From: Spirochaetota bacterium
Lineage (GTDB): Bacteria; Spirochaetota; UBA4802; JAFGDQ01
Length of the DNA stretch: 54,602 bases
Direction: 5' to 3'
Assembly: GCA_043803405.1 (NCBI GenBank)
Contig: JAZDKB010000045.1
Span: forward strand, 1 to 54,602
Part shown: positions 1-54,602 of the stretch, piece by piece
Position numbering within the stretch: the first letter of the stretch is position 1
Layout of the letters: each line of letters starts with the position of its first letter
Notes under the pieces: model-generated
What the model saw: the letters and a program-made list of their open reading frames with translations, nothing else
Database searches by the model: none
What the model was told of the DNA's origin: nothing
Translations under genes and position numbers: made by a program

Positions 1-130
1 GGGAGCGTTGGTTATTTATGTAAGGATAGTTTAAAATATTTTGTAAAAATTTCTTTATTGTTTTTTAAAAGCGATTAATTGTTCTTTGCTTTATATGCTT
101 TCCTGTAATGAAAGACAATCAGATTCACGC

Positions 131-263
131 CGCTAACGACAAGGCTCAGCTGTGTTTGCGACTGCTGGCACGGACATTGAAAGCTAACCAATTAGATTAT
201 GACCACCCAGCTCCTACCGCCGCCAAAGCGCTAGCAGTAGCAGGCACACAACAAATGTTAGGC
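131..263 (-). mobile_element. integron attC site with degenerate L'' box
   Basis: Minus strand: R'' GCCTAAC (263-257), 11 bp after the stop of 275..994; imperfect stem TGTGCCTGCTACTGCTAGC / GCCAGCAGTCGCAAACACA; L' GCTGAGC, 6-nt spacer, R' GTTAGCG (137-131). Confidence 0.75.
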
Positions 264-274
264 GCCTTTTAGCA

Positions 275-994
275 TCACTTTGAGTTCTTTAATAACAACG
301 CGTGTTTCAATTCTTCTATGCAGATTTTCCGTTCTGCGATATTTGTTATATCACCAATTTCCAGTTCTAATTTTTCTTTAAATTGAAAAGTGATATTCAT
401 TTTACACTTAAAAATAAATCTATACTCATTCGCATAATCATGGGATTTTTCTTTCTGCCTTAATGATGTTCCGTGTGGAGACATTAAATATTGCGGAGCC
501 TCTATTACTTCACTTTTATTATAGACAACATCATGAAATGTAACTCCCAATGCAAAGTTAAATGATTTCCATTTTTCATATAAGCGCTTTTTAAATTCAA
601 CGATATCATTTATCAAAACAGTATACGTCCCAAAATTATCATAACATCGCGATAAGTTACAATCTGGCCCTGAGAGACATAAAATATAAACTGGATTTAT
701 AAATGTGCGTTCACAATCAAGTATACCATCGCTCATTTCGTATTTAGAATGTTCGATATTTTCAGTTTCATCACGCCTCTTATTTTCAACAGTTTTAAAT
801 ACTTCAATCTTACGGATAATAATATTCCCTTTTAGAAAATTATCAGCATGATTTTCGCAATCAAAAAATTTTATAAGAACAGGCGGACTATCTGCTTCAT
901 CTTTTATGAATTTATATGTCATATTATTTTCATCGCCTAACGAGACTGTCGAATAATATCGATTTCTTAAAATCCAAATTTTCTCTATGTCCAT
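275..994 (-). CDS. hypothetical cassette protein, loosely DUF2971-like
   Basis: 239-aa AT-rich ORF between two attC sites; YILCLS and K..HDYANEYRFIF motifs. The true start may be the internal Met (MTYKF). Confidence 0.75.
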   Translation of the reverse strand: MDIEKIWILRNRYYSTVSLGDENNMTYKFIKDEADSPPVLIKFFDCENHADNFLKGNIIIRKIEVFKTVENKRRDETENIEHSKYEMSDGILDCERTFINPVYILCLSGPDCNLSRCYDNFGTYTVLINDIVEFKKRLYEKWKSFNFALGVTFHDVVYNKSEVIEAPQYLMSPHGTSLRQKEKSHDYANEYRFIFKCKMNITFQFKEKLELEIGDITNIAERKICIEELKHALLLKNSK

Positions 995-1073
995 ATTTTT
1001 TAATAATCGTCCCTAATCGTTTATAACCCAAAATAGATTTTTAAGATTTCGTAAATTTTTCATTTTTCGACAG

Positions 1074-1160
1074 TTTCAACGCTTAGTTAAGCAGCGCCAG
1101 CACCGAGCTCGCCGGAAATCCGCGCGGCTTTCCGGCGTCCGCTTCGACCAAAAGTTAGGC
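1074..1160 (-). mobile_element. integron attC site
   Basis: Minus strand: R'' GCCTAAC overlapping the TAA of 1155..1610, 5-nt spacer, L'' GTCGAAGC, central GCCGGAAA/TTTCCGGC stem, L' GCTTAAC, R' GTTGAAA; 87 bp. Confidence 0.9.
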
Positions 1161-1610
1161 ATTTTCTGCCTCGCTGAGTAAGATGGCTCGATCGGCAGGA
1201 CGCGCAAATTGACTGGCTCCACACGAATATTTGCCTCTGCGTGTAGTTCCGATTTTCCTGACTTCCGCCGCCGTAAGACAATACACAAGAAAATCAGCCT
1301 TGTTTGCGTGTTTCCTAACTACGCTATCCCTGCCAAGCACAACGTACACTTCGTCGTACGTCGACGGGTCGCCCAGATCGACGTTCGTCTTCTTACCTCC
1401 ACCGTACTTGATTTGAACTCTTTGGTCTTGCCTTAACCCATCATGGCCAGCTTGCCGCAGGTTCGTAGCCAGGTCGATCTCGTAAGCGTCAGCGCAGAGA
1501 AATTCGGCTATGTCGCCAAGGTATCGGTCGGACCGAATCACACCGGTTGCCTTAAGTTCCTCTATCGATCTTCTGAAGTCAACCAGAGCACAACGTTGTC
1601 TTTTGTTCAT
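1155..1610 (-). CDS. DUF6998-like putative PD-(D/E)xK nuclease, gene cassette
   Basis: GDIAE...GHDG...VQIK pattern; visibly GC-richer than the host genes; bounded by attC sites. Confidence 0.7.
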   Translation of the reverse strand: MNKRQRCALVDFRRSIEELKATGVIRSDRYLGDIAEFLCADAYEIDLATNLRQAGHDGLRQDQRVQIKYGGGKKTNVDLGDPSTYDEVYVVLGRDSVVRKHANKADFLVYCLTAAEVRKIGTTRRGKYSCGASQFARPADRAILLSEAENA

Positions 1611-1620
1611 AGCTGATCCT

Positions 1621-1748
1621 GCTTAACTAAAAATTCAGCTGTGCGACCCGCGATGCAGACGCTCTTAGCAAATCAGTCTGATCTCTGCTGCTTACCCAGA
1701 CTTCCGCAAATGCGGCGGATCGCATCATGCTTGATTGGATTGTTAGGC
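1621..1748 (-). mobile_element. integron attC site
   Basis: Minus strand: R'' GCCTAAC (1748-1742), 5-nt spacer, L'' AATCAAGC, stem TGCGATCCGC/GCGGGTCGCA, L' GCTGAAT, R' GTTAAGC (1627-1621); 128 bp. Confidence 0.88.
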
Positions 1749-1783
1749 TATATATATTATAATGACATTTTTAGCAGTTCATT

Positions 1784-2365
1784 TTATGCTAAATGTTCCA
1801 AAAGAATTTTAATTCCAATTCCGATAAGAACAATTCCACCGATAATATCTAGCTGAATATTCAGTTTATTTCCAAGTCTTTTTCCAATAAAATATCCAGC
1901 TAACGAAACAGCAAATGTCACTATGCCGATTATTATAGAAGGTATTATTGCTGATATCTTTATCATTGCAAAACTAAGGCCAACTGCCATAGCATCTATA
2001 CTAGTAGCTATGGAAAATATAAAAAGTGTCGGTAAATGACGGCAATCTTGCACTGTCTTTTTGTCGCAAATATTTGTTTCTTTGTTTTTATTAAATGGGA
2101 GTCCAGACCAAATCATTCGACCACCAACAAAAGCTAGTAATCCAAATGCAATCCAATGATCAATCCCCTGGACATAATGACTAAAAGTAACTCCAGCTGC
2201 CCATCCAATTATTGGCATTATCATTTGGAAAACTCCAAAGAAAATTGCCATTCTTAAACCATGCTTTATCTCAAGACCACGAGTAACTGTACTATTTGTG
2301 ATTGCTACAGTAAAAGCATCAAGTGACAGTCCAAACGCTATTCCAAGTAGAACAATAAATTCCAT
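1784..2365 (-). CDS. mntP: manganese efflux pump MntP family protein
   Basis: GLSLDAF, FFGVFQMIMP, DHWIAF and ATSIDA motifs; 193-aa membrane protein. Confidence 0.93.
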   Translation of the reverse strand: MEFIVLLGIAFGLSLDAFTVAITNSTVTRGLEIKHGLRMAIFFGVFQMIMPIIGWAAGVTFSHYVQGIDHWIAFGLLAFVGGRMIWSGLPFNKNKETNICDKKTVQDCRHLPTLFIFSIATSIDAMAVGLSFAMIKISAIIPSIIIGIVTFAVSLAGYFIGKRLGNKLNIQLDIIGGIVLIGIGIKILLEHLA

Positions 2366-2394
2366 ATTTTTTTAATCTTTATGTTGCATATCAA

Positions 2395-2401
2395 ATCTAA
2401 C
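2395..2401 (-). mobile_element. candidate cassette crossover core GTTRRRY (attI-like or secondary site)
   Basis: GTTAGAT on the minus strand about 30 bp upstream of the mntP ATG, with no attC palindrome upstream of it. Confidence 0.45.
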
Positions 2402-2601
2402 AAGTAATCGTATAGTTTCTGTATATCTATTAAAAAAACAAAGTATTAATTTCAATCATTAATTAACAAAATAAGCTGTAACAAATCGAATCCGCGAAAA
2501 AAGCCATTAGCAGCAAAAGCAAAATAAGTTCTCCTTAATTCGACAGCGATAAGCTGAATCGGCACATCAATTCAGAAATTCCTCCGCTTGTGCATTAAAA
2601 T

Positions 2602-2658
2602 AAAATTATCATTTTTCTGATAATTTTTCTTGACATAAAAATATGTATGCCGTAAGGT
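2602..2658 (+). promoter_or_regulatory. operator-like inverted repeat plus sigma70-type promoter of the 119-aa gene
   Basis: AAAATTATCA-N6-TGATAATTTT (2602-2627), then TTGACA (2630-2635), 17 bp, TAAGGT (2653-2658). Confidence 0.5.
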
Positions 2659-2718
2659 TAACGATTTTCAAAATTTTAAACAGAAAATCAAAAATTTCTA
2701 ATTTACAGGAGCAAAAAC

Positions 2719-3078
2719 ATGGTATTCAGCACAACTGAAGTATTTGGTTTTTCCGAATCTCTTATAGAATTTATAAGAAATTCCGCAGCTGTTCTTACTG
2801 AGAAAGGGATTAATACGGAAGCCTGGCTTACTGAACTGGACGAAAGAAAGAAAGCCGCTGTTTCCCTTAATGATGAACAGGAAAAGATGAAAGCGTCAAT
2901 GAAAGAGCTTACAGCCCGCTCGCAGCAGTCTGTAAATATTCTGTACGACGCAGCATCAACAAGGCTCGATGCAATTATAGGCGCGCTGGGAAAGAAAACC
3001 GAATCCGGCAAACAGGCTGCAAAGATAAGGAGCAAGGTCAGGGTTCAGAGGAAAAAGATAGCAGAAAAAACCGCATAA
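2719..3078 (+). CDS. hypothetical all-helical / coiled-coil protein with basic C-terminus
   Basis: 119 aa; AGGAG RBS at 2707-2711; heptad-like middle region; K/R-rich tail. Confidence 0.8.
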   Translation: MVFSTTEVFGFSESLIEFIRNSAAVLTEKGINTEAWLTELDERKKAAVSLNDEQEKMKASMKELTARSQQSVNILYDAASTRLDAIIGALGKKTESGKQAAKIRSKVRVQRKKIAEKTA

Positions 3079-3127
3079 ACTGATAAAAAATACGACAAAA
3101 CAACTTTTTTTGTTCACATATTCTTTT

Positions 3128-3420
3128 TCTCAGGTGATATAAAGAACATCTCAGGAGTAAAAAATATTTTCTCAGCCGAGATGGACTCCGTCCCGGCTGA
3201 GATGAAGCTTATCTCAGCTGGTAGCGCCATATCCCAGGCAGTCAGCTATGCATCCCGGCTAAGATGAACCCTATCTCATATGTCTAAACTCGTATCTCAA
3301 CCGGCAGACGGTCTGTCTCAGCTGAGATGAACTCTATCTCAGGTGAGGTGAACTTCATCTCAGGCGGTCTTGCTCGTTTTTCAGCTGAGATAAAGATTAT
3401 CTCAACCGGTAAAAATATCT
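3128..3420. repeat. degenerate 21-bp tandem array, 14 units, TCTCAG core, palindromic consensus ATCTCAGCTGAGAT
   Basis: Units start at 3128, 3149, 3170, 3191, 3212, 3232, 3253, 3274, 3295, 3316, 3337, 3358, 3379 and 3400 (one unit is 20 bp). Confidence 0.9.
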
Positions 3421-3488
3421 ATCGCCCGGAAGTGTGTTTTCGTTAGAAAGAATTGCCCTTAAAATCTATATGTATATCCGCAAAGGCA

Positions 3489-3550
3489 GCCTCTCGCCCG
3501 GCCGAAGGCTGGGAGAGGGTGGCCGAGCGATAGCGACGGCCGGGTGAGGG
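3489..3550. repeat. REP-like GC-rich double hairpin (CCTCTC...GGGAGAGGG...GGGTGAGGG type)
   Basis: CCTCTCGCCCGGCC-GAA-GGCTGGGAGAGG hairpin, then GGCCG...CGGCC, then GGGTGAGGG. Confidence 0.7.
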
Positions 3551-3704
3551 CACGAAGCAGACTATCCCAAGCCCATAACCGGAAAGGATTTCCCGCTTGA
3601 CATAATTATTATTACACTAAAAATAGTTTTTTTCAATGTAGGTTATAAAGCGTTCCATAGATCATTATTATACATGCCTGAGAACATAACGGAGAAAACA
3701 TAAT

Positions 3705-4895
3705 ATGCCGATATCAAAAAATATTGTTGAATCCATGAACAAATCTTCATGGATAAGAAAGATGTTCGAAGAAGGAATAAAACTGCGCGCGAAATTCGGC
3801 GAAGATAATGTTTTCGATTTCAGCCTCGGGAACCCGGATCTTCCGCCTCCCCCGGAATTCTTTACCGCAATAAGCGGGATATGTTCCAGCAATAAAAAAG
3901 AAAAAACCGTAAATGAACACGGATATATGCCGAACGCCGGTTACCTTGAAACCAGGGAAGCTGTTGCAGTAAGGGTCCTTATAGATCACGGCGTTTCCCT
4001 TAAGGCAGAAAATATCATTATGACATGCGGAGCAGCAGGCGGGCTGAACGTAGTGCTAAAGACCCTGCTTAACCCCGGAGAAGAAGTGATTGTCCCAAAG
4101 CCTTTCTTCGCGGAATACGGGGCTTATGTCGGCAACCACAATGGAAAAATAACTTACGTAGATACCAATGCCGACTTCTCGCTTAACATAGAAAAGATAA
4201 ACGCCGCGATCAGCAGCAATACAAAAGCGATTCTAATAAACTCGCCCAATAATCCTACAGGGAAAGTATATTCTGAAAAAGATATCAAGGAACTGGCCGG
4301 CCTCTTAAACGCACAGGCGAAGAATCACGGAAGAATTATTTATCTTATTTCGGACGAACCATACAGGGAGCTTGTCTACAACGGGGTAAAGGTGCCGAGC
4401 ATACTCGGCAATTACAGTAATTCTATACTCGTAACATCGTACTCTAAAACTCTTTCCATTGCAGGCGAGCGCCTGGGTTTTATCGCTGTAAATCCAATGT
4501 GTGATGATGTTTGCAACCTGCTTGCAGGGATCATTCTATGCAACAGAATTCTGGGTTTCGTAAACGCGCCTGCTCTTATGCAGAAGATACTTCCCGATAT
4601 TATCAACATTAAGGTAAATATTAATATTTATAAAAAGAGAAGGGATATCTTTGTAACGGGCCTCAAAAATTCCGGCTATGAAGTAACGGAGCCCGAGGGC
4701 GCATTTTACATTTTCCCGAAATCGCCTATTAAGGATGATGTTGAATTCGTAAAACATCTGCAGAAATATAATGTCCTGGTTGTTCCGGGCGTCGGGTTCG
4801 GAGGGCCGGGCTACTTCAGGATTTCCTATGCAGTCCCGGAAAATGTAATTAAACGTTCCATTCCGAAATTCAAGGAAGCATTGGAAGCGTTATAA
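3705..4895 (+). CDS. PLP-dependent aminotransferase class I/II (aspartate aminotransferase-like)
   Basis: INSPNNPTG, ISDEPY and SYSKTLSIAGERLG (PLP lysine) motifs. Confidence 0.93.
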   Translation: MPISKNIVESMNKSSWIRKMFEEGIKLRAKFGEDNVFDFSLGNPDLPPPPEFFTAISGICSSNKKEKTVNEHGYMPNAGYLETREAVAVRVLIDHGVSLKAENIIMTCGAAGGLNVVLKTLLNPGEEVIVPKPFFAEYGAYVGNHNGKITYVDTNADFSLNIEKINAAISSNTKAILINSPNNPTGKVYSEKDIKELAGLLNAQAKNHGRIIYLISDEPYRELVYNGVKVPSILGNYSNSILVTSYSKTLSIAGERLGFIAVNPMCDDVCNLLAGIILCNRILGFVNAPALMQKILPDIINIKVNINIYKKRRDIFVTGLKNSGYEVTEPEGAFYIFPKSPIKDDVEFVKHLQKYNVLVVPGVGFGGPGYFRISYAVPENVIKRSIPKFKEALEAL

Positions 4896-4977
4896 AAATA
4901 TATTTATTGACAAAAATTATTCCGGTTTTATTACTAATCGCTACACAACTAAGAAAATACTATTTAAGGAAAATATT

Positions 4978-5175
4978 ATGGCAGAAGAACAAGCAGTAAA
5001 AACCGAAGCACCGGCAGCAGGCGAACAGCAACAGCCGAGCAAAAAAAAGAAGATGAATAAATTGCCGCTGGATAAAATAAATAATAAAATCGAGGATCTG
5101 GCAAAGGTAAATCAAATCCAGTCAAAATACTATAAGCATCTCTTAGACAGAAGAAGCGAACTGCAGCCTAAATAA
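4978..5175 (+). CDS. small hypothetical protein
   Basis: 65 aa; AAGGA RBS and an upstream TTGACA; natural protein-like composition. Confidence 0.7.
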   Translation: MAEEQAVKTEAPAAGEQQQPSKKKKMNKLPLDKINNKIEDLAKVNQIQSKYYKHLLDRRSELQPK

Positions 5176-5182
5176 AAAGCAA

Positions 5183-6043
5183 TTACTGAATTGCTCCAAC
5201 CTGGTTCATTGTATCCGGGATAGCAGCATATAATCTCTCAAGCTCGGCATCTTTTATTCCGGTCAAAGTTAAGGCCTCGTCGTTTAACTCATGGAATAAT
5301 CCGTCGCTGCCTATCCCGATCCCGGCCATCAGACAAATTACGTTGGCTATATGGACTATCGAAACTAAAAGCCTGGACTCCGCAGGCGCCTTGTCTGGCT
5401 CATGATGATACCTGACAATATCCTTTAAAACCTGGGGAAAATTCCATTTGGCAAGTATTTTTTCCCCTATCTCCTGATGATCAAATCCCATTATTTCTCT
5501 TTCAGCAGTCTGAAAGGTTATATTTTTACTTTCCACAAGATCTTTTATTTCCTTCAAGGTGCTCTGAACATACAGGGCGAGTACGGTCTTGCCCACATCG
5601 TGAATTATTCCGCCTGTAAACGCTATATCCGCTATATCATCTTTTTTCTTTAATAAAGCAATTCTCTTGGAAAGCACGGCAACGGAAAGCGCATGTTTCC
5701 ACAACTCGCCTTTTGATAAATCGTATCCCAGGATTTCCTTATCAAGTATTGATTTTGTGGCTGCAACAAAGACAATATCCTTAACCTCCTTTATGCCCAG
5801 AGTCACAACCGCTCTGTCTACGGATAATATCTCCTTGCCTCTGCTGAAATATGCCGAGTTGCACAATTTAAGCACATTTGTGGTGATTGCCTGGTCTTTG
5901 GAAATCTCCTCTGCAATACGGTTGAAAGAAACATCAGGATCATTGACCATGTTGATTACTTTGCCTGCGACATCGGGCATGGACGGAAGCTGTCCTATAT
6001 TATTTACGATCTGTTCCAGTCTTCCTTTTATTTGGGCATTCAT
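5183..6043 (-). CDS. HDOD domain protein
   Basis: LPSMP, LKLCNSAYF, LWKH, IHDVGK, DHQEIG and RYHH motifs. Confidence 0.92.
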   Translation of the reverse strand: MNAQIKGRLEQIVNNIGQLPSMPDVAGKVINMVNDPDVSFNRIAEEISKDQAITTNVLKLCNSAYFSRGKEILSVDRAVVTLGIKEVKDIVFVAATKSILDKEILGYDLSKGELWKHALSVAVLSKRIALLKKKDDIADIAFTGGIIHDVGKTVLALYVQSTLKEIKDLVESKNITFQTAEREIMGFDHQEIGEKILAKWNFPQVLKDIVRYHHEPDKAPAESRLLVSIVHIANVICLMAGIGIGSDGLFHELNDEALTLTGIKDAELERLYAAIPDTMNQVGAIQ

Positions 6044-6085
6044 TAGTTTCTCCAGGCGAAATATAATTATTATTAAAACAAAAAA

Positions 6086-6565
6086 TCATACTTTGTAATG
6101 TACTTTTTCTTTTCCTCCGGCCCTGACCTTAAGCCTGCCGTCTTCAAGATAAAAATCTATAACCCTGCCCGTGTTCCCTCCCACATCGGCAACCATTAGC
6201 GGTATCTGATTCTCCTCCAGAAGCCTGATTGTAATTTCAATGTTCCTTGTTCCTATCTGAGCCAGGGAAATATTCGCATTAAATTTAAACATGGATGCAC
6301 CGCCTGCTATTTTAGCGGATAAATTTTCTTTCTTGCATCCGGCCTTTAACATTTCGCTTATAAGCAGCGGCAGCGCGGAATCCGCATATTTTTCGGGTTT
6401 ATCGCTGCTTGTTTTATTCGGCAGCAAAATATGCGCCATTCCTCCGATCTTCTTTACTTTATCGTATAAACAAATTCCGATGCAGCTGCCGAGAATAGTC
6501 CTCAGCATTGCAGGACTGTTTGCCACCTGAAGCTGAGCCACACCAATATTTATTAATGTCTGCAT
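6086..6565 (-). CDS. cheD: chemoreceptor glutamine deamidase CheD
   Basis: LGSCIGICLYD, GGMAHILLP, AKIAGGASMF and DVGGNTGR motifs. Confidence 0.95.
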   Translation of the reverse strand: MQTLINIGVAQLQVANSPAMLRTILGSCIGICLYDKVKKIGGMAHILLPNKTSSDKPEKYADSALPLLISEMLKAGCKKENLSAKIAGGASMFKFNANISLAQIGTRNIEITIRLLEENQIPLMVADVGGNTGRVIDFYLEDGRLKVRAGGKEKVHYKV

Positions 6566-6846
6566 AGTGTTTTACTCTTTGACCATTTGTCTTTAAAAAA
6601 AAAGATTTTAGTTTAAATGTCTATCGCAATAGACCTCGGACAATGTCCTTTTTGTATAATGTACGTATAAATGGAGCCTTACGGCATATCGATATTAATT
6701 TTATATTTATATATGTTTAGAATGCGCGCCGCATAAACTACGTATAGCTATATTGTTTATCGGGACAACAATATCACAACAGGTTTTTTGGGACGCACTA
6801 TTGCATTATAACGGTAAAAATAATTAAATGTCAAGAAGTTTGATAT

Positions 6847-7497
6847 TTATTTCCAGTATCCATCAATCTCTTTATATAACTTATTCAGATCTTCCTGTAT
6901 TCTTATTCTGCATAATTCAATGTCGTCAATACCGGCTTTTCTCTGGATGAATGTTTCCTTTCCGAAATTAATAATAATCTTTGAAAACGGCTTCGGTAAA
7001 TTGAATTTATCCCAGCTGTTGAACACCCATTTGCTTTCGGCTGAAATTATAACAGGCAGTACCGGCATACCGGATATCTTTGCCATAATTAATAGGCCGG
7101 GTTTAACCTCGCCGAAGGGGCCTCTTGGCCCGTCCACAATGTGTCCCAGCGAATAACCTGCCTTTGCCAGCCGCTTTACTTCCCGCAAAGCCCCGAGTCC
7201 GCCTTTTGAAGAAGAGCCCCGCACAGGACGCCATCCGAGAATTTGAATGATTTTGGAAATTATATCCCCGTCTTTGCTTTTACTCACGATTATCGCTATC
7301 GGCTTCCTGCCGGATAAAAAGAAGATCCCCGGAAAAAATCGCTGATGCCAGGACACGTAAATCGGGCGCTTTCCTTTCTTAATGATATTATCTTCAATAT
7401 CTTTATTAATAATTTTTATTCTATATGTACAGTACAATAAACGAATAAAAACAAACCCGATATAAGCGAAAACATATTTGTATAAAAAGCGTTTCAT
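6847..7497 (-). CDS. DUF374 / lysophospholipid acyltransferase family protein
   Basis: SWHQR, SKSKDG, VRGSSSKGG, DGPRGP and SWD..LPKPF motifs. Confidence 0.9.
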   Translation of the reverse strand: MKRFLYKYVFAYIGFVFIRLLYCTYRIKIINKDIEDNIIKKGKRPIYVSWHQRFFPGIFFLSGRKPIAIIVSKSKDGDIISKIIQILGWRPVRGSSSKGGLGALREVKRLAKAGYSLGHIVDGPRGPFGEVKPGLLIMAKISGMPVLPVIISAESKWVFNSWDKFNLPKPFSKIIINFGKETFIQRKAGIDDIELCRIRIQEDLNKLYKEIDGYWK

Positions 7498-8466
7498 TTA
7501 CAGGCACATATTATTTTTCAGGAGATAACCCATAACATAATCATGAACCGCTTCTTCAAGCGTCAAAAACTTCACCGGGCATCCGGCCTGTTTAAGCTTA
7601 TCCATTTTTGCTTCGGTAAAATACTGGTACCGGTCGCGAAGCTGTTCCGGCATATCAATATATTCAATCTTAGCATCCAGCCCCATGGAAGAAAATATCG
7701 CCTTTGCCATATCGTTCCATGAACGCGCCTTGCCTGTGCCTACATTAAAAATTCCGTTTACATTATTCTGCATAAGCCACCAGATTATTTCCACGCAGTC
7801 TTTTACATAAACAAAGTCCCTCTTTTGCTCCCCGTGTTTATAATCCTTTAAGTACGATTTAAATAATTTTACCTTTCCGGCCGGCAATATCTGGTGAAAC
7901 GCCCTGAAAGCCATGCTGACCATGTCGTCTTTATGATACTCGTTTGGGCCGAATACATTGAAAAATTTTAATCCTGCAATTTTATCCAGTACTTTATTGC
8001 GGATCGCCCATAGATCGAAAAGATGCTTTGAATAACCGTATATGTTCAGCGGCCTTAGACCGGGCAATAATTTATCATCATCCGAAAAACCAAGCAAGCC
8101 GTCGCCGTAAGTAGCAGCGCTTGACGCATAAATAAACCTTACGTTTTTCTTAAGCGACCAGCGCGCAAGCTCCATTGTATAATGGAAGTTATTGCACATC
8201 AGGAAATCCGCGTCCGTTTCCGTTGTAGAGGAACATGCGCCCATGTGAATAATTGCCTTTGCATCATAATATTTATCATTATTTTTCAGATTGTTTATAA
8301 ACTCGTCCTTATGGACATAATCCGTAAAGCTCCTTCCTGCCAGATTCTTCCATTTCTCCGTTTTGCCGAGTTCATCAACAATTAAAATATCATCAATACC
8401 TTCTTTATTAAGCTTCCACACAAAAGCGCTTCCTATAAAACCTGCCCCGCCGGTTACAATAATCAC
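7498..8466 (-). CDS. hldD: ADP-L-glycero-D-manno-heptose 6-epimerase
   Basis: TGGAGFIGS, HMGACSSTTE, YASSAATYG, YGYSK and NVFGPNEYHK motifs; GTG start. Confidence 0.95.
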   Translation of the reverse strand: MIIVTGGAGFIGSAFVWKLNKEGIDDILIVDELGKTEKWKNLAGRSFTDYVHKDEFINNLKNNDKYYDAKAIIHMGACSSTTETDADFLMCNNFHYTMELARWSLKKNVRFIYASSAATYGDGLLGFSDDDKLLPGLRPLNIYGYSKHLFDLWAIRNKVLDKIAGLKFFNVFGPNEYHKDDMVSMAFRAFHQILPAGKVKLFKSYLKDYKHGEQKRDFVYVKDCVEIIWWLMQNNVNGIFNVGTGKARSWNDMAKAIFSSMGLDAKIEYIDMPEQLRDRYQYFTEAKMDKLKQAGCPVKFLTLEEAVHDYVMGYLLKNNMCL

Positions 8467-8655
8467 AGCACCCCTCCTTCAGATAAAAGAATCACTGATC
8501 AGTACAGAAAATAATTATTAAGTTAAATAATTATTGATTAATATTGAATAGTCAACCAGAATAACGGCCAAATTTAGGATAAATTGAATCATTAAAACAT
8601 CCTTAAAATGATTCACGGAAGATAAATTTTCTGGATGCGCTCTGAATAAATAATA

Positions 8656-10536
8656 ATGAAACCGGACGAAATTGAAAAAATAGAAAAAAGAGCAAGGGCT
8701 CTTCTTCTGAATAAAGATATCCAGCCTGACAAAATGGATATAGTCTATTCTCTGATCCGCAACAACAGCCTGTCCAGAGAAGAGAAATACAGCGCGGTAA
8801 TCGATATTATTAAGCTCTGCCCGGATAAGAAACCGCAGAAAAAAACGGAAATTAAAACCGAACCGCGCAACATAAATGCCTTAACGATCGCGGCATCGGG
8901 CAGGCATGTAAATGAATTATATCAAAAATATAAACTATTAAAATTATTTAAAAAAAGATATTTAATTCACAGCAACAACAGGCTTGGCATAGGCATACAG
9001 AAAAGGCTTATTCCCGGCAAAAGGCTTCTGAAAGCTTTAAGGGAAATCGTTTCCTTACAGGAAAAAATCCTTTCCAGGCTGCCGGATATTTTGATGGCCA
9101 TACTAAGAGATGAAAACATCGATGACGCGACCCATTTTAATTACCTTCGGATTTTCCGCAGATGGATGATGGAAACTCCTATTATTAAATACGATTCGTA
9201 TGAAATAAAATGGATGACGCCTGCACATATAGAATCCGAACTGCAAAGTTATATAACTAATTTTTTCTCCTTTCTTAAACTGGACATTGAAACTAAGGAA
9301 CAGATTTTACTTGCAGTAGAAAACAAACTGCGGCAGATGGACGACCTTAAAAAGGAAGAAATTAATTCCGAGTTTCCAACAGGCAATGAAAACGAAAAAA
9401 TAAAACATAATCTGGAAAAAGAAAAGATCATCTACGATTACATGATGACCATGAGATCATTCCTCCAGTCAAATTTTCAGTCTTCGGGAAATAATAACAT
9501 AATATCCGTCTATTTAAAAACAAACCTTGGCATAGATTCACTATCCGAATTTTTATTAATATTATCCGAGGCTCTTATATTTCAAAAACAGATCGAATTA
9601 AAAGATTTATTAAATCATTATGATATTAAAGCGCATTGCGTAAGTTCGGAAAACTGGGATTACAGCTCGGAACTGTTAAAAGAAATCGGTAAAGATCCCG
9701 AATCCAGAATAAAGAGACATTTGCAGAGATTAAAAAACGAACTGATCCCTTATGACGAACTATATTCATTCCTGAAATTGCGCATTGAAGGACAGGTAGT
9801 GCTGCAAAACGCATTTGAAACTCAATGGAAAATCGCGGACAAAAAGCAAAAGGATTATAATTATATTTATAACGAAGACTTTTTAACCTTTATTGATGTT
9901 TGTATTAATTATTTTAATAATTCATTTGTCCCGTTGCTGAACGGTTCAACAATTATATTCCGGGATAAAAATGAAGCCTTCATTGAAGGCAATATATTCA
10001 GCTCATCTGTTTTTTCATGGGAACTGACCCATATAGCTAATTTAATCAATGAGTTATATTATTATAAAACCGTTAACTCAAACATCACCGTTTCCCGCGA
10101 AGAAGCCAGAAAAATTCTGCAAGGGAAAGTACGCTCCATGTTCGAGGTTGAAAGATTTATCAGTTTAACAGGGGAAATTTTTAACCAGATAGCTGAAAAA
10201 ATTCACACGCTTTACGATCAGCACCGATTATGGATATTAAACAACAGCAGACTGGAAAATCCCAATATACTTTACACGCCGTTAAAAGAAATTCCGGACA
10301 CAAACGCGCCGATTCCGTTTTACAAATGCGTAATAACGGAATTTAAAGACAAACGCTCACTGACAGACAGGCAGACAGGCAATGCAATACTGGCAGATTC
10401 GACAAGAAGCGGCCTTATAATTACATTATGCGCCTTTTGTTATCAGCTTGCATACGAATGTCTGAATGATGCTGTCTTCGCAAAACTGGAAAGCAGAAAA
10501 ACAATCCTGAAAAAGCTCAAAGGTATAGGCGGATAA
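8656..10536 (+). CDS. hypothetical protein
   Basis: 626-aa open frame; no motif recognised. Confidence 0.8.
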   Translation: MKPDEIEKIEKRARALLLNKDIQPDKMDIVYSLIRNNSLSREEKYSAVIDIIKLCPDKKPQKKTEIKTEPRNINALTIAASGRHVNELYQKYKLLKLFKKRYLIHSNNRLGIGIQKRLIPGKRLLKALREIVSLQEKILSRLPDILMAILRDENIDDATHFNYLRIFRRWMMETPIIKYDSYEIKWMTPAHIESELQSYITNFFSFLKLDIETKEQILLAVENKLRQMDDLKKEEINSEFPTGNENEKIKHNLEKEKIIYDYMMTMRSFLQSNFQSSGNNNIISVYLKTNLGIDSLSEFLLILSEALIFQKQIELKDLLNHYDIKAHCVSSENWDYSSELLKEIGKDPESRIKRHLQRLKNELIPYDELYSFLKLRIEGQVVLQNAFETQWKIADKKQKDYNYIYNEDFLTFIDVCINYFNNSFVPLLNGSTIIFRDKNEAFIEGNIFSSSVFSWELTHIANLINELYYYKTVNSNITVSREEARKILQGKVRSMFEVERFISLTGEIFNQIAEKIHTLYDQHRLWILNNSRLENPNILYTPLKEIPDTNAPIPFYKCVITEFKDKRSLTDRQTGNAILADSTRSGLIITLCAFCYQLAYECLNDAVFAKLESRKTILKKLKGIGG

Positions 10537-10542
10537 CCAGAC

Positions 10543-11748
10543 ATGAAGATGTTTGTAAAAATTTTATTTATCTGTATAATATTTTTATTTTTTAACCAGC
10601 TCGCCGCACCCGGGAATGCGGAAAAAATAAAAGGCATTGCTGTTATAAAAGCCAAATATGATAATATTGAGAATACTCTGCATAAATACGGAATCCCCCA
10701 TAAAATCTATAACTACAATGATCTTGAAAACAAAGAAATTTATGACAATCATAGAGCCATCTTTTTCCCGTGCGGTGTGGAGAATACCATTGAAACTAAT
10801 GTTAACATACTTTCAAGGGGTTCCAGGATTCATTCAGTTTCCTTAAAAAAAGACTTTTATCAAACAAACGAAGAGAAGATTTATCGCAACATAAAATCAT
10901 TTGTTGAAGATGGAGGAAACGCCTACTTTTCAGATTATTCTTATAAATTATTTAATGAAGCTTTTAAATCTATGGATTTTTTTGATGATTTCCCGAATAT
11001 CGGCGCGGACGGGACATACATCCTTGAACTGCAAAATGATCTCCGTTTTTTCTGTAAAGCTAAAAATATTTATGCTGACATGTCCCATAACGGCTGGGTA
11101 GCAGTAAGATCAATATCAAAATCCGTAACTCTTGCTGAATCAACATTTAATACTATACGCGGTTTAAGAAAAGGACCTGTTATATCTCTTATGAAACGAG
11201 GCTTCGGAGAAGCTGTTTATACAAGCTATCATAAGGCAGGCGGCGATGATGAAATTACAAGATATATAATTTACCGGCTAACCTATAAATTTTTGCTGGA
11301 TCAACTCATCGAAAAAACAATTTTCTGGGATCAGGATATCAATTGCTCAATAATTGATTCAATAAGGGAATGGGAGTATCACAGATCATATTTTGTTCCT
11401 GTGAATAAGGGAAACAACACAATTTATTTTGTTTCAAATAAAGGCCCTTTCCAGATTGATGTTTTCGATAATGAGAAGCAATTAATAATTTCCAATGACC
11501 TTAACAGCTCAGAGTTTCATATGAATATAAAATCCGATGAATATCAATTGCTGAATCTGAAAATATATCCTTCAAATCCAAAACTGCATGGAGTTTATTC
11601 AATTGTTTCAGCCGAAGGGATCAGATTTATTCCATATTGCAGAATAATAATGTATTTTCTGCTCTCTATTGCCATCATTATGGCAGTATACTGGATAAAT
11701 AAGACTATAGGCATAAAAAAATTTTCCGGAAGAATCAGACAAAAATAG
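10543..11748 (+). CDS. hypothetical exported protein with C-terminal TM anchor
   Basis: 401 aa; N-terminal signal peptide; C-terminal hydrophobic helix followed by a basic tail. Confidence 0.8.
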   Translation: MKMFVKILFICIIFLFFNQLAAPGNAEKIKGIAVIKAKYDNIENTLHKYGIPHKIYNYNDLENKEIYDNHRAIFFPCGVENTIETNVNILSRGSRIHSVSLKKDFYQTNEEKIYRNIKSFVEDGGNAYFSDYSYKLFNEAFKSMDFFDDFPNIGADGTYILELQNDLRFFCKAKNIYADMSHNGWVAVRSISKSVTLAESTFNTIRGLRKGPVISLMKRGFGEAVYTSYHKAGGDDEITRYIIYRLTYKFLLDQLIEKTIFWDQDINCSIIDSIREWEYHRSYFVPVNKGNNTIYFVSNKGPFQIDVFDNEKQLIISNDLNSSEFHMNIKSDEYQLLNLKIYPSNPKLHGVYSIVSAEGIRFIPYCRIIMYFLLSIAIIMAVYWINKTIGIKKFSGRIRQK

Positions 11749-11836
11749 TTGCATTCATTTCTAAATATGCTTGATATAAACAGGATTATTATAATTAATT
11801 AAGAGTTAACTTTTATTTTAAAAGCTGGAAAAAACT

Positions 11837-12598
11837 ATGAGTAGAGTAATATCTGTTTCAAACCAGAAAGGCGGGGTCGGCAAAACAACGACAACAATAA
11901 ATATTGCCGCGTTTCTTGCTGAAAAAGGAAAACGCGTCTTAATTATTGATATAGACCCTCAGGGAAATGCCGGATTCGGCCTCGGCATTAATGCGGAAGA
12001 AATTCAAAACACCATATACGAAGTATTAATAAAGGAAATCCCTGTTGAAGACGCGATCTTTAAAACTGAAATTGAAAATTTATTTATAATCCCTTCCAAT
12101 ATTCATCTTTCTGGAGCCCAGGTTGAATTGTTAAACTACGATAAAAGAGAATTTATCTTAAAAGAAATAATCAGTAAAATAAAAAAGGATTTTGATGTAA
12201 TTCTTATAGACTGCCCGCCTTCACTGGGGATATTAACGTTAAACAGTTTAGTCGCCGCCGATTCCGTGCTTATCCCGCTACAATGCGAATATTATGCTCT
12301 TGAAGGATTAAACCAGCTGCTAAGGGTTATTGCAATGGTACAGGAAAACCTGAATAAAAATTTAGTAGTCGAAGGCGTTGTGCTCACAATGTACGATCCG
12401 AGAACCAACCTGAGCCAGCAGATAGTATCTGATGTCAGGGAATACTTCAAGGAAAAAGTGTTTAAGACAATAGTCCCGCGGAACGTAAAATTATCCGAAG
12501 CACCTTCGTTCGGCAAACCCATAAACCTGTATGACAGGAATTGTACCGGCTGTGAGAGCTATGAAAAACTTTCTTTAGAGGTGCTGGAAAATGTCTAA
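11837..12598 (+). CDS. parA: chromosome partitioning ATPase ParA/Soj
   Basis: NQKGGVGKTTT, DIDPQGNA, DCPPSLG, QCEYYALEG and PRNVKLSEAPSFG motifs. Confidence 0.97.
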   Translation: MSRVISVSNQKGGVGKTTTTINIAAFLAEKGKRVLIIDIDPQGNAGFGLGINAEEIQNTIYEVLIKEIPVEDAIFKTEIENLFIIPSNIHLSGAQVELLNYDKREFILKEIISKIKKDFDVILIDCPPSLGILTLNSLVAADSVLIPLQCEYYALEGLNQLLRVIAMVQENLNKNLVVEGVVLTMYDPRTNLSQQIVSDVREYFKEKVFKTIVPRNVKLSEAPSFGKPINLYDRNCTGCESYEKLSLEVLENV

Positions 12599-13472
12599 GA
12601 AAGTATTGGGGAAAGGATTAAGTGCAATAATATCTACTGTCCAGTCATCCGATGATACGCAATCATATAAAGACATGCCGGCAGGAGAAGATATAAAAGG
12701 AAGAATAATTGACCTGGATATTGATTCAATATTGCCGAATCCGGACCAGCCCAGAACGCATTTTAACGAAGAAAAGATAATGGAACTGGCGGACTCGATA
12801 AAATCGACGGGGCTTATCCAGCCTGTAACAGTAAGAAAAGAGGGCGATACATACTTCCTTGTTACAGGTGAAAGAAGGCTAAGGGCATCCAAACTGGCCG
12901 GGCTAAAAAAGATCAAATCAATTCTTCTGCAAAACGAAAAGGACGACAATCTTACAATTGCTTTGATAGAGAACCTTCAGCGAGAAGATCTGGACCCGAT
13001 CGAAGAAGCAAAAGCTTATAAAATCCTTGTAAACAAATTCAAATTAAAACAGCACGAAATTGCTGAAAAGGTAGGAAAAGACAGGGCTACAATAGCCAAT
13101 TCAATACGCCTTTTAAATCTAAACGAAAGAATCCAGCAGGCTCTCTCGGAAGGCAGAATCAGCGTCGGCCATGCCAAGGTCTTGCTCGGGGCAGATGAAT
13201 CGCAGCAATTAAAAATATTCAGTGAAATTATCGATAAGGAGCTTTCAGTCAGAGAAGCCGAAAAACTTGTATCTCCCGAAAAACCCGATGAGCAAAAAGC
13301 AGCCGTTAAATTAAAATCAAAAGACGCTCATATAAAAAAAATGGAAGAGAAGTTAATAGCCATTTTCGGAACAAAGGTCGAGATTAAGCATTCCGGGAAA
13401 AGCGGAAGAATAGAAATTAATTATTATTCAATTGATGACTTTGACCGAATAATGGAAATCCTAAAAAAATAA
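12591..13472 (+). CDS. parB: chromosome partitioning protein ParB/Spo0J
   Basis: LGKGLSA, PNPDQPR, GERRLRA, IENLQREDL and an HTH; overlaps the parA stop. Confidence 0.97.
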   Translation: MSKKVLGKGLSAIISTVQSSDDTQSYKDMPAGEDIKGRIIDLDIDSILPNPDQPRTHFNEEKIMELADSIKSTGLIQPVTVRKEGDTYFLVTGERRLRASKLAGLKKIKSILLQNEKDDNLTIALIENLQREDLDPIEEAKAYKILVNKFKLKQHEIAEKVGKDRATIANSIRLLNLNERIQQALSEGRISVGHAKVLLGADESQQLKIFSEIIDKELSVREAEKLVSPEKPDEQKAAVKLKSKDAHIKKMEEKLIAIFGTKVEIKHSGKSGRIEINYYSIDDFDRIMEILKK

Positions 13473-13547
13473 TAATTGGGGGTTCATAAAATATTTTTTA
13501 AATAATCTATCCCGATAAACAATAAAAGTATTTATAGTCTATGCGTA

Positions 13548-14045
13548 TTACTCCGATTCCGGATCAGGTTTTAATATAATTCTTTCAAGATGATCGTTTT
13601 CAGTATCGAGTATAGCAACAGAATGCTCCTGCTCCAGACCGCCGGGATTTATAACCCTGGTATTATTCCTTATATAATCCTCAAAATGATGTGTATGCCC
13701 TTTAATAATATAATTATATTTGCCGGAAGCAATCGCCTCTCTGAATACCGGGACAACATTGCCATGCAGAATTAAAATTTTTTTATCATCTATTGTCAGT
13801 TCACATATTTCCCTAATGCAATCAAATCCGATTTTTAAGCATTCGGCATTTAACTGATCAAAATCCCTATCCGCATTCCCCATAACGAATCTGCAATTAA
13901 AATCCTTAAACAGTGCAAGTACTTCCGGTGATGTAAAATCGCCGGCATGAACTAAAATGTCTATATTTCTGTCTTTAAATAATCGACAGGCTTGTTTTGT
14001 AATTTTAAAGTTATCATGCGTATCTGAAATTATTCCAATCTTCAT
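13548..14045 (-). CDS. YfcE-family metallophosphoesterase
   Basis: SDTHD, HAGD, GNAD, HG, GHTH and NPG motifs. Confidence 0.92.
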   Translation of the reverse strand: MKIGIISDTHDNFKITKQACRLFKDRNIDILVHAGDFTSPEVLALFKDFNCRFVMGNADRDFDQLNAECLKIGFDCIREICELTIDDKKILILHGNVVPVFREAIASGKYNYIIKGHTHHFEDYIRNNTRVINPGGLEQEHSVAILDTENDHLERIILKPDPESE

Positions 14046-14068
14046 CTATATTCAACCATAAAAGATTT

Positions 14069-16030
14069 TCATCCAAGTTTTGCGCCAACAGGAATTTTTT
14101 CATCTACTTCAATCAGAAAAAGTTTGCCCTCATCGTTCTTTGCAGCTAAAAGCATGCCGGATGATTTATGTTTAAAAATAACTGCAGGTTTTAAATTTGC
14201 CACAAGAAGTATCTTTTTACCTGAAAGATACTCAGTATCATAATATTCGGCTATACCTGCAATTATTATTCTATTATCCAGTCCTGAATCTATTTCCAGC
14301 TCAAGCAGTTTGCCGGATCCTTCAATTTTTGAAGCTTTAAGTATCTTTGCGACTCTTATATCGATCTTGGCAAACTCCTTTATATCAACAAGACCTTCAG
14401 GTAATTTATCTTTTGTATTATCTTTCGTTGTATCTTTATCCGTTTTAATATCTTTTTTTTGTACTTCTTTCTTAACTTCCTGTTTTATTTTTTCTTCCCT
14501 TTCAATTTTTGGGAACAGAATACCGGGATCGGATAATTTTTCTCCTGTGCAAAGAGAATCCAATTTATAAAGATCAGAGATATTTTCCGATTTACCTGAA
14601 GCCTGTAAAGCAGCAATTATTTTAGGAGAAGTGTTAATTAATAGAGGAGAAAGCAATGCTGCAACACTGTAAATCGATTCAAGCAGATTCCTCATAACTG
14701 ATGACAATAAGTCAGTATTTTTCTCTTTCGATAACTGCCATGGTTTATTTTCATCAACGTATTTATTCAAATATCTGATAAATTCCCATAATTTCTCAAT
14801 GCCGACACTTGTTTGAAAACCTGAACAGTATTTAATATATTCATCAGCAGATTTACCGAAAAGCACTTTCAGCTCATCTTTCCCTGCTGGAGCAGAGCTG
14901 ACAAACTCCGGTATTTTGCCTTCAAAATATTTTTCCACCATGTTAAAAACACGGTTAACAAGATTGCCAAGGTCATTCGCAAGATCGTAATTTATTCTAT
15001 CTATAATTACTTCTTCATTGAATTTAGCGTCAGAACCGAATGTCATTTCCTTTAAAAAGAAATATCTTATTTGATCATTTCCGAATTTGTTAACCAAATC
15101 CATTGGCTTCACAACATTACCGAGGCTTTTAGACATCTTTGCTTCATCCATATTCCAGTAACCATGAACATTTAAATGTTTAAAAGGCTCTATGCCTGCA
15201 GCGTGCAGCATTGTAGGCCAGAATATGCCGTGAGGCTTTACAATATCCTTTGCAATTATATGATTGGAAACAGGCCAGTATTTTTTAAACTTTTCATCGT
15301 CAGGATAACCTATAGCGCTTATATAATTAATCAGGGCATCAAACCACACATATGTCACATAATTATCATCAAAGGGCAGACTGATGCCCCAGCTTAAACG
15401 TGACTTTGGCCTGGAAATACATAAATCCTCAAGAACGCCGGTCTTTAAAAGTGACATTACTTCATTCTTATATCTTTCAGGTCTAATGAATTCCGGATTA
15501 TTATTTATATAATCCAGAAGCCAAGTTTGATATTTACTCATCCTGAAAAAATAATTTTTCTCTTCGATATACTGAGGTTCTTTATTATGTTCGAGGCATT
15601 TCCCGTTTACAATCTCCTTGTCAGTCAAAAATCTTTCGCAGCCAAAACAATAATTTCCGCCATAACTGCCGAAGTAAATATCGCCCTTATCATAAACATT
15701 TTGTAGTATTTCCCTGACAACTTTTTTATGACGTTCTTCAGTAGTCCTGATAAAATCATCTGGTTTAATCTGAAGATCTTCCCATGTCTTTCGGAATAGA
15801 TTGCTTATGCTATCGGTATAGTCCTGAGGATCAGTATTTTTTTCGGCAGCTGCAATGGCAATTTTATCCCCATGCTCGTCTGTACCAGTTAAAAAATATG
15901 AATCATAACCGAGCATCCTGTAAAATCTGCAAAGAAAATCGGCGAGTACTGTAGTATATGCATGCCCGATATGTGGTTCTGCATTTACATAATAAATAGG
16001 TGTGGTCACATAGAACTTATTATTCATCAA
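14069..16030 (-). CDS. metG: methionine--tRNA ligase with C-terminal tRNA-binding domain
   Basis: TTPIYYVN, HIGH, YVWFDAL and KMSKS motifs; C-terminal OB fold. Confidence 0.97.
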   Translation of the reverse strand: MMNNKFYVTTPIYYVNAEPHIGHAYTTVLADFLCRFYRMLGYDSYFLTGTDEHGDKIAIAAAEKNTDPQDYTDSISNLFRKTWEDLQIKPDDFIRTTEERHKKVVREILQNVYDKGDIYFGSYGGNYCFGCERFLTDKEIVNGKCLEHNKEPQYIEEKNYFFRMSKYQTWLLDYINNNPEFIRPERYKNEVMSLLKTGVLEDLCISRPKSRLSWGISLPFDDNYVTYVWFDALINYISAIGYPDDEKFKKYWPVSNHIIAKDIVKPHGIFWPTMLHAAGIEPFKHLNVHGYWNMDEAKMSKSLGNVVKPMDLVNKFGNDQIRYFFLKEMTFGSDAKFNEEVIIDRINYDLANDLGNLVNRVFNMVEKYFEGKIPEFVSSAPAGKDELKVLFGKSADEYIKYCSGFQTSVGIEKLWEFIRYLNKYVDENKPWQLSKEKNTDLLSSVMRNLLESIYSVAALLSPLLINTSPKIIAALQASGKSENISDLYKLDSLCTGEKLSDPGILFPKIEREEKIKQEVKKEVQKKDIKTDKDTTKDNTKDKLPEGLVDIKEFAKIDIRVAKILKASKIEGSGKLLELEIDSGLDNRIIIAGIAEYYDTEYLSGKKILLVANLKPAVIFKHKSSGMLLAAKNDEGKLFLIEVDEKIPVGAKLG

Positions 16031-16898
16031 TTACCTCTGCGTGGCTGGAGTCCTTTGAATTTAAAGCCGCAATCTTTTTAATCACTTCGTCACTGATAAA
16101 ATATTCTTCTTTGATTTTCTGTACGTCCGAGCCGCTGACATCAAAAATGTGATTTTCATTACGTAATTTAAGAAATCCGTTTAATGTATCTATGGATATA
16201 ACTTTATAAATTTTTCCTCCCGCATGTATTTCCGTATCAAGTGCAGGTAAATTCTTATTAAGTTCTTTATATAGATCATATTCATATCCGAGACAACATA
16301 AAAGACGGCCGCACATTCCCGATATTTTTAATGAGTTTAAATTTAAATTTTGTTCTTTAGCCATTTTAATGGATACGGGATCGAATCTGTCGTTTAAAAA
16401 TCCGCAGCAAAGCCCTCTGCCGCAAAGGCCGAATCCCCCTACCATCTTAGTCTCATCCCGCACGCCAATCTGCCTCATTTCTATTCTTGTCCGGAAAACG
16501 GAAGCCAGATCCCTCACTACTTCTCTAAAGTCTATTCTGTTCTCAGCAACAAAATAGAAAATAATTTTTGTTTTGTCGAAAAGGCACTTTACAGAAACAA
16601 GCTTCATATCAAGCTTCCTTTCTACTATCTTCTTCCTGCAAACATCGTAAGCCTTTTCCTCAACAGAAGTAATATCCTGTAAGTTATTAATTTCTTCTTT
16701 GGAAGCACTCCTTAATATCTTTCCCTTCTTATCAATTTCATTCTCATTAAAGTGCTTAATTCGTCCACACGTATATCCCAAGTCGGTGCCATGTTCTGTT
16801 TCTATAACATAATAAGAATTCTGCTCAACAAGTATCTCATTAGTATCCACAAAGCAAGGTTCGCAGCAATTGCGTACTTTTATATATATAACTGACAA
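16020..16898 (-). CDS. ricT: PSP1-domain / RicT (YaaT) family protein
   Basis: RIDFRE, RIEMRQIG.RDE, CGRGLCC and ISGMCGRLLCCL motifs. Confidence 0.9.
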   Translation of the reverse strand: MSVIYIKVRNCCEPCFVDTNEILVEQNSYYVIETEHGTDLGYTCGRIKHFNENEIDKKGKILRSASKEEINNLQDITSVEEKAYDVCRKKIVERKLDMKLVSVKCLFDKTKIIFYFVAENRIDFREVVRDLASVFRTRIEMRQIGVRDETKMVGGFGLCGRGLCCGFLNDRFDPVSIKMAKEQNLNLNSLKISGMCGRLLCCLGYEYDLYKELNKNLPALDTEIHAGGKIYKVISIDTLNGFLKLRNENHIFDVSGSDVQKIKEEYFISDEVIKKIAALNSKDSSHAEVIDE

Positions 16899-16942
16899 TA
16901 AATTATCCTCCGGTTATATCCGCCAATTCTCTCTGTAAAACA

Positions 16943-17911
16943 CTAAAGAGAGTACAAAAGACCTTTTAATGCGTATTTAAAATTTAAATTATATGCTTCA
17001 TTTTTTTTCAACAGGATTAAGGCTTTCAGAAGATTTAAAATCTTCTTTTCATCCTTTATAAAAAAACCGCTTAATTCATGATTAATGACAGTATCTTTTC
17101 TGATAACTTTTATCAGATTTAATCTGAATATGTTAATGATAATATCGAGTAATATTTCAGTTTTGATTTTATTTTGAAATGGAGCTAAGTCAACATCAAT
17201 AACTTTATCTTCGCTAATGGAAAAAAATATTGACTGACATATTTGAATAATTTTATTAAACAAATCGCTATCGGCAAGAATTCCTGCAATATCCAGTGAT
17301 CCACCGGATATTTCTACAATGAACTCCATCTCGGATTCGCTTAAGTTTAAAAAATTATCTTTAAATATCAACTCCCTTATATTAATAACAGACAATGGAA
17401 AAAATCTGATTTCAGTACATCTTGATAAAATTGTAGGAAGTAAATTATTTTTATTTGAAGTAATTAAAATAAAATTAGAATCCTGCGAAGGCTCTTCAAT
17501 GGTTTTCAATAAGGCATTTTGCCCCTCTTCGCCAATTCTGTCAATTCCGTCAATTAATACTCCAATTTTACCACTTATTGATTTTACTGCTAACTTTTCA
17601 ATAAGCCATCTGACTGTCCCCGTCTCATGATATTCTTCAGTTCCTATTGGGATAATTCCTTTCTCGTTTGGATGAAGTTCAATAAAATCCGGAAAAGTGT
17701 CATGTTCAATTTGTTTACAAACAGAGCATGTAAGACAAGGAGGATTTTTACTTTTGCAGAAAAGTGCATTTAAAAATTTCTTTGCAATTAATTTTTTTCC
17801 AATTCCGGAACAACCGGTGAATAGAACCACCTGCGGGATTTTTCCGTTTTGTAAAAGAAATTCAAGATTTTTTATTTGCCTTTGATGTCCTTTTATACCA
17901 TCTGAATTCAT
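16943..17911 (-). CDS. holB: DNA polymerase III delta' subunit
   Basis: Degenerate Walker A GCSGIGK; Zn motif C..PCLTCSVC; NALLKTIEEP; LPTILSRC. Confidence 0.88.
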   Translation of the reverse strand: MNSDGIKGHQRQIKNLEFLLQNGKIPQVVLFTGCSGIGKKLIAKKFLNALFCKSKNPPCLTCSVCKQIEHDTFPDFIELHPNEKGIIPIGTEEYHETGTVRWLIEKLAVKSISGKIGVLIDGIDRIGEEGQNALLKTIEEPSQDSNFILITSNKNNLLPTILSRCTEIRFFPLSVINIRELIFKDNFLNLSESEMEFIVEISGGSLDIAGILADSDLFNKIIQICQSIFFSISEDKVIDVDLAPFQNKIKTEILLDIIINIFRLNLIKVIRKDTVINHELSGFFIKDEKKILNLLKALILLKKNEAYNLNFKYALKGLLYSL

Positions 17912-17926
17912 AATAAAACAGCAACT

Positions 17927-18373
17927 CTAATATAATAGATCAAATATCAGTCCTCTGATTTCTTCTATCTTTTTTAACAGATTAAATGCTTTATTGTTTT
18001 TGTTTGTTATTTCTTTAGCTATTTCAAAAAGTCCGGTATTAATTTTATTTATAATAATAAAATCTGCTTTATCTTTTCTAAGGCGTTTAAGTTTTAATGT
18101 TTCAAATCCTTCGTGCAATATCTTTTTAAGTATCTTTTCAACAATTGATCTGTATCTGTTAAGATAATATAATGTCTGATTTTGTGAAAAATATTTTTCT
18201 TCTTCTTTCAAATCGGTCAATAATTTATCAATAGCACCCTCAAATTCGAATGAAACCCTATCAGATAAAACGGCATCAAATGGTTGTTTCGATTTAACAA
18301 TCTGGGATTTAATTTTAGACTTAACTTTGGAATTATCTTCTTTTTTTTGATTCGCAGAAGTTACAGTTATCAA
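17927..18373 (-). CDS. YaaR / DUF327 family protein
   Basis: C-terminal IEEIRGLIFDL motif; position upstream of holB. Confidence 0.8.
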   Translation of the reverse strand: MITVTSANQKKEDNSKVKSKIKSQIVKSKQPFDAVLSDRVSFEFEGAIDKLLTDLKEEEKYFSQNQTLYYLNRYRSIVEKILKKILHEGFETLKLKRLRKDKADFIIINKINTGLFEIAKEITNKNNKAFNLLKKIEEIRGLIFDLLY

Positions 18374-18375
18374 AT

Positions 18376-18732
18376 TTATTCGATCCTTTTATTGATTGTA
18401 CAATTACCCTCAAAAACCACTCCGTCTTCCATAATGAGTCCCGGAGTTATTATATTTCCTTCCACTTTGCCTGTTGATAGCATAATCACTCTCTCAGTAG
18501 CAAAAATGTTTCCGCGCACTTTACCGCCTACTACTACAACATTTGCTTTAATATCCGTTATTGCTTCACCTGTCTGACCTATCAAAACTTTGCCTTCCGT
18601 TTCTATAGTGCCTTTGAATTTCCCATCAATCCTCAATAAACCATTTATTGTAAATTCGCCTTTGAATTCGGACCCCTCCCCTATTATGCTGTTTACAATC
18701 TTATCCTCAATTTGCTTAACAACCCGAGCCAT
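18376..18732 (-). CDS. bactofilin (polymer-forming cytoskeletal protein)
   Basis: SIIGEGSEFKG, LRIDG and GVVFEGNC beta-helix pattern. Confidence 0.93.
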   Translation of the reverse strand: MARVVKQIEDKIVNSIIGEGSEFKGEFTINGLLRIDGKFKGTIETEGKVLIGQTGEAITDIKANVVVVGGKVRGNIFATERVIMLSTGKVEGNIITPGLIMEDGVVFEGNCTINKRIE

Positions 18733-18967
18733 AGTCCTCCATCAATGAAAAATCTTTCTTTATTGGCGTCATATTTATATTTATTTTACGTTTTGCAAGT
18801 AAGTTTTTGAAAGTTTAATTAAAAAAGGCATGGATAATATCTTGTTTTTATTGTTTTAATTTTATAAAAATTGATATATATCAATTAAATGATTTATTTA
18901 TTTATTTTTGGGTTGTCGGTTCAACAGCTAAAAACATTAAAAAAAAATAATTTTACCTAAAAAATTA

Positions 18968-18995
18968 TTGACAATTTTTTAGGTCTCTTTATAAT
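18968..18995 (+). promoter_or_regulatory. consensus sigma70 promoter
   Basis: TTGACA (18968-18973), 16 bp, TATAAT (18990-18995), upstream of a small ORF. Confidence 0.7.
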
Positions 18996-19036
18996 ACCAG
19001 TTAAGGGGAAATATTTTTAAACAAGGAGGTATTAAA

Positions 19037-19189
19037 ATGCGTATGATGAGAAATTCTATTTACCGGCTTTTAGACTATGGTTGGCCAGATCGAGTCATCG
19101 CCAGTTATCTTATGATTAAACCGACTATTGTTAAGTATTATCGTAAAAAAAGCGGTATAATCAGAGACGAATATCAAGGTTTCTATTAA
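19037..19189 (+). CDS. 50-aa stand-alone HTH-like protein (not in the ORF track)
   Basis: AAGGAGGT RBS at 19023-19030; translation MRMMRNSIYRLLDYGWPDRVIASYLMIKPTIVKYYRKKSGIIRDEYQGFY. Confidence 0.72.
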   Translation: MRMMRNSIYRLLDYGWPDRVIASYLMIKPTIVKYYRKKSGIIRDEYQGFY

Positions 19190-19258
19190 AAACAATACTG
19201 ATCTTGATATTTAGGAAGAATCATGTCAATACTTTTTTTGTTAAAAACTAATTTTTAA

Positions 19259-19372
19259 GAGGATAGCTCAATATAAAATACTAAATAACAGCATTTAAAT
19301 TTGGCATTTTAAAACATAAGATTAAAATTATTATTTATTCACACATAATAATCAATATATTGAGTTATCCTC
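19259..19372. mobile_element. MITE-like element with 17-bp terminal inverted repeats
   Basis: GAGGATAGCTCAATATA ... TATATTGAGTTATCCTC (1 mismatch); non-coding AT-rich interior; 114 bp. Confidence 0.6.
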
Positions 19373-19577
19373 AAATATTTAATCAACTTACCAAAAAAAA
19401 TCTAATATCTGCATTTAATGTACCAAAAAGATAATAATTAATAAAATTAATTATTTAAAAATATTACTAATTAGTTTATCTATTCCAGCTTGACTTTATT
19501 AATTTAATATCCATTCAATTTACTATAAAAAAATCTTTCTTGTAATAATAATTAATGAATAGATATAGGTTATTCAA

Positions 19578-20048
19578 ATGAAATCACAATTGGTAGAAAA
19601 AAATGACACCATAAAAGAAGACGATACCCTGTTCGGACTTCTCTCCATTTATAAAATATTCAATACATATTTTCGAATATTATTCAATGAAAATTCCAAA
19701 AATCTTATTTTAGAAATTACTGGGAATCCTAAAAAATGGCCAAAAATGACAGAGGATAAATACCAGGGATACAGATTGCTTAAAAGATCCGAATTAGGAC
19801 TGATAAAACTTTCAGTTAAATATATTTCCCCTGAACATTTAATAAACCAGCTAGGTTCTTTACTCGGACTTAAAATACCGGAAAATGAAGTTATTATTTC
19901 AAATAACCTATTGATCAATGGTTTTTATTCAATCGAATTAAAATCAAAATACCTGAAGGATATAATATCGGTAATAGATAAAATTATTGATCTGACTCCG
20001 GCAAAAAAATATGAACTATTAGAAAAATGCTTATCTGAAGATATATGA
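19578..20048 (+). CDS. hypothetical protein
   Basis: 156-aa ORF, first of three co-oriented genes. Confidence 0.7.
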   Translation: MKSQLVEKNDTIKEDDTLFGLLSIYKIFNTYFRILFNENSKNLILEITGNPKKWPKMTEDKYQGYRLLKRSELGLIKLSVKYISPEHLINQLGSLLGLKIPENEVIISNNLLINGFYSIELKSKYLKDIISVIDKIIDLTPAKKYELLEKCLSEDI

Positions 20049-20070
20049 GATATAATAAAAGGATCAATTT

Positions 20071-21123
20071 ATGACTGTTAGCTCTTCCCAGCCGGATTCG
20101 TTCAGCGAAAAATCAAAGTTATTAACTACTGCTCTAAAATACACCAATGGAGATGTAGAAAGGGCAAAGCTGATGGTTTCCGGGCTATATAACGATGTAA
20201 AAATAATTAAAGGAAAATTCGATTTATCATCAAAAACAAACGGAATATTTATAATTTTCCTCAACTTACCGAATAATTATGTCATGCATATTAATTCAAT
20301 TATTTTTCAAAATGAAAACAGTCTTTTAAAAGCCAGTATATTTGACAGTTGGAAAACATTCTGGAGCGACCTGATAGGTTTTGAAGAAAAAGATGGAGAT
20401 AATTTAGTATCATCTATTGAATTCATCAAATATGTTACAGGAGCATTCGATAACGATGACATCTATTCACATTTAGGAAGTGACAATCTTGAAAAGTTAA
20501 CGGAAATGATAAACGGTATTATTGCGAAATTTTATTTAGATTCAAGAGTAAATTGCAAATTAAGCATTGATAGCAGCAACTCTTTAACGCTAGTTCAGGC
20601 AGATATTCCATTAGAAGAGCCGGGCAATGCGGATAACAAAGATAATATAGATAAATTAGATACAGAGTTATCGAAAAAGATTGCAGAGATTGAATCAAAA
20701 GCAGAGCATGTACTCAATGGGAGAATAATTATCTCGCCAATAAAAGGAAAACATATAAGTGATGTTAAGATCGGCGAAAAAATTAAAATATTATTAACAG
20801 GAAATGATAAAATTAATAAACAGGTTGCAAAATCATTAAAAGCTTTATCCGAAGAAAATGAAATATTACCCATTAATATGCGCATTACAGAAAAATTTCC
20901 AATGGAGAAAAAGGGATATTATATTTATGGATTAATTGCAAAAAATATTCTTGTTAGAATTATAGAAGAGGAAGATGTTAAAATCGAAACTGACACAATT
21001 CAAAAAATAGCTAAATCAGCAAAAACCGAAAAAACTAATTCAGATAACAAAACTATTCTATATATAGTATTATTAACAGGCATTCTATTAATTATTTTAA
21101 TTCTAATTTTTATTATTTTGTAA
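20071..21123 (+). CDS. hypothetical protein with C-terminal TM helix
   Basis: 350 aa; AAGGA RBS; hydrophobic C-terminus. Confidence 0.8.
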   Translation: MTVSSSQPDSFSEKSKLLTTALKYTNGDVERAKLMVSGLYNDVKIIKGKFDLSSKTNGIFIIFLNLPNNYVMHINSIIFQNENSLLKASIFDSWKTFWSDLIGFEEKDGDNLVSSIEFIKYVTGAFDNDDIYSHLGSDNLEKLTEMINGIIAKFYLDSRVNCKLSIDSSNSLTLVQADIPLEEPGNADNKDNIDKLDTELSKKIAEIESKAEHVLNGRIIISPIKGKHISDVKIGEKIKILLTGNDKINKQVAKSLKALSEENEILPINMRITEKFPMEKKGYYIYGLIAKNILVRIIEEEDVKIETDTIQKIAKSAKTEKTNSDNKTILYIVLLTGILLIILILIFIIL

Positions 21124-21143
21124 AATTTAAAATACACTATTAA

Positions 21144-22025
21144 ATGAAAAAAGTAATTTTAATAATTACATTCCTTCTTCCCTTTTACTGTCCTTTTTCA
21201 TATGCTCAAATGCCGGATTGGACATTGATAATTGATAAAGACGGGAATAGATTTTATTTCGATCAAAATGGAAAAATATGGACATCGGGAAATCCTGAAT
21301 TTGACTATAAACCAGTATCTATAGAAGGACTTGATTATTATTTAAACCAGGGCATTGAATTAATAAAGAGTCACTATAAAAAGAACGGATTGGCATTGCT
21401 GAAATCCATTTTAGCCTTACCTGAGAAAAATGAAATCGTTTATAATGCCCAAATAAAAGCTTCCAGAGAAATAGACAGACTTCTAAAGACCGAAGGAACC
21501 AGGTTTGAAAAACTAAATAAAGACGCTTCGCTTTTACTTTATAAAGAAAATAATTCGGTTATTCTGATTAATGATAATATGTTATATTCTATTAAAACTC
21601 CTCTGTCTATAAAAATAATATCCAATAGAGTAAGATCAAATTTGAATTATAATTATTCGGGTTTGCTCCTGGGTATCAGATTAAATAAAGAATCCACTGA
21701 AACTAGAAACGGATTTACCAAATATGATCTTTTAATTGCAATTGATAGTGAAAGATTACCTTACAAAATAAAAGATGTTAAACATATAGAAACAACCTGG
21801 AGAAAAAGACTGGGGCATGACACTTTTAAACGTATAGCGGTTAATAAAAACGACAACGAAATAGTTAATAGTTATAAAGATACTTATGTTCCAAATTACT
21901 CGGGATTCGAATGTTTTTACATAAAAAATAATTACGGATATTACTTAAAAACAATTACAGGCGGAGAAATTTTCGAAAAACATAAAAAAGAAATAACAGA
22001 AATAGTTTATAGTTTTAAAATTTAA
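21144..22025 (+). CDS. hypothetical exported protein
   Basis: 293 aa with a signal peptide (MKKVIL...SYA). Confidence 0.8.
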   Translation: MKKVILIITFLLPFYCPFSYAQMPDWTLIIDKDGNRFYFDQNGKIWTSGNPEFDYKPVSIEGLDYYLNQGIELIKSHYKKNGLALLKSILALPEKNEIVYNAQIKASREIDRLLKTEGTRFEKLNKDASLLLYKENNSVILINDNMLYSIKTPLSIKIISNRVRSNLNYNYSGLLLGIRLNKESTETRNGFTKYDLLIAIDSERLPYKIKDVKHIETTWRKRLGHDTFKRIAVNKNDNEIVNSYKDTYVPNYSGFECFYIKNNYGYYLKTITGGEIFEKHKKEITEIVYSFKI

Positions 22026-22069
22026 AAAAAATATTTTTTTTATTAATTCAATACACCAATAACAGTGAG

Positions 22070-22915
22070 TTACATAAGCTTTGTTCTCATTTCTCTTGAG
22101 AAATTCCCTTCCATAACGGCTGATACATGGCCTATCATCTGAATATGTCCGCTCTCATCTATTTCTATTTCGAGATAACCACCCTGCATATTTACACGAA
22201 TCTTTTTATCGACCAATCCTAATTTATTAGCTGCACACGCTGCAGCACAGCTGGAACTTCCAGATGCAAGAGTGTAACCTGCACCACGTTCCCATATTTC
22301 TATATTTATGTTTTGCCTGTCTATTATCTTTAAAAGTTGCACGTTAATTCTATTCGGGAAAATAACATTATTTTCAATCAGAGGACCTATTTCCCGTGCT
22401 TTCTCTTCAGATATATCATTAAGTAAAATAACGCAATGAGGATTTCCGATTGAGAGACAAGTGATATTATATGAATTACCTTTGACAAGCAGCGGTTCAT
22501 TGATTATTTCGCGTACTTTGCCGCTTACAGGGATCTCATTACTTTTAAAAGTAACAGTGCCCATATCAATCTTAATCAATACAGGTTCATAACTTAAAAT
22601 TTCAACTTTGACTTCACCGCCGATTGTACTTACTAAAAACACCTTATTTGAAATATAACCGGCATCTATTAAATATTTGGAAAATATTCTTAAACCATTT
22701 CCGCTTTTTTCCGCTTCGCTACCGTCCGGATTGAATATTCGTAAATTAATTTTAGTATCATTGAATATAGGACCATATAGTATCCCATCCGAACCTATAC
22801 CGAAATTCCGATGGCAAATCAACTTAATATTATCTTTGCTTAGATTAATGTTAATTTTTTGCGGATCCAGTACGATATAGTCATTTCCTAAAGCATGATA
22901 TTTATAGAAATCCAT
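22070..22915 (-). CDS. dapF: diaminopimelate epimerase
   Basis: KYHALGNDY, GIGSDG, NPDGSEAEKSGNG, GNPH and WERGAGYTLASGS motifs (Ser at both catalytic Cys positions). Confidence 0.9.
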   Translation of the reverse strand: MDFYKYHALGNDYIVLDPQKININLSKDNIKLICHRNFGIGSDGILYGPIFNDTKINLRIFNPDGSEAEKSGNGLRIFSKYLIDAGYISNKVFLVSTIGGEVKVEILSYEPVLIKIDMGTVTFKSNEIPVSGKVREIINEPLLVKGNSYNITCLSIGNPHCVILLNDISEEKAREIGPLIENNVIFPNRINVQLLKIIDRQNINIEIWERGAGYTLASGSSSCAAACAANKLGLVDKKIRVNMQGGYLEIEIDESGHIQMIGHVSAVMEGNFSREMRTKLM

Positions 22916-22929
22916 ATAGTTTTATTGTC

Positions 22930-23352
22930 TCAGATTTTGTCAATGTCATCGAAAAAATTATTATTATCACTTTCTGTTTTTAAATTCGAATCATCAACCG
23001 GATGTTTGGTAATCATTTTGCTTTTTGCCCTGACTCCAAGGAATTCGACATTAAAACTTTCAACAAATTTTTCAATTTGATGTTCATCATCTAAAAATTT
23101 TACAGCCACTTCCCTTCCTTCAATCCTAATTATCTCACCTGTTAAAATTATCTTTTTCGAATGAAAAGGCAATTTTATTTGCAGCATATCACCTTTTTCA
23201 AGGATCGATGTACGAAGGAAGCACATTCCGCCGGCGCTGATATTGATCACATCCGCATGATACACGCTGCCTCCATTGATTATTTTATAATCAATGGAAA
23301 AACTGTTAGTTTTCAATCTATCAAAAAATCTTTTATCTGGAGTATTTCTCAT
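22930..23352 (-). CDS. PilZ domain protein
   Basis: KRFFDR (RxxxR) and NISAGG motifs. Confidence 0.85.
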   Translation of the reverse strand: MRNTPDKRFFDRLKTNSFSIDYKIINGGSVYHADVINISAGGMCFLRTSILEKGDMLQIKLPFHSKKIILTGEIIRIEGREVAVKFLDDEHQIEKFVESFNVEFLGVRAKSKMITKHPVDDSNLKTESDNNNFFDDIDKI

Positions 23353-23369
23353 AATTAGTAACTAAATAT

Positions 23370-23837
23370 TTATTTAGGCATAGAAAATAATAAGGCGGTT
23401 TCGCCACAATTATGCTGATTTTCGCACTTTTTACAATCCTTCCATATTTTTTCCGGCAAAGAATCCTTAATCACTTCAATAAATCCTGATTTTTTAAAAA
23501 ACAACGGATGGTATGACAGAGCAAAAATTTTAGCCTTCGGAAAATCAGTTAATAATGAATTTATTAGTTTATTTAACAATGCAGAGCCTATCCCCTTTTT
23601 GTAATATTCTTTTTTTACTGCCAGAGACCTGACTTCTATTAGTTTGTCGCTATAATGATAATAAGATATTACCCCTGCAATATTATTTTTTATATCAGCT
23701 ATAAAAAATTTATCAATATTTTTTTTTATATCAACTCTTGTTCTCTCAATAATTGTGCCTTCCACGGAATATGTTATTAATATTGAATAAATATTATCGG
23801 TGTCTGAAACATTTGCCTGTCTAATTGTTAATTTCAT
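23370..23837 (-). CDS. short ArgA-like GNAT N-acetyltransferase
   Basis: EVRSLAV, GIGSAL and LPEKIWKDCKKC...C.E motifs. Confidence 0.85.
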   Translation of the reverse strand: MKLTIRQANVSDTDNIYSILITYSVEGTIIERTRVDIKKNIDKFFIADIKNNIAGVISYYHYSDKLIEVRSLAVKKEYYKKGIGSALLNKLINSLLTDFPKAKIFALSYHPLFFKKSGFIEVIKDSLPEKIWKDCKKCENQHNCGETALLFSMPK

Positions 23838-24241
23838 ATTTTTTTAACGTTGATATTATAAATCGTTTAAATATATTAATCCTTCAGAATGAGCCATAGT
23901 TTCTATGAAATCTATAATTCGAACTAAATCCGGGATTTCCCGTATATTCGAGATGACATGTTAAAAAAATTCTTTAAACATCCTAATGCAAATAATTATA
24001 CCTTTCCTTTTATGCTTGGATATATTCAGTGACTTTATTCATTAAAACAGTCAAGATAAAAAAATTGCAAACTCAATGATTGACTATTTAAGTCAGAATT
24101 GAAATCGTTCAAAAAAAGTAATAATTATTTTAAAAACGGGCTGATTGTAAAACAAAGAATTTTATTTGCAATTTATTTTGCAAAATTTAAAATTTTAGAA
24201 TGGATTTTATTTTTCTTTTAACGAGGATAAGTAATCTGTTT

Positions 24242-24814
24242 TTATCTCTTGACAATTACAGCGTTACTTTTAATTGAATATGTCTTAACTTGTTTAAAAG
24301 CTTTAAAGGCGTCTTCCTGATTCCTGTATGGTCCAACAAATATCCTGTAGTTGCCATTATCCTTTGACAATATAACCGTATGGCCATGGCTGCTAATGGT
24401 GCCGGCTATCTCCTGAGATTCGGTTCTGTTATATTGATTTCCGATTTTAATTATATATGGGAAGTCTTCTTTGGCGAATAATTTTTTTTCGTCTGAGGAT
24501 GCATTAGCTTTAGTTTCAGGCGCATCTTTTATTAGATTTGAAACTTTTTGACCGATACCTGATACGGCTTCTTTTGTTTGCTGATCTACCAACTGCTTAT
24601 TTGTCCCTGAAGCAAATTTGATCCCAACGACAAGTCCGCTTGTAAAAGATATGATACATAATGCTATTATTAAAGATAATATCCTGCTGGCTCTTTTCAT
24701 GCTTTTATGTTCGTCTTTTACATTAATCTTGGCAAAATATTCCGGATCTTCCCTGCTGAATTGAGGCGGGATATCTCTCATTATTTTTCCTGAGTAAAAG
24801 TCTAAGTTCTGCAT
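24242..24814 (-). CDS. SPOR domain membrane protein
   Basis: Single TM helix; C-terminal YRIFVGPY. Confidence 0.8.
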   Translation of the reverse strand: MQNLDFYSGKIMRDIPPQFSREDPEYFAKINVKDEHKSMKRASRILSLIIALCIISFTSGLVVGIKFASGTNKQLVDQQTKEAVSGIGQKVSNLIKDAPETKANASSDEKKLFAKEDFPYIIKIGNQYNRTESQEIAGTISSHGHTVILSKDNGNYRIFVGPYRNQEDAFKAFKQVKTYSIKSNAVIVKR

Positions 24815-24944
24815 AAATTCTCTATTTATTAATGTCTTATTAATTTCGCAATTATGCGACTAGTTTAGGGACAAAGCTATTATGATTTTTTCAAGATTCC
24901 CTTTTATATTCGACAATAAATAGAAATACTATTAGATTAAAATC

Positions 24945-25673
24945 TTAAAGACCAACAGCCTTATGTAATTTTTTTATTTCATCCTCCTTTAATAACCTGT
25001 AAGAACCTGAGTATAAATTTCTTAATTTTATTGGACCAAAAGCAATTCTTTTCAGTTTTTTAACTTTATATGAGAACTTGCCGAAAGTTAATCTTATATG
25101 ACGTTTTTTCCCTTCAGATATAATAACTTTTATTACTTTCTTCTCATAGTCAATTGGCTCTATTTTAGAAGGATTTGTTCTCTCCCCATACAGATACACA
25201 CCCTTCTCGATCTTTAGTCTGTCTTCTTCGCCCAAAGACTTATTAAGTTCTACAATATATTCCTTTTTTATTCCGAATTTAGGATGCGTTAATCTATAAG
25301 CTAAATCACCGTGATTTGTCAGAAGCAACAGTCCTTCCGAGTCCTTATCCAGCCTGCCTACAGGGCTTACCATCGCTTTTTTAAATCTTTCAGGTATTAG
25401 ATCCATTACAATAGGCCTTTTATGTTCATCCTCAAGTGAAGTAATATAGCCCTTTGGCTTATTCAAAATAATAACATACTTTTTAGAAAATGAGTTCAAT
25501 ACAATACTGTTTACTTCAACTTTATCGTTTTCAGTATCTATCAAAGACGATAATGAATGCACTGGAATACCGTTTATTTTAACTTTATTCTTCAGAATAT
25601 ATTCTTCCACTTTTCTTCGAGATCCCAGACCACACAATGATAAATATTTGTTAATTCGTATTTTAGTGCTCAT
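24945..25673 (-). CDS. rluB: rRNA pseudouridine synthase (RluB/RsuA family)
   Basis: S4 domain RINKYL..CGLGSRR; LNKPKG, VGRLDKDSEGLLLLTN and EGKKRHIR motifs. Confidence 0.85.
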   Translation of the reverse strand: MSTKIRINKYLSLCGLGSRRKVEEYILKNKVKINGIPVHSLSSLIDTENDKVEVNSIVLNSFSKKYVIILNKPKGYITSLEDEHKRPIVMDLIPERFKKAMVSPVGRLDKDSEGLLLLTNHGDLAYRLTHPKFGIKKEYIVELNKSLGEEDRLKIEKGVYLYGERTNPSKIEPIDYEKKVIKVIISEGKKRHIRLTFGKFSYKVKKLKRIAFGPIKLRNLYSGSYRLLKEDEIKKLHKAVGL

Positions 25674-26414
25674 TTATGCTCCGGACTTATTTTCTTTTTT
25701 TTCTTCATCGGATACACTATCAATTTTAGATGATATTTTCTTAAACTTGATTCCCTTATCCTTAACAGACCTTTTTAATACAAATCTATTCCCGTTTACA
25801 TAACAAGTTATTTTATTGCCGAAGAATGTTCCGTTTTTAAATATAATTTCAGCTTCCTTATAATTGACAACATATTCTCCTTCAATAGGTGCAGATTCAG
25901 CCCGGTACGATTTATATTTACCATCATCAAAAATATACAGGCTTTGATATGGCGACTCTCCGTTGTCAAAAGATCCCCATTTACCGGCAATTTTTTTTCT
26001 GAAATTCAATGACTCCTCTGCCCAGAATTGTGTCAGATATCTCTTTATTTCATATATTTTATCCGCAGAAAAAATTTTAATATTGGCTCCATATACCCAT
26101 CCGGTTAATCCACGCGAAAAACGAACATTATACCAATAGTCTTCGTTGTTACTTATTTTCTCTTTTACATCGGATTTGGAAATTATCAGAAGAATTTCAC
26201 CTTTATTTAAATAAGTAATAACCGATGAATAAATAATCGGATCAACTCTCATTATTGTTTTATCGACAAAAACAATCCCGATTTTATCGGATGTTTTATT
26301 ATTATGTTTTGACGTTTTTTTTCCTTCACACGCAATAATAGAAAAAAAAATGCAGAAAGTAATAAAAAGTGATATAATTGTTCTATTGAATTTTCCCATA
26401 TTCTTTAAAAACAT
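25674..26414 (-). CDS. SH3-domain lipoprotein
   Basis: Lipobox-like IIAC; YWYNV...GWVYG SH3b pattern. Confidence 0.75.
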   Translation of the reverse strand: MFLKNMGKFNRTIISLFITFCIFFSIIACEGKKTSKHNNKTSDKIGIVFVDKTIMRVDPIIYSSVITYLNKGEILLIISKSDVKEKISNNEDYWYNVRFSRGLTGWVYGANIKIFSADKIYEIKRYLTQFWAEESLNFRKKIAGKWGSFDNGESPYQSLYIFDDGKYKSYRAESAPIEGEYVVNYKEAEIIFKNGTFFGNKITCYVNGNRFVLKRSVKDKGIKFKKISSKIDSVSDEEKKENKSGA

Positions 26415-26584
26415 AATTTCCTCGATAATAATTATATAAAATTATATTTTAAAAAAGACTATACACAGTCAACTAAGTTTTAAATTTATACTATCTAGGC
26501 GAGATAACTGAAAATATATTCTTAGTGAATAGCAGATTTTTGGCACTGCAGGCAGGAAAAATCCGGTGATTTAATCACCTAAAC

Positions 26585-27814
26585 ATGAATTATTCATTAA
26601 AAAGAAATAAATCGATAAGGCATATTTTGAGACGAAAAATTTTTTTGTTAATAATTCTTTTTATATTTATACCGGCGATGCTTTCATCATCATCAGCTAC
26701 CGGGAAAACATTAAAGATAATAGGATTTAACAATAATAGTTATATATCGATGTATGAGTTTACTCATGCAATGGCGATACATAATTCTTTTGATATAATT
26801 ACCGGAAAAGGGAAACTCGTTCATAGAGGCGCAATTGCAGTTTATCAGGCCGACCTTTCTGTAATGCTAATTAATAACAAACTAATTAAATCACATTATT
26901 CTGTAATAAGAAATCAAGGGGAAATTTTACTTCCATTAAAATTTTTTGAGATAGTAATAGAAGAATTTTATCCGGATTATCTTCAAAAAAAAGAGAGTAA
27001 CCTAATTTATTTAAATAAAAGAAACGAAAGCGAGTTTATAACATCAAAAATACCGGAAAAGAAAAAGAAAGCTGAAGAACGAGTGAGTTCAGATAGCGAT
27101 AAAATTAGTTTTATTATTATAGACCCCGGGCATGGAGGAAAAGACCCTGGCGCAATCGGTAAAGGCGGATTGAAAGAAAAATGGATTACATTAAAAATTG
27201 CCGCACAGGTGGAGGAATATTTAAAAACAAAATTAAAAAAAGTATCTATCCGATCTACAAGAAAATCTGATAAATTCATTGAACTCTCGGAAAGAACTAA
27301 TATAGCCAACAGAATGCTAAAAAAAAATATAAACGGAATTTTTATCAGCATACATGTAAATGCATCAATATTGCATAGCGTATCGGGATTTGAAACGTAT
27401 TTTTTATCCCAAAATCCTTCTAACGAAGAAGCAAGAGCAACTGCGGCTTTGGAAAATAATGTTATAATATTTGAAGAAAATTTAAAACGAAAATCCTATA
27501 ATGATGTTCAACACGTTGAAGCAATTATGCTGACTACACAAATACAAAAAGAAAGCTCAATTCTTGCGAATTCCATCCAGGGAAACATGAAAAAAGATAT
27601 CAGGGAATCAAGTTCAAAGGGAGTAAAAAAAGCGGATTTTTTTGTACTAAGGGATTCTTTAATGCCTGCAGTACTTGTTGAAGTAGGTTATATTTCGAAT
27701 CAAAAAGAAGCCGCTAATTTAAAAAAAACAAATTACCAGCAAAAAATTGCCGAAGGAATCGGCAATGGAATAATAGAATTCATAAAGGAATATAATAAAA
27801 ATATTAAAAAGTAG
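26585..27814 (+). CDS. N-acetylmuramoyl-L-alanine amidase (Amidase_3)
   Basis: IDPGHGGKDPGA, EK, FISIHVNA and PAVLVEVGY motifs. Confidence 0.93.
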   Translation: MNYSLKRNKSIRHILRRKIFLLIILFIFIPAMLSSSSATGKTLKIIGFNNNSYISMYEFTHAMAIHNSFDIITGKGKLVHRGAIAVYQADLSVMLINNKLIKSHYSVIRNQGEILLPLKFFEIVIEEFYPDYLQKKESNLIYLNKRNESEFITSKIPEKKKKAEERVSSDSDKISFIIIDPGHGGKDPGAIGKGGLKEKWITLKIAAQVEEYLKTKLKKVSIRSTRKSDKFIELSERTNIANRMLKKNINGIFISIHVNASILHSVSGFETYFLSQNPSNEEARATAALENNVIIFEENLKRKSYNDVQHVEAIMLTTQIQKESSILANSIQGNMKKDIRESSSKGVKKADFFVLRDSLMPAVLVEVGYISNQKEAANLKKTNYQQKIAEGIGNGIIEFIKEYNKNIKK

Positions 27815-27945
27815 ATGACTTTTTTATGAGACGCGTTATTTATTTTCCGTTATAATGTTGAAAATAAATTTCCTTATATTGTAGAAAAAAAATCCAATTA
27901 TTTGCCCGGAAAGGCAAAACTCAATTGTAGCGGAGAAAACAAAAT

Positions 27946-28557
27946 ATGCTGAATATAACTGCAAACATGATGAAGCAAAAATTAAAAGAATATTATTATT
28001 ACTTTAAAGATAAAATAATTAAATATAATAATAAAATAAAATCGGAAATACCTGAAAGGAACCGGTTTATAATGTTATCCTTAACATTTTTATTATTATT
28101 CGACTATTTACTCTTTTGTTATATTTCCGCACGTAATCCGTTTAATATCTTTCCGGCAATACCCTTGTTACAGGATATTAAATCAATTAACATATATCTC
28201 CCCGATATTGACGGAGAAAAAATACTAAAAGAAGCCAGGGAAATAACTGTACATAATGATAAAAAAGGATATGCCATGCAGCTAATTACTATGGTTGCAA
28301 GCGGTTCTAATGTGGATAATACATCAGAAGTAATCCCCATATCTATTTTTATCAGACATATCTGGTTTTATCAGGACGCATGCATAGTTGATATTGTTCC
28401 GTCCTTTGCAGAAAAAACAAAAAAAATATTACCGAATTCCTATAAAACATTTGAAGAATGTATAATTAAAACAATAACTGAAAATATACTATCAGTTAAA
28501 TATGTTATGCTCCTAAACAGAGGCATTCCTGAAAGATCAATGTGGGGCTATCAATAA
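27946..28557 (+). CDS. hypothetical membrane-anchored protein, possibly GerMN-like
   Basis: N-terminal TM helix; CIIKTITENI..VK.V C-terminus; downstream of the amidase. Confidence 0.6.
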   Translation: MLNITANMMKQKLKEYYYYFKDKIIKYNNKIKSEIPERNRFIMLSLTFLLLFDYLLFCYISARNPFNIFPAIPLLQDIKSINIYLPDIDGEKILKEAREITVHNDKKGYAMQLITMVASGSNVDNTSEVIPISIFIRHIWFYQDACIVDIVPSFAEKTKKILPNSYKTFEECIIKTITENILSVKYVMLLNRGIPERSMWGYQ

Positions 28558-28584
28558 ATATATTATTATTACGATAATATTATT

Positions 28585-29412
28585 ATGAAAGTCTATATTG
28601 CAATCGCCATTTCCATTCTCCTTCTGTTAGGTTCTCTTTGTTCATATTTGCTTTTAGAGTTTAATAAAAATGAAGCCGATGAGATAATCGTGAAGGAAAT
28701 CCAATGGAAAAAGAAGGAGAAGGAATCGGATTCAAGACCATTCTCAATTCCAATTCTTTTATATCACGATATTGACGGGAAGGGAGTATATTCTCTTACA
28801 AAAGACAACATAAGGACTCACTTCCAGTTTTTAAAAGACAATAATATAAAGGTAATAAAATTGTCCGAATTAATTTCCCGCCTTGAGAATCCGGTTCCGT
28901 TTAACGATAAGGTTATAGTAATTTCATTCGATGACGGATTTCTGTCAATGTTTACAAAGCTATTGCCGCTGGTAAAGGAATTCGGTTATCCGATTACCTT
29001 ATTTGTTTATACGAACAATATTTACTTGAAAGCCAATAATAATATTACCTGGTCCCATTTACGGAGAATGGAGGAAGTTGGAATTGACGTTGAATGTCAT
29101 TCTATGAGCCACATTGACATGGAAGAATTATCTTCCGGGAACAGCCCAGGTATACAAAAAAAACTATTTGATGAAATATATCTTTCAAAAAGAATAATAG
29201 AACTTTACATGAATAAACAGGTTAACTATTTTGCTTTCCCATACGGTCGTTATAATTTAAAATTAATTGACTTATGCAGGTTTTCGGGCTATAAAAGAGC
29301 GTTCTCAACTGCTTATAGATCGAATATAATTACAAGGGATAATTACTGTCTTGGCCGGGGGCATATTAAAAACAACTATTCTCTTGATTTTATAGAGGAG
29401 ATCATTAAATAA
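28585..29412 (+). CDS. polysaccharide deacetylase
   Basis: PILLYH, ISFDDG, HSMSH and FAFPYG motifs. Confidence 0.92.
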   Translation: MKVYIAIAISILLLLGSLCSYLLLEFNKNEADEIIVKEIQWKKKEKESDSRPFSIPILLYHDIDGKGVYSLTKDNIRTHFQFLKDNNIKVIKLSELISRLENPVPFNDKVIVISFDDGFLSMFTKLLPLVKEFGYPITLFVYTNNIYLKANNNITWSHLRRMEEVGIDVECHSMSHIDMEELSSGNSPGIQKKLFDEIYLSKRIIELYMNKQVNYFAFPYGRYNLKLIDLCRFSGYKRAFSTAYRSNIITRDNYCLGRGHIKNNYSLDFIEEIIK

Positions 29413-29627
29413 TAAATTTCAATATTCGCACATGAATACAGCACAATCTTATTTTTTTTGTCGCCATTCATGATATTTTTATATAAACCATGATTATTGA
29501 CTGATTAATAAATTTTTTCTGTCTTGTCGTCGTGAAATAATTAAATTTATGTTGACAAAATAAAAAAACCTTACGAGAAACTAACATTAACAACAATAAA
29601 TAAAAAATAGTTTTATATAATATATTA

Positions 29628-30356
29628 ATGAAAAAATTATCTATCCTTATCTTTCTTCTGCTTTTATATTCAAACCTGGCAGCTCAACAGCATGTTTATT
29701 TAGATAATGAAAATATTCAGGAATATAAAGGGAAATTGGGGAAATGGTTTCTTTTTGAATCCAGAAACTCAATGATATCTTTAATTAAAAAATTTTCATG
29801 CAGCATTGACGATGTTTACACTCTTAATAAAATAGGCTCCCATTTTATTAAAAATTTCTATTTCATTCCCTATTCATCTGATTATATAAAGGAACTGGAG
29901 AAGAAGAATATTTTTAGAAAAAGCATTATAAGTAATGATGAAGAATTTATTTGGCCTCTTGAAGAAGTACTTGAAACCAGCTCCGTATTGGGATTCAGAT
30001 ATGGCAAGTTCCATCCCGGCATGGATTTACCCGCATTCGGAGGGTCGCCGATAGTTGCATCTATGGAAGGGCTTGTCATTGAAAGCGGATATGCGGACGG
30101 ATATGGAAAAGCAATAATTATTGCTCATCGAAATAATTTCACAACCAAATATGCTCATAATTATATGAACTTCGTAAAAAAAGGCGAATTTGTTAAAAAG
30201 GGACAAATTATAGGACTAGTTGGCAGTACCGGTATTTCCACCGGGAATCATATTCATTTTGAAATAAGGTGCCAGGATATTCCAATGGATCCTCTGGATT
30301 TTCTTCCTCAAAAAAATGATTTACATATCATACATGCACTTAAAAACTGGAAATAA
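29628..30356 (+). CDS. M23 family metallopeptidase
   Basis: HPGMD, YAH and GSTGISTGNHIHFE motifs. Confidence 0.93.
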   Translation: MKKLSILIFLLLLYSNLAAQQHVYLDNENIQEYKGKLGKWFLFESRNSMISLIKKFSCSIDDVYTLNKIGSHFIKNFYFIPYSSDYIKELEKKNIFRKSIISNDEEFIWPLEEVLETSSVLGFRYGKFHPGMDLPAFGGSPIVASMEGLVIESGYADGYGKAIIIAHRNNFTTKYAHNYMNFVKKGEFVKKGQIIGLVGSTGISTGNHIHFEIRCQDIPMDPLDFLPQKNDLHIIHALKNWK

Positions 30357-30505
30357 ATCGTCAATCCGGTTAAGTAATTATTAATATTAATCGTAAATTT
30401 ACTCCCAGTAAATATCTTTATTTATTATTTATCGCTCGAATCCTGGATAAGAACTTATAATTTTTTTAGTATTTAAAAAATCAACGGGATTAACAAATAT
30501 TTTTT

Positions 30506-31393
30506 ATGAATAAAAAAATCGACTTACATATTCATTCTAATTTTAGCGAAGATGCCGATCTTTCTATTGAGGAGTTATTTAAGCAAGCCATGGAATCCTC
30601 AGTTTCTGTCATAGCTATAACCGACCACGATTCAGTTAAATCAATTGATATTGCCAGTAATACTTCAAAACGTTATCAGATTGAATATATTCCTGGTATT
30701 GAAATAACCACAGTATTTCCTGTTGATAATTCACAACAGCATATTCTCGGATATTATATTAACAATAAAGATTCCGAACTATTGCGTTGTCTGGATAAAA
30801 TAGCGGAACTAAGGAAAAAAATAGCCCGTCAACGAATTGAAGCGTTGAGAAAATTAAATTTTTCATTAAATGAAGATAATATTTGGGCGTTAACCGGAGA
30901 TAGGCCTCCTACTGCAGTGTCAATTATGACTGAAATTTTCAGCAATAAAAACAATTTAAATGATAAACGGCTATATGATTATTTACACGGAGAAAAGAAA
31001 GACAATAAAATGGGCCAGTTCTATAAAGACTATTTTACAGAGAATGGGCAGGCTTATGTTCCGTTTGAATCAGTCTCTACCCGGGAAGGCATTGAAATAA
31101 TCAAGAAAGCCGGCGGAGTACCTATAATTGCACACCCTGTTTTCCTTAAGGAAAAACGATATCTGGATATTATCCTGGAAATGGGTATAGCCGGCATGGA
31201 GGCAATATCAACTTATCATAAACAGGAAGATGTCATCTTTTATTCAGACTATGCTGTTAAAAACAATCTTCTTATTACGGCAGGGTCGGATTACCATGGG
31301 CCAACAGCCAAACCTCACATTAAACTAGGGAAACAGGACGGGATGGATTATTCATATTATGAAAAGCTAAAAGATTTTCATAATATGAAATAA
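30506..31393 (+). CDS. PHP domain protein
   Basis: DLHIHS, ITDHD, HILGY, AHP and GSDYHG motifs. Confidence 0.92.
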   Translation: MNKKIDLHIHSNFSEDADLSIEELFKQAMESSVSVIAITDHDSVKSIDIASNTSKRYQIEYIPGIEITTVFPVDNSQQHILGYYINNKDSELLRCLDKIAELRKKIARQRIEALRKLNFSLNEDNIWALTGDRPPTAVSIMTEIFSNKNNLNDKRLYDYLHGEKKDNKMGQFYKDYFTENGQAYVPFESVSTREGIEIIKKAGGVPIIAHPVFLKEKRYLDIILEMGIAGMEAISTYHKQEDVIFYSDYAVKNNLLITAGSDYHGPTAKPHIKLGKQDGMDYSYYEKLKDFHNMK

Positions 31394-31465
31394 TTGCCTT
31401 ATTAAAGAATGCGAAGTTTCTTTACCCGACTTAATTAAATCCGGCCCGGTCTATGTTCCTGTTTT

Positions 31466-32416
31466 TTACTTTGTTCCGGAAGTTGCCGGTGCTGACTTCT
31501 CACTCTGGATAGCCTGTAATGTAACTTTTTCCAGTTTGAATGTTTCTATAATTTCACTCTCTTTCGGGAATGTTTTTAATATAAGTTTTTCTTCTTCTGA
31601 GGTGCCGTAATATGCTTCATTGCATATTTTACCTATTAATTGCTTAATGTCATCTTCTTTATTATTGTAAATAAATATTATATTCGGACCGGATTTATAT
31701 CCCCAGTTATATCCATCATCAAATGTTACATAGAATGTCTCCGTAATATTATCGCCGTCATTGTCTTCCGCATAATACATTGTATCATTTAAAGCTTTTG
31801 CAGATACCCTAGTAATAAATTTTGTAGACTCTTTAACCTCCTGAAATGCCGGAGGGGATATTGGTTTTCTCTCTAAATAAAAGCTGGATTCTATTTTATC
31901 TTTCATTAAACTTCTGAATATTTGAACATGCTTATTAATAAACGAATTTCTGACATTTCTGTAAAATTCACCATAATTTTTTTCAACATACTCTTCTGTA
32001 ACATTAAACAATTTTAAAGTTCTCCTGTCCGCTATTTTTAAAAAATCTGGTTTTGAATTGATTCTATTTACCCATAAATCTTTTGGGAGTTCTCTTCTTA
32101 TCTCCTGAATATATCCTTCCGTTTCAATTTTCTTTGCATCATCATATCCGTCACGGAATAAGTATATTTGATTATTCTTTACGATTAAAAGACTGGCAAT
32201 TGAATTATCCTCCTTGTAGGATGTCCTTCCAGGAAGCGATATATGCTGAAATGCTACCCTGTCCTCATTATAGCGGCTCAGAGATTCAATTTCTATTGGT
32301 TTATAATCAATATTTGTAGAAAATACCATTTCTGCTGCATACAGACAAATTGACATAAAAAGAAACATGCAAACAACAGCAATTACAAAATGTGATACCT
32401 TTTTCGTTATTAACAT
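31466..32416 (-). CDS. hypothetical exported protein
   Basis: 316 aa; signal peptide; GGAGG RBS. Confidence 0.8.
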   Translation of the reverse strand: MLITKKVSHFVIAVVCMFLFMSICLYAAEMVFSTNIDYKPIEIESLSRYNEDRVAFQHISLPGRTSYKEDNSIASLLIVKNNQIYLFRDGYDDAKKIETEGYIQEIRRELPKDLWVNRINSKPDFLKIADRRTLKLFNVTEEYVEKNYGEFYRNVRNSFINKHVQIFRSLMKDKIESSFYLERKPISPPAFQEVKESTKFITRVSAKALNDTMYYAEDNDGDNITETFYVTFDDGYNWGYKSGPNIIFIYNNKEDDIKQLIGKICNEAYYGTSEEEKLILKTFPKESEIIETFKLEKVTLQAIQSEKSAPATSGTK

Positions 32417-32743
32417 TCAATTGCCTCCAAGCTTTTATATTAAGGAAATTAAAAAGTGAATTTCCTATACTTCTTGTTTATATTGCGTAATTATACAATT
32501 GTTCATGAGACTTTGTCAAATATTTTTATTAGAACCTTTCTTAAAAATACATTAACACATAAATTTACAACTGTCTTAAGCGATTATAGCAATAAAAAAT
32601 AAAAGAATTTTTTAATTATTTTATTAAATAATTCTTGTAATAATTATTCATGACCTTTATACTACTGGAATTGTTTAAAAAAAGGTAAAATTAATGTTGT
32701 AGCAGTAAGATAATAAATTTTTACTTTAAAGAGGAGGCAGCTT

Positions 32744-33835
32744 ATGAATAAATACGCATACTCATTTATATGCCTGACGCTAATATTAATATTTGGATGC
32801 ACCAAAGAAACTGTAGAAGATTATTCATCAATAATCTTCTACATCGGAGACGTAAAGAAAAACAGTAAAGAAGTAGAAATCGGCGACATCATTATGCAAA
32901 ATGATATAATTAGCACAGGAGCCCAGTCCTCGTGCGATATTAAAATAGGCGGATCAATTATAAGAATAAAAGAAAAATCCAACATAAAATTGTCCGAATT
33001 ATCAAAAAAAGATGATATTGAAAAAACAACTGTTGATCTTGACGTAGGAAAATTATTATGCAAAGCGAAAAAATTGTCAAAATCTGAAAACTTTCTGGTA
33101 AAAACTCCAACAGCAGTAGCCGGAGTGCGCGGAACTAAATTTACTGTTGAAGCTGATCTGCAAAAGACTTCGCGCATAAAAGTATTTAACGGTAATGTTA
33201 CTGTTATTAAACGTGTAAAACAGCTTGAAGATAATGTCATAGAAAAAATAATGGAAACAGCTCCTAGTCTATCAAATGAAGAAAAAGTAGTAGTAACAGA
33301 GACCGATGTTAAACGAACAGAAAAGATTGTCGAAAAAGCGATAGAAAACGAACAGAAAACAAATCAAAGTATTGAAGCAGCAGTCGTAAAAGTGATGGAA
33401 TCGCACAAAGAAGATGTTGTAGTTGCTAAAAAAGAAATTCAGAAATTTAAAATAGAAGATTTTAAAGAAGAAAATAAAGAAATGATCGCCGTACAGGAAA
33501 AACCCAAAGAAGTGCTGGCCGAAATTAAAAAGATAGTAAAACTTGAAAGAAAACAGCCTATTCCTGAAGGCAGGCTGCTAATTACACGATACGAAATTTA
33601 TTTCATTAAAAACGAAAAACCTCTCTGGGAAGGAAAAGTAATAAATCCGGCCATAGAAAAGGACAAGAAACTATACATTGCTTCCGGAGACTATGTATTT
33701 TGTGCTTCTGTTGACGGCCCGGTTTTCTGGAAAAAGAACATTAAAAATGACGGAAAATTTGAAATAAAAGACGATAAATTAATTATATATTCGGATGGCA
33801 AACCCAAAGAACTGGATTTGGTTACTGGCTTATAA
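32744..33835 (+). CDS. FecR-domain lipoprotein (LipL45-like)
   Basis: Lipobox IFGC; VKTPTAVAGVRGTKF motif; GAGGAGG RBS. Confidence 0.85.
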   Translation: MNKYAYSFICLTLILIFGCTKETVEDYSSIIFYIGDVKKNSKEVEIGDIIMQNDIISTGAQSSCDIKIGGSIIRIKEKSNIKLSELSKKDDIEKTTVDLDVGKLLCKAKKLSKSENFLVKTPTAVAGVRGTKFTVEADLQKTSRIKVFNGNVTVIKRVKQLEDNVIEKIMETAPSLSNEEKVVVTETDVKRTEKIVEKAIENEQKTNQSIEAAVVKVMESHKEDVVVAKKEIQKFKIEDFKEENKEMIAVQEKPKEVLAEIKKIVKLERKQPIPEGRLLITRYEIYFIKNEKPLWEGKVINPAIEKDKKLYIASGDYVFCASVDGPVFWKKNIKNDGKFEIKDDKLIIYSDGKPKELDLVTGL

Positions 33836-33965
33836 TCCCGATAATAATTATATGCTTTATAGAGAAACATTTTTTTACAGTTATATTTAATTATAATTAT
33901 ATTAATTTAAATATTTAACAAATAGTATATTAAAAATAATTTTGTAAAACATTAAGGAGGATACC

Positions 33966-34739
33966 TTGAATAACAAATTAAAGATTTTAATGTTCACATT
34001 ACTAATTGGTATATTTATTCAGCCAACGCTTAATTCGCTGGAAAAGATCGGTGTAACAAAATCTGTCGTTGCAAAGGGACAGTATATTCCGGGAACCGTT
34101 GTAACAGCACAAAATCTAAATTTATTGCCGATACCAGTCGGAAACACTGATTATGCTTTTTATCAATCGATACAAAAGACAAGCAATATAGTTCTCGGAA
34201 AATTTAAATCCGGAGAAAGAGAAATTCTACTTCTCCAGGATAATAATAACGACGGCAAACTCGACATAGCTGCACATTGGATGATTGAACTTAATAGAAT
34301 CGACAGGGAGGGTGAGCCTGAGAAATTCTGCACAGCAGAGGATTTTAAAAAATTAAAAGAGGCTATTATAAACGGAAAAAGTGAAACAGTATCGCTTGGG
34401 GGAAAAAACTACACAATATTGCCGAACAAAGAAGGAATACCTGAGATTGAAAAACTGGTAAAAATACCTTCGAATATAAATAAATTCAAAAATGGAATGC
34501 GCATAAAAAAAGTCGATGTTGATGATTTTTCCAGCGAGTTAATGGCTTTTTCATTTACAATAAATACTGATGACGGTACAGCCGATATGGCATTTGAATT
34601 AAAATATTATATAACAGGCAAGACCAGAATGAGCCCAATAATAAATCAGGGAGTCTATTGCCTAAGAAGCGAAGATCCATTTGCAATAGAAACAGTAAAA
34701 AAATTAAGAGAAATCACAGGTAAACATCTGCCAAAATAA
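33966..34739 (+). CDS. hypothetical exported protein
   Basis: TTG start after AAGGAGG; signal peptide. Confidence 0.8.
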   Translation: MNNKLKILMFTLLIGIFIQPTLNSLEKIGVTKSVVAKGQYIPGTVVTAQNLNLLPIPVGNTDYAFYQSIQKTSNIVLGKFKSGEREILLLQDNNNDGKLDIAAHWMIELNRIDREGEPEKFCTAEDFKKLKEAIINGKSETVSLGGKNYTILPNKEGIPEIEKLVKIPSNINKFKNGMRIKKVDVDDFSSELMAFSFTINTDDGTADMAFELKYYITGKTRMSPIINQGVYCLRSEDPFAIETVKKLREITGKHLPK

Positions 34740-34757
34740 AACCGATTTTACAGAAAC

Positions 34758-34792
34758 AAAAAAGCCACCGGATAAATATCGGGGGCTTTTTT
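34758..34792. terminator. bidirectional intrinsic terminator
   Basis: AAAAAAGCCACCGGAT...ATCGGGGGCTTTTTT between convergent genes. Confidence 0.75.
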
Positions 34793-34820
34793 ATTTTCCG
34801 TTACAATATCGGATTAACTT

Positions 34821-35924
34821 TTATACGCTTTCAATAATCGAAAGTATCAACCGAGTGCCGTTTATTAAATCTTTGATTTTAATATATTCTTTGCTTGTAT
34901 GCACATCCCGCATTCCGATTGAAAGATTTACGGCTTTTATTCCCGATCTACTGATTATGTTTGTATCGCTGCCCCCGCCGGATGCTTCATGAACAGGATT
35001 TATATTAATTTTTTTAAGTGCGGTATCCACTATTTGAATTATCCGATCGTTTTCTTTTACTGAATAACCCGGATACTCCAGCTTCTTTTTTATTTGTATT
35101 TTGGCACCATGATTTTTTGCAACAGTCCTTGCGGTATTTTCTATTTTGCTTTCAATATTTTTTAACTTTTTAAGATCGATAGACCTTGCTTCCAGTTCAA
35201 TAATTGCTTCTTCTGCTACTATATTCGTTGCTTTCCCGCCGGAAATTATCCCGACATTCGCTGTTGTTTCGTGGTCAATTCTGCCGTGCGGTATCTTCGT
35301 GATTATCTCAGAAGCTGTCCTTATTGCATTGATCCCTGTCTCAGGCGCAATACCAGCATGTGCTGCTTTGCCTTTGATCTTAATATCGTAACTGGTCTGG
35401 TAAGGAGCTTTAAGTATGACTTTGCCGATATCCCCGCTGCTGTCAAAAATAAACGCATATTTAGCCCTGAGCAAAGACAAATCAAATCCTTTTATGCCAA
35501 GCAAGCCTATCTCTTCGGCGCATGAAAGCAAAAACTCGACCGGTCCGTGCTTTATGTCATTTTCCTTTATATAAGATATTGTCTCAAGAAACGCAGCAAT
35601 GGCAGCTTTATCGTCCGAACCCAGGATTGTTGTCCCATCGGAAGTAATTTTTGATTTAGTAATAACAGGATGTATGTTATCGCATGGATTGACTGTATCG
35701 GTATGCGCAGAGAATAAAACAGTGGGCTTATTTGCGTTTCCGTTTAAATGTACCAGCAAATTATGTGAATCACCGCATTTATATTTGGAGAATTCTATAT
35801 TAAGCCCGCTGAACTTGTCTGTTAAATAATTCAGAACCTTCTCTTCCTTCCAGCTGGGAGATGGAATTTTAACCAGTTCTAAAAAATAATTAACCAGTCT
35901 TTCTTTATTTATATTATAAATCAC
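34821..35924 (-). CDS. M20 family peptidase (peptidase T-like)
   Basis: AHTDTV, LGSDDKA, EEIGL, AHAG and GGGSD motifs. Confidence 0.92.
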   Translation of the reverse strand: MIYNINKERLVNYFLELVKIPSPSWKEEKVLNYLTDKFSGLNIEFSKYKCGDSHNLLVHLNGNANKPTVLFSAHTDTVNPCDNIHPVITKSKITSDGTTILGSDDKAAIAAFLETISYIKENDIKHGPVEFLLSCAEEIGLLGIKGFDLSLLRAKYAFIFDSSGDIGKVILKAPYQTSYDIKIKGKAAHAGIAPETGINAIRTASEIITKIPHGRIDHETTANVGIISGGKATNIVAEEAIIELEARSIDLKKLKNIESKIENTARTVAKNHGAKIQIKKKLEYPGYSVKENDRIIQIVDTALKKININPVHEASGGGSDTNIISRSGIKAVNLSIGMRDVHTSKEYIKIKDLINGTRLILSIIESV

Positions 35925-36856
35925 TGGACGTCCTTTCTTGTTTCATCTGTATGAGTACGAGTATCCACAAAATTGCCGCGCTTTAATTTTTGACGGAAAT
36001 TAGTTGTGCTGTCATTTATTATCTTTTCTATATAGGCGATATTTTTTTCAATCGCATCAATATATAAATTTTTATTAATATTAAATCGTTCGCTAAAATG
36101 ATTTTCCACGTATGAATATACCTTATTAAATGAGTTATTTAATCTGCCTTTAACCGATTTATACAGCTTTAGCGTGCTCTTTATAATATCGAACTCCGTT
36201 GAATAGCCCGGGACCCCTGCTTCCTTCATCTCGTTATACAGGAACAGCAGCCTTTCCAGGTATTCCCTGTCCGACATCTGCCCCAGTATATCTGCAGAAC
36301 CTACAATAATACCGGCTGTCTTTTCCTCCTCAGATGAAAAAGGAATGGTGCTTATTCTGTTTTTAATTTCCGTACATCTTATCATTTTGGCAATATCGTC
36401 TACATCTTCCTTGCTTATCGCCAGATCCCCTCTGTTTTTCATTACAAAGGCAATACTTCTCCCGATATGATTCATTGTATGTTTTGCGCCTGTCCCTTCA
36501 TTGTCCCATTTTTCCTGTATGTAACCGGTATCGTGCAGCAGGCTGGCTTTTAGCAGATTTATTGCGAGTCTTTCTGATAATTTAGTTTCTTTTAAATTAT
36601 ACCCATCCATTAGCCTTGCTGCGGCTAAAAATATATCAAGAGTGTGCATTAAATCATGATATTTTGTGTTGCATGCGTTATAATCCGAAAATTTTCCTTC
36701 AAACAGGGACTTAACTTGTTTATAACATTTCTCAATCTCTTTAAAAAACGTTTTGGGATAATGATAACAGAATATCTTTTTTACTTCGGTAAATACGGCT
36801 TTTGAATTATGTAAATCAATCAGATCTGCCAGTATTATTTTATCTTTATCTTTCAT
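35921..36856 (-). CDS. HD-domain metal-dependent phosphohydrolase
   Basis: YHDLMH, LLHDTGY and SADILGQM motifs. Confidence 0.85.
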   Translation of the reverse strand: MKDKDKIILADLIDLHNSKAVFTEVKKIFCYHYPKTFFKEIEKCYKQVKSLFEGKFSDYNACNTKYHDLMHTLDIFLAAARLMDGYNLKETKLSERLAINLLKASLLHDTGYIQEKWDNEGTGAKHTMNHIGRSIAFVMKNRGDLAISKEDVDDIAKMIRCTEIKNRISTIPFSSEEEKTAGIIVGSADILGQMSDREYLERLLFLYNEMKEAGVPGYSTEFDIIKSTLKLYKSVKGRLNNSFNKVYSYVENHFSERFNINKNLYIDAIEKNIAYIEKIINDSTTNFRQKLKRGNFVDTRTHTDETRKDVQ

Positions 36857-37022
36857 AATATATAAGTATAAATATCTTTACTGCACATAACTACAATTGC
36901 AACTCCTAAAGCAAGCAATTTTATTGAAAAAGAATATTTAATAAATAATACAAAATTATTATTTTGACTATATATTTTAAAGTACATATCAAATTATTTC
37001 AAAAATAATCTGAATTCTTAAA

Positions 37023-37748
37023 CTATATGGGATTTATAAATGCAAAATTTAAATTCCTGCCTGTATCGCCGCGCCTGTAAGAAAAATATTCTGTGTTATT
37101 GATAAATGTACAGATTTCACTCAAATGTATATGCGATTCAGGAATACCTTCATAAAGCAAAGATGCGGCTATATTGCTCCACAAATTAAGATAAATAACA
37201 TTATTTTTAATTATGATATCATTCTTAAAAAAATAACCTACATCCATATTGACAGAATATGATTCAGGTCCTATTGAAGGCAGAATATATATATGAAGAT
37301 CGCTGTTTTTGGAATTATTATCGGATTTCATTTTTTTAATTAATTTTTGCGCTATATTTAAACTGCACCCTCTCCACCCCGCGTGTACTGCCCCGAGAAC
37401 TTTTTTTTCCGCATCGAAAGCAAATACCGGTACGCAATCGGCTGTTCGTATAACCAGACAAATGCCGTTTGTTTTAGTTATCATGCCATCACCGTCCGGA
37501 AACGCCCTGCTGCCGACTGTGGAATTGAATTCAAGTATTGAATCGCCGGGAACCTGGTTGAGCATTATAATGCTTTTTTCATGAATGTTTAATAATTCGC
37601 TTAACAGTACAATTTCATTCGTGCGTATTGTATTCAGATCACTTGAATAATCAATAGTATTTGCGATTTTACCAATAGTTCCGATTGTAATATTAAATGG
37701 AGTAATAATTTCGGAGGATTTTGAACCGGTTTTATAAAGCGATGTCAT
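37023..37748 (-). CDS. pgeF: PgeF/YfiH (laccase-domain) family protein
   Basis: TADCVPV, VHAGWRG, PSIGP and FSYRR motifs; the usual QVHG motif reads QVPG. Confidence 0.85.
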   Translation of the reverse strand: MTSLYKTGSKSSEIITPFNITIGTIGKIANTIDYSSDLNTIRTNEIVLLSELLNIHEKSIIMLNQVPGDSILEFNSTVGSRAFPDGDGMITKTNGICLVIRTADCVPVFAFDAEKKVLGAVHAGWRGCSLNIAQKLIKKMKSDNNSKNSDLHIYILPSIGPESYSVNMDVGYFFKNDIIIKNNVIYLNLWSNIAASLLYEGIPESHIHLSEICTFINNTEYFSYRRGDTGRNLNFAFINPI

Positions 37749-38529
37749 ATCTTATTCTTTTGGAAAAACCCGAAACTTTTCTGTATCCTGCTTTCTTTGC
37801 TTTCTCGACTGCTTTATCGAATAAATAGCCGACCTCCTCCGGTTTATGCGAGTCGGACCCGAGTGTGATCGGAGCATTTGCGTTATAAAAAATACGAATT
37901 ACATCGTCCGAAGGATACATCTCCTGCACAGGTTTTCTGATGCCCGCAGTATTGATTTCCACAGCAAGATTCTTTTGCTTTGCTATATGCTGAGCAAGCT
38001 TTTCGAGCTGATTCGTAAAATCTCTGCGCGCGCGGTGCCCGAACTTCTTTACGATATCGAAATGCCCTATTATGTTAAAATATCCTGTATTAATTAAATC
38101 GTGCATAATTCCGTAATACTCGCTATAAATCCTGTCTATGTCTCTCTTGCTGAACTCATGGATATTATCCGGATGATCAAACGCCCAGTCTCCGAGGAAA
38201 TGACAGGAACCGATAAGATAATCCAGCCTTGCATCAGTTAAGTATTTTCTGTCAAATGAATCCATTAATGGAAAGTCGATCTCAAAGCCAACCTTGACTT
38301 CAATTTTATCTTTATATTGCTCTATTTTACTTTCGACAAGCTCTATGTATTTCTCGGTTTCTTCGGGCAGCATGGTTATGCCTTCGCGTTTGCCTTCAGG
38401 AAGAGGCGCGTGATCGGAAAATCCGATCTCTTTCAGATTTTTTTTTATCGCCTCGATTACATACTCGTCAATGGTGCCGGAGGCATGTCCGCACAATTCC
38501 GTATGAGTATGATAGTCTATCAGATTCAT
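37732..38529 (-). CDS. histidinol-phosphatase, HisJ/HisK PHP family
   Basis: DYHTHTELCGHA, SDHAP, GHFD, EINTAG and GSDSH motifs. Confidence 0.9.
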   Translation of the reverse strand: MNLIDYHTHTELCGHASGTIDEYVIEAIKKNLKEIGFSDHAPLPEGKREGITMLPEETEKYIELVESKIEQYKDKIEVKVGFEIDFPLMDSFDRKYLTDARLDYLIGSCHFLGDWAFDHPDNIHEFSKRDIDRIYSEYYGIMHDLINTGYFNIIGHFDIVKKFGHRARRDFTNQLEKLAQHIAKQKNLAVEINTAGIRKPVQEMYPSDDVIRIFYNANAPITLGSDSHKPEEVGYLFDKAVEKAKKAGYRKVSGFSKRIRYDIAL

Positions 38530-39176
38530 CAGTAACCAAGCCTTGAGTAAAGAAAAGAAATATCCGAGATTTTTCTTATGGCGTCATGACACGAATTGAC
38601 ATCTCTTTTAATCAGGAATTTCTCTATTTTATCATCACTGGAATGTGTAATGCTTGATAGTATATACCATAACGGTGGGATTCGTAAAATATAATTATCT
38701 GCAACCGCGCAATTTTCCTGCATTTCGGATCCCAGGATGCCGGAATAAATAAGATCGTTATACCCTGAAAATTTAAAATTATTAGCGTGATATAAATGCG
38801 GCTGATGTAAATATAAAACGATAATTTTTTCTTTTCGAATGTATAATGATACTAATTCAATGCCGTCAATTTCGATATATCTAGGTCGCAATATTATGGT
38901 CTGAACTTTTATTAAGTCCTGTTGAACAGGATAAAGGGACAGTAAAAAACGTATATAATCCGGGCCTTTTAATATTGTTTTATGTTCCGGATACATGTAT
39001 CGGGGATAAATTATGTCAATATTGTTTCCATGGCATTTGGATTTATCTTTTTTGTAAAGCAATGCAGTTTTATTATACAGGAGATTATTGATATCATAAT
39101 AAACATCGGTTTCAATATCCTCTATAAGAACTGTGCTGCCGGAATTATCATATTTTAAATCTGTCGTGTTAAACAT
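38529..39176 (-). CDS. hypothetical protein
   Basis: 215 aa; stop overlaps the start of the next gene. Confidence 0.7.
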   Translation of the reverse strand: MFNTTDLKYDNSGSTVLIEDIETDVYYDINNLLYNKTALLYKKDKSKCHGNNIDIIYPRYMYPEHKTILKGPDYIRFLLSLYPVQQDLIKVQTIILRPRYIEIDGIELVSLYIRKEKIIVLYLHQPHLYHANNFKFSGYNDLIYSGILGSEMQENCAVADNYILRIPPLWYILSSITHSSDDKIEKFLIKRDVNSCHDAIRKISDISFLYSRLGY

Positions 39177-39393
39177 TTTTTCAATATACTATAAATATAT
39201 GTTTTAATTCAAGAACAATTATTTTAAAATAATACAAGATACGAGCTGACACTTATACTTTGAATAAGCTAAAAGGATATCATTAAATATAAATTTAGTT
39301 GATAATATAAGTGCTGTATTTGAATATATGCTATTCCTGAATAATATCAACTTTTTACGGATTTTTCCGTAATTTTACTGAAATAAAATAAGC

Positions 39394-40698
39394 ATGAAAA
39401 AAAAAGACAAGATAGAAATCGGCCTGATAGGGATGAGTCATAAAACAGCGCCCGTTGATATCAGAGAAAAATTTTCGCTGGATGACAAAAAGCTGCCGGA
39501 ATTCCTCGAAAAAGCCAAGTCTAAAGGAATAGACGAAATCGTATGCGTTTCCACCTGCAACAGAGTTGAAATATATTTTACAACAAACGATATTGAGAGC
39601 GCATTTGAAAACCTGACATCAGCTCTCGAAGAATTTTCTTCTTTTCCAAAAAGCAAATTAAAAAATATACTCTACAAAAAACATTACAAAGAAGCGGTTA
39701 TGCATCTTCTTAATGTTGCTTCGTCCCTGGATTCAATGGTTCTGGGCGAGAATGAAATTCTGGGACAGGTAAAAGACGCGTACAGAAAATCGGCATTTAA
39801 AAAGAAAACGGGAGCCGTACTGAACAAACTGTTTCATCAGGCATTCAAGACCGCGAAACTTGTACGCGCTGAAACCGGAATAGCGAGGAGCCCGCTGTCC
39901 ATTGCATTTATTGCTGTAGAGCTTGCAAAAAACGTTTTTAAAGATCTCCCGAAAAAAAACGCTTTGCTGATTGGCGCAGGCGAGATGGGAGAGCTGATTC
40001 TAAAATATTTGATAAAATATAATCTGACCAATATTACTATTGCGAATAGATCATATCATAATGCTCAAAAGATCACTGAAGATTTAAATGCACACGCGGA
40101 AATAACTGCTCTTGATGATATTAAAGATACAATTCCTAAAGCTGATATTATAATTTCTTCTGTTTCCGCTTCAGAGTATATTCTTAATAAAGAGACGCTA
40201 ATACACGCTTTAAAACAAAGAAACTATTCTCCGATTTTTATTATTGATATAGCAGTACCCAGAAGCATTGACCCGGCTGTGAGTGAAATAGAAAATATAT
40301 TTTTGTATAATATTGACGGCCTTAAAGAGATGGCGGACAAAAATTTGCAAAACAGAATAAACGAAGTTGAGGCGGCAAAAAATTTAATCGAATCGGATGC
40401 TGAAAAATTTTTCGAATGGTATGAAAGTCTGGATATTGTTTCTGTAATCAGCAATATACAAAATCAATTCGACTCGATAAGAGAAAAGGAACTCGAAAAG
40501 TATAAACAGAAACAACTAAAACATTTATCCAAAAAAGATCTGGCTCTGGTTGAAAACCTAACAAATCAGATTATGACTAAAACGCTTCATAATCCTATTA
40601 TGCATCTCAAGGCTTTGCAGCGATGCCCAAATGCAGATAATGAAAAAATTAAACAAAGCATAAAAACCATTGAAGAATTATTCGGAAAGCATTCATGA
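39394..40698 (+). CDS. hemA: glutamyl-tRNA reductase
   Basis: HKTAPVDIRE, STCNRVE, SLDSMVLGENEILGQVK, GAGEMG and DIAVPR motifs. Confidence 0.97.
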   Translation: MKKKDKIEIGLIGMSHKTAPVDIREKFSLDDKKLPEFLEKAKSKGIDEIVCVSTCNRVEIYFTTNDIESAFENLTSALEEFSSFPKSKLKNILYKKHYKEAVMHLLNVASSLDSMVLGENEILGQVKDAYRKSAFKKKTGAVLNKLFHQAFKTAKLVRAETGIARSPLSIAFIAVELAKNVFKDLPKKNALLIGAGEMGELILKYLIKYNLTNITIANRSYHNAQKITEDLNAHAEITALDDIKDTIPKADIIISSVSASEYILNKETLIHALKQRNYSPIFIIDIAVPRSIDPAVSEIENIFLYNIDGLKEMADKNLQNRINEVEAAKNLIESDAEKFFEWYESLDIVSVISNIQNQFDSIREKELEKYKQKQLKHLSKKDLALVENLTNQIMTKTLHNPIMHLKALQRCPNADNEKIKQSIKTIEELFGKHS

Positions 40699-41747
40699 TT
40701 AAGCCCGATAAACCCCGGCTTGTTTTCTGGGAGCTGACTAAGAGTTGCAATCTCAGGTGCATTCATTGCAGGGCTGAGGCGGACAGCGGCATATTTAAAA
40801 ACGAACTTGATACTGATAATATTAAACGCATAATAGATGACATTGCGTCCTTCGCAAGCCCTATCCTTGTGCTTACAGGCGGGGAGCCTCTCTTTAGAAA
40901 AGATATCTTTACGATCGCTGATTACGCAAATAAAAAAGATCTACGTACTGCCCTTGCCACAAACGGCACTCTTATAGATAAAGAGATTGCATTAAAAATA
41001 AAGGCTGCCGGGATACAACGCGTCAGCATCTCTATTGACGGCAGGGATGCCATATCGCACGACAGCTTCCGGGGCATTGAAGGCTCATTTGCAAAAGCTA
41101 TCAGAGGAGCCTCATTCCTGAAAGAAACGAATGTCGAGTTCCAATTTAACACTACTATTACAAAAAGGAATTCCGGAGAAATCGAAGGCATTATCTTACT
41201 TGCCGAAAAAACTGGCGCGAAGGCTTTGCATATATTCATGCTTGTGCCTGTTGGATGCGGAGCTGATATTGCAGAGACCGAAATGCTTTCTAAACAGGAA
41301 TATGAAGATACGCTGACATGGCTTTATGAAAGGATGAAAAGTTCGCACCTGGAATTTAAGGCGACATGCGCCCCGCCATATTACAGGATCATCCGCCAGA
41401 AAGCAAAGGCTGAAGGCCGAGGTCTGTCGCTGCAAAGCGACGGCATGGCAGCAATGACAAGAGGCTGTCTTGCAGGCACCGGTGTCTGCTTTATATCGAA
41501 TACAGGCAACGTGCAGCCGTGCGGGTATCTTCCTGTTATTGCCGGCAATGTAAACGAAAAATCGTTTAAAGAGATTTGGGAGAATTCTGTGCTTTTTAAT
41601 GAACTGAGGGATATTGCTAACCTGAAAGGCAAGTGCGGTATTTGCAGGTACAAGCAATACTGCGCGGGGTGCAGGGCACGGGCGTACTATGCAACAGGCA
41701 GCTACATGGATGAAGAGCCGTATTGTGTTTATATACCGGGGTACTAA
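40695..41747 (+). CDS. ahbD: radical SAM heme b synthase (alternative heme pathway)
   Basis: RLVFWELT..CNLRCIHCRA, LVPVGCG, KATCAP and RGCLAG motifs; SPASM cysteines; coupled to hemA. Confidence 0.85.
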   Translation: MIKPDKPRLVFWELTKSCNLRCIHCRAEADSGIFKNELDTDNIKRIIDDIASFASPILVLTGGEPLFRKDIFTIADYANKKDLRTALATNGTLIDKEIALKIKAAGIQRVSISIDGRDAISHDSFRGIEGSFAKAIRGASFLKETNVEFQFNTTITKRNSGEIEGIILLAEKTGAKALHIFMLVPVGCGADIAETEMLSKQEYEDTLTWLYERMKSSHLEFKATCAPPYYRIIRQKAKAEGRGLSLQSDGMAAMTRGCLAGTGVCFISNTGNVQPCGYLPVIAGNVNEKSFKEIWENSVLFNELRDIANLKGKCGICRYKQYCAGCRARAYYATGSYMDEEPYCVYIPGY

Positions 41748-41751
41748 TTAC

Positions 41752-41879
41752 AACTCATCTCAAAAATACTAAACAATAAATGAGATCTTAAAATTTTTAA
41801 GGACTGCCGTATTTTTTCCAGGTTTTTTTCCAAGCTCCGCTGAAAATTTTAAAGACAATAGCTATTTTTAAGAGTAGTT
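41752..41879. mobile_element. degenerate MITE-like element
   Basis: AACTCATCTCAAAAATA ... TATTTTTAAGAGTAGTT imperfect inverted ends between convergent genes; related end motifs near 32529 and 49515. Confidence 0.45.
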
Positions 41880-41910
41880 ATGATAAGATAAACATTAGTA
41901 TTTTTTATCT

Positions 41911-42933
41911 TCATTTAATGATCTTCATCACGGCATCCAGTACGCGCCCGGGCGCTATGCTTTTCATGCAGTTGAAATGCTTCTTCGCACATTCACGGCT
42001 CCCGTGCCTTCCGCACGGCCTACACCCAAGAGCGTTATTTTCCAGCACAACCGATCTTTTAGCGAGCGGGCCGAACCCGAAATCCTGTACCGTAGCGCCG
42101 AATATCGCGACAGTCGGTACGTTCATTGCGGAGGCGATGTGCAGCGGAGCGGAGTCGTTCGTAACAAGAAGGCCGGACATGCCGACAGCCGCTGCGGACT
42201 CGAGCAGAGAAAGCTCTCCTGCAAGATTAAGCGTGTTATGTGTTTCGAGTGAACGACACAGGTCCCTATCCTCCCTGCCGCCTATAAGGACAATTTTAAC
42301 ATTATTATTGCCCAGGCCGGCAATCAGCTCTCTGAAATATTCCGCCGGCCAGCGTTTGGTTTCCCAGACTGAACCAGGAGCAATGGAAATTATTTTTTTA
42401 CTTCTGCAAAAGCCATTGATAATTTTTTTTACTTTTTTTATATCAGTATCCGAAGGGATAAGAACTGGCGGCAAAGGAGACCGGCCTTTCAGCTTTTCAC
42501 CTAAAACAGAAAAAAGAAGTTTGAAGTTCCTTTCTGTTTCATGAATCCCCAACTCATAATCAACGCGTTCAGTATACAGAAATGATAATACAGAATTTTT
42601 AAAACCTGCTCTTATCTCTGATCCGATGATACGTCCGAGCAATGATGCCCTGATAAATCTATGAAGCGATATATAAACCGATTTCTCACCATGTAATATT
42701 TCTTTTATTTTCTTTCCTGTTTTATATATTCCGGCAATACTTCTATCAATGCCCTTTTTGTCATAAACAATTATGTGATCAATGCTATTGTCATTTCTAA
42801 GCATCGTTTCACCGGCAGGAGTAGTTATAAAAATTATTTTACTTTTCGGATCAGCTTTCTTGATAGAATTTATCATTGAAGTTGATAAAATAATGTCTCC
42901 GATAAATGCGGTCTGATAAATAATATAATACAT
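41911..42933 (-). CDS. glycosyltransferase family 9 (LPS heptosyltransferase-like)
   Basis: AFIGDIIL, APGSVWETKRWP and TNDSAPLHIA motifs. Confidence 0.92.
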   Translation of the reverse strand: MYYIIYQTAFIGDIILSTSMINSIKKADPKSKIIFITTPAGETMLRNDNSIDHIIVYDKKGIDRSIAGIYKTGKKIKEILHGEKSVYISLHRFIRASLLGRIIGSEIRAGFKNSVLSFLYTERVDYELGIHETERNFKLLFSVLGEKLKGRSPLPPVLIPSDTDIKKVKKIINGFCRSKKIISIAPGSVWETKRWPAEYFRELIAGLGNNNVKIVLIGGREDRDLCRSLETHNTLNLAGELSLLESAAAVGMSGLLVTNDSAPLHIASAMNVPTVAIFGATVQDFGFGPLAKRSVVLENNALGCRPCGRHGSRECAKKHFNCMKSIAPGRVLDAVMKIIK

Positions 42934-43175
42934 TATTGATTTTATTTTACTATTTTTGTATTTAAATATAATGTTGACAAATTGAAAGAAAAAGTATGTT
43001 CTTACCGATTCGGCAAAATACAGATTCAGTTTAAAAGGAACAGCTTAATAGTAAAGTAATAAATTTGATTAGACGCTTTTTCAATAATCTTATTTAAATC
43101 AGCCGGAGAAAGACAATCGATAACAGAACAATAAATCTTTCGCAGATATGCACAGTAAATAAAAAAATCAATTCA

Positions 43176-44870
43176 ATGATGGAATTACCGGAGCTTTTAT
43201 CCGTAATTCTAGATATTGCAAAGGATATTGTGAATGCCGAAGGATCGTCGCTGCTGTTAATCGATCCGAAATCCGGAGATCTTATTTTTAACATAGTAAG
43301 CGGCAGCAACAAAGAGATTAAAGGCGAAAAAATTCCGAAAGGTGAAGGGATAGCAGGCACTGTGGCAAATTCAGGGCTGCCATTAATTGTGAACAACGTC
43401 CAGGATGACCCCAGGCATTTTGATGAGATTGATAAAAAATTCAGTTTTACAACAAAAAGCATATTATGCGTACCGATGGAAATGATGGGCAAGCTTCTTG
43501 GCGTTCTTGAAGCTGTTAATTCGATCGGACGGGACGGATTTTCGGATTGGGATCAGGAACTTCTTTCCTACATCGCAGAGCAGGCAGCCATTTCCATTTC
43601 CAACAGAATGCTTTACGACGAACTTACCAGCAGGGTAAAAGAGCTGACCGCCCTTTATAATATCTCACAGTCAATATCATTCGCGGATCCGGACGAAGGC
43701 ATATTTAATAAAATAATCGCATCTCTTACGGAATCGCTTGGAGTCGAAAAAGCATCAATACTTTTTTATGATAGTTCCAAACATAAATTTATTTTAACGG
43801 CTTCATTCGGGCTTCCGAATGCTATCTCAAAAAATTCCGAAATAGAAACAGAAAGATCAATTGCCGGTCATGTTAAAGACACAGGGAACACATTAATTAT
43901 TTCCGATATTGAAAAAGAAATAACATTTCCGCGAAGTGAAAGAGAGCGTTTTTATAAAACAGGCGCTTTTATATCTACTCCGATACGCCTTAAGAATGAG
44001 ATAATAGGAGTGCTTAACCTTGCTGATAAAAAGAACGGACAGGATTTCAACTCATTTGACCATCAGGTAATATCAACGATTGGAACAAGCATTGCAGGCA
44101 TATACCAGGAAATCATTTCTCAAAAAAAAATAAGAGCGCAGAAAATACTTTCGTATGAAATCAATATTGCTGCTGAAATACAGAGAAAAATCCTTCCGAA
44201 CATTCCGCCGGAGATCGCCGGACATAAAATCGGCGCGTTCACAAAGCCGGCGAAAGAGATCGGCGGCGACTTTTATGATCTTTTCAGATTCGATGACGAT
44301 AAATACGCTGTCATTGTCGCGGACGTATCCGGCAAAGGTATACCGGCCGCGCTTTTCATGGGATCTGCGAGAAACAACATAAGAGCAGAGGCAAGGATCA
44401 ATAATCAGCCGGGACGTCTTTTCACGACCGCAAATCAGTATATTTTTCAGGATTCGGAACATGGAATGTTTGTAACAGCATTTTATATGCTGATAGATCC
44501 CCACAATAACTTGTTATACTACGGCAGCGCCGGACATAATGACCAGCTCTTAATAAAAGCTAAAAACGGAGAAGTACTAAAACTTAATACTACCGGTACG
44601 GCACTCGGGCTGGAAATCGATTCAAAATTCGAAGAAAGAGTGGCAATTTACGAACCAGGCGATGTAGTTGTATTATTTACAGATGGAGTTCTGGAATATC
44701 TTGGCAATAGAGATATCGAAAAAGGGGAAAAAATACTTGTCCGGGATATTAAAGAAAACCAGAGCAATTATCCTTACGGTTTAATTGAGCTTTATAAAAG
44801 CGAACTAAAAAAAATTGACTCTGATGACGAATTTATTGACGACTTTACTATTCTATCAATAAAATTTTAA
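43176..44870 (+). CDS. GAF-GAF-SpoIIE (PP2C) phosphatase
   Basis: Two GAF domains; IGGDFYD, ADVSGKG, FTDG and DDFT motifs. The start may lie further upstream. Confidence 0.92.
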   Translation: MMELPELLSVILDIAKDIVNAEGSSLLLIDPKSGDLIFNIVSGSNKEIKGEKIPKGEGIAGTVANSGLPLIVNNVQDDPRHFDEIDKKFSFTTKSILCVPMEMMGKLLGVLEAVNSIGRDGFSDWDQELLSYIAEQAAISISNRMLYDELTSRVKELTALYNISQSISFADPDEGIFNKIIASLTESLGVEKASILFYDSSKHKFILTASFGLPNAISKNSEIETERSIAGHVKDTGNTLIISDIEKEITFPRSERERFYKTGAFISTPIRLKNEIIGVLNLADKKNGQDFNSFDHQVISTIGTSIAGIYQEIISQKKIRAQKILSYEINIAAEIQRKILPNIPPEIAGHKIGAFTKPAKEIGGDFYDLFRFDDDKYAVIVADVSGKGIPAALFMGSARNNIRAEARINNQPGRLFTTANQYIFQDSEHGMFVTAFYMLIDPHNNLLYYGSAGHNDQLLIKAKNGEVLKLNTTGTALGLEIDSKFEERVAIYEPGDVVVLFTDGVLEYLGNRDIEKGEKILVRDIKENQSNYPYGLIELYKSELKKIDSDDEFIDDFTILSIKF

Positions 44871-44961
44871 TAAAAATTGCCGCCCTAAAATTGATGATTG
44901 TTGTCCTGATGAACATATAAACAATTTATTTTAAAACTCTTTTATTGTGAAATAACAAATA

Positions 44962-45972
44962 ATGCATATATTTAAGTTAAACAAATCAAAAACCGTTTTT
45001 TTATTATTTGGATTTATTATCCTGTTCATTCTTTTCAGAAGCTTCGGCGTGGAAAAATTTCTAAATGATATAATGCTGCTAGGCTGGCGTTTTATAATAA
45101 TAGTCTTTCTTTTTTTATTTAACAATATAATATTATCGTATGCATGGAAAGTGCTTATAAATTATAGCATAAAATGGAATATATTTTATAAACTGGTTTT
45201 AGCCAGAATCGCAGGCGACTCAACTTCTTCCATTAATCTGATGGGAGCGTTTGCGGGCGAGCCTATAAAAGCGCTGTTTTTAAAAAACGAAATCCCGTTT
45301 AAAACAGGTCTGGCTTCAGTTGTGCTGGATAGAACAGTGCATTCGCTTGCCAACGCGCTTATGTTGCTCACAGGCATTATATTCAGCTTCTTTATTCTGG
45401 ATCTCCCTGTTGGCATCTCAATAGGATTTTTAATCTTTATTATTTTATTTTGCGTTCTTATTATTCTGATCCTGAAAAAACAGAAAGACGGCTTTATCGA
45501 ATTTATTGTAAACAGAATTCCAAAAAAAATATCTTCAAAATTCATGACCGATGATAAATTAAAAAAGATAAGCGAAATAGACAAAGAAATAATATCTGTT
45601 CTTCACAGTAAAAATAATTTAAAGAGATTTTTTACTTCTTTAGCAGTCAGGTATATTTCTGTTCTAATTACCGGTACTCTGGAAGTTTTTCTTATTATTA
45701 AGTTTATAAATGTTAATATAACGGCCATTAATTCAATGTTCGTTTACTTATTCACTCTTTTCCTAACCAGCATAGTCTTTTTTATGCCTGCCAATATAGG
45801 TACAAGCGAGGCGTCGTATTCCCTTGCGTTAAAATTCCTTGGATATGATCCTGCGCTGGGATTAACAGTCGGGATCATAAGGAGGCTAAGGACATTTGTA
45901 TGGGCAGGGATAGGAGTGCTCATTCTGTTTTACGGAAGCGTTAAAAAGGAAAAGACAAACAACTATGAATAA
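44962..45972 (+). CDS. lysylphosphatidylglycerol synthase TM (flippase-like) domain protein
   Basis: Multi-TM protein with GEPIKA, VVLDR, PANIGTSE and IIRR motifs. Confidence 0.85.
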   Translation: MHIFKLNKSKTVFLLFGFIILFILFRSFGVEKFLNDIMLLGWRFIIIVFLFLFNNIILSYAWKVLINYSIKWNIFYKLVLARIAGDSTSSINLMGAFAGEPIKALFLKNEIPFKTGLASVVLDRTVHSLANALMLLTGIIFSFFILDLPVGISIGFLIFIILFCVLIILILKKQKDGFIEFIVNRIPKKISSKFMTDDKLKKISEIDKEIISVLHSKNNLKRFFTSLAVRYISVLITGTLEVFLIIKFINVNITAINSMFVYLFTLFLTSIVFFMPANIGTSEASYSLALKFLGYDPALGLTVGIIRRLRTFVWAGIGVLILFYGSVKKEKTNNYE

Positions 45973-47029
45973 CTCAAAAATATTCAAACTAAAAGCCGGC
46001 AAAATTGCAAAAGCCGCAGCCGGTTATGCGTGGAGATATATCCGCAGAAAACCGCTTGTATTTAATCTTAATCTGAACGTAACAAACATCTGCAATCAGA
46101 ATTGTCCTATGTGCAATGCCGTGATTACAGGCAGAAAAGGCGGAGTCAGCGTTTCGTTAAGGGAATGCGTGGAAATATACGAAAAGCTGAAACCATATTC
46201 AATTGCTTCACTGACTATTTCCGGTGGCGAGCCCTCACTGGTAAAGGATATTCCTCAGATACTTGATTTTTTTTCAGATAAATTTCCGTTTGGGGTAAAT
46301 GTAAACTCGAATCTGTATGCGAATGAGAAAACAATAACACCTTTTGCCGAATCGGCGTTAAAGAATAACATCAGGATCGGCACGTCATTTGACGGTTTGA
46401 GCAAAACTGCGGATAAACTGCGCGGGGCTAAAAATGTTTCGCAAAAAGTAATTAAAAATATAGAGTTGGTAACCAGGCTTAAAAAAGATCTTAAATCGAA
46501 TTCTACTCTAAACATGAACAGTGTAATTTGCGATCAGAATCTCGATCAGATCCCGGAAATACTCAGTATCTCCGAAAAATTCGGATGGACTCATACGCTT
46601 GCGCCATGGAACTGCTTTTTTTATCAGGATGAAAAGAATCCTGATCTTCAGACTCTGCATTACAGCGACAAGCTCGAAAAGGTTATCGCGCTGGCTGCTT
46701 CAAAAAAAAATATAGCGTGCTCAAGGGAATTTCTTCTTAGTATCCCTAAATTCGTGAAGGATGAGACCGATAAGTACTGTCCGTACCTGACCGGCATATT
46801 CAGAACATATAAAATATTCGTTGACCCGAACGGAGATGTTTCTCTTTGCAGCAGGGAGCCTATTGGCAACATACGGCAATCTTCTCTGGAAGATATTTTA
46901 AAGACCGAGGATTACAGAAGCGATTTGCGCGGTTACAGAAAGTGCCATAAATGCTGGATGGCCTGCTTTGTGGAAGTGCTGCTTGCCATGCCGAAGTTTT
47001 ACCAGAAGAGAATTGTAAACAGGTATTAA
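45965..47029 (+). CDS. radical SAM/SPASM-twitch protein
   Basis: CNQNCPMC and SGGEP motifs; C-terminal C...C...CHKCWMAC. Confidence 0.88.
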   Translation: MNNSKIFKLKAGKIAKAAAGYAWRYIRRKPLVFNLNLNVTNICNQNCPMCNAVITGRKGGVSVSLRECVEIYEKLKPYSIASLTISGGEPSLVKDIPQILDFFSDKFPFGVNVNSNLYANEKTITPFAESALKNNIRIGTSFDGLSKTADKLRGAKNVSQKVIKNIELVTRLKKDLKSNSTLNMNSVICDQNLDQIPEILSISEKFGWTHTLAPWNCFFYQDEKNPDLQTLHYSDKLEKVIALAASKKNIACSREFLLSIPKFVKDETDKYCPYLTGIFRTYKIFVDPNGDVSLCSREPIGNIRQSSLEDILKTEDYRSDLRGYRKCHKCWMACFVEVLLAMPKFYQKRIVNRY

Positions 47030-47033
47030 ATTT

Positions 47034-47062
47034 GCAGGGGCGGGTTCGAAACCCGCCCCTGC
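47034..47062. repeat. REP-like palindrome (GTAG-family variant), probable bidirectional terminator
   Basis: Perfect 13-bp stem GCAGGGGCGGGTT-CGA-AACCCGCCCCTGC between convergent genes. Confidence 0.7.
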
Positions 47063-47103
47063 TTGAAAAATTCGTCCAAACATTAAAACACAAAAATTGC
47101 TTT

Positions 47104-48168
47104 TTATTTCTTAGGTTTAACCTGCTCCTTGTCAAAGCTGCCTTTTATTTTATCAATGCTTTCTTTGTGCTTGCCTATAATCTCATCATAAGCTTTACGG
47201 TAAGCTTCTTTAACCGACGCAATTGCCTTTAAATTTCTTTTCTGCTGGTCAAGGACTTTGTTAGATTCTTTTTTTACTTTAAGATATTTCCCGTACATTC
47301 CTTTCTTGCCTTTCTGATAGCGGTTCAGTATACCGTCAATTGAAGTATTGGCTGCCGAATTAAGATACATATCATCTTCAACATTGCCTTCAAGTAACTC
47401 AATATCTTTATTTGCTTTTTCAAGATTCTCTTTGGTGCCTTTTACTGCCTTTCCCTTTTTCTTTTCCAGATCGCTTATGCTCTTTGAAGCGTTTTCGCTT
47501 CGTTTCTGAAAATCCTTTACATAGAGGCTGAAATCGTCCGCCTTAGCGTCAGGATTATTGTCGAGAGCGCTTTCGTTCTCGTTCTTCCATTTTTCCAATT
47601 CGCCTCCTTGTGCCTGCGCAGGAGCCTTCGCGACATTTATTTCCGCATTCTGATTTCCGGCTATTTCAACCTTTCCGTAAGGATTATGCACATCAAGAGT
47701 GCCTTCCTTCATCTGGACCTTTGAATCGGCGCTGTCGCTTACTGCGACATTAAACTCTGTTCCTCTTACAGCGCATACGGTAGTTGGAGTATAAACTTTG
47801 CGGGCTGAGTCTTTCTCAAGTTTGGCGAATTTAGCCGCGATCATTCCGGATGTTACCGAGACTGAATCCGATCCCAAAACGTTTTTGTTCCCTATGGTAA
47901 CAGCGCTGCTCTCGGTTACTTTAACAACTGTCCCGTCGTCATACGATACATCTGCAAACGCGCCCTTGCCTGTTTTTACTATGTCCCCGGATTCAAGCTT
48001 CATCTGGAACTGGGCGCTTTGCGTCTTGCCGTTTCTAACGACTTTGACGTCGCCTGCCATAAACGAAATCTGCGCTGCAAATACATTTGCCGATAACAAT
48101 ACTATTGCAGCAAAAACCGTCATAAACCAAAATGCCTTTATACCGGGCATTTTTTTCTTTCCTTTCAT
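47104..48168 (-). CDS. FecR-domain exported protein with coiled-coil tail
   Basis: Signal peptide; TPTTVCAVRGTEF motif. Confidence 0.85.
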   Translation of the reverse strand: MKGKKKMPGIKAFWFMTVFAAIVLLSANVFAAQISFMAGDVKVVRNGKTQSAQFQMKLESGDIVKTGKGAFADVSYDDGTVVKVTESSAVTIGNKNVLGSDSVSVTSGMIAAKFAKLEKDSARKVYTPTTVCAVRGTEFNVAVSDSADSKVQMKEGTLDVHNPYGKVEIAGNQNAEINVAKAPAQAQGGELEKWKNENESALDNNPDAKADDFSLYVKDFQKRSENASKSISDLEKKKGKAVKGTKENLEKANKDIELLEGNVEDDMYLNSAANTSIDGILNRYQKGKKGMYGKYLKVKKESNKVLDQQKRNLKAIASVKEAYRKAYDEIIGKHKESIDKIKGSFDKEQVKPKK

Positions 48169-48399
48169 AGTGCATCCTCCAAAAAAATTATTTTAAAACA
48201 TCAAGCAGTGCTTAAAATCTTACATTATGCAAAATTACATAAAGAATAGCAACAAAAAAAGCAATTATTCTAATTACACAAATAAATGTATTTTCACGAA
48301 TAATATTTTTTTAATTTTAATAAATCTTCATATTTTTTTGACTTCTGCTAATTTTTATGTTATTATTGAGAGATAAATTTCATTAAAAACGAAATAAAT

Positions 48400-49455
48400 A
48401 TGCAGGACGAAACTAAAATATTATTCGATAAATACGTAACCGATGAGACTATCCGCAAGCTTAAGCTTGTAATTGAAATCAATTCGTATATTACCAAATC
48501 CCTTGAAGGTGAAGAAGTCCAGAAAAATATTCTGCACCAGGTTAAGCGCCTGCTGCATTGTGAATCCAGCAGCGTTCTTCTGGTTGATAAGGACTTAAAC
48601 AGATTGAAATTCGCTTATTTAAGCAAGGATGAAGAAGGCGCACAGTTAATGGATTTAAATCTGAAAATGGGCGAAGGCATAGCAGGCACTGTATGGAACA
48701 ACGGAACTCCCATGATTATAAACGATGCAAAGAACGATCCGCGTTTTACCGACAAGGTAGATAAAAAATCCAATAATCAGACTAATTCATTAATTGCGGT
48801 TCCGCTTACTTACAAAGGAGAGATTATTGGCGTTATAGAAGCCATTAATAAATACGACGGTGATTTCAACTCTTTTGATCTTGAGATGCTTCAATATATT
48901 TCAACCCAATCCGCCATTGCCATTAAAAATGCCGAACTTTACGATATGGCAAACAAAGACGGTATGACCAAACTGTTTACAAATAAATATTTCAGGGAAA
49001 GGTTGTACGAGGAATGGAGCAGGGCGAAGAGGTATGATCATCCGTTGTCCCTCGTTATATTCGACATTGATAATTTTAAAAATTTTAACAACACATACGG
49101 CCATCTGGCAGGAGACCGGGTCATAATTGAACTATCTAAAATAATTCTGTCAAGTTTAAGATCGATTGATATCCCGTGCAGATACGGCGGAGAAGAATTT
49201 ACTATTATTTTCCCTGAAACATCCAGAGAAGATGCAATTACAGTTGTTGAAAGAATAAGGCAAAAAGTTGAAAGCATTCCAATAGAATATAATAATATCT
49301 TTTTAAATTCGACAATTTCCGGCGGGCTGGCCAGCATTCCCGAGCTTTCGCCGAATAATGTGGAGCATTTTATTGAAATGGCAGACAAGGCGTTATATCA
49401 TTCAAAAAAATCCGGCCGTAATAGGGTTACATATTCAGACATAGCTTCTCTTTAA
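48400..49455 (+). CDS. GAF-GGDEF diguanylate cyclase
   Basis: DIDNFK, GHLAGD, RSID I-site and RYGGEEF motifs. Confidence 0.95.
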   Translation: MQDETKILFDKYVTDETIRKLKLVIEINSYITKSLEGEEVQKNILHQVKRLLHCESSSVLLVDKDLNRLKFAYLSKDEEGAQLMDLNLKMGEGIAGTVWNNGTPMIINDAKNDPRFTDKVDKKSNNQTNSLIAVPLTYKGEIIGVIEAINKYDGDFNSFDLEMLQYISTQSAIAIKNAELYDMANKDGMTKLFTNKYFRERLYEEWSRAKRYDHPLSLVIFDIDNFKNFNNTYGHLAGDRVIIELSKIILSSLRSIDIPCRYGGEEFTIIFPETSREDAITVVERIRQKVESIPIEYNNIFLNSTISGGLASIPELSPNNVEHFIEMADKALYHSKKSGRNRVTYSDIASL

Positions 49456-49643
49456 GACATTAATGTATTTCAATTCCTGGCGCTATCGACCCCTAAAATC
49501 AAATGTAACACTGTTAGAACTCATCTTAAAATTATTCTTTAAATAGGCTAAAAATTTTTATTGCAATAAAAAGCGATTAATAAATAAGTGTTTCTATAAA
49601 TAGAGATATGTAAAATATTTTTTGAATTTATGATATTTAATAT

Positions 49644-51023
49644 ATGAAAACGAATCTTAATAACTGGAGCCCTTTAAGCTGGCGGGAAAAAGAAATTGCT
49701 CACCAACCGGAATATTCCGATCAAAGCAGGCTGCAGGATGCCGAGTCGCGCTTAAGCAAGTTCCCTCCGCTTGTGTTTGCCGACGAAGTTCAGGAACTAA
49801 GCAGGCAGCTCGCTAAAGTTGCCGAAGGACAGGCCTTTCTGCTGCAGGGAGGCGACTGCGCAGAAAGCTTTGCTGAATTCAACGCAATGAACATACAGGA
49901 CACCTGCAAGCTATTGCTGCAGATGGCTGTCATACTTTCTTACGCGGGGAGTTGCCAGGTAGTGAAAGTCGGACGCCTGGCCGGTCAATTCGCAAAACCG
50001 CGATCAAACAAAACAGAAATTATAAACGGCATTGAGCTGCCAAGTTACTTCGGTGACGCGGTTAACGATATTGCGTTCAATAAAAGCGCGCGCGAGCCCG
50101 ATCCCGAACGCTTGCTTCAGGCTTACAACCAGTCGGCCACTACCCTTAATCTCCTGAGGGCACTCACAAAAGGAGGGCTTGCAGACCTGCACCAGGTGCA
50201 TCAGTGGACTCTCGAGTTCGTCAAAGGAAGCCCTCTCGGAGAACGGTACCAGGTACTGGCAGACCTTATCGGTGAGGCGCTTTCCTTTATGGAAGCCTGC
50301 GGCGTAACTTTTAAAGACACGCCGAGCATCCGTGAAACAACCCTGTATACTTCGCACGAAGCACTTTTACTGAATTACGAAGAAGCATTAACGCGCCGCG
50401 ACAGCTTATCAGGCGATTTTTATGATTACTCCGCTCACATGCTCTGGGTTGGAGAAAGGACAAGGCAGACAGAAAATGCCCATATTGAATTCGTAAGAGG
50501 TATAAAAAATCCCATCGGCATAAAGGCCGGTCCTTCTATGGAGCCGGATGAACTCCTGCGACTTATAGACATCGTTAATCCGGAGAACGAACCCGGACGC
50601 CTCACTATTATTGTGCGCATTGGAGAACATATAGCAAAAAAACTGCCTCCGCTGATACGCGCAGTTAAACGCGAAGGCCGCAAAATAGTATGGTGCAGCG
50701 ATCCGATGCACAGCAACACAGTTAAAACACATCACGGGATCAAGACGCGTTCATTTGATCAGATTCTGGAAGAAGTAAAAAATTTTTTTGAGATCCATAC
50801 TGCCGAAGGCACTTATGCCGGAGGGATTCACTGCGAAATGACCGGCCAGAATGTAACCGAATGCATAGGCGGAGCGGAAGCTATAACCGAAAAAGAACTA
50901 TCGGAAAAATATTTTACGCGATGCGACCCGCGCCTGAATGCGAACCAGGCTCTGGAGCTTGCGTTTTTAATTTCCGAATTCCTGAAAAATGCCCGTGTGC
51001 GGGGCTACAAGAAAGAGAAATAA
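49644..51023 (+). CDS. class II DAHP synthase
   Basis: [38 protein letters not shown] and CDPRLN motifs. Confidence 0.95.
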
Positions 51024-51026
51024 AGA

Positions 51027-51803
51027 TCATATATTCATGGCAAAAAGCGCTGCTCCGATCGCGCCCGTGAACTGCGGATACTGTGGCACAAGTATTTTTC
51101 TGCCTAAAATCTCTTCGGTCATTGCGACTAAATAAGGATTGTGAGCCACTACCCCGCCAGTCATTACAACTCTTTCGGTAAGTGAATCCATTTCGAGAAC
51201 TCTTTTTATGACCGAGTAAAAAAGCCCCTTAACAATGTCCGGCACTTTTTTTCCATGCCTGATATTTTCCAGCACTTCCGTTGCCGAGAACACAGTGCAG
51301 TAACTGCCGAGTTTGACCATATCGCCGGACTGGCTGGCAAGATCGTTCATATCCTCAAGCGGGATGTTGAGGCGCATTGACATCTCTTCGAGGAAAGCGC
51401 CTGTCCCTGCCGCGCACTTTCTGTTCATTTTAAAGTTCGAGCGTTTCCCGTCTTTCTCTATTTTGATAATCTTATTATCCTGGCCGCCTATATCAATCAC
51501 GGTAATCGCTTCTGGGAAATAGTAATAACAGCCAGCGGCGTGGCACGCGATCTCAGTTTTTGTATCGTGCGAAAACGCAACATTGTTCCTGCCGTAACCG
51601 GTGGATACTGTTTTCACGATATCCTGCCTGGACGCCTTTGCCATCTTAAGTGCGGATTCCAGACAAAGCTCCGCTGTGTTTGTAAAGTCTGTTCCCGAAT
51701 GCAGAACAGTATGCCCGATAAAATTTTTCTCTGCATCGAGAATCGCTGCTTTAGTCCTGGATGCTCCTATGTCTATCCCAACGTAAACCGGCTTTGATGT
51801 CAT
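51027..51803 (-). CDS. acyl-CoA dehydratase activase (HgdC/BadF-type ATPase)
   Basis: GIDIG, TGYGR, IDIGGQD.K, KCAAGTG, CTVF and GAIGAAL motifs. Confidence 0.92.
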   Translation of the reverse strand: MTSKPVYVGIDIGASRTKAAILDAEKNFIGHTVLHSGTDFTNTAELCLESALKMAKASRQDIVKTVSTGYGRNNVAFSHDTKTEIACHAAGCYYYFPEAITVIDIGGQDNKIIKIEKDGKRSNFKMNRKCAAGTGAFLEEMSMRLNIPLEDMNDLASQSGDMVKLGSYCTVFSATEVLENIRHGKKVPDIVKGLFYSVIKRVLEMDSLTERVVMTGGVVAHNPYLVAMTEEILGRKILVPQYPQFTGAIGAALFAMNI

Positions 51804-51858
51804 TCAATCCTCATTTATCTATTAATTATCCGTGAATGAAAATAGTTATCAGATTATA

Positions 51859-51989
51859 CCCTCACCCTCCTAACCTCACTGTGCGGAGCCACCCCATGGG
51901 ACTCCCATAAAAATGGCAGAGGAAGGAACTGTTACCCTCGCCCGCGCTTCGCGAGAGTCTCGCGAAAGGCTTCGCCCAGGCGGGTGAGG
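51859..51989. repeat. REP-like hairpin cluster
   Basis: CCCTCACCCTCCTAACCTC start; ATGGGACTCCCAT hairpin; CCTCGCCCGC/GCGGGTGAGG stem enclosing TTCGCGAGA/TCTCGCGAA. Confidence 0.6.
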
Positions 51990-52190
51990 CTATAGAAGCT
52001 AATTCCGTTTTGAATAAGACAGCCTTCCTGTATATCCCATCTAAAGGCTCTGCTGTTTTTACGGGTAGCCGCAATGGCATTAAAAAGCTTACCGACTTAC
52101 AACTTGTAACAACATATTAAAACAGAAAAACTAAGATTAAAAATAAAACTGAAGGTAAAAGTTAGAAATTAATACTTATAATTTTTTAGT

Positions 52191-52856
52191 TTAAATAAAA
52201 TAATATAATGATATATATGTTATCACGCTATAATTATGATCTACATACTCAGGGTTAATATATTTCTGATATGAAAGATCTATGCCAACAGTTACACTAG
52301 AATCATTTGATGAACTTTTAAAAGACCAGCCCGTTCCTGTAACAACAGAAATGCCACTTTCGTCAATACTATTATTATTATATTTCTTAATATAATCAGG
52401 GTCCTCTGTATAAAAAGACAAACTAGCAAACCCAAATCCGAATCTTAAAAATAGATTAGAAATTGGGAAATAGGTAACAAGCAAATTAAATTCACAAATA
52501 ATTAAATCTGATTGTTTACCATTTGGGGATATAGAACTTTCCCAATAATAATATGCTTTAGCTCCAAAAAATATGTCATTTCTATGTAAAATTCCTCCTT
52601 CAATACCTATGCCAAAAAATTCATCTATGTTTGGAGTATCCATAGAGTTACTTACTGTTAAATAACTTGCACCAACATAGCGGGATCTATTCGAAAATTT
52701 TTTATCAGCATAAGAAGTCGATTTATCAGAAGTTTTAATAGTTTCCTTATCATTCACATTTTGATTTTTTGTTTCTGCGTTTAATACAGTCGTAAGAAAT
52801 AAAATAATTACAAAAATTAATAAATAATGTAAAATTTTCATAATAAACCTCTGCAT
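52191..52856 (-). CDS. hypothetical outer-membrane beta-barrel-like protein
   Basis: Signal peptide; alternating aromatic beta strands; aromatic C-terminus (YYFI); very AT-rich. Confidence 0.65.
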   Translation of the reverse strand: MQRFIMKILHYLLIFVIILFLTTVLNAETKNQNVNDKETIKTSDKSTSYADKKFSNRSRYVGASYLTVSNSMDTPNIDEFFGIGIEGGILHRNDIFFGAKAYYYWESSISPNGKQSDLIICEFNLLVTYFPISNLFLRFGFGFASLSFYTEDPDYIKKYNNNSIDESGISVVTGTGWSFKSSSNDSSVTVGIDLSYQKYINPEYVDHNYSVITYISLYYFI

Positions 52857-52962
52857 TTAGAAATAGTTAATAATAATTTACAAAGGATTATTATATTTGT
52901 CTTCCTAAATGAAGAGATGTCTGTAAATAGGAATTGGTACTACCCTGAAAAAGTAGACACGC

Positions 52963-53790
52963 TCATGCTGCCTTTTTCAGCTGATTTTCAAATTCAACCG
53001 GTGTCAGGTATCCAAGGGTTCCATGCCGCCGTTTGCGATTGTAATAGCACTCAATATACTCGAATGTTTTTTGAAACACATCTCGTTCATCTCTAAAATT
53101 ACAGTGATATGCAAGTTCAGATTTATAAATACGAAAGAATGATTCGGCAACTGCATTATCCCAGCAGTTTCCTTTTCGCGACATACTTTGAATAAATTTA
53201 AACTGTGATAATGCTTCCCTGAAAGCATCACTGGCATATTGAGACCCACGATCGGAATGGATCATGGTACCCGGTGATAACTTCCGATTGAACACCGCTC
53301 GATGAAATGCTTTCAGAACCATTTCCGTATCGATGCTGGTGCTTACAGCCCAGCCGACAACCATACGGGAAAACAAATCTATAAACACCGTCAGATACAC
53401 CCAGCCGGCTTGTGATCTGATATAGGTTATATCATTGACGAGAACTTTATCAGGCTGATCAACAGTAAACTCTCGATCCAGAATATTCTCCGCTACCGGC
53501 AGATTATGATTTGAATCGGTGGTCACCACTCGGAATTTTCTGTGGGTTATTGCCCTCAGACCGTTAATTTTCATCTGATTAGCTACTCGATTCTTACCTG
53601 CCTGAACTCCCAGTGCATTAAGTTCTACTCTCATCTTCGGGCTGCCGATTCGTCCTTTGTGTTCTTCGTATATCTCTTTCATCTTTATTGTCAACTCTTC
53701 ATTCTTTTGCTTCCGTTTTGACGTATAATGATTGAGCCACTTATAAAAACCGCTGCGGGACACTTCAAGTACCCGGCACATCTCCTGCAC
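52963..53790 (-). CDS. IS3 transposase OrfB (DDE/rve); frame is open back to the slippery site near 53865
   Basis: DITYI, HSDRGSQY, GNCWDNAVAESFF and YYNRKRRH motifs. Confidence 0.95.
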   Translation of the reverse strand: MQEMCRVLEVSRSGFYKWLNHYTSKRKQKNEELTIKMKEIYEEHKGRIGSPKMRVELNALGVQAGKNRVANQMKINGLRAITHRKFRVVTTDSNHNLPVAENILDREFTVDQPDKVLVNDITYIRSQAGWVYLTVFIDLFSRMVVGWAVSTSIDTEMVLKAFHRAVFNRKLSPGTMIHSDRGSQYASDAFREALSQFKFIQSMSRKGNCWDNAVAESFFRIYKSELAYHCNFRDERDVFQKTFEYIECYYNRKRRHGTLGYLTPVEFENQLKKAA

Positions 53791-53813
53791 CGTAAATTCG
53801 GTGCGGTGTCCTG

Positions 53814-54116
53814 CTATGAACCTGAATATGGATTCGGGTCCTTTGAGAAGATGGCCACAGCTTTTTTTAAGATATAACGCTCTCGTGTAACCCGCGCCAA
53901 CTCTTTTTCCAATTGTCCGACTTTAATTTCCGATGGAAACTCTGGATTAGCTGCATCAGTCCTTTGTTGCCGATAGCTTCCTACCCATCCCTTCAGAACT
54001 CCGTAAGTGATACCAAGGGATTTCTCTACAGACCTGACTCCGCGGCCTTCTTCAACTACCATACGAACCGCTTCTTGTTTAAACTCATCATCATACTTTC
54101 TGTTACTCATAGACAC
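53814..54116 (-). CDS. IS3 transposase OrfA (HTH)
   Basis: RKYDDEFKQEAV...ERYILKKA. Confidence 0.93.
   Translation of the reverse strand: MSMSNRKYDDEFKQEAVRMVVEEGRGVRSVEKSLGITYGVLKGWVGSYRQQRTDAANPEFPSEIKVGQLEKELARVTRERYILKKAVAIFSKDPNPYSGS
53861..53868 (-). other. programmed -1 frameshift site (A7G)
   Basis: AAAAAAAG near the end of orfA; the -1 frame reads KSCGHLLKGPESIFRFI... into OrfB. Confidence 0.85.
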
Positions 54117-54294
54117 ACTCTCCTTTTTCCTAATATAATTAGGGATTTATATGTGTCTACTAAATCAGGGAAGCATCATGCCTTAGGCTAAATTTTTTTA
54201 CTCACCCCCCCCTAACCCCGCTATGTAGTAGTCAAGGGATTTGAGGCTATTTCTTTAAAAATAATTTTAAATTGCTGCTTGTTTGAAGATATTT

Positions 54295-54405
54295 TTCCAA
54301 CCCGCTATTCGTGCTTTATGCACAGTTTAATTATTCGTTTTTTTTAATTAAGCGCTGACAAACCCTCTCACGTATTCAAAGTACAGGGTCAGGGACGTCA
54401 TGCGC
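54295..54405 (-). ncRNA. putative bridge/seek RNA (target- and donor-binding loops)
   Basis: Two parallel guide-15-nt hairpin-guide modules; guides match the flank and the element end (see findings). Confidence 0.7.
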
Positions 54406-54449
54406 CTTTTTACTTTGGAATAATTTCTTTTTAACAAGCTCCTTATTAT

Positions 54450-54602
54450 TTATTCTAAAACACCAATTATATATTCTTCACGAGAAAGAAGAACTGCTCT
54501 TATCCTTAATGCCAGCTTTCTGGCTACAGCAACAATGGCTTTCTTTTTACTGCCACAGTTCTTAACTACTCTGTTAAATTTATCTAATAACGCCGGATCA
54601 TG
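54450..54602 (-). CDS. IS110-family transposase/recombinase, C-terminal 50 aa (partial)
   Basis: Translation HDPALLDKFNRVVKNCGSKKKAIVAVARKLALRIRAVLLSREEYIIGVLE*; contains the KKAIVAVARKL signature. Confidence 0.9.
   Translation of the reverse strand, partial: HDPALLDKFNRVVKNCGSKKKAIVAVARKLALRIRAVLLSREEYIIGVLE

Follow-up and report, generated by a model that had tools for sequence, protein, structure and literature searches.

A small helical protein paired with 21-bp palindromic DNA arrays: a candidate sequence-selective DNA-coating module of bacterial chromosomes

In a Spirochaetota bacterium, a gene for a 119-residue protein predicted to be all-helical is followed by an array of 21-bp palindromic units, and an adjacent 21-bp array is found at 21 of 29 loci of the same gene family, versus 1.4% of 1,500 random 1-kb windows. 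This supports the pairing of an undescribed protein with a non-coding array, neither CRISPR nor TIGR-Tas, which a first, sequence-only reading of this DNA had advanced as a candidate. We hold it to be slightly better than an even bet that the protein is a sequence-selective filament coating DNA, with one antiparallel dimer per 21 bp. This reading draws on the gene-array association, the symmetry of the arrays, the non-coding nature of many of them, the occurrence of satellites and the swapping of gene and array, all observed, as well as on a modelled fold and dimer, while DNA binding, specificity, filament formation and purpose are what we infer from these. In the open-access literature searched, there was no description of this protein-array system, and the locus presented here (the target) is a clean member of what appears to be a class without known description.

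Gene, leader and array at the target locus

All target positions refer to the window, i.e., the whole stretch of 54,602 nucleotides that was analysed. The open reading frame (2719-3078, + strand) follows a ribosome-binding site, AGGAG, read from the sequence at 2707-2711 (+), and the net charge of its product from residue 91 to the end is +9, in agreement with what had been claimed of gene, ribosome-binding site and basic tail. A likely sigma-70-type promoter, TTGACA-17-TAAGGT, is inferred at 2630-2658 (+); it scores under the threshold of a promoter scan, and the pattern TTGAC-17-(T/C)AnnnT is retained in 3/3 close relatives. In the leader, the stem GATTTTC...GAAAATC (2663-2689, +) is conserved, folds in the target and in its relatives L012, L014 and L021, and is more likely an mRNA hairpin than an operator of fixed spacing. 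The same arms, GATTTT(G)C...(GC)AAAATC, also lie 3' of the promoter of three helical genes from a different sequence family, on contigs C47, C6 and C32 of genome G000 (the genome of the target), with a spacing of ~60 nt versus 13 nt at the target; the common arms are possibly a shared 5' RNA stem. Regarding the 10-bp inverted repeat at 2602-2627 (no strand assigned), first taken for an operator-like palindrome, it does exist in the target but is missing from the equivalent place in L012, L014 and L021 (3/3 close relatives); it is not general and probably stands outside the module.

The interval between gene and array holds only a weak, A/T-rich 7-bp hairpin (3094-3114, +) that is not a canonical terminator, as expected from the earlier statement that no evident terminator separates the two. 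On the 3' side of the array, a dispersed REP-like hairpin repeat (3488-3565, no strand assigned) constitutes a separate element, with many short copies in 4/5 related genomes searched. According to a Pfam scan, the neighbours of the target are mntP and aminotransferase genes. Beyond mntP are found an ORF similar to DUF6998 and methyl-directed restriction enzymes (1155-1610, - strand; PADLOC E 5e-7) and, at 275-994 (-), an orphan ORF of 239 aa.

The array extends from 3127/3128 to 3420 (no strand assigned) and comprises, as initially described, 14 units that are 21 bp long except for one of 20 bp at 3212, with the consensus ATCTCAGCTGAGAT followed by 7 bases. Its lag-21/42/63 autocorrelation is the strongest in the window (0.46 versus a window mean of 0.29, sd 0.027); a stretch at ~33150-33650 ranks second with 0.40. 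The conserved unit start was confirmed, with 11-14 of 14 units agreeing per position (T 14/14, C 13/14, T 11/14, C 14/14, A 12/14, G 11/14). Each unit contains two dyad axes, ~10.5 bp apart, and the dyad score of the array (0.48 versus 0.36) was matched by 0/300 shuffles. Stop codons are present in all six frames, which, together with the 20-bp unit, argues against an intact coding repeat, as had been suspected.

The sequence-only reading had moreover described a 63-bp super-period in which every third unit carries a fuller consensus and conserved blocks alternate with variable segments. This consensus is exact at 3316, but the other four positions have one to three mismatches, and the off-phase positions 3170 and 3337 fit equally well with two mismatches each. 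The super-period itself reaches p=0.018 when period 3 alone, chosen in advance, is considered and p=0.048 when periods 2-5 are all allowed, and the lag-3 unit identity is 0.56 (p=0.09). The nine non-core units share an identity of 0.33 versus 0.24 after shuffling, with 0/3000 shuffles as high, and the 'variable' parts are thus decayed copies of the consensus rather than free spacers. With statistics this marginal and in-between segments that are decayed and not free, we rejected a repeat-spacer organisation at 63 bp. The array does not correspond to a CRISPR array as defined in the Background section of PMC3733652, and its consensus has neither a GTAG nor a CGTC tag.

The protein family and its predicted fold

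The 119-aa protein belongs to no Pfam, NCBIfam or PDB family; searches of Pfam and NCBIfam returned no family at cut-off, and those of PADLOC and PHROGs weak rows only. A first homologue search yielded 11 matches with 57-76% identity, including one Spirochaetes MAG, a profile search 30 homologues with Elusimicrobiota among their sources, and an exhaustive search 297 clusters at E<=0.001, for which the 150 homologues listed include nine tandem double-module proteins of 210-265 aa. Its atlas neighbours are clusters without names (score 0.96), Acidobacteriota and Myxococcota being the commonest phyla. No homologue was detected by tblastn in phage and plasmid collections or in viral contigs. The gene is present in 6/401 phylum genomes sampled and 4/122 class genomes, in neighbourhoods that differ. 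Among 25 homologues, A47, Y76 and S80 are invariant and K92 and R104 nearly so, and the basic C-terminal helix has a net charge of +5 to +10 in 16/16 members.

The AlphaFold2 monomer (pLDDT 92.8) comprises four helices (residues 5-21, 23-28, 33-90 and 95-118), one of them 58 residues long, and no strand. Foldseek returned nothing at E<=0.001 and the best hit of a VIA fold search (Z 7.6) covered half-chain helix pairs, negatives that are insufficient to call the fold new. The atlas model resembles (TM 0.73) a cluster with DUF6261 (PF19775) in 45% of its members, yet PF19775 was unmatched in the target, in 16 alignment members and in 12 further homologues.

Prediction of a homodimer gave a score of 0.66 versus 0.00 for the best control, a value attained by 20/30 solved homodimers and 1/23 monomers, with a partner pLDDT of 86 and at least 90% of contacts agreeing between runs. 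The predicted contacts (47-75', 44-75' and 40-79') involve residue pairs that sum to ~119, implying that the long helix pairs antiparallel about an axis near residue 60, with the basic C-terminal helices at both ends. From helix arithmetic (1.5 A per residue), symmetry mates would be 60 A apart at residue 80 and 90 A apart at residue 90, and 21 bp correspond to 71 A, an agreement of scale only. The predicted assembly is a rod of two antiparallel chains that is basic at either end.

Pairing of genes and arrays, satellites and swapping

A locus was scored as associated when the 21-bp periodicity in the 1 kb downstream of a family gene, or in the 0.8 kb upstream of it, passed the score that 1.4% of the random windows attain; the 29 loci were those left after dropping one duplicate and excluding a distant family (L002-L009, L024, L027, L100, L101). 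The association comprises 15/23 loci first scored and 6/6 loci found after the threshold was fixed. As 17 loci come from genome G348 and five from G332, i.e., 22/29 from two related genomes, they are not independent. The eight loci without array are L012, L014, L021 and L037, together with L011, L022, L031 and L036, which have short flanks or cut genes. The expectation that homologues would be followed by arrays was therefore borne out only in part: 21/29 have one adjacent, but among the three closest intact homologues this holds for L010 and not for L012 or for L011, of which only 205 bp downstream are available, and such absences count against the expectation. Neither of two degenerate homologues, L014 and L021, has an adjacent array. 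In the distant family, arrays are found upstream at L002, L003, L004, L006, L008, L009, L024 and L101 and downstream at L027, with none at L005, L007 and L100. A search of G332 did not find an array in trans for L022, with a pattern that missed L020's own array too; similarly, a stricter array motif run over 401 phylum genomes missed the target's own array.

The array is downstream of the gene at 17 of the 21 loci and upstream at four. By eye, ten of the downstream arrays sit behind a hairpin and T-run, three behind a strong hairpin whose tail is weak, and four (target, L010, L018 and L030) behind no canonical terminator. No transposase or nuclease family recurs in the 46 neighbouring frames of these loci. 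An ECF sigma factor, considered as a third component because it adjoins 9/21 loci, was rejected: eight of the nine are paralogues from G348 and G332, the ninth shares 22% identity and has a convergent orientation, and there is none at the target. In these two genomes (L020, L022, L028, L029, L032, L034, L035 and L036), a divergent ECF sigma gene has been duplicated along with the cassette (sigma copies 55-84% identical); protein and array diverge between the duplicates, and the sigma factor of L032 is truncated. A broken tyrosine-integrase fragment lies 3' of the gene-array cassette at L028:1972-2460.

Array similarity follows protein identity, averaging 0.91 over the 3 pairs of proteins with an identity of 70% or more, 0.43 between 55 and 70% and 0.31-0.33 over the 179 pairs below 55%. 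The target and its 62% homologue L010 have the frame ATCT-N6-AGAT-N7 in common. Genome G003 contains a 69% homologue without adjacent array and an orphan array, L052, with the same frame, whose similarity is 0.76 with the L010 array and 0.59 with that of the target. G000 has no array at the site equivalent to L052; a twin-hairpin repeat stands there instead (C3:104007-104230), and the same repeat is also found downstream of the L021 gene, a paralogue without array. Loci L028 and L034 have leaders 97% identical, proteins 27% identical and different arrays, so that gene and array appear to have been exchanged together. Conversely, the proteins of L110 and L111 are 69% identical and their arrays unrelated (0.30), which would demand a very fast switch of specificity and speaks against a simple code.

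Genome G000 contains eight small helical-looking genes of several sequence families, seven with an adjacent array and one, on C30, without. Since no sequence link to the target protein is detectable in the others, they are grouped by architecture only. Out of 17 orphan arrays of this genome, seven match one of its own gene-linked arrays at 0.6 or more, ten have no gene-linked match and none matches any of 21 foreign arrays. Satellites are ~50-75% identical in sequence to their motif-mates, with unit order partly kept in 6/15 pairs tested, and common descent alone could account for the motif likeness that kin and satellites show. The best candidate satellite of the target, on C53, scores 0.53 (95th percentile of all pairs, 0.47) and is the second-best site in a genome scan with the target matrix. 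Two orphan-array families of G000 (C33:40934, C26:10178 and C6:47182; C10:141560 and C44:26730) match internally at 0.82-0.88 without a gene-linked match; their partner genes may have been lost or unassembled.

An unlikely alternative, which nevertheless accounts for several of these features, sees the arrays as dispersed minisatellites, selfish or passive, that are carried with the gene as a cassette, the protein acting blindly with respect to sequence (on phased or cruciform shape, or by aiding copy formation and spread) or not at all. Orthologous flanks in G003 or G004 have no orphan array at 4/4 G000 sites checked, nor has G000 at the single G003 site (1/1), and orphan arrays are thus lineage-specific; many lie just 3' of stop codons, as REPs do (PMC3733652). 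The unit order kept in some pairs and the 69% identical proteins with unrelated arrays point in the same direction, as does a 5% excess of local pairing (2792 versus 2662 expected), compatible with hairpins or cruciforms. Such an origin, however, leaves unexplained how arrays of unrelated sequence came to share a 21-bp period and two dyads and why satellites retain their motif at so low an identity, and it finds no recurring transposase or nuclease among the neighbouring frames.

Nature of the arrays, known systems and proposed mechanism

To the 21 arrays from homologue loci we added 24 periodic regions of G000, out of 33 listed; of the others, three were coding heptad repeats, used as controls, and six, weak or ambiguous, were left out. 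Dyad symmetry (p<0.05) was found in 26/45 arrays versus 0/3 coding controls. Single-base indels (49 events) affect 24/45 arrays, and such a call was also made in 1/3 controls; at least one fully open frame is retained in 24/45. Codon periodicity was seen in 2/45 arrays by a test so insensitive that 0/3 coding controls passed it. No RNA-strand bias is present in the 27 gene-oriented arrays (G-T 323 versus A-C 357). Taken together, position, symmetry, indels and the lack of strand bias favour a constraint on double-stranded DNA for the arrays overall, rather than RNA or coding function, either of which may still apply to a given copy. Coding 21-bp repeats do occur in G000 and in viral contigs, and the array motif was found at ten loci of viral contigs, mostly as coding heptads and with no family gene. 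One phage contig (L088:1480-1590), without a family gene close to the site, has a short ATCT-N6-AGAT 21-bp array directly 5' of a promoter-like TTGACA..TATAAT.

Besides a phased DNA-binding array, which fits the data better, the sequence-only reading had offered a processed RNA array, in which the transcript would be cut into 21- or 42-nt structured RNAs held by the symmetric dimer as a TIGR-like guide or scaffold. In TIGR-Tas, too, a small protein is encoded next to an array whose units are pseudo-symmetric, TasR being a C2 coiled-coil dimer on pseudo-symmetric RNA motifs (PMC12045711), and four loci including the target have no canonical terminator after the gene. Both strands of the target array fold well (z -5.1 and -6.3), but the dyad symmetry alone suffices for this. 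We regard the RNA reading as rather improbable: at 14/21 loci the array is upstream of the promoter or behind a terminator, hence often not co-transcribable with the gene, the G-T bias is lacking and the supposed spacers are decayed repeats. Phage and plasmid collections gave no significant match (best E 4 and 0.3), and no Rfam family reached the gathering score. Units are of 21 bp and have no free spacers, in contrast to the 36-nt units with two free spacers between box C/D motifs of TIGR arrays (PMC12045711), and no Nop domain was found by Pfam scan or among the matches listed of two fold searches.

Still less probable is a purely local control, in which the array, as a sink or roadblock, would limit transcription of the protein's own gene or insulate a neighbouring one. 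Upstream arrays do stop 86-136 bp 5' of the start codon, beside the promoter, and many arrays occupy gene 3' ends; most, however, are behind the gene or its terminator, neighbours are unrelated across loci, and self-regulation would be the gene's sole task. The leader, tried as the guide or cognate site of the array, was rejected, as no cognate site was enriched in the genes' own leaders over 15 pairs (mean rank 7.3 and 8.9 of 15, expected 8).

Finally, a heptad-repeat coiled-coil gene (7 codons = 21 bp) now in decay, possibly for a partner or a read-through tail of the helical protein, is a very unlikely origin of the array. In its favour, the + strand E-M-N-S-I-S-A-like frame, in which a single frameshift and a single stop are the only interruptions, continues the gene frame past its TAA, open frames persist in many arrays and coding repeats of this period are real. 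Against it, frameshifts are frequent, a 20-bp unit is itself duplicated in L010, coding controls have no dyad symmetry, the frame has no start codon after the gene's stop and meets an intervening TAG in L010, and arrays are found on either side of the gene.

Among known systems, ParR-parC and TubR-tubC of type Ib/II/III plasmid partition associate a small dimeric, centromere-binding adaptor, ribbon-helix-helix in ParR and winged-helix in TubR, with phased DNA repeats beside its gene, one dimer per repeat building a filament or superhelix (PMC5016525). The iterated phased sites adjoining our genes suggest a likeness in how the systems work, and in that only. The target protein, in contrast, is predicted to be strand-free around its long helix and has no Pfam match to either DNA-binding domain; no ParM, TubZ, ParA or other NTPase motor was found in the 46 long frames near the 21 loci (~1.5-kb flanks); and the system, unlike plasmid partition, is chromosomal, with several unrelated pairs per genome, orphan satellites and arrays on either side of the gene. 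REP/BIME-RAYT systems also combine palindromic extragenic repeats, mostly downstream of genes and lineage-specific, with gene-linked and dispersed gene-less copies (PMC3733652). REPs, as described in that source, are nonetheless discrete tagged hairpins, whereas the units described here are head-to-tail, degenerate and in a 21-bp phase, and the gene has no match to the Y1 tyrosine transposase of RAYTs (Pfam, NCBIfam) nor any recognisable catalytic domain.

In the DNA-coating reading that we prefer, the gene and its non-coding 21-bp palindrome array would form a matched pair, the dimer binding the double-stranded array, one per 21 bp, and polymerising along it as a cooperative filament. Of the two dyads of a unit, one would lie on the two-fold axis of the dimer and the other on the dimer-dimer junction, an arrangement that would account for the constancy of the period and for the symmetry, and for why decayed units are tolerated provided that they stay in phase. 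Each protein variant would likely read its own motif, so that several orthogonal pairs could coexist in one chromosome, each coating also the orphan satellites of its motif. The filaments may mark and bridge or insulate intergenic sites, while gene and array would spread as a swappable cassette; we favour marking, bridging or insulation as the purpose only weakly, and consider it doubtful as it stands. More broadly, we tentatively envisage, well short of an even chance, a class of chromosomal addressing systems in which an enzyme-free coiled-coil dimer reads a palindrome every two helical turns and polymerises, few substitutions switching its specificity and many orthogonal pairs per genome seeding and tethering satellites.

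If binding holds, these proteins would represent a sequence-specific DNA-binding architecture without helix-turn-helix, ribbon-helix-helix or zinc finger. It would moreover make sense of the 21-bp arrays that recur without annotation and are mistaken for heptad proteins by gene finders, and imply a repertoire of 7 to 15 or more different protein-array pairs in some bacteria. Being small and apparently orthogonal, such pairs would be potential locus tags or scaffolds, as ParB-parS is used. Should the addressing reading prove true, they would constitute a natural library of orthogonal DNA-coating modules built on a DNA-binding fold so far undescribed.

Follow-up and report, generated by a model that had tools for sequence, protein, structure and literature searches.

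Near the end of a contig from a Spirochaetota bacterium, the minus strand carries the last codons of a recombinase gene followed by a long non-coding stretch, raising the question of whether this stretch encodes a guide RNA for the recombinase and, if so, which DNA that RNA would read. A preliminary description had proposed a bridge RNA programmed against a REP-type repeat. We find that positions 54602-54220 (minus strand) of the window, which is the whole 54,602-nucleotide stretch of DNA analysed, are the right-hand (3′) part of a ~1.4-kb IS110-family element of the IS1111 type, and we predict that the 230 nt of non-coding DNA at its 3′ end encode a bridge/seek RNA that folds into two loops. 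Taken as a whole, this explanation is in our judgement highly probable.

An insertion sequence interrupted by the contig end

The window is the entire contig C45 of a 3.98-Mb assembly in 54 contigs. Two features frame the part of the element that it contains:

54450..54602, minus strand: 3′ end of the recombinase gene, last 50 codons and stop codon (from the list of open reading frames; the frame runs off the contig)
54221..54232, minus strand: right sub-terminal inverted repeat ACTACTACATAG, aligned with the left end CTATGTTAGTAGT

The remainder of the gene was found on contig C18, which overlaps C45 by 141 nt at 100% identity and carries a recombinase reading frame of 355 amino acids. This open reading frame scores 183 bits against NF033542 (“IS110 family RNA-guided transposase”, cut-off 140) over model positions 1-340 of 343, 38 bits against PF01548 (N-terminal DEDD/RuvC-like domain, cut-off 29) over residues 56-160, and 88.8 bits against PF02371 (C-terminal Tnp domain, cut-off 21.3). 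The C-terminal domain also aligns with the solved structures of ISCro4 (9t56, E 2.9e-11) and IS621 (8wt6, E 7e-9), with PREYSSG of the recombinase placed over PRRYESG of 9t56 and the conserved Ser-Gly present. The segment NDRIDSRRLA falls opposite the ISCro4 D..D motif, where the alignment by itself lacks significance; significant alignment with the solved relatives, all of which belong to the IS110 subgroup, covers the C-terminal domain only.

The element measures ~1404 bp plus core, with a left non-coding end of 97 nt (C18 292773-292869) and a right non-coding end of 230 nt (54449-54220) downstream of the recombinase gene. Its sub-terminal inverted repeats, CTATGTTAGTAGT on the left and CTATGTAGTAGT on the right, share 12 identical bases with one 1-nt indel; the lengths reported for IS1111 elements are 7-17 bp (PMC11208160) and 11-13 bp (PMC11187229). 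These repeats, the long downstream non-coding region paired with a short left end, and the strand order of the guides all match the IS1111 type, and site-specific insertion with no target duplication past a short shared core matches IS110 elements. The profile scores above cut-off uphold the original assignment to the IS110 family, and the predicted RNA lies, as first described, 3′ of the recombinase gene.

At least three copies of the element are present in the assembly, all broken off at contig ends, and they expose three right junctions (C45, C52 and C10) and three left junctions (C18, and C34 at both ends). The copies are 100% identical across 135-141 nt, with C52 at 99.3% over 149 nt; the C10 match is 96.2% over 156 nt, but this figure includes an extension into its diverged flank. 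The copies with right junctions diverge from position 54215 downward. One copy adjoins another insertion sequence, and there is an IS3 element at a distance of 39 nt. Contig-end repeats on C20, C43 and C4, which abut the same motif, were considered as additional IS110 copies and ruled out by a tblastn search of the assembly, which returned just this element and one other IS110-family gene.

A predicted two-loop RNA

The following parts of the putative RNA were delimited:

54277..54439, minus strand: predicted bridge/seek RNA domain, closed by a long-range outer helix (MFE and guide-constrained folds)
54439-54415 and 54300-54277, minus strand: 5′ and 3′ arms of the outer helix, paired in MFE and guide-constrained folds
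54397..54406, minus strand: 5′ arm of the target-loop basal stem, GGCGCATGAC (10-pair helix, 24-sequence alignment)
54385..54396, minus strand: target-loop 5′ guide GTCCCTGACCCT, which complements the right flank on its sense strand
54372..54384, minus strand: small hairpin of four pairs between the two target guides
54360..54371, minus strand: target-loop 3′ guide GTGAGAGGGTTT, comprising left flank, GG and the first 3 nt of the element's left end
54352..54359, minus strand: 3′ arm of the target-loop basal stem, GTCAGCGC (MFE fold and alignment)
54325..54333, minus strand: donor-loop 5′ guide, whose last ~6 nt (TTAAAC) are supported, complementary to left-end G+TTTA(C)
54310..54324, minus strand: donor-loop hairpin of five pairs (TGTGC...GCACG)
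54300..54309, minus strand: donor-loop 3′ guide AATAGCGGGT, comprising right-end ATAGC, core GG and 2 tail nt

The strings and minus-strand coordinates first reported for loop 1 (54394-54360) and loop 2 (54333-54299) are all correct. In the basal stem of the target loop, GGCGCATGAC (54406-54397) pairs with GTCAGCGC (54359-54352). The unconstrained MFE fold of 54449-54215 reaches -50.7 kcal/mol (z = -2.26; 2 of 200 shuffles as good) and regains this stem together with the loop-2 hairpin, although by itself the comparison with shuffles is weak evidence for an RNA. In the same fold the two loop-1 guides pair with each other because both read an overlapping, near-palindromic site; we treated this pairing as an artefact and refolded the RNA with the guides kept open. 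An Rfam search of 53900-54602 with E up to 10 matched no family, and it may be that Rfam simply lacks a model for such an RNA.

Relatives of the element permit a comparative view of this fold. A protein search identified one with 8 copies in a Chloroflexia MAG (63-65% identity), and a pattern consisting of three conserved RNA blocks matched 57 metagenome stretches. The full RNA signature is carried by 22 of these, 20 of which have a recombinase homologue (56-73% identity) directly upstream; the other 35 are chance matches. This RNA and 23 homologous RNAs from the Chloroflexia MAG and the metagenomes gave an alignment of 24 distinct sequences. Its invariant scaffold consists of GCATGACG, GT..ACG, GG, GTCAGC, AAACTGTGC, GCACG.ATAGCGG and TGGAA, and its hypervariable segments coincide with the guide positions given in the preliminary description.

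Covariation analysis of homologous 3′ ends, proposed at the outset as a check, yielded compensatory stem changes in the 24 sequences, with RNAalifold finding 19 pairs, 6 of them with such changes. When cells are counted on a structure that adds the outer helix, 93.8% are paired versus 30-47% with the 3′ partners slid, and 42 carry double changes versus at most 14 with the partners slid; none of 500 shuffles reaches the observed covariation score. The basal stem is paired in 98% of cells and has four pairs with compensatory changes, and two of the four pairs in the inter-guide hairpin change in compensation in 8-10 of the 24 sequences. The five pairs of the donor-loop hairpin never vary (24 of 24 sequences) and thus say nothing for or against pairing. 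Support for the outer helix (TTCCA/TGGAA plus extensions) is weaker than for the inner stems, with 78% of its cells paired and a poor alignment of this window's sequence in that region, and some relatives seem to use another closing helix.

Guides, target repeat and core

Two further features lie at and beyond the right end of the element:

54218..54220, minus strand: last element base C (54220) and proposed core GG (54219-54218), placed by the family register
54201..54217, minus strand: right half of the REP-like target, GGTTAGGGGGGGGTGAG, a motif that also flanks the C52 and C10 copies

Guide matches at the junctions agree with the earlier proposal of a flank-reading loop 1 and an end-reading loop 2, and the flank CCCTAACCC (54210-54218) and junction CCCGCTAT (54217-54224) on which it was based are as reported. 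The 5′ target guide pairs with GGGTTAGGG (54218-54210) with one G-T wobble. The match is of the same quality at C52, and at C10 it includes one mismatch and one wobble. The 3′ target guide, GAGAGGGTTT, equals the left junction, a sequence absent from the window, at 10 of 10 bases in two copies (C34 left and right) and at 9 of 10 in C18. On the donor side, the 3′ guide repeats the right-end sequence ATAGCGGG (54224-54217) without a difference, and ~5 of the 9 nt of the 5′ guide can pair with the real left end. The preliminary description had taken TAATTAAA as this latter guide; its last 5-6 nt (TTAAAC) do pair with the left end, and nothing matches beyond TTTA. The family consensus at this place is GTAAAC, the complement of GTTTAC, and this window has TTAAAC.

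The far (left) junction, outside the window, reads GAGAGGG/TTTACTATG. It had been predicted as GAGAG-GG-TTTAATTA and is actually GAGAG-GG-TTTACTAT, so that 12 of 15 bases were foretold, including the flank and first element bases exactly, and three element-side bases were missed because of the over-long loop-2 left guide. A bridge/seek RNA can therefore be read from raw sequence well enough to foretell an unseen junction on another contig.

The flanks of the other copies, whose comparison had been suggested, represent targets of one kind. At the right junctions, ...CTACTACATAGCGGGG continues into TTAGGGGG(GGG)TGAG in two copies and into CCGGGGGGTGAG in the third; at the left junctions, two copies have ...GCAGAGAGGG/TTTACTATGTTAGTAG and the remaining one has ...ATATCAGAGGG/TTTACTATG. 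All six junctions sit in one repeat type, of the form (CCCCTCTC...)GAGAGGGG-NNN-GGGG(G)TGAG. A loose pattern for this repeat matches 34 places in the genome, mostly copies of the repeat, and empty sites very like the reconstructed target are present, for example on C9.

Together, the two loop-1 guides encode a 14-nt target for which the 3.98-Mb genome has one exact site (0.006 expected); this site lies on C35 and is unoccupied in the assembly. With at most one mismatch there are 4 sites (0.29 expected), three directly followed by the GTGAGGG repeat tail and one by GATGAGGG. The motif AGAGGGG-NNN-GGGGTGAG occurs in 8 of 21 genomes of the order, this one counted, against 0 control matches, and one of the 21 holds 84 copies. 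The target claimed to be of REP type is thus a dispersed repeat, and “REP-type repeat” is a fair description of it.

The CC core originally placed at 54218-54219 corresponds to the GG of the family register. By that register we propose a GG core at 54219-54218, at +2 and +3 after CATAG, with an inferred crossover position that the G run hides and leaves ambiguous by 1-2 nt. Bases common to all left and right junctions lie solely within this run, which counts 3 Gs at left junctions and 4 at right junctions. The three real right flanks each carry one G more than the guide-encoded ideal, GAGAG-GG-GTCAGGG.

These counts allow (target, donor) combinations of (5,2), (4,3) or (3,4), and a core located elsewhere is conceivable though rather unlikely. 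The crossover would then fall 1-2 nt further along the G run, or the overlap would be one or three Gs, with the RNA and element otherwise as described; with 3 Gs in the donor junction the empty target would have 4, and with 4 it would have 3. Such a shift fits the four Gs of the guide-encoded ideal target, and the loop-2 3′ guide ATAGCGGGTT would equal a 3-G donor junction at 10 of 10 bases. The MAG element, with GA on the right in 8 of 8 copies and GG on the left in 7 of 7, fits a one-base overlap, and the register of the 5′ target guide is off by 1 nt between L066 and this element.

However, the ends of relatives speak against a shifted core: GG directly follows CATAGC in 11 of 19 right ends (GA in 7, AA in 1), and directly precedes TT[TG][AG]CTATG in 13 of the 14 elements with a scored left flank, the exception (L057) reading GA. 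Both 3′ guides also conserve the proposed core in relatives, as an invariant ATAGCGG in the donor guide and as GG+TT[TG] in the target guide, and natural empty repeats with 5 Gs do occur (C9). Two strict patterns for empty sites of the MAG relative gave nothing or no more than the control. A looser palindrome pattern revealed a repeat family (25 forward versus 12 control matches) in which no site is identical to the occupied MAG sites. No orthologous empty site was obtained in related spirochaetes, where the C52 flank matches through short repeats only.

Proposed mechanism, relatives and known systems

We propose that the recombinase, with its DEDD/RuvC-like domain and serine-bearing Tnp domain, would be guided by the ~160-nt RNA in bringing a circular copy of the element into register with the REP-like repeat. 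Loop 1 would read the insertion site, its 5′ segment pairing with the sense strand of the right flank (GGGTYAGGG) and its 3′ segment, equal to left flank plus core (GAGAG-GG), pairing with the other strand before continuing into TTT, the first element bases. Loop 2 would read the joined element ends through a 3′ segment, ATAGC-GG, and a 5′ segment complementary to G-TTTA(C). The target repeat would be GAGAGGGG-NNN-GGGGGTGAG, with strand exchange at GG within the G run, and the joined ends would create a promoter, TTGACT-N17-TATGTT, serving both recombinase and RNA. We infer that the RNA would be produced and bound by the protein, and that the system may be active today.

One half of this putative promoter is within the window:

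54230..54235, minus strand: TTGACT, identified by sequence inspection as the likely -35 part of a promoter across the circle junction

TTGACT is 10 nt from the right end and, with GG and TTTAC, gives a 17-nt spacer before the left-end TATGTT. Seventeen metagenome loci have a right-end candidate, and TTGAC[AT] occurs at equal distance in 14 of them (two others have 13 nt and one has none). The promoter would likely form only on circle joining; its function is suggested by analogy with the junction promoter of ISEc11, which is cited in PMC11187229. A simple scan of the RNA strand found no promoter-like or terminator-like site inside the non-coding region, its two promoter-like matches both falling in the IS3 end. 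This suggests that the RNA is probably co-transcribed with the recombinase gene, as described for the long seekRNAs of IS1111-type elements (PMC11187229).

The RNA may also read its partner DNA. In the loop-2 3′ guide, the first of the two variable bases agrees with the first right-flank base in 13 of 19 elements (a count matched by 9 of 20000 permutations); for the second base the count is 5 of 19 (3150 of 20000 permutations as good), which is no signal. The first tail base of loop 2 and the TT[TG] tail of loop 1 resemble the handshake guides described for IS621 (PMC11208158).

The reading frame on C18 is open, and the copies are nearly identical where comparable, observations that argue against a fossil state in which the RNA once guided insertion and the copies are now immobile, with RNA or recombinase unexpressed or non-functional. 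We judge that state improbable, although the perfect target on C35 is left empty, the copies number only three, and the lack of a close homologue in 20 related genomes gives no sign of spread in the lineage. The lack of a promoter-like site in front of the RNA points the same way, but for IS621 weak expression is reported as the usual state of linear copies (PMC13626964), and the copy beside another insertion sequence, with the IS3 element close by, fits recent turnover.

Across relatives the guides co-vary with their own flanks, as the preliminary description had anticipated. The 5′ guide agrees with its cognate right flank at 7.68 of 11 positions on average (25 pairs) versus 4.11 for non-cognate flanks (440 pairs), and the 3′ guide, counted at the 6 positions upstream of GG only, matches its left flank at a mean of 4.15 versus 1.53. 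For both target guides 0 of 20000 permutations reach the observed mean (19 elements for the 5′ guide, 14 for the 3′ guide), in a set that is non-independent to the extent that 6 of the 19 elements form one clade with similar guides and targets. Left out were the L056 right end (call uncertain), the L080 left end (6 nt only), L078 (duplicate of L056) and, in the 5′ test, L075 (flank same as L055).

Exact guide-flank matches occur in L066 (10 of 10) and in L080, L049, L038 and L059 (9 of 9 each), and L066, L080 and L049 have unrelated specificities. Poor matches in the same register are those of L057 (4 of 11) and L044 (5 of 11). In the Chloroflexia MAG, variation in the guides is mirrored in the flanks: among the copies whose guide complement is CGACGAGAT or CGACCTGAT, some have precisely that sequence as flank, and other copies sit in CGACCGGAT, with 1-2 mismatches to the guide.

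That no RNA guides exist, the matches being DNA-level features such as protein-binding repeats or duplicated ends and the fold incidental, is very hard to believe: although the unconstrained fold is only modestly above shuffles and the invariant donor-loop hairpin offers no covariation, compensatory changes preserve the pairing of stems, the guides change with the flanks on a constant scaffold, each loop has one guide complementary and the other identical to DNA, as fits two-strand pairing and not a repeated protein site, and a like architecture has been shown experimentally for IS1111-type elements (PMC11187229).

The bridge/seek RNA reading thus places the element among systems described in 2024, when IS110 bridge RNAs and their right-end location in IS1111 were published (PMC11208160, PMC11187229). 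Siddiquee et al. (PMC11187229) demonstrated seekRNAs experimentally for ISEc11, ISPa11, ISKpn4 and ISPst6, and Durrant et al. (PMC11208160) predicted bridge RNAs in 93.0% of ISfinder IS1111s. The mechanism is already known, and the element is a clear fresh example of it. The earlier claim of a new programmable specificity holds only trivially, since every IS110/IS1111 element has its own, and is not special in this case. What sets this case apart is the GG core, a G-rich repeat of a spirochaete as target, a scaffold map that spans the clade, and where the partner-reading tails are placed.

Like ISEc11, ISPa11, ISKpn4 and ISPst6 as described in PMC11187229, the element has a non-coding region downstream of the gene and sub-terminal inverted repeats. 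In common with IS1111-type elements it has terminal extensions that measure ~6 bp at the left end (GGTTTA) and 3 bp at the right end (CGG), with the core counted on both sides; a top-strand-complementary segment 5′ of the bottom-strand match, the order given by Siddiquee et al. (PMC11187229); two overlapping target matches; a circle-junction promoter, here a putative one; and a short specific target with no duplication beyond shared bases. Unlike those of the four experimentally studied elements, the target is a spirochaete REP-like repeat, and the likeness is one of described features, known here from sequence alone.

Shared with IS621 (PMC11208160, PMC11208158) are the two-loop RNA, in which each loop would pair with both strands around a 2-nt core common to target and donor, the REP target, the extra guide bases that would read partner DNA in handshake style, and the DEDD plus Ser-Tnp architecture of the recombinase. 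However, the IS621 RNA is described in the left end, upstream of the gene, whereas the RNA here is downstream; the order of the strand-specific guides is reversed; and the core is GG rather than CT. The partner-reading tails here are on the 3′ guides (top-strand sequence), whereas those of IS621 come after the top-strand-pairing guides, and the donor loop here is predicted to be closed by a long-range helix spanning the whole RNA instead of a local stem.

REP targeting in the IS110 family, IS621 included, has long been known (Tobes and Pareja 2006, via PMC11208160), and REP-targeting Pseudomonas elements of the family include ISPpu9, ISPpu10 and ISPa11 (PMC11208160; PMC12288879; bioRxiv 10.64898/2026.03.19.712850). 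As in those cases, all copies here sit at one position of a dispersed palindromic intergenic repeat; the host phylum, repeat family and guide sequences are different. To the catalogue of natural specificities the element contributes a host among the spirochaetes, GG as core and a REP-like target rich in G. Moreover, the 24 aligned relatives provide a map of scaffold versus guide that could help tests of IS1111-type recombinases as programmable tools.

A wider reading can be offered tentatively, and we hold it to be somewhat doubtful: the element would belong to a large uncatalogued IS1111-like clade, with ends CATAGC-GG / GG-TTTACTATG and two RNA differences from IS621, and this member of the clade would have arrived horizontally, with guides tuned to the host's REP-like repeat, which a second, unrelated IS110-family element would also seem to target at a distance of 2-3 bp. 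If this is true, the long-range closure of the donor loop and the handshake bases on the 3′ guides could matter mechanistically. A search of 20 related genomes turned up no close recombinase homologue and, in 2 of them, distant ones (28-30% identity). This distribution fits horizontal arrival, followed or enabled by guides that suit the host's repeat. Among 1932 homologues at E≤1e-20, mostly of metagenomic origin, the nearest proteins are metagenome sequences with up to 74% identity, and a few named homologues carry the label Lentisphaerae or Dehalococcoidia.

The targeted repeat and its neighbours

The element studied here, an IS110-family element of the IS1111 type, encodes a predicted bridge RNA aimed at a REP-like sequence that also occurs outside the host. 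Of 21 genomes from the order (the host and G002 to G021), 8 contain AGAGGGG-NNN-GGGGTGAG as a dispersed repeat, at 2 to 84 copies per genome, with no control matches. Its central three bases are variable, reading TTA, CCG, TCG, ACG and others.

Two other insertion sequences lie beside copies of the studied element:

Window 52935-54178: IS3-family element that lies 39 nt past the studied element's core
Host contig C18 ~291261-292772 (~2262-3772 of L001, the stretch taken from C18): second IS110-family element, immediately upstream of the studied element's copy on C18

The IS3-family element comprises orfA with an HTH_Tnp_1 domain and orfB with rve domains, is bounded by terminal inverted repeats of 26 nt that are 77% complementary, and has an A7G run (53868-53861) in the overlap of the orfA and orfB frames. 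The repeat unit targeted by the studied element seems to attract insertions locally, like a hot spot.

The second IS110-family element, whose gene is interrupted by one TAG, is unrelated to the studied element (28-29% identity) and has sub-terminal repeats of its own, GGAAGTGCC/GGCACTTCC. Its right end is the exact start point of the studied element. Within its 3′ non-coding region are both TATATCAGA, which is that same right end, and CTCTAACCC, the complement of which, GGGTTAGAG, is similar to the REP-like motif of the studied element's target. This element and the studied one both seem to target a single repeat unit, at positions 2-3 bp from each other.

A further repeat, with the terminal sequence ...CCTTAACTTAATGACATT, adjoins the GGGGTTAGGGGGTGAG motif at the ends of host contigs C20 and C43, and also lies beside this motif inside C4 at ~179.46-179.52 kb. 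With the IS110 recombinase as query, tblastn detects no gene at this repeat on C20, C43 or C4, so it is a repeat or mobile element of another kind than the one studied.

RNA variants and possible partial relatives

The A-rich linker that joins the two RNA loops has a single-base difference among copies of the studied element: window position 54343 is A in the window copy, and the copies on C52 and C10 have G. The RNA thus exists in this genome in two or more sequence variants.

Several metagenome relatives retain an intact RNA region next to a partial upstream recombinase match, covering residues 179-355 in L056 and L078 and residues 3-99 in L045. The RNA of L087 is close to that of L045, and a tblastn search of the 961 nt of upstream sequence available there gives no match to the recombinase. 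These loci may have arisen by internal deletion, in which case they could rely on a complete copy.

Junctions and insertion sites of relatives

Several relatives have different dinucleotides at the core position of their two junctions, GA at one and GG at the other. The Chloroflexia MAG element (L006-L013) has GA at the right junction in all eight copies and GG at the left in 7/7, and L057 displays the reverse pattern, with GA at the left. This difference could reflect mismatched cores with biased resolution, or a single-base overlap.

The copies in the MAG (G001) are located in palindromes of 20 nt with the pattern ACACNATG....ATNGTGT (for example, C5:15909-15928 and 17780-17799). Similar palindromes are paired at six places in this genome, 1.86-1.94 kb apart, as would be expected if they bounded a further repeated unit.
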